Part shown: positions 1 to 5,591 of the stretch, piece after piece | Numbering within the stretch: the stretch's first letter is position 1 | Layout of the letters: each line of letters starts with the position of its first letter | From: a virus | Strand: one strand, 5' to 3' | Length of the DNA: 5,591 nucleotides | Virus record (IMG/VR): IMGVR_UViG_3300045988_005188 | Location: 1-5,591 of that record | The notes under the pieces: generated by a model | What the model saw: only the letters and a program-made list of their open reading frames with translations | Told to the model about the DNA's origin: nothing | Database searches by the model: none | Made by a program: the position numbers and the translations under genes

Positions 1-55
1 TCGGGATTCCGAAGTAATCCGCCAGCGTTCCCACGTTCCATCCTCCTGCTGGTGC
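1..55. repeat. Terminal redundancy from linearising a circular genome. Window 1-55 is identical to 5537-5591, so the unit genome is 5536 nt.
   Basis: Direct comparison: tcgggattccgaagtaatccgccagcgttcccacgttccatcctcctgctggtgc occurs at both ends (55/55 nt). Confidence 0.95.
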
Positions 56-397
56 GGTCGTTACCGGTGTCGTGTACTCTGTCTGTTCTGCCCAGAAAGT
101 GCTGTCGTTCTGGCCCATGAGGTTTTGAAAGTGCTTCCACAGCAGTCGCGCAGGCACAAAGAAAAAGTAAAAATCCATATATGCATTATCCATGACCGGA
201 TAAAGCGGAGTTGCCATACGCACCAGCGCATTCAGGTTGATCTTGAAGGTATCGGCTGGCAACACCTCGTCAAGGTAGATCGGTACCAGATCGCCTTCGT
301 TCATGGTCGTCAGCAGGTTGAAATCTCGCTGAAATTTTGCGCGTCTGATTTCCGCATGAGGTACCTGTGCATAGTGTTGTTCACTGTTTCTGTTCAT
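1..397 (-). CDS. VP1: Major capsid protein VP1 (F-like), N-terminal part. The ORF starts at ATG 397..395 and runs off the window's low end. It continues in frame through the circular junction into 5536..4284, giving about 549 aa in total.
   Basis: Minus-strand translation from 397 reads MNRNSEQHYAQVPHAEIRRAKFQRDFNLLTTMNEGDLVPIYLDEVLPADTFKINLNALVRMATPLYPVMDNAYMDFYFFFVPARLLWKHFQNLMGQND... The motifs 'QVP..I.R..F.R', 'LVPIY.DEVLPADTF', 'ARMATP..PVMDN' and 'FFFVP.RLLW..F' are the conserved N-terminal signature of Microviridae VP1/F. The frame is continuous with ORF 4284..5570 (codon phase checked against the 5536-nt offset). The first in-frame stop lies upstream at 529..527. The RBS is GAGGT 8 nt upstream of ATG 397 (aacaaaaaacGAGGTaaacgcaaATG). 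The ORF track misses this piece because it runs off the window edge. Confidence 0.85.
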   Translation of the reverse strand, partial: MNRNSEQHYAQVPHAEIRRAKFQRDFNLLTTMNEGDLVPIYLDEVLPADTFKINLNALVRMATPLYPVMDNAYMDFYFFFVPARLLWKHFQNLMGQNDSTFWAEQTEYTTPVTTAPAGGWNVGTLADYFGIP

Positions 398-881
398 TTG
401 CGTTTACCTCGTTTTTTGTTGATACTGCTTTATCAGGGTGTTGTGCTGCATCTTCATTTTTTGTCGAAATGCCCATTTTTTCGAGCCATTCGGCTTCTCC
501 TGCGGTTGCTGCCCAGTTCTGAAAGTTCATGCCGAACTTCTGCCTGATCTCCAGCGGCAGCATGTCGAACTTCTCGCGCTGCTCGTTCATCATGTTCAGG
601 TATTCGGTGTAGGTTTTCGGCAGTTTCGTGGTGTCGATGTAGTAGCCCGGCGTTGCCAGTGCGCTTTCGTCGCCTGCTGCGTATCGGCTGAGAATGGCCA
701 TCACGTCGCACTGGTCGCGGTAGCTCTGAATTTTTTCGTAGGTGTTGACTTCTCCGACTTTTTCAAGGTACGGGTGCCCGTTGTCGTCGTACCGCTCTTT
801 GTACTCCGGTTCCATGATGTTCCCGCAGCAGTTGCAGTGGACTTCCGGTTTTTCATCTTCGTATGGCTTAAAGATCTTCAT
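381..881 (-). CDS. VP3: Internal scaffolding protein VP3 (166 aa)
   Basis: ORF with ATG at 881. The segments 'RDQCDVMAILSRYAAGD', 'ATPGYYID' and 'EKFDMLPLEIRQKFGMNFQNW' resemble the conserved core of gokushovirus VP3. There is an AAGGAG 13 nt upstream. The 3' end overlaps the VP1 start by 17 nt in a different frame. Confidence 0.72.
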   Translation of the reverse strand: MKIFKPYEDEKPEVHCNCCGNIMEPEYKERYDDNGHPYLEKVGEVNTYEKIQSYRDQCDVMAILSRYAAGDESALATPGYYIDTTKLPKTYTEYLNMMNEQREKFDMLPLEIRQKFGMNFQNWAATAGEAEWLEKMGISTKNEDAAQHPDKAVSTKNEVNANEQKQ

Positions 882-1128
882 TCTTTTCGTTCATCTCCTT
901 TTTTTCCTGTTCCATGTTGTAAACCAGTTCCGGCGTCTGGCTCTGGATCTGGCCGGTTTCGGTGTCGTACATGCCAAGCTTGTAAATTCGCTTGTCGTCG
1001 CAGTCGCTTTTTTCTGTTTCTGCCGTGATCCACTTGAACGTGCGTTTTTTCACTTTCGGATTGATGCACATGAGGTTGCCAAAGGTGCCAGCGAGTTCGT
1101 CTTTGATCGTGAAAATTTCGAGAATCAT
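868..1128 (-). CDS. VP5: VP5-like small protein (86 aa), the putative ssDNA-synthesis / DNA-binding protein of gokushoviruses
   Basis: MILEIFTIKDELAGTFGNLMCIN...KRTF...DDKRIYKLGMYDTETGQI...PELV matches the gokushovirus VP5 pattern as I remember it ('FTI.D.KA..F..PF...N....R.F......D......LG.FD..TG.....P..L'). AAGGA lies 7 nt upstream of ATG 1128. The gene is located just upstream of VP3, as in gokushoviruses. Confidence 0.55.
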   Translation of the reverse strand: MILEIFTIKDELAGTFGNLMCINPKVKKRTFKWITAETEKSDCDDKRIYKLGMYDTETGQIQSQTPELVYNMEQEKKEMNEKNEDL

Positions 1129-1131
1129 GGT

Positions 1132-1335
1132 TTATTCCTTTCCCAGTTCGTAGATCTGTTTCGTGGTGATGTTATCGAGACCGTAGCGCAGCAGTGCCCT
1201 TGTTACTTTCGATCTGGGCAGCTCCAGTGTCTGGCTTACGTCCTCGATTTCTTCCAGCATGTTGTTTTCGATGTTGATCGCATATCTTATTTTCATCATG
1301 CTGGGTTCTTTTTGGTGATACGGTCTTTTGCTCAC
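1132..1335 (-). CDS. Ribbon-helix-helix (CopG/Arc/ParD-like) DNA-binding protein, 67 aa. It has a GTG start overlapping the upstream stop (GTGA).
   Basis: Protein ...MMKIRYAINIENNMLEEIEDVSQTLELPRSKVTRALLRYGLDN... An N-terminal beta-strand with alternating residues (IRYAINIEN) is followed by helix A, then 'LPRSKVTRALL', which matches the RHH helix-B N-cap motif (G/x-S-R-S-x-x-I-R-x-A-L). A strong SD (GAGGGGG) lies 9 nt before the GTG. An alternative ATG start 12 codons later has no SD. Confidence 0.55.
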   Translation of the reverse strand: MSKRPYHQKEPSMMKIRYAINIENNMLEEIEDVSQTLELPRSKVTRALLRYGLDNITTKQIYELGKE

Positions 1336-1451
1336 AGTCTGATTCCCCCTCTGCTCGGTTTCGGGTTCACGTTGATCTTTTTGGTTTTCTTTGCGGTGTT
1401 GGTGAAAATTTTCTTGTCGATCTTCGGTTTTACGGTCTTGCGGTATGCCAT
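1332..1451 (-). CDS. Small basic J-like / VP8-like DNA-binding (packaging) protein, 39 aa
   Basis: MAYRKTVKPKIDKKIFTNTAKKTKKINVNPKPSRGGIRL is highly K/R-rich. A perfect SD (AAGGAGGTG) lies 7 nt upstream of ATG 1451. The 87-aa version in the ORF track (1332..1595) would read through the T15 tract (FFFFF) and has no RBS, so the short form is preferred. Confidence 0.65.
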   Translation of the reverse strand: MAYRKTVKPKIDKKIFTNTAKKTKKINVNPKPSRGGIRL

Positions 1452-1481
1452 GATACCACCTCCTTTTTCTCTCATTTTACC

Positions 1482-1524
1482 AAAAAAAAAAAAAAACGCA
1501 AGGCTGATTTTCGTCAACCTTACG
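1482..1524 (-). terminator. Rho-independent terminator on the coding strand: an 11-bp stem (2 G.U), a 6-nt loop, then U15
   Basis: Minus-strand RNA reads CGUAAGGUUGA-cgaaaa-UCAGCCUUGCG followed directly by 15 U (the plus-strand A15 at 1482-1496). It sits 16 nt after the stop of the 53-aa ORF. Confidence 0.7.
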
Positions 1525-1539
1525 TTTTTAATGTTTGCA

Positions 1540-1701
1540 TTATTTGTTTTCGTATTCTTTGAGCTTTTCACAGATTGCTTCTGCCCATTCTTCATCCATG
1601 TTGTACTCTTTTTTTATTTCGTCTTTGTCTTTGCTTCTCCATCCGCCGTCGTAAAGAGCTGCTGCACAATCTTCTACATGTTCTTCATAGTAACTTTTCA
1701 T
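1540..1701 (-). CDS. Small acidic hypothetical protein, 53 aa (below the ORF-track cutoff)
   Basis: Hand translation of the minus strand gives MKSYYEEHVEDCAAALYDGGWRSKDKDEIKKEYNMDEEWAEAICEKLKEYENK, with ATG at 1701..1699 and TAA at 1542..1540. An in-frame stop lies immediately upstream. An SD (AAAGGATGG) lies about 10 nt upstream. The ORF is framed by a consensus promoter and a strong terminator. Roughly 16 of the 53 residues are acidic. Confidence 0.5.
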   Translation of the reverse strand: MKSYYEEHVEDCAAALYDGGWRSKDKDEIKKEYNMDEEWAEAICEKLKEYENK

Positions 1702-1730
1702 GGTTTAAGCACCATCCTTTCTACATCTTT

Positions 1731-1759
1731 ATTATACACCTCTTTTATACACTTGTCAA
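1731..1759 (-). promoter_or_regulatory. Consensus sigma70 promoter P2 (TTGACA-17 nt-TATAAT) reading toward the 53-aa ORF
   Basis: Minus strand: TTGACAagtgtataaaagaggtgTATAAT. The -35 box is at 1759..1754 and the -10 box at 1736..1731, with an exact 17-nt spacer. It shares an identical 18-nt core (aaaagaggtgtataataa) with P1. Confidence 0.6.
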
Positions 1760-1776
1760 GCACTTTTTTTCCTAGA

Positions 1777-1817
1777 GGTCGTCCGGTGCGCGCTGGGCCG
1801 CGCATGAAAAGGACGAC
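1777..1817. other. GC-rich compound hairpin: outer 7-bp stem GTCGTCC/GGACGAC and inner 6-bp stem TGCGCG/CGCGCA. On the plus strand it is flanked by T7 upstream and T6 downstream.
   Basis: Inverted repeats read directly from the sequence. The hairpin lies 50 nt downstream of the VP4 stop on the coding strand, but the U-tract geometry (hairpin + guaacUUUUUU) is correct only for plus-strand (antisense) transcripts. On the coding-strand RNA it is followed by cucuaggAAAAAAA. Confidence 0.5.
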
Positions 1818-1866
1818 GTAACTTTTTTGTGTCACGCCGTCCTGTTCCCTTTATTCAGCCGTTCTT

Positions 1867-2982
1867 TTAGATTTCTTCCCGGATAAGTTTTTTAAATTTA
1901 TCTTGATTTTTTCGATCTTTTACATCATAATATTCTTGCATGGTTAAGCCGGTTTGCTTGAGCTGAGCAAATAGCGCGTCGTTTGCGATTCTTCGGCGTT
2001 CTCTTTTGATTGCTTTCAGTTCTTCAGATTCGGCTTTTACTATTGTGTCTTCTATCGTCTCACTTTCTGCTTCTGATAGCGGTTTGCTGTTTGAATGTTC
2101 CAGATCAAAGAGCTTATCAAAATATCTTGGTGGTTTTGCTCTCCTTCCATTTTTCAGTTGAATTTCATCTTTTGCATAGATTTCATCTTTGTGTTCTTCA
2201 TAGTACTGCATTCCGATCGCAGGATTTTTGCTCATCATGCAGCGTTCTGGTAAAATTCCGAGTTCTTCATAATATTTTTTTGAATCTTTGCCGTAAATCT
2301 TTTTTGTCGTGTATCTTGCGGTGTATGCCATGTTTTTCCATTCTGCTGGTGCTACCACTACATGACCCATACCCCACAGCTTTGTGAGCCATTCAACATT
2401 GTAGTATCTGAAGCCGTTTTTCTGCTTGTAGATTTTCAGTTCTTCCGGTTTTATCGGCAGATCGTACACGATCGCATGATAGTGTGGTCTGTGTGTCTGG
2501 CTTCCATACTCGCCTGCTTGGTAGTACATCAGTTTTCCGGTATTTCTTTCATGGTATTCTAACCAGCGTCTTAGCCGTTTCCAAAATTTCTGCATGTCCT
2601 CATAGTTGAGTGTTAAGTTTTCTATGATGATCTCGCCTGTTTTTTTGTTAACGCCTAAACCTTGATTGTAAGACCATGGTACGTGTTCATTGTCGTATGT
2701 GAGTGTTAAAAACCATGCATTGTCGTGGTATGGAAGTTCCATTTCCATCCTGTTTGCCCAGCTGCTTGCATTTTGCATTTTACAGCCGGCACAGTGTCCA
2801 CATGGCAGGATTTGTGCATTTTCGTCTTTCAGCTTTCGCAGCAGCTTTTTTTCTAGGCTTTCTTCCAAGAATGGTCCTTCAATGTTGAGTTGGCTGTTGT
2901 GCTTCTTTCCTGCCAGCAGATACTTTTTCAGTGTCGTTATTTCGCCGTCTGCGAATCTTACCAAAGGTCTTGTGCACCCCAT
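1867..2982 (-). CDS. VP4: Replication initiation protein VP4 (HUH rolling-circle Rep), 371 aa
   Basis: HUH motif I is FLTLTYD. Motif II is HYHAIVY (HxH). Motif III, MAYTARYTTKK, is the catalytic Tyr motif (YxxxY..K). The N-terminus MGCTRPL (M.C..P) and the Cys cluster PCGHCAGC are typical of gokushovirus VP4. Confidence 0.9.
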   Translation of the reverse strand: MGCTRPLVRFADGEITTLKKYLLAGKKHNSQLNIEGPFLEESLEKKLLRKLKDENAQILPCGHCAGCKMQNASSWANRMEMELPYHDNAWFLTLTYDNEHVPWSYNQGLGVNKKTGEIIIENLTLNYEDMQKFWKRLRRWLEYHERNTGKLMYYQAGEYGSQTHRPHYHAIVYDLPIKPEELKIYKQKNGFRYYNVEWLTKLWGMGHVVVAPAEWKNMAYTARYTTKKIYGKDSKKYYEELGILPERCMMSKNPAIGMQYYEEHKDEIYAKDEIQLKNGRRAKPPRYFDKLFDLEHSNSKPLSEAESETIEDTIVKAESEELKAIKRERRRIANDALFAQLKQTGLTMQEYYDVKDRKNQDKFKKLIREEI

Positions 2983-3016
2983 ATGGATGTTTCACCCCGT
3001 TTACCTCAGTGGGCCC

Positions 3017-3060
3017 CAATAACCCTTCTTGATGTTATTGGGGCCCACTGACACAAAATT
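3017..3060. repeat. Perfect 17-bp inverted repeat (CAGTGGGCCCCAATAAC / GTTATTGGGGCCCACTG) around a 10-nt loop, lying between the RHH-1 stop and the VP4 start
   Basis: Exact reverse-complement arms at 3017-3033 and 3044-3060, with loop ccttcttgat. The arms contain GGGCCC. The loop and arm carry CTTGAT...TTATTG (plus strand) / AATAACATCAAG (coding strand). Confidence 0.8.
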
Positions 3061-3080
3061 TCTTGTTTCCTTCGTTTTCC

Positions 3081-3269
3081 TCATGGATTATTGTTGTCTT
3101 TTCCCATCGTTTCTACATATACCTGTAGTGCGTCCCTGATTATTTCGCTTGCTTGTGCTTTTCTTGGATTCTCTGTTCCTGTCCAGATGTTTTCTGTTGC
3201 CCAGTTTAAATTGTCTAGATCTTTCTGTGTAAGATTTATGTTGATTCTCTTTGCTACTTGGCTTTTCAT
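3081..3269 (-). CDS. Putative ribbon-helix-helix (CopG/Arc-like) regulator, 62 aa, encoded immediately upstream of Rep
   Basis: MKSQVAKRININLTQKDLDNLNWATENIW...ASEIIRDALQVYVE. It has a basic N-terminus followed by an alternating beta-strand (KRININLTQ), then helix A and helix B (SEIIRDAL). The SD AAGGGG lies 8 nt upstream of ATG 3269. The fit to RHH is weaker than for the 1132..1335 protein because of a longer inter-helix loop. Confidence 0.45.
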   Translation of the reverse strand: MKSQVAKRININLTQKDLDNLNWATENIWTGTENPRKAQASEIIRDALQVYVETMGKDNNNP

Positions 3270-3313
3270 GATTATACCCCTTTCTAGGTAAGGTGTGTGA
3301 TTAGTACACCCAT

Positions 3314-3342
3314 ATTATACACCTCTTTTCTGTGTCTGTCAA
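3314..3342 (-). promoter_or_regulatory. Consensus sigma70 promoter P1 (TTGACA-17 nt-TATAAT) driving the RHH-1 / VP4 operon
   Basis: Minus strand: TTGACAgacacagaaaagaggtgTATAAT. The -35 box is at 3342..3337, directly abutting the VP2 stop codon at 3343-3345. The -10 box is at 3319..3314, and the predicted TSS is about 40 nt before the RHH-1 ATG. Confidence 0.6.
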
Positions 3343-4272
3343 CTATCTATTCCTTGCTGTGTGCCCCGGGTTCCATTCAATGTCCCCGTGGCCTTCTCCA
3401 CTGATGCCCTTTTCGTTTCCTCGTGTCGTGCTGCTGCTCTGCTGGCTGCTCTGCTGGTTTAGGTTGCTGATCTGTTGTGCGCTGCTCGACATGATTTGAC
3501 TTGTTGCTTGTTGCATTTGCTCTGCGCTGTACCATTCGTTCGACTGCTTTGCCGTGTTGATCGCGCTCATCGCGTTTTGCAGGAACTGTGCCGTGTTGTT
3601 CCCATAGTCGTACATGCTTTGCATGGTCGCCGTGTGTGCGCTTGGGATGGCTGCGCTCTGAGTGTGTGAAAAGCTTTGCATTCCGCTGCTTGCTGTGCCG
3701 CCTGACGGTGTGCTTGCTCCGTATCCGTTGTATGCTGCTAAGATCGGATTCAAGCCTGCTGCTTTCAGGTCTTTCACGCCGCGCTGGTATGCGGTGCTGC
3801 TCATTCTTTCAGCCCACGCTCGTTGTGCTGCTGCTTCTGCGCTGTTGTACTTCTGTGCGCTGGTCTGGCTTGCGAGGTTCAGACCGTTCGCAACAATGTT
3901 TGATAGCATGTTTAGGCCGTTTGCGTAGCTCCACATACCTGTTTGCAGGTTGTTTGCCGTTGCTGCCTGTCCTGCGTTGAACCCTGCCGCCTGTCCTGCG
4001 TTGTTTCCGGTCGGGCTTCCCATTGCTGTTTGCAGGATTGAACCCAGTGCACTGGTGTTGCCTGTTGTTACGCTTCCACCGCTTGCGCTGGTTGTTCCGC
4101 TGGTTGTTCCGCTGGTGCTTCCGCTGCTCATGCTTGTGTTCATGCCCTGCTGTCCCATGGCGCTGCTGGTGCTTCCGCTTGTGTTGCTGAACAGATTTTT
4201 CATCTGTCCTGCGATCGACAGGCCGCCCGATACGATCGGCAGCCATGTCGTTAATCCTGATAAGAGGCCCAT
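3343..4272 (-). CDS. VP2: DNA pilot / minor capsid protein VP2, 309 aa
   Basis: It contains '[33 protein letters not shown]', which matches the conserved gokushovirus VP2 motif (ERMS.TAYQR.V.D.KAAGLNP.LA). The N-terminal 140 aa are G/S/T/Q-rich low complexity. The SD AAGGGGGTG lies 6 nt upstream of ATG 4272, which is 12 nt after the VP1 stop. Confidence 0.8.
3965..4003. repeat. 15-nt direct repeat gcctgtcctgcgttg x2 (period 24 nt) inside VP2. It encodes the duplicated peptide NAGQAA.
   Basis: Exact copies at 3965-3979 and 3989-4003. Confidence 0.8.
4087..4122. repeat. 12-nt tandem repeat x3 (gctggttgttcc, gctggttgttcc, gctggtgcttcc) inside VP2. It encodes (TSGT)n.
   Basis: Read directly. 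It produces the [17 protein letters not shown] low-complexity tract. Confidence 0.8.
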
Positions 4273-4283
4273 TTTGCACCCCC

Positions 4284-5591
4284 TTAGATCGTGTCAATTC
4301 CAGGTACGCTGTAGATCGGCATCGGTCGCGTCCATGCCTGTTCGTAGTAGAAATTACAGATGAATTGATGGCTGTTGGAACTCTGCACAGCGAGAGTTCT
4401 ATCAATGTTTTCTGTTCCTTCTTTGATCCAGCTGCTGGACAGGGTAGGAAGTGCGTCGTACTTGTCTGCATAGTGCCATGCATCCAGTGTCTGCGCGTAG
4501 GTGCTGCGCATTTCGCTTGTTACCATGTTGGTGCGGTATCTGTAGTCGGCCCATGCTTCTTGATACCCGAAAACTTCTTCGTCCTGCGGCTTGCCCTGTG
4601 CATAGATCTCCTGATTGAGAACTGCTTGTTCACCGAGGTTTGCAAGCATCGGGTCATAATAGCTGAAGCGCGTGTTTCTTGTCCAAAGCCTGCTCAAACC
4701 CTGTTGATAGCTGTGATCTACACGGATAGCTGCCAGACCCAGAACATAACCATGTTCCGTTGCCGAGTACGTGCACATGTTCTGGCTCAAGGTCGTCATA
4801 CTGTAAGCACCAGTGTTGCCCTGCGGCGATGTGCTGTCTGTGCTGCTGGTCTGAATGACCTGATTCACGTTGATCGGCATTCTGTGGCCGCCGATGTACT
4901 CAGATCGGTCAAGACGTGCATCCGGGCTGGTCACACCCCACGCGCCTTTTAGGATTTCTTTGTACCGGGTGCCGGTTCTGGCATCGCGTTCGAAGATATG
5001 CTGCACTGCGATGGCCTGTCGGAGATCGTTGATTGTTGCCGCTGTGACAGTGCTCAGGTCTGCTTGCATTGAGGTGTAGTTTATTTCGCTCGCGTTTGTT
5101 TGCCCACCGAACATTACAAGCGCTTTTCCGCTTTTGTTGTTCTTTTTTGATGCCGCGAGTTTCATGTTTGAGTTTATCGGAATGTTTTCGAGGTTTCCGC
5201 CTCCGTCTTGGAAAATCTCTCCATTTGCCATGGTTTCTGCACTATTTGGCCATACAATTTGTGCGTTTCCTGTCATTGGCAGCTGTACTGGTTCTGTAGA
5301 TTTCTGCGGAGACGGCAGGCAGCTTGTGAAGTAGTCTTTGTATTTGCAGACCTTCAAAGGCAAACCGCCTGCTTCTGCGTCTGACAGGTTTGTGCCGGTG
5401 TTTACGCCGGTTGTGGTCGTGTCGTTCATGCTCTGTGTGACAGGCTGCTGCAAATTTTCGTCTCGGAACCATTCGTTCCAAACTTTTGCATACGCCCGGA
5501 ACGGCAGGCTGTTCACCTTCAGGCCGCTCACGCCTGTCGGGATTCCGAAGTAATCCGCCAGCGTTCCCACGTTCCATCCTCCTGCTGGTGC
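4284..5591 (-). CDS. VP1: Major capsid protein VP1, C-terminal part (continuous with 1..397 across the circular junction). 5537..5591 duplicates 1..55.
   Basis: ...[40 protein letters not shown]... carries the 'LPFRAY....NEWFRD.NL' signature of Microviridae VP1. The GTG at 5570 listed as the start in the ORF track is internal, because the frame stays open upstream through the junction. The stop is TAA at 4284-4286. Confidence 0.9.

Follow-up and report, generated by a model that had tools for sequence, protein, structure and literature searches.

The gut microvirus genome analysed here carries, between the gene for its replication initiator and the gene for its J-like protein, an acr- or moron-type cassette that takes the form of a fixed promoter/terminator slot in a single-stranded (ss) DNA phage, and the 53-aa protein encoded in this slot belongs to a protein family that has not been described so far. 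Microviruses are among the most abundant phages of the gut. As a tentative reading, in which we place less than even confidence, we propose that the 53-aa protein is the founding member of a widespread anti-CRISPR/anti-defence family, and that gokushoviruses have a dedicated swap-in slot that trades its cargo with tailed phages.

The window, by which we mean the whole 5,591-nt stretch of DNA that was analysed, is a complete circular genome with a terminal redundancy of 55 nt. Because positions 1-55 are repeated at 5537-5591, the true genome size is 5,536 nt. All genes of the window lie on the minus strand. Searches with Pfam and PHROGs profiles identified the expected set of genes (Table 1), and the virus is a gokushovirus-like gut microvirus; its closest database records are uncultured Microviridae from pig and human gut, which match parts of the genome only, at 74-81% identity. 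The window also encodes two RHH-like small proteins of 62 and 67 aa (Pfam/PHROGs), both outside the cassette. These assignments confirmed that the cassette lies between VP4 and the J-like gene, as the original prediction had placed it. They also agreed with its view that no canonical microvirus gene sits there, in that all of the neighbours were assigned and the 53-aa ORF had no Pfam or PHROG match.

We then considered the signals that frame the ORF. The exact arrangement TTGACA-17-TATAAT is present twice in the window, at P2 and at a second promoter, P1 (3342..3314), and did not occur in any of 200 dinucleotide-preserving shuffles, so that none is expected by chance; in sequence, P2 is a perfect sigma-70 consensus promoter. 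P2 is kept in relatives of the window irrespective of the cargo behind it, and many of them share both promoter and leader (TTGACAAGTGTAT....AGGTGTATAATAAAGGTGTAGAAAGGA). The direct repeats at P2 lie across the -10 element and the region of the start site, and the same repeats are found at P1 (3322..3302), there too spaced by 13 nt over the -10 region. Four of the six GTGTAnnA matches in the window fall within the two consensus promoters, and we regard these direct repeats as a candidate operator. A ribosome-binding site had also been claimed for the ORF; one is present, but it is imperfect.

Table 1. Features of the cassette region and genes of the surrounding genome (positions refer to the window)
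Feature	Position	Strand	Details
Replication initiator VP4		minus	PF23343, phrog_942; upstream of the 53-aa ORF
Insertion/deletion unit (promoter, leader, ORF)	1759..1537	minus	223 nt; absent from L028
Promoter P2	1759..1731	minus	sigma-70 TTGACA-17-TATAAT, 12/12 match
Three direct repeats	1719..1752	minus	GTGTATAA / GTGTATAA / ATGTAGAA; 13-nt spacing
Shine-Dalgarno-like sequence	1719..1710	minus	AAGGAtGGTG; GGTG ends 8 nt before ATG
5-codon mini-ORF	ATG 1715..1713, TGA 1700..1698	minus	stop overlaps the start codon of the 53-aa ORF (ATGA)
53-aa ORF, slot cargo	1701..1540	minus	translation MKSYYEEHVEDCAAALYDGGWRSKDKDEIKKEYNMDEEWAEAICEKLKEYENK
Intrinsic-terminator hairpin	1528..1493	minus	-20.8 kcal/mol, z -4.4 versus shuffles
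T15 tract	1496..1482	minus	exactly 15 T; terminator tail and spacer of the next promoter
Candidate promoter P3, extended -10	1482..1474	minus	TGGTAAAAT; overlaps the end of the T-run
J-like protein		minus	39 aa, basic; phrog_10695; downstream of the 53-aa ORF
ORF5		minus	PF20577
Scaffold VP3		minus	PF09675
Major capsid VP1		minus	PF02305 (Pfam/PHROGs)
Pilot protein VP2		minus	Pfam/PHROGs

The strong hairpin and U15 described downstream of the ORF were recovered as predicted. The hairpin has 15-16 pairs when its A-U extension is counted, and a stable, GC-containing hairpin with a U-tract directly after it is what characterises a rho-independent terminator. Hairpin and T-run are also present in relatives that lack the ORF. 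The stems differ by lineage, yet all of them fold (the relatives' terminators were folded individually, as a pooled RNAalifold run misaligned the different stems). Because they occur in cassette-less relatives, the terminator and the T-run belong to the backbone and are not the cassette's own. The description of the cassette as a self-contained unit therefore did not hold, the T15 tract being part of the next promoter as well. The sequence TGnTA(A/G)AAT that follows the T-run is kept in almost every relative, whether or not the cassette is present, and from its sequence P3 is probably the promoter for the module of the J-like protein, ORF5, VP3, VP1 and VP2.

The 53-aa ORF had been missed by the first ORF track. 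Recomputation of its translation and charge reproduced the acidic protein of the original prediction, with 16 D+E against 9 K+R residues, a net charge of -7 and a pI of 4.56. A collection of 5.8 billion proteins yielded 19 homologues with identities down to 67%, in which the length is kept at 51-56 aa; those that come with long contigs are all on contigs of 5.2-5.8 kb. Across eleven loci, pairwise dN/dS was 0.09-0.42 at dS values reaching more than 1, and the numbers of variable sites at codon positions 1, 2 and 3 were 23, 9 and 32. A dN/dS of about 1, which would have spoken against coding potential, was thus not found among the relatives. AlphaFold2, run with the homologue alignment, predicted a three-helix bundle (helices 4-18, 23-32 and 37-52) with a mean pLDDT of 92.6, and the protein has no membrane segment and no signal peptide. 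The GC content of the DNA (0.375-0.38 over the ORF versus 0.35-0.47 in the flanks) is not atypical. Judged by this pattern of substitution, the 53-aa ORF is a genuine gene under purifying selection.

We next asked what occupies the same place in related genomes. A further 51 microvirus loci were fetched via VP4, and in each of them we read the sequence between the VP4 stop and the J-like gene. Almost all relatives share a backbone, consisting of a covarying structured element after VP4 and, before the J-like module, a hairpin followed by 10-17 T and then TGnTA(A/G)AAT. The cargo slot is the stretch between the structured element and the backbone hairpin, and it is the small ORF in this stretch that varies. 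A relative of the 53-aa protein was found in 15 of the 51 loci, longer variants included (L030 and L036); in L075, as in MG945797, the slot holds a basic, diverged member of the family. Two loci (L034 and L035) encode a 60-aa protein instead, an AcrIC5 homologue (see below), and in at least nine the same promoter precedes small ORFs that are unrelated. The further unrelated ORFs are of at least five types, 53-83 aa long (L031/L070, L038/L046, L053/L059, L054/L055, L058 and L067), and a peptidase M15 is present in 3 of the 51. The slot is empty in at least eight loci, and three (L050, L051 and L060) retain deletion remnants only. These results show that the locus carries variable small ORFs in relatives.

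Comparison with the closest relatives revealed how the gene comes and goes. The relative L028, whose VP4 is 98% identical and whose J-like gene is the same, lacks exactly the promoter and the ORF. The sequence across its junction is ...AGTGCT|AACATT..., with a TGC(T) microhomology on the flanks of the 223 nt that are missing (the junction was read by eye, since MAFFT misplaced the deletion). Conversely, L068 has a VP4 only 52% identical, yet carries the gene at 80% identity. The absence of the gene from L028 and its presence in L068 indicate that it is non-essential and exchanged among lineages, and we are highly confident that it is an accessory, swap-in gene. The moron-like character assigned to it by the original prediction is thus supported by its absence at a 98%-identical VP4 and by the unrelated cargo of other relatives. 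The claim of a complete monocistronic unit fails in one relative, L008, where the homologue lies, without a terminator, ahead of a peptidase M15 gene.

A connection with anti-CRISPR proteins came from the alternative cargo. The slot protein of L035, MKYVIDQNGNNIDYEAAVNLMDNEIREELHREMAPCTEQEFYDAYCKRHEETYHEEFVVM, matches the AcrIC5 profile PF22147 with an E-value of 2.7e-26 and 91.9 bits (cut-off 27), and the match spans positions 2-53 of the 53 profile positions. AcrIC5 has been validated by experiment as an inhibitor of type I-C CRISPR-Cas, the system of Eggerthella lenta among them (Leon et al. 2021, PMC7913775). Because it blocks CRISPRi, it acts on DNA binding, and both Firmicutes and Actinobacteria have orthologues of it (PMC7913775). 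The protein is strongly acidic, and a preprint predicts that it occupies the site at which Cas8c recognises the PAM (10.1101/2025.06.06.658234). Five microvirus clusters of AcrIC5 were found, on contigs of 4.2-5.8 kb and at 73-100% identity. In two further loci (L174 and L175) an AcrIC5 homologue fills this slot, between the same promoter and the same terminator, so that at least four microvirus genomes carry a full-length AcrIC5 homologue as cargo. A search of the literature outside subscription journals turned up no account of microviruses that carry anti-CRISPR genes. The 53-aa protein itself did not match PF22147 and is not a member of the AcrIC5 family.

To what, then, is the 53-aa protein related? 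Neither the window ORF nor the domain of its family matched any profile in Pfam, PHROGs or NCBIfam. A PDB sequence search with the protein gave chance matches only, Foldseek against PDB gave nothing at E<5, and a structure search of BFVD found only two uncharacterised phage proteins, probably family members. The fold searches returned generic three-helix matches only, with no known mimic or Acr among them, and no similarity to known Acr or anti-defence families was detectable in sequence or fold. The sensitive homology and structure searches by which the original prediction was to be checked thus yielded no informative match to a solved structure and none to a known inhibitor.

A profile search nonetheless produced 366 matches at E<=1e-3 among 1.84 billion representatives at 50% identity, and at 90% identity the family comprises 1,423 clusters, all of which are labelled hypothetical or unnamed and none of which has a Pfam domain. 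The family is defined here by its LYDGGWR motif, within the hallmark AAALYDGGWR[S/A]xD[R/K]xxLIxEYxLTEEEADxICExLxEYE, in a domain some 45 aa long. W21 does not vary at all, and A13, L16, Y17, G19, G20, R22, D25, Y33 and L47 vary very little; on inspection, the conserved residues appear to lie mostly in the core and at turns, with no evident conserved binding surface. The members are uniformly acidic (mean net charge -7.9, median pI 4.2), and the domain can stand by itself (45-70 aa), form tandem copies or be joined to other domains. Two members, P0067 and P0102, are fusions with an N-terminal RHH domain.

The family is found in phages and integrative elements of gut Clostridia, and its non-viral matches are in Clostridia, Lachnospiraceae and other Bacillota MAGs. 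Among the cultured phages of INPHARED and the plasmids of PLSDB, it occurred only in records of uncultured Microviridae. Reading of the precomputed gene calls around the gene in tailed phages and elements showed that, in siphovirus-like contigs of ~40 kb, a P2-like Acidaminococcus prophage and an integrative element, it lies in accessory regions, which are placed at the ends of prophages or separate the module for lysis from that for regulation. Its typical neighbours in tailed phages are other small acidic ORFs, and it is followed by an RHH gene in L168 and by an HTH gene in L166. The L168 cluster also holds an AntA/ANT antirepressor.

The family and AcrIC5 also meet outside the alternative use of the slot. 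In 5 of 146 family representatives, an AcrIC5 domain is fused at the C-terminus (E 4e-18 to 2e-5), and in L020 one promoter is followed by a 63-aa gene of the AcrIC5 family, 27 nt, a gene of the LYDGGWR family and then the terminator. Of 83 loci from outside the microviruses, only one had an AcrIC5-like gene within 3 kb of the family gene, and we therefore do not claim frequent co-location of the two. Beyond the AcrIC5 fusions, the LYDGGWR domain has many other uncharacterised fusion partners. With fusions in 5 of 146 representatives and so many other partners, the association with AcrIC5 could partly reflect a promiscuous module.

On this basis we suggest how the cassette may work. Once the ssDNA has been converted to the double-stranded replicative form, host sigma-70 RNA polymerase would, as the consensus sequences imply, fire P2, and a short transcript would end at the backbone hairpin and U15. 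The 53-aa product, a soluble, acidic three-helix bundle, would accumulate quickly and would bind and block a host immune protein, most likely a nucleic-acid-recognising component such as the type I CRISPR-Cas surveillance complex. The job proposed is the same as that of the AcrIC5 homologue when it occupies the slot of sister genomes, and the replicative form, being dsDNA, would be open to attack by type I CRISPR-Cas and by restriction systems. Since GTGTAnnA repeats lie over both promoters and two RHH-like proteins are encoded, the promoter may later be shut by such proteins, as Aca repressors act on acr genes. The anti-defence role suggested in the original prediction gained from the presence of AcrIC5 in the same slot, the fusions and adjacency, and the acidity, but the link is one of association. 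An anti-defence function of the 53-aa protein is plausible and falls only a little short of probable; that it is an anti-CRISPR specifically is doubtful. Our confidence in function is modest because the window protein has no similarity to Acrs, adjacency to AcrIC5 was seen in 1 of 83 loci, and fusion partners and slot cargos are varied.

Two other readings compete over the same observations, and we consider each of them unlikely, if worth serious thought. The protein could be an accessory regulator or adaptor, which binds a DNA-binding regulator (for example an RHH repressor, as an anti-repressor) or escorts or modulates an effector such as AcrIC5. The RHH fusions P0067 and P0102, the RHH gene together with the antirepressor in the L168 cluster, and the two RHH-like proteins of the window with the operator-like repeats over P1 and P2 would all fit such a role, and a domain that occurs in tandem and with many partners is adaptor-like. 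Most members, however, stand alone with neither RHH nor AcrIC5 nearby, and in microviruses the family replaces AcrIC5 instead of joining it. RHH-effector fusions are also typical of Aca-Acr fusions, so the RHH fusions do not discriminate between the two readings. The protein could, on the other hand, be a host-takeover or superinfection-exclusion factor that inhibits a host housekeeping protein or the entry or replication of a competitor phage. This would suit a strongly promoted, small, non-essential and horizontally exchanged gene, and prophage members of the family at moron positions near prophage ends; superinfection-exclusion determinants are moreover known in microviruses, according to the accounts of Kirchberger et al. 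(2021) given in PMC9239249 and PMC10002423. As PMC10002423 describes it, the determinant known from microviruses is not a gene of its own but a hypervariable section of the pilot protein. The 53-aa protein offers neither a membrane segment nor a signal peptide for such a task, and the AcrIC5 link would be left unexplained.

The remaining readings can be set aside on the comparative data. That the gene serves a core microvirus function, for example as an acidic chaperone for the basic J-like DNA-packaging protein or as a replication or assembly factor, is suggested by its position next to the J-like gene, by the opposite charges of the two products (+12 for the J-like protein versus -7) and by its conservation in several microvirus lineages. 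The gene is nevertheless dispensed with in L028, which retains the same J-like gene, unrelated proteins take its place elsewhere, and most of the family resides in tailed phages and integrative elements where there is no J-like gene. We rejected this reading on the presence/absence data and consider it highly improbable. Least credible of all, to a degree that leaves practically no room for it, is that the stretch is a non-coding leader or a regulatory RNA with a chance open frame. The ORF is short, it escaped the first ORF track and its ribosome-binding site is imperfect; against this stand the dN/dS values well below 1, on which the reading was rejected, the excess of changes at third positions, a conserved motif shared by more than 1,400 clusters and the confident fold prediction.

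Among known systems, the slot resembles acr loci such as that of AcrIC5 in having a small acidic protein, a very strong promoter and a non-essential, horizontally exchanged gene, as well as in the AcrIC5 homologues that occupy the same slot and the AcrIC5 domains that are fused or adjacent to the family elsewhere. The clusters of small acidic genes in tailed phages that end in an RHH (L168) or HTH (L166) gene likewise recall an acr-aca layout, whereas the transcription unit of the 53-aa ORF has no aca gene. The 53-aa protein is not homologous to AcrIC5 or the known Acrs, and its role as an inhibitor is a putative one. As with phage morons, the gene is present or absent among near-identical genomes, has its own consensus promoter and a terminator after it, and lies between conserved genes. 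It differs from the morons of tailed phages in its carrier, a 5.5-kb ssDNA microvirus, and from morons in general in that the terminator is backbone, so that only the ORF is exchanged in a fixed promoter/terminator slot, and in the ordinary base composition of the ORF.

The protein may also be compared with the DNA mimics Ocr, ArdA and phi29 p56, which it resembles in being small, highly acidic and, as we would expect, expressed early. It shares neither sequence nor fold with them, however, and is predicted to be a monomeric three-helix bundle, so that for the Ocr-like mimicry suggested in the original prediction its charge is the one supporting observation. In gokushoviruses, the defensive hypervariable region of Kirchberger et al. 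(2021), as it is presented in PMC9239249 and PMC10002423, is likewise a hypervariable part of the genome related to conflict. As presented there, that region is a part of the pilot protein VP2 and serves to keep out other microviruses, whereas the slot described here holds a separate intergenic gene with its own promoter. Some of the other slot cargos are basic or cysteine-rich, so the slot need not serve one function.

Taken together, the turnover of cargo among near-identical genomes and the presence of homologues of a validated anti-CRISPR point to arms-race gene traffic in 5.5-kb ssDNA phages, through a slot in which one family of genes is also found in tailed phages and integrative elements. 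The slot also provides candidate anti-defence genes of 50-85 aa, namely this family and at least five other types of cargo. If the family turns out to be inhibitory, more than 1,400 protein clusters that are now hypothetical would gain an annotation. According to a survey of microviruses, their accessory repertoires are limited and genes are exchanged little, if at all, across families or with bacterial hosts (PMC9239249). If our proposal is true, this would be the first dedicated swap-in anti-defence slot described for ssDNA phages, and it would counter the view of microviruses as genetically isolated and nearly without accessory genes.

The genome carries a second promoter of perfect consensus, P1, which overlaps the end of VP2 and is followed by a 62-aa ORF. 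P1 and the promoter of the 53-aa ORF (P2) are 76% alike across 38 nt, with AAAAGAGGTGTATAAT common to both, and a pattern count placed four of the six genome matches to GTGTAnnA at the -10 regions of these two promoters. We read the 62-aa ORF, from its sequence, as ribbon-helix-helix (RHH)-like; a Pfam search with this ORF gave no match, and a PHROG search gave a repressor match that was only marginal (E 0.09). The GTGTAnnA repeats are a possible operator, a candidate site for this protein and for a second RHH-like protein of 67 aa.

Features of the window in and around the two promoters, the intergenic stretches and the small ORFs
Feature	Position	Strand	Remark
T15 tract, then TGGTAAAAT	1474-1501	-	TGGTAAAAT is an extended -10-like element
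5-codon mini-ORF ATGGTGCTTAAACCATGA (MVLKP*)	1698-1715	-	at the start of the 53-aa ORF
GTGTAnnA direct repeats, 13 nt apart	1719-1752 and 3302-3322	-	over the -10 regions of P1 and P2
Two hairpins, GGACGGCGTGAC..GTTACGTCGTCC and GCGCGG..CAGCGCGC	1765-1866	-	between VP4 stop and P2
Perfect 18-bp inverted repeat, 10-nt loop, TCAGTGGGCCCCAATAAC / GTTATTGGGGCCCACTGA	3006-3051		between 62-aa ORF and VP4
62-aa ORF, KRININLTQKDL...SEIIRDALQVY	3081-3269	-	downstream of P1
P1, TTGACA-17-TATAAT	3314-3342	-	second such promoter in the window
67-aa RHH-like protein	1132-1335		weak RHH_3 / phrog_4738 repressor match

Nearly all relatives, whether or not they have the cassette, retain the extended -10-like element at the other end of the slot as TGnTA(A/G)AAT; it probably drives the J-like/ORF5/VP3/VP1/VP2 module. 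This assignment would put a terminator and a promoter back to back. Comparison of related loci showed that both hairpins upstream of P2 are preserved with compensatory changes, and that the second is bracketed by an alternative pairing, GTCGTCC/GGACGAC. The hairpin region could serve as an origin of replication, as a packaging signal or as the terminator of VP4.

In four database proteins, P0014, P0017, P0018 and P0019, the N-terminus of the 53-aa protein is followed by pieces of the same genome's other genes: the 62-aa ORF, the C-terminal end of VP2, or a shifted frame. Three of them (P0014, P0018 and P0019) come from contigs of 0.6-1.9 kb and the frame-shifted P0017 from a contig of 5,537 nt. 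These proteins are probably assembly chimeras or frameshifts, with recombinants as a possible alternative. A 119-aa tandem two-domain member of the 53-aa protein's family is encoded by L017 (MG945868.1, 5,305 nt, 'Microviridae sp.'), which may be a mislabelled small plasmid-like replicon, because its large ORF resembles a rolling-circle Rep (HPHVH motif) and not a capsid protein.

Many relatives (L009-L013, L016, L036, L040, L054, L068 and others) encode a conserved peptide of 34-35 aa (MITLKDVKGIFNQLRKILAMLDKIYHAMGLDKEE) after the T-run and immediately before the J-like gene. The window is without it, and L028, the close relative devoid of promoter and 53-aa ORF, has a 39-aa hydrophobic ORF in its place.

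The stop codon of the mini-ORF and the ATG of the 53-aa ORF overlap, and in relatives with other cargo the mini-ORF's own ATG reads in frame into that cargo (MVLKMTL...). Some relatives encode a peptidase M15, which probably acts in lysis, within the slot or adjoining it (133-736 in L008; downstream of VP4 in L037 and L061). The L008 peptidase gene comes straight after that of a 56-aa family member, and no terminator separates the two. At least five other, unrelated small-ORF types occupy the same promoter/terminator slot (L031/L070, L038/L046, L053/L059, L054/L055, L058 and L067), among them a Cys-rich protein of 53-55 aa (..YRYEHCDG.CE.CPCH..). A Pfam search matched none of these types, and they are candidates for further accessory or anti-defence genes.

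Follow-up and report, generated by a model that had tools for sequence, protein, structure and literature searches.

Genome and gene map

The window, by which we mean the whole stretch of DNA analysed here (5,591 nt), begins and ends on the same sequence: bases 1–55 are identical to bases 5537–5591, and it is therefore read as a whole genome, circular and 5,536 nt long. The genome is that of a gokushovirus-type microvirus whose closest database relatives are unverified Microviridae records from pig faeces, and every recognisable gene lies on the minus strand. The genes and elements discussed below are as follows.

397 to 1 joined to 5536 to 4284, minus strand: VP1 (Phage_F, 4e-126)
3343–4272, minus strand: VP2, DNA pilot protein (phrog_18604, 1.5e-71, and other pilot-protein families)
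3314–3342, minus strand: promoter P1, TTGACA at 3342–3337, a 17-nt spacer and TATAAT at 3319–3314 (12 of 12 positions)
3292–3310, minus strand: inverted repeat in the P1 leader, GGTGT at 3310–3306 and ACACC at 3296–3292, about +3 to +21
3081–3269, minus strand: orf62, predicted 62-aa ribbon–helix–helix (RHH) protein (fold prediction, synteny, dN/dS)
3049–3064, minus strand: conserved flank AAATTTTGTGTCA, which reads TGACACAAAATTT on the plus strand, just 3' of the hairpin
3006–3051, no strand assigned: origin-type hairpin, arms 3051–3034 and 3023–3006, 10-nt loop 3024–3033
1867–2982, minus strand: VP4, HUH rolling-circle Rep (PF23343, 2.1e-15; phrog_942, 3.3e-100)
1731–1759, minus strand: promoter P2, TTGACA, a 17-nt spacer and TATAAT, with RGTGTA copies 13 bp apart
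1701–1540, minus strand: orf53
1529–1492, minus strand: terminator-like hairpin with a T-run
about 1452–1335, minus strand: small, basic J/VP8-like ORF
1299–1132, minus strand: orf67
1128–868, minus strand: VP5
881–381, minus strand: VP3 (Chlamy_scaf)

The motifs of VP4 include HYH and the tyrosine motif AYTARYTTKK.

A conserved gene between VP2 and VP4

An earlier note on this DNA had reported a 62-aa ORF between P1 and VP4, and the gene is indeed present at 3269–3081 on the minus strand, 44 nt from the P1 -10 hexamer and with its own Shine–Dalgarno sequence (AAAGGGG, 3283–3277) and ATG. Homologues with 42–50 per cent identity, all unannotated, were found by tblastn in four microviruses from pig faeces, in each case between VP2 and VP4. 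An exhaustive HMMER search with the single orf62 query returned about seven genuine relatives at 50 per cent clustering, plus two spurious repeat proteins, and a profile search enlarged the family to 329 clusters at 90 per cent identity, none of them annotated by Pfam; the contigs listed for the best 120 of these 329 clusters are shorter than 6 kb throughout. The order VP2, orf62 homologue, VP4 is kept in 42 of 42 fetched loci, over VP4 identities down to about 50 per cent, and dN/dS within alignable allele classes of orf62 is 0.07–0.16. The family is restricted to one clade, the next VP4 proteins (40 per cent identity or less) coming from genomes without orf62.

orf62 is a real, conserved gene of one gut gokushovirus clade. 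Its shortness and the lack of a database annotation or a significant profile match might suggest a chance, non-functional ORF in an intergenic spacer, but this scarcely credible reading is refuted by synteny in 42 genomes, strong purifying selection and a confident fold prediction with coherent structural neighbours, and the gene has its own Shine–Dalgarno sequence and ATG besides. The further claim that canonical gokushoviruses carry no gene between VP2 and VP4 is roughly true, although in Dulem virus 136 an annotated ORF of 58 aa, unrelated to orf62, occupies that position. A 66-aa ORF rich in Phe, Leu and Ser runs antisense to orf62 (3091–3291, plus strand); it is most likely an artefact of a T-rich, stop-poor antisense strand, and purifying selection favours the orf62 frame over it.

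Three genomes (L008, L009 and L014) are 92–99 per cent identical to the window in VP2 and VP4 and carry orf62 alleles that are just 47–55 per cent identical to that of the window, with the N-terminal strand the same and the helices different. Judged by sequence comparison, this is cassette-like exchange of orf62 alleles between genomes, and such exchange would point to the helices, not the specificity for DNA, as what selection acts on.

Acidic C-terminal tails are present on about 6 per cent of orf62 homologues (P0021, P0023, P0109 and L221:3765–4004), and read PDDLPF, DDDDDLPF, EEEDLPF, DDDDLPY, DDDLPF and similar; orf62 of the window ends in NNNP. These tails resemble the C-terminal tip of bacterial SSB, which recruits replication and repair proteins.

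Predicted fold of orf62

The predicted structure of orf62 has a strand at about residues 7–13 (KRININL) and helices at residues 15–29 and 40–55, which is the RHH topology of an N-terminal strand followed by two helices. The invariant residues of the family are R8, N10, N12, L13, T14, S41 and R45. R8, N10 and N12 alternate along the strand with hydrophobic I9, I11 and L13, and S41 stands at the N-terminus of helix B, in keeping with a Ser/Thr/Asn N-cap. Alternating strand residues contact DNA in Arc and CopG, and by analogy R8, N10 and N12 are putative DNA-contact residues. On the structural prediction the fold of orf62 is RHH, and the analogy implies that its product would bind DNA; orf62 can be described as a small, putatively DNA-binding RHH protein that probably controls the replication gene.

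Profile searches are weaker. Against Pfam RHH_1 the window protein gave an E value of 0.21 and 12 bits, under the cut-off of 20.5, and a PDB profile search with orf62 gave no significant match. RHH_1 was weakly matched by 5 of 12 family members (best E 0.016), and the RHH family aCcr1 (NCBIfam aCcr1_fam) by 6 of 12 (best E 0.0041). Assignment from sequence alone was rejected because the RHH matches are all below threshold in Pfam, PHROGs, NCBIfam and PDB profiles. The RHH identity put forward in the earlier note is thus upheld as far as the predicted strand–helix–helix fold and the conserved contact-type residues go, whereas the thresholds of curated profiles are not reached. Neither a different fold nor widespread homologues with a structural role, either of which would have told against the earlier note, was found.

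Two matching promoters and candidate operators

The promoter said to follow directly on the VP2 stop is there at 12 of 12 positions, TTGACA and TATAAT standing 17 nt apart, and the VP2 stop codon (TAG, 3345–3343) abuts the P1 -35 hexamer. Perfect sites of this kind occur twice in the window against 0.00 expected (200 shuffles). P2 is the promoter of orf53 and, from gene order, would also drive the genes downstream of it. P1 and P2 are near-invariant across the clade beyond both hexamers, and are better conserved than the genes they drive. The P1 core AGGTGTATAWTATGRGTGTA is kept at the same position in related genomes, the clade consensus being TTGACA-N11-AGGTGTATAWTATGRGTGTA-NN-AATC-NN-ACACY, and that of P2 is TTGACAAGTGTAT-N5-AGGTGTATAATAAAGGTGTAG. 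The GTGTA copies are spaced exactly 13 bp; one GGTGTA copy (3323–3318) overlaps the P1 -10 hexamer, and the third RGTGTA copy of P2 reads GATGTA in the window.

The inverted repeat of the P1 leader is found in all P1 copies, with a near-invariant AATC in its spacer (3302–3299). Its outer pair is G-C 10 times, A-T 13 times, G-T 11 times and A-C 0 times (Fisher p about 0.003, a statistic that ignores phylogeny). This pattern, in which G-T is accepted and A-C never seen, is one that a nucleic-acid stem explains no less well than a protein site does. As an RNA hairpin the leader is weak (-9.3 kcal/mol, z -0.8), and a strong RNA hairpin was rejected on this energy, although the pairing pattern is suggestive. 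The repeat is accordingly kept as a candidate, either for an operator or for a weak 5' stem–loop.

About 20 unrelated phage contigs, 15–200 kb long (L162–L233), also contain the promoter core TTGACA-N..-GGTGTATAAT-A[AT][AG]-G[AG]TGTA, and some of the copies are tandem 13-bp GGTGTATAATAAA repeats (L208). No orf62 relative was found in the flanks of the GGTGTATAAT-N3-GGTGTA copies in roughly 20 larger phage contigs. Because it is present in unrelated phages without orf62, GGTGTATAAT-N3-GGTGTA may reflect the promoter style of particular hosts rather than an operator, or else a regulatory site that these phages share, and as an operator specific to orf62 the GTGTA repeats are kept as a candidate only. 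What is left as specific to P1 is the inverted repeat, at the centre of which AATC is nearly invariant. Near-consensus promoters also occur at about 0.9 per genome in A-rich gokushovirus relatives without orf62, and a repressor is therefore not required to tolerate such promoters.

P2 is a near-copy of P1, and the cargo behind it varies between members of the orf53 family and small ORFs unrelated to it. A cargo family of the form MKY..DYEAAVNLMDNEIRE.. lies behind P1 in L003 and behind P2 in L172 and L216, and protein P0016 is an orf53/orf62 chimera. The likeness of P2 to P1, the shifting cargo and the P0016 chimera suggest that recombination may have taken place between P1 and P2.

The hairpin between orf62 and VP4

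The inverted repeat downstream of orf62 had been described as perfect, 17 bp long and 34 nt from the start of VP4. It is perfect (100 per cent complementary), but the arms measure 18 nt and the VP4 ATG at 2982 lies 23 nt past it; a cassette boundary at 3017, as first drawn, cuts through the distal hairpin arm. The gap between orf62 and VP4 is 98 nt, 46 of them hairpin. On the plus strand the loop reads CCTTCTTGAT and contains CTTGAT at 3028–3033, the nick-site core CTTG^AT. Folded as DNA, the hairpin has a dG of -21 to -22 kcal/mol on either strand (z about -7 to -8).

Within the orf62 clade, 14 of 19 pairs of the stem show compensatory change and 96 per cent of cells are paired, a level reached by 0 of 500 shuffles, and there are almost zero G-T intermediates. 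The loop, which reads RTCAAGARG on the gene strand, varies little or not at all in the clade, and neither does the 5' flank TTGTGTCA, whose core TGTCA is invariant together with the two T preceding the variable base. On the strand that bears CTTGAT the hairpin is followed by TGACAC, in clades without orf62 as well. The same module of stem, CTTGAT loop, stem and TGACAC is present without orf62 in Chlamydia phage Chp2 (2903–2940), in Dulem virus 136, KT264767 and PQ006702, and in dozens of IMG/VR genomes; among the gokushovirus genomes compared, about 50 of the 62 A-rich ones and 22 of the 26 T-rich ones have the CTTGAT hairpin loop. The palindrome is thus not, as the earlier note would have it, a part of the RHH module; being gokushovirus-wide and present without orf62, it is an origin-type element. 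A search with the DNA pattern TTGTGTCA-N13-19-TCAAGAR was uninformative, its hits being mostly chance among the matches listed, in large contigs.

The phiX174 gene A origin reads CAACTTG^ATATTAATAAC, with rep_origin annotated at 4306, which is the A after CAACTTG, and the conserved hairpin loop therefore matches the nick-site sequence of gene A protein. As in phiX174, CTTGAT is found on the plus strand of the window loop, and the next letters, GTTATT, partly match phiX174 ATTAAT. Unlike phiX174, the motif sits inside the loop of a 15–18-bp hairpin and, in this clade, on the gene-complementary strand, where a nick is putative. The most economical reading is that the hairpin is the replication origin of VP4 (Rep), by analogy with phiX174, and that the putative Rep nick would fall on the plus strand between G3031 and A3032.

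It is very improbable that the palindrome is an operator of the cassette or a transcription terminator. A perfect 18-bp inverted repeat does separate the two genes, such a repeat might in principle be recognised by a protein that acts as a dimer, and as RNA it would be very stable (about -35 to -42 kcal/mol). However, the stem varies freely with pairing kept while the loop and one flank are invariant, the loop matches the phiX174 nick-site sequence, and the element occurs in gokushoviruses without orf62, Chp2 included, a distribution that largely refutes this reading. Nor is there a T-run on either strand, GGTAAACGGGG following on the gene strand and CACAAAATTT on the other; the stem of an intrinsic terminator is present, but a terminator scan did not return the palindrome. 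No Rfam family corresponds to the hairpin.

The hairpin stands between direct copies of ATCCAT(G/A) at 3079–3087 and 2984–2992 (minus strand), one overlapping the orf62 stop codon after NNNP and the other standing just before the VP4 ATG. Similar ATCCAT copies are present in most genomes of the orf62 clade and absent from clades without orf62.

A nested, G+C-rich hairpin lies 3' of VP4 (about 1785–1835) and is kept in the closest relatives only. On the gene strand TGACACAAAAAAG, which is the origin flank in inverted form, comes before it, and on the plus strand a T-run comes after it. This second flank copy downstream of VP4 was rejected as a feature of the clade because it is confined to close relatives; the hairpin could be the end of the P1 transcript or a complementary-strand priming signal.

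Hairpins between Cap and Rep with compensatory stem changes and conserved loops have been reported in reekeekee- and roodoodooviruses, small microviruses of other clades than the orf62 gokushoviruses, and their function was left unassigned (PMC9865509, section 3.8). Complementary-strand priming is discussed as a role for them in that article, in which a term search found neither a nick-site motif nor strand inversion (PMC9865509). Save for these hairpins, the literature searched contained nothing relevant on RHH proteins or regulators in Microviridae or on a gokushovirus origin. The CTTGAT-loop hairpin is put forward as a candidate gokushovirus replication origin that we did not find described there.

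Orientation of the candidate origin and the possible packaged strand

For a comparison of the loop strand, 88 genomes were oriented by VP4; they belong to two or three clades and are hence non-independent. The sample includes the window, L237–L241 and L243–L314. The outcome by composition of the VP4-sense strand was as follows.

T-rich VP4-sense strand, 26 genomes: AT skew -0.29 to -0.03; CTTGAT on the sense strand in 22, antisense in 0
A-rich VP4-sense strand, 62 genomes: AT skew +0.26 to +0.39; CTTGAT antisense wherever the hairpin was found

Among the A-rich genomes are all those of the orf62 clade, the window with them, as well as an MT135277-like clade, and the T-rich group includes Chp2. 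Four-fold degenerate sites on the sense strand had the following composition.

Window: A 42 per cent, T 10 per cent
MT135277: A 53 per cent, T 16 per cent
Dulem virus 136: A 8 per cent, T 67 per cent
PQ006702: A 5 per cent, T 68 per cent
KT264767: A 12 per cent, T 50 per cent
Chp2: A 24 per cent, T 52 per cent

The strand that bears CTTGAT is always the T-enriched strand at synonymous sites. In phiX174-like phages it is the packaged strand that is marked by enrichment of T at synonymous sites, and the clade of the window may therefore package the strand complementary to its mRNAs. Composition and loop strand together suggest that whole gut gokushovirus clades would do so. The plus strand of the window shows no C depletion, and VP4 identities do not separate one inversion of the origin from several. 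Nothing on an inverted origin or on negative-sense microviruses was found in the literature searched. The candidate origin and its inversion in A-rich clades are more surprising results than the RHH gene.

Comparison with known systems

In plasmid pMV158 the RHH protein CopG represses its own promoter and sets the dosage of RepB (PMC2724298). The locus described here is similar in that a small RHH gene (45–62 aa) stands immediately upstream of an HUH initiator, on the same strand and behind one strong promoter; orf62 (3269–3081) and VP4 (2982–1867) are both on the minus strand, and this layout is kept in 42 loci. Unlike pMV158, homology to CopG (PF01402) is not detectable above threshold, the promoter scan gave no antisense-strand site near orf62 or VP4, and there is no Rfam match. 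In pMV158 the origin is upstream of the promoter, whereas here the hairpin falls between orf62 and VP4; the candidate operator is at -10 and +1 here and at -35 there; and the window comes from an encapsidated phage that has another promoter, P2, matching the first, for the remainder of its genome.

Other RHH proteins are more distant comparisons. Arc and Mnt (P22 immI) and omega (inc18 plasmids) come from dsDNA temperate phages or plasmids, and their operators and spacings differ: operator spacing is 11 bp for Arc and 7 bp for omega, whereas the GTGTA spacing here is 13 bp. The RHH relaxosome proteins TraY, TraM, TrwA and NikA assist HUH relaxases. Here the partner is a phage Rep rather than a conjugative relaxase, the origin occurs without the protein in sister clades, and binding near the origin is putative.

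Proposed role of orf62

We tentatively prefer the reading, by analogy with pMV158, that orf62 represses its own P1 operon in the manner of CopG, so limiting Rep synthesis, and possibly acts at P2 as well, and we consider it quite possible. P1, orf62, the origin hairpin and VP4 would then form one short transcription unit with orf62 first. The gap between orf62 and VP4 contains no terminator T-run and, in the promoter scan, no strong promoter-like site, the nearest being a 9/12 match inside the 3' end of orf62. The orf62 protein, as a dimer or a dimer of dimers, would bind GTGTA-type elements that overlap the P1 -10 and +1 positions; the proposed target is GGTGTA-N7-GGTGTA followed by an inverted ACACC, with the conserved AATC between, and the sister promoter P2 may be bound also. 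P1 and P2 are attractive as operators here, since they are no less invariant than the residues with which the protein would contact them. Binding at P1 would impose negative feedback on the synthesis of orf62 and Rep, following the logic of CopG and RepB in pMV158. The palindrome would serve not as operator but as the Rep origin hairpin, with its phiX174-type CTTG^AT loop on the strand complementary to the genes. In this scheme we infer the binding of DNA, the identity of the target, the repression, the co-transcription of orf62 and VP4 and the nicking of the loop by Rep.

The main rival to autorepression is an accessory or recruiting factor acting close to the origin, for which the relaxosome proteins offer an analogy; we think it unlikely. 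The RHH protein would bind double-stranded DNA beside the hairpin and aid or modulate nicking by Rep, or recruit host replication proteins, any effect on transcription being secondary. That orf62 adjoins the origin, that clade-specific ATCCAT copies flank the hairpin, and that about 6 per cent of homologues have SSB-like acidic tails would all be consistent with such a factor, but sister clades have the origin without the orf62 protein.

A broader proposal is one that we regard as distinctly unlikely. The origin of this lineage would be inverted with respect to its genes, the packaged strand would be complementary to the mRNAs, and rolling-circle replication from G3031/A3032 would run head-on with transcription from P1 and P2. 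The RHH protein would then be an origin-proximal switch that closes both promoters for replication and packaging, over and above repression of Rep dosage, and variants with SSB-like tails would also recruit host replication proteins.

It is still less probable that the protein is directed at other phages or at the host, repressing P1 and P2 of superinfecting relatives (cross-immunity) or host promoters rather than its own Rep. Because members of the clade scarcely differ in the putative contact strand or in the promoter elements, the orf62 protein of any one should recognise the promoters of the others, and orf62 alleles have been swapped between genomes 95–99 per cent identical in VP2 and VP4 (L008, L009 and L014). 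Such a role would not exclude autoregulation, however, and there is no sign, among 185,579 genomes, of a resident, persistent state from which exclusion could operate.

The plasmid-like, persistent or lysogenic state raised in the earlier note is not borne out, and we have rejected it: neither the orf62 family nor close relatives of VP4 were found in those 185,579 species-representative bacterial and archaeal reference genomes. The nearest VP4 there is 38 per cent identical and comes from prophages or contigs of Oscillibacter and other Clostridia, which gives a hint of Clostridia-type hosts in the wider group and no direct information on this clade itself.

Implications

RHH regulators beside HUH initiators are well known in plasmids, as are RHH repressors in dsDNA phages. 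The usual account of microviruses is that their genes are expressed constitutively, without regulation, and that they lack a DNA-binding regulator of their own; in the literature searched, a conserved RHH regulator seems not to have been described for Microviridae. If autorepression by orf62 is correct, plasmid-style feedback on the initiator would operate in one gut gokushovirus clade. Were the origin-proximal switch with an inverted origin to prove true, orf62 would be the first transcription and replication regulator described in Microviridae, and it would be found in the first antisense-packaged microviruses. Antisense packaging, if true, would affect the sequencing, orientation and annotation of single-stranded DNA viromes.

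Follow-up and report, generated by a model that had tools for sequence, protein, structure and literature searches.

The double-strand origin (dso) of rolling-circle replication has a standard layout: the nick site lies in a hairpin loop, a binding site adjoins it, and both are upstream of the rep gene (PMC5703833, PMC5714925). In the hairpin-type dsos of rolling-circle plasmids such as pT181 and pMV158, the nick falls in the loop of a palindrome, which is also where it is predicted in the locus described here. The nick core of the pC194/pUB110-type rolling-circle plasmids reads CTTGATA. Plasmid dsos differ from this locus in their Rep families (Rep_1, Rep_trans, Rep_2), in loop positions and binding repeats, and in serving genomes that are unencapsidated. 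The stem-loop origins of CRESS-DNA viruses are similar to the present locus in that a variable stem carries an invariant loop with the HUH nick site. These viruses are distinguished by eukaryotic hosts, ambisense genomes, superfamily-3 helicase Reps and a nonanucleotide resembling TAGTATT↓AC (arrows mark cuts throughout). Circovirus and Cyclovirus reportedly differ in where the origin lies with respect to the coding regions (PMC5656780). The two genera thereby provide a precedent for related ssDNA viruses that differ in the strand packaged relative to their genes.

The phage phiX174 belongs to the same virus family as the genome analysed here, and the initiators of both (protein A and VP4, respectively) combine an HUH motif with a YxxxY motif. 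The phiX174 record annotates a rep_origin for viral-strand synthesis at 4306 in CAACTTG↓ATA, within CAACTTGATATTAATAACACTATAGACCAC. The 30-nt site of the gene A protein reads CAACTTG↓ATATTAATAACACTATAGACCAC. Gene A itself contains this origin, which forms no hairpin and is found on the coding (virion) strand. Hairpins are known from other small Microviridae. Reekeekee- and roodoodooviruses carry intergenic hairpins upstream of Rep, with an identical loop and compensatory changes in the stem; the authors left the function open and mentioned a possible primosome site (PMC9865509). These viruses, likened here by description, belong to other microvirus clades, and neither an orientation flip nor a link with composition was reported for them. 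Some gokushoviruses also have a XerCD dif-like integration site (PMC7062461).

The window, the whole stretch of 5591 nucleotides under analysis, is a gokushovirus. Its first 55 and last 55 bases are identical, so that it represents a circular genome of 5536 nt. All recognizable genes are on the minus strand, and the further small ORFs present are on that strand too. The main features are given below.

397, across the junction, to 4284, minus strand: VP1, major capsid protein (Pfam Phage_F, 4e-126).
4272 to 3343, minus strand: VP2, pilot protein.
3314 to 3342, minus strand: sigma-70 promoter TTGACA-17-TATAAT, a perfect consensus (12/12 matches).
3081 to 3269, minus strand: ORF62, a ribbon-helix-helix-like (RHH-like) ORF of 62 aa directly upstream of the hairpin and VP4; part of the context of the hairpin, which does not require it.
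1867 to 2982, minus strand: VP4, rolling-circle replication initiator (Pfam PF23343, 2e-15; PHROG 942, 3e-100).
1128 to 868, minus strand: VP5.
881 to 381, minus strand: VP3, scaffold.

The VP4 translation contains the HUH motif HYHAIV and the two-tyrosine motif YTARY, and VP4 is the presumed enzyme acting on the hairpin. ORF62 has no match in Pfam or PHROG. Its family consensus reads KR(I/F)N(I/V)NLT...SDIIRDAI. A single-sequence AlphaFold2 model of moderate confidence (pLDDT 71.5) predicts an extended N-terminus and two helices, and the only match to CopG in a profile search of the PDB is weak (E = 0.55). Transcription from the promoter, running from 3342 to 3314, would cover ORF62, the hairpin and VP4. 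A 38-nt paralogous copy of the ORF62 promoter region is present at 1722–1759 (family D8). A tRNA search of the window found none. Its GenBank relatives, obtained from the faeces of humans, pigs and lemurs, share approximately 71–75% nucleotide identity with the window, and the window's clade is frequent among human-gut metagenome assemblies.

The hairpin is located between the stop of ORF62 (3081) and the ATG of VP4 (2982), both minus-strand genes. It consists of the following parts.

3006 to 3023, no strand assigned: 5′ arm of the hairpin, plus-strand sequence TCAGTGGGCCCCAATAAC, 18/18 complementary to 3034–3051.
3024 to 3033, plus strand: hairpin loop of 10 nt, CCTTCTTGAT on the plus strand and ATCAAGAAGG on the coding minus strand.
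3028 to 3033, plus (non-coding) strand: predicted Rep nick core CTTG↓AT, with the putative cut at G3031/A3032.
3034 to 3051, no strand assigned: 3′ arm of the hairpin, plus-strand sequence GTTATTGGGGCCCACTGA, pairing with 3006–3023.
3049 to 3054, plus strand: TGACAC box, a candidate Rep-binding box 17 nt past CTTG that overlaps the stem base and the 3′ flank.

The original prediction, made from the sequence of the window, described a perfect 17-bp palindrome at 3017–3060. The palindrome is real and longer than was claimed, with 18 of 18 positions paired instead of 17, but those coordinates are about 10 nt too high; the two 17-mers quoted do exist, at 3007–3023 and 3034–3050. The view that such a repeat is very unlikely by chance agrees with the shuffled controls. 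The longest perfect inverted repeat with a loop of 3–20 nt has arms of 18 nt in the window and of 6–10 nt in 40 dinucleotide shuffles of the circle. The stability expected of the hairpin in ssDNA is likewise found (−22.5 kcal/mol, z = −7.0, with 0 of 200 shuffles equally good). The corresponding RNA fold has about −35 to −42 kcal/mol (z = −5.1). No other strong hairpin was found in the window. The element had been judged not to be a canonical terminator, and rightly: a T-tract after the G+C-rich stem is absent on either strand, and the interval 2700–3500 holds 0 terminator-like sites. The coding-strand sequence immediately after the stem is GGTAAACGGGG.

Around the nick core the plus strand reads CCTTCTTGATGTTATTGGGGCCCACTGACACAA, and the cut is placed between G3031 and A3032 by analogy with phiX174. 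The CTTGAT of the loop is on the plus strand, opposite to every gene, and CTTGAT occurs nowhere on the coding strand of the window. The hairpin had originally been pictured in the ssDNA virion strand. The location of the nick motif on the non-coding strand was missed, and for this reason ‘virion strand’ cannot simply mean coding strand. A cumulative GC skew, proposed at the same time as a check, has no switch at the hairpin; the measure is uninformative for a rolling-circle genome of 5.5 kb.

Several other identities were considered for the locus and rejected. The loop does not contain the CRESS-DNA motif (T/A)A(G/T)TATT↓AC, which limits that likeness to architecture alone. A dif-like site has an 11-6-11 arrangement over 28 bp; the hairpin is arranged 18-10-18 and bears no likeness to the dif consensus. 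The flank TTTTGTGTCA does not fit a dif/XerCD site, a sigma-70 promoter or a Bacteroidetes promoter in spacing and consensus. An Rfam search (E ≤ 1) gave a chance miRNA-like match on the palindrome, with 23 bits against a threshold of 67.5 bits.

Conservation was followed outwards from close relatives. The exact 17-mer arm is present in 13 other microvirus contigs of IMG/VR. A match in a 242-kb viral contig (L013) sits in a collagen-like tandem repeat and was discarded as chance. All 53 of 53 loci with VP4 relatives (99–51% identity) have the hairpin, 0–30 nt upstream of VP4. The sequence of the stem varies and its pairing is retained (CACCTAGCCCC..., CAGTAAGCCCCTATAAG and CACTGGGGGGAAATGT are examples). 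Elements with CTTG on the non-coding strand, as in the window, are termed class A, and those with CTTG on the coding strand class B. Covariation was assessed in an alignment of 28 distinct, diverse class-A sequences (VP4 identity 99–51%). Both sides have changed in 14 of the 19 stem pairs, and 95.8% of cells are paired. With the partners slid by one to three columns, pairing falls to 30–49%; the observed value was not attained in any of 500 shuffles. To judge from this alignment, the hairpin structure is under selection. Where stem pairs are mismatched, the CTTG strand mostly shows G.T and the coding strand A.C (approximately 7 versus 2, a trend only). Two stretches are invariant in the 28 relatives, namely TCAAGA in the loop core and TTGTGTCA in the 5′ flank, both given on the coding strand. 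Conservation of an asymmetric centre and of one flank, with the arms free to vary, is the signature of a hairpin loop read by a protein and not that of a dyad operator. The comparison with relatives that had been suggested as a further check thus yields a conserved hairpin and a conserved loop, and the covarying stem with its invariant loop supports the candidacy of the element as an origin or Rep nick hairpin. When 185,579 reference genomes were screened for a host or for integrated copies (prophages), 13 pattern matches came up; none of them has the stem, and all are therefore ascribed to chance.

The partial resemblance to the phiX174 origin noticed at the outset extends to the core of the nick site. 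A weight matrix was built exclusively from gokushovirus elements, using 12 positions from −4 to +7 around CTTG. With this loop-core matrix the true nick site of phiX174 ranks first among 10,772 positions on both strands. The core and box matrices together place it second. A wider core matrix (−6 to +8) plus box leaves the phiX174 origin outside the top five, and the box matrix gives a negative score (−4 to −6) in the phiX174 ‘key’ region, for which reason homology of the TGACAC box to the ‘key’ sequence (ACTATAGACCAC) was rejected. Since the wide core and box matrices fail on phiX174, similarity is claimed for the nick core only. There the CTTGAT of the phiX174 site is identical to that of the window. 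Both phiX174 and the gokushovirus elements have a second conserved block approximately 17–18 nt downstream of the cut (GACCAC versus TGACAC). The differences are also clear. The two bases before CTTG are AA in phiX174 and TT or TA in the gokushovirus elements, and the spacer is AT-rich in phiX174, whereas in the window it is a G+C-rich stem arm. The window's site is intergenic and belongs to the non-coding strand, within a loop closed by an 18-bp stem. The location of the phiX174 origin within gene A, and its lack of a hairpin, count against reading the window's hairpin as an origin. A coding-strand location as in phiX174 was found for the 48 class-B genomes described below and for Chp2, but not for the window and the 105 other class-A genomes.

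A scan for the flank-plus-loop pattern over microvirus contigs from other environments recovered the same architecture with unrelated stems, and there the genes are all on the other strand. The sample was made independent of the element by a VP1 profile search, which added 74 new contigs. The general gokushovirus element has a stem of 9–20 bp, a loop ending in (T)ACTTGAT or CTCTTGAT, and then (G)TGACACC, all on the coding strand. The cultured Chlamydia phage Chp2 has such an element at 2904–2941, between VP3 and ORF8 and with CTTG on the coding strand, which reads CTAGCGTATAACAG-tctacttgat-CTGTTATACGCTAG-gtgata. A variant element at 3296–3335 of phiMH2K has the usual orientation and scored below the threshold for classification. 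Among 179 genomes with VP1, 106 are class A (the window included) and 48 class B; the 25 without a clear element are mostly incomplete contigs. There is one copy per genome, and no genome has both orientations together. CTTG never varies among 87 unique elements drawn from the two classes, and each of the next two bases, A and T, is 92% conserved; the loop core can be written CTTG(A/T)T. TGA(C/T)A stands 16–18 nt past CTTG in 83 of 83 unique elements, in both orientations and with stems of 9–20 bp. Most genomes of both classes have the element upstream of VP4, abutting it in class A and at a median distance of 155 nt in class B; class-B elements lie 150–600 nt from VP4 or upstream of VP1. Homologues of ORF62 occur in 88 of the 106 class-A genomes and in 0 of the 48 of class B. 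Of the features of a hairpin-type dso, the element has a predicted nick motif in the loop of a covarying stem, a single copy, a position upstream of rep in most genomes, and a neighbouring box at a fixed distance.

The gut clade of the window carries the entire module of box, stem and loop inverted in place relative to the genes. In a bootstrapped neighbour-joining tree of VP1, six gut groups form one superclade (100%). The four class-A groups come out as monophyletic in 54% of the bootstrap replicates, and alternatives reach 17–21%. The inversion may have been a single evolutionary event.

Orientation is associated with strand composition, which was measured at the four-fold degenerate third positions of VP1. 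In class A, 45 of 45 unique hairpins are in genomes whose coding strand has more A than T (skew +0.18 to +0.76). In class B, T exceeds A on the coding strand for 32 of 38. The association with AT composition has a Fisher value of 3e-17, which is uncorrected for phylogeny and, as the inversion possibly occurred once, is not a count of independent events. At its four-fold sites the coding strand of the window has A.34–.53, G.23–.29, C.18–.21 and T.05–.16, so that the order on the plus strand is T>>C>G>A. The phiX174 virion strand has T.64, C.19–.22, G.07–.12 and A.05–.07, and the coding strand of sister class-B clades, which also belong to the gut superclade, has T.53, C.26, G.14 and A.07. The coding-strand composition of the window is thus the mirror image of both. 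Over the whole window, T makes up 36% and A 16% of the plus strand. An excess of T at synonymous sites is a reported signature of the encapsidated strand in ssDNA phages and has been attributed to cytosine deamination (PMC3278643). As the genes themselves are the frame of reference, the direction of transcription cannot explain a mirrored composition; a flipped asymmetry of replication can. The link between orientation and composition thereby connects the element with replication. Rolling-circle replication displaces and packages the strand that has been nicked, which would make the antisense strand the one packaged in the window's clade. On the coding strand of phiMH2K and of seven class-B genomes (six distinct hairpins), A equals or exceeds T (skew +0.05 to +0.42), and the existence of A-rich genomes with the usual orientation means that A-richness is no proof of antisense packaging. 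The spectrum of singleton mutations in 12 genomes of the subclade, which are merely 75–95% identical, has equal rates of C>T (0.085 per site) and G>A (0.082 per site), and its transversion asymmetries only restate the composition.

Taken together, the hairpin is probably a viral-strand replication origin, the gokushovirus equivalent of that of phiX174. The further proposal that the window's clade packages the strand antisense to all its genes stands at about an even chance. The following mechanism is envisaged. (i) In the supercoiled replicative form, the 18-bp arms would extrude as a cruciform and expose the loop as single-stranded DNA. (ii) VP4, a two-tyrosine HUH enzyme, would recognize both the loop core CTTG↓AT and, 17 nt further downstream, the TGACAC box. 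(iii) Nicking after CTTG, at 3031/3032 of the plus strand, would leave VP4 bound to the 5′ end. (iv) The 3′-OH would prime synthesis, and the nicked strand would be displaced. (v) One round later, VP4 would cut and reseal the regenerated site, yielding a single-stranded circle for packaging. (vi) With the module inverted in the window's clade, the strand nicked, displaced and packaged would be the plus strand, antisense to every gene. For this account as a whole, in which an inverted origin hairpin is nicked by VP4 and the plus strand is packaged, the prospects of being right and of being wrong are evenly balanced.

Hairpins also serve as complementary-strand origins (sso/ssi), of which the n′ site of phiX174, G4 and the plasmid ssoA are examples. 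Such a hairpin in the packaged ssDNA would recruit primase, primosome or RNA polymerase and start the conversion to the replicative form. That this is what the element does is unlikely. In its favour, single-strand origins are likewise built as stable ssDNA hairpins whose loop is conserved, and the dependence on orientation and the link with strand composition fit equally well. The window has no other strong hairpin, and one element could serve both roles. Comparable hairpins upstream of Rep in other small microviruses have been tentatively discussed in this sense (PMC9865509). Against it, the invariant core is the nick hexamer of phiX174, and the matrix picks the viral-strand and not the complementary-strand origin of that phage. 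A site for a host factor is unlikely to be identical across very different hosts, which here extend from that of Chlamydia phage Chp2 to those represented in gut, aquatic and soil metagenomes. The element has no match to Rfam or to a known sso-type motif. Motifs specific to such origins include RSB and CS-6 (TAGCGT) in ssoA, a CTG start for primase beside a hairpin, and a hairpin recognized by PriA. TAGCGT is absent; a CTG does occur in the window's box (CACTGAC), where most class-B elements have GTG. A role of this kind would likewise imply a flipped packaged strand in the window's clade.

Also improbable, and to the same degree, is an origin of conventional polarity. VP4 would then nick the coding strand, either in the ATCAAGA of the loop or at another site, or the cruciform would work both ways, and the coding strand would be packaged. 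The A-rich coding strand would, on the same low probability, have another cause, for example host codon usage. The Microviridae are positive-sense by textbook account, which antisense packaging would contradict. Several genomes with the usual orientation, as well as phiMH2K, are also A-rich on the coding strand, and if the flip was one event its correlation with composition could be coincidence. The inversion, however, takes in the entire module including its asymmetric box, so that the same protein–DNA geometry is kept on the other strand, and it is the nicked strand that rolling-circle replication displaces. The AT and the GC components of composition are both mirrored at four-fold sites. 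The coding strand of the window is devoid of CTTGAT, and the G.T bias of the stem mismatches (about 7 against 2) favours the CTTG strand.

The element might instead act as RNA in the ORF62–VP4 transcript, as an attenuator or terminator, a site of RNase processing or stability, or a translational regulator of VP4. The perfect promoter at 3342 to 3314 would read through the hairpin and the RNA fold is stable, as described above. In class A the hairpin abuts the ribosome-binding site of VP4, the Shine-Dalgarno sequence beginning right after the stem. Such a function is nonetheless very unlikely. Neither the missing U-tract nor the count of 0 terminator-like sites suits it, and Rfam offers no match above noise. 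Class-B genomes transcribe the complementary loop and flank, with the element 150–600 nt away from VP4 or ahead of VP1, and no RNA reader could recognize both versions. The natural mismatches of the stem are, moreover, mostly A.C on the mRNA-sense strand. A secondary, clade-specific effect of the hairpin on the expression of VP4 could still accompany its main function.

A dyad operator of the RHH-like ORF62 protein, the other role given to the palindrome in the original prediction, is hardly credible: ORF62 does look RHH-like and ends 48–106 nt from the hairpin centre throughout the window's clade, but the hairpin is present in 48 class-B and approximately 18 class-A genomes that have no ORF62 homologue, the arms, which would be the half-sites, vary freely in the ORF62-bearing clade around an invariant, non-palindromic centre, and the GTGTA direct repeats in the paralogous promoters (3305–3342 and 1722–1759) are a more conventional operator candidate.

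The reading as a viral-strand origin nicked by VP4 concerns an element that has received little notice. A search of the full-text literature found no description of a gokushovirus replication origin or of this hairpin element, the older papers on Chp2, SpV4 and phiMH2K aside. The element goes unmentioned in the two principal comparative papers on gokushoviruses and microviruses, and the region is unannotated in 11 of the 11 GenBank records that carry it. Origin hairpins of HUH Reps are known as a kind. The gokushovirus version, its bipartite signature, and above all its inversion accompanied by a mirrored composition appear to be new. Packaging of the strand opposite to the genes is not known to have been reported for this virus family.

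No ssDNA phages are more widespread in gut and ocean viromes than the Gokushovirinae. A family-wide origin signature recognizable from sequence would give thousands of metagenomic genomes a natural zero coordinate and would be a basis for the design of minimal replicons and of VP4 nicking assays. It would also offer an explanation for the strong differences in strand composition between clades. If the proposed antisense packaging is true, the Microviridae hold both positive- and negative-sense members, and the assumption that all are positive-sense would be overturned. The clade concerned would be a large one, comprising gokushoviruses of human and animal guts. The orientation of an element of approximately 50 nt, the CTTG-loop hairpin with its TGACAC box, would then predict virion polarity from sequence, with consequences for strand-specific quantification of viromes and for studies of mutation spectra. 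The polarity of ssDNA phages would be able to flip, as it does between circoviruses and cycloviruses.

The core of the hairpin loop, CTTGAT in the window, is not uniform among the compared sequences. CTTGTC or CTTGTT takes its place in L190-L194, L262 and L214, and the coding-strand variant loops read AGACAAGGA in an A-rich clade and GCTCCTTGTT in a T-rich clade. Strict invariance across loop cores is limited to CTTG, which is consistent with a cut directly 3' of this tetranucleotide. Elements outside the window that bear on the loop are as follows.

L191, 3393-3433: variant-core element.
L214, 4524-4575: variant-core element.
phiMH2K (L186), 3296-3335, coding strand: 11-bp hairpin in the VP5/J-like intergenic region, its loop containing CTACTTGTTG.

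phiMH2K departs from the composition rule, under which CTTG on the coding strand mostly accompanies an excess of T over A at four-fold sites: its loop is on the coding strand, yet this strand is rich in A, with.46 A and.27 T at four-fold sites. SpV4 (L187) yielded weak candidates only (CTAAACTTGATAAGCAAGGTTTAG, upstream of VP1), at 1637-1660 and approximately 526. The exact 17-mer of the hairpin arm also occurs at approximately 1119-1135 of L013, a 242-kb viral contig. The sequence around it in this large phage contig is a tandem repeat of the collagen-like Gly-X-Y type; the 17-mer was rejected as a relative of the hairpin and is a chance occurrence.

The first and last 55 nt of the window are identical (1-55 = 5537-5591), and the record is therefore a circular assembly of 5536 nt. 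VP1 crosses the circle junction and is cut to 428 aa in ORF lists of the linear window. A run of 15 A at approximately 1482-1496 (+), T15 on the coding strand, is long relative to a 5.5-kb genome and could be a slippage-prone site or a weak point of the assembly. It lies directly upstream of the ORF for a 39-aa basic DNA-binding protein (MAYRK...GGIRL). An imperfect 12-nt repeat, TCCGCTGGTTGT, runs in tandem through 4084-4185 (+) in the VP2 gene, so that the pilot protein has a low-complexity stretch rich in Ser, Thr and Gly close to its N-terminal part.

Two promoter copies and two small ribbon-helix-helix (RHH)-like ORFs are found in the window.

3314-3342, minus strand: sigma-70 consensus promoter, perfect TTGACA-17-TATAAT, immediately past the VP2 stop.
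1722-1759, minus strand: paralogous promoter copy, 38 nt, 76% identical, past the VP4 stop.
3081-3269, minus strand: ORF62, RHH-like, family consensus KRxNxNLT...SDIIRDAI.
1132-1335, minus strand: second RHH-like ORF, 55-67 aa, weak RHH_3 match (E = 0.028).

Because the promoter is canonical sigma-70, it argues against Bacteroidetes as host. The ORF62 family is restricted to the window's clade, and ORF62 itself has no Pfam or PHROG matches; the second ORF also weakly matches PHROG 5118/4738, 'transcriptional repressor'. To our knowledge, the classical gokushovirus gene set is without RHH-like regulators. Both promoter copies carry GTGTA direct repeats spaced by about one helical turn, and these are a plausible candidate operator for the RHH-like small proteins.
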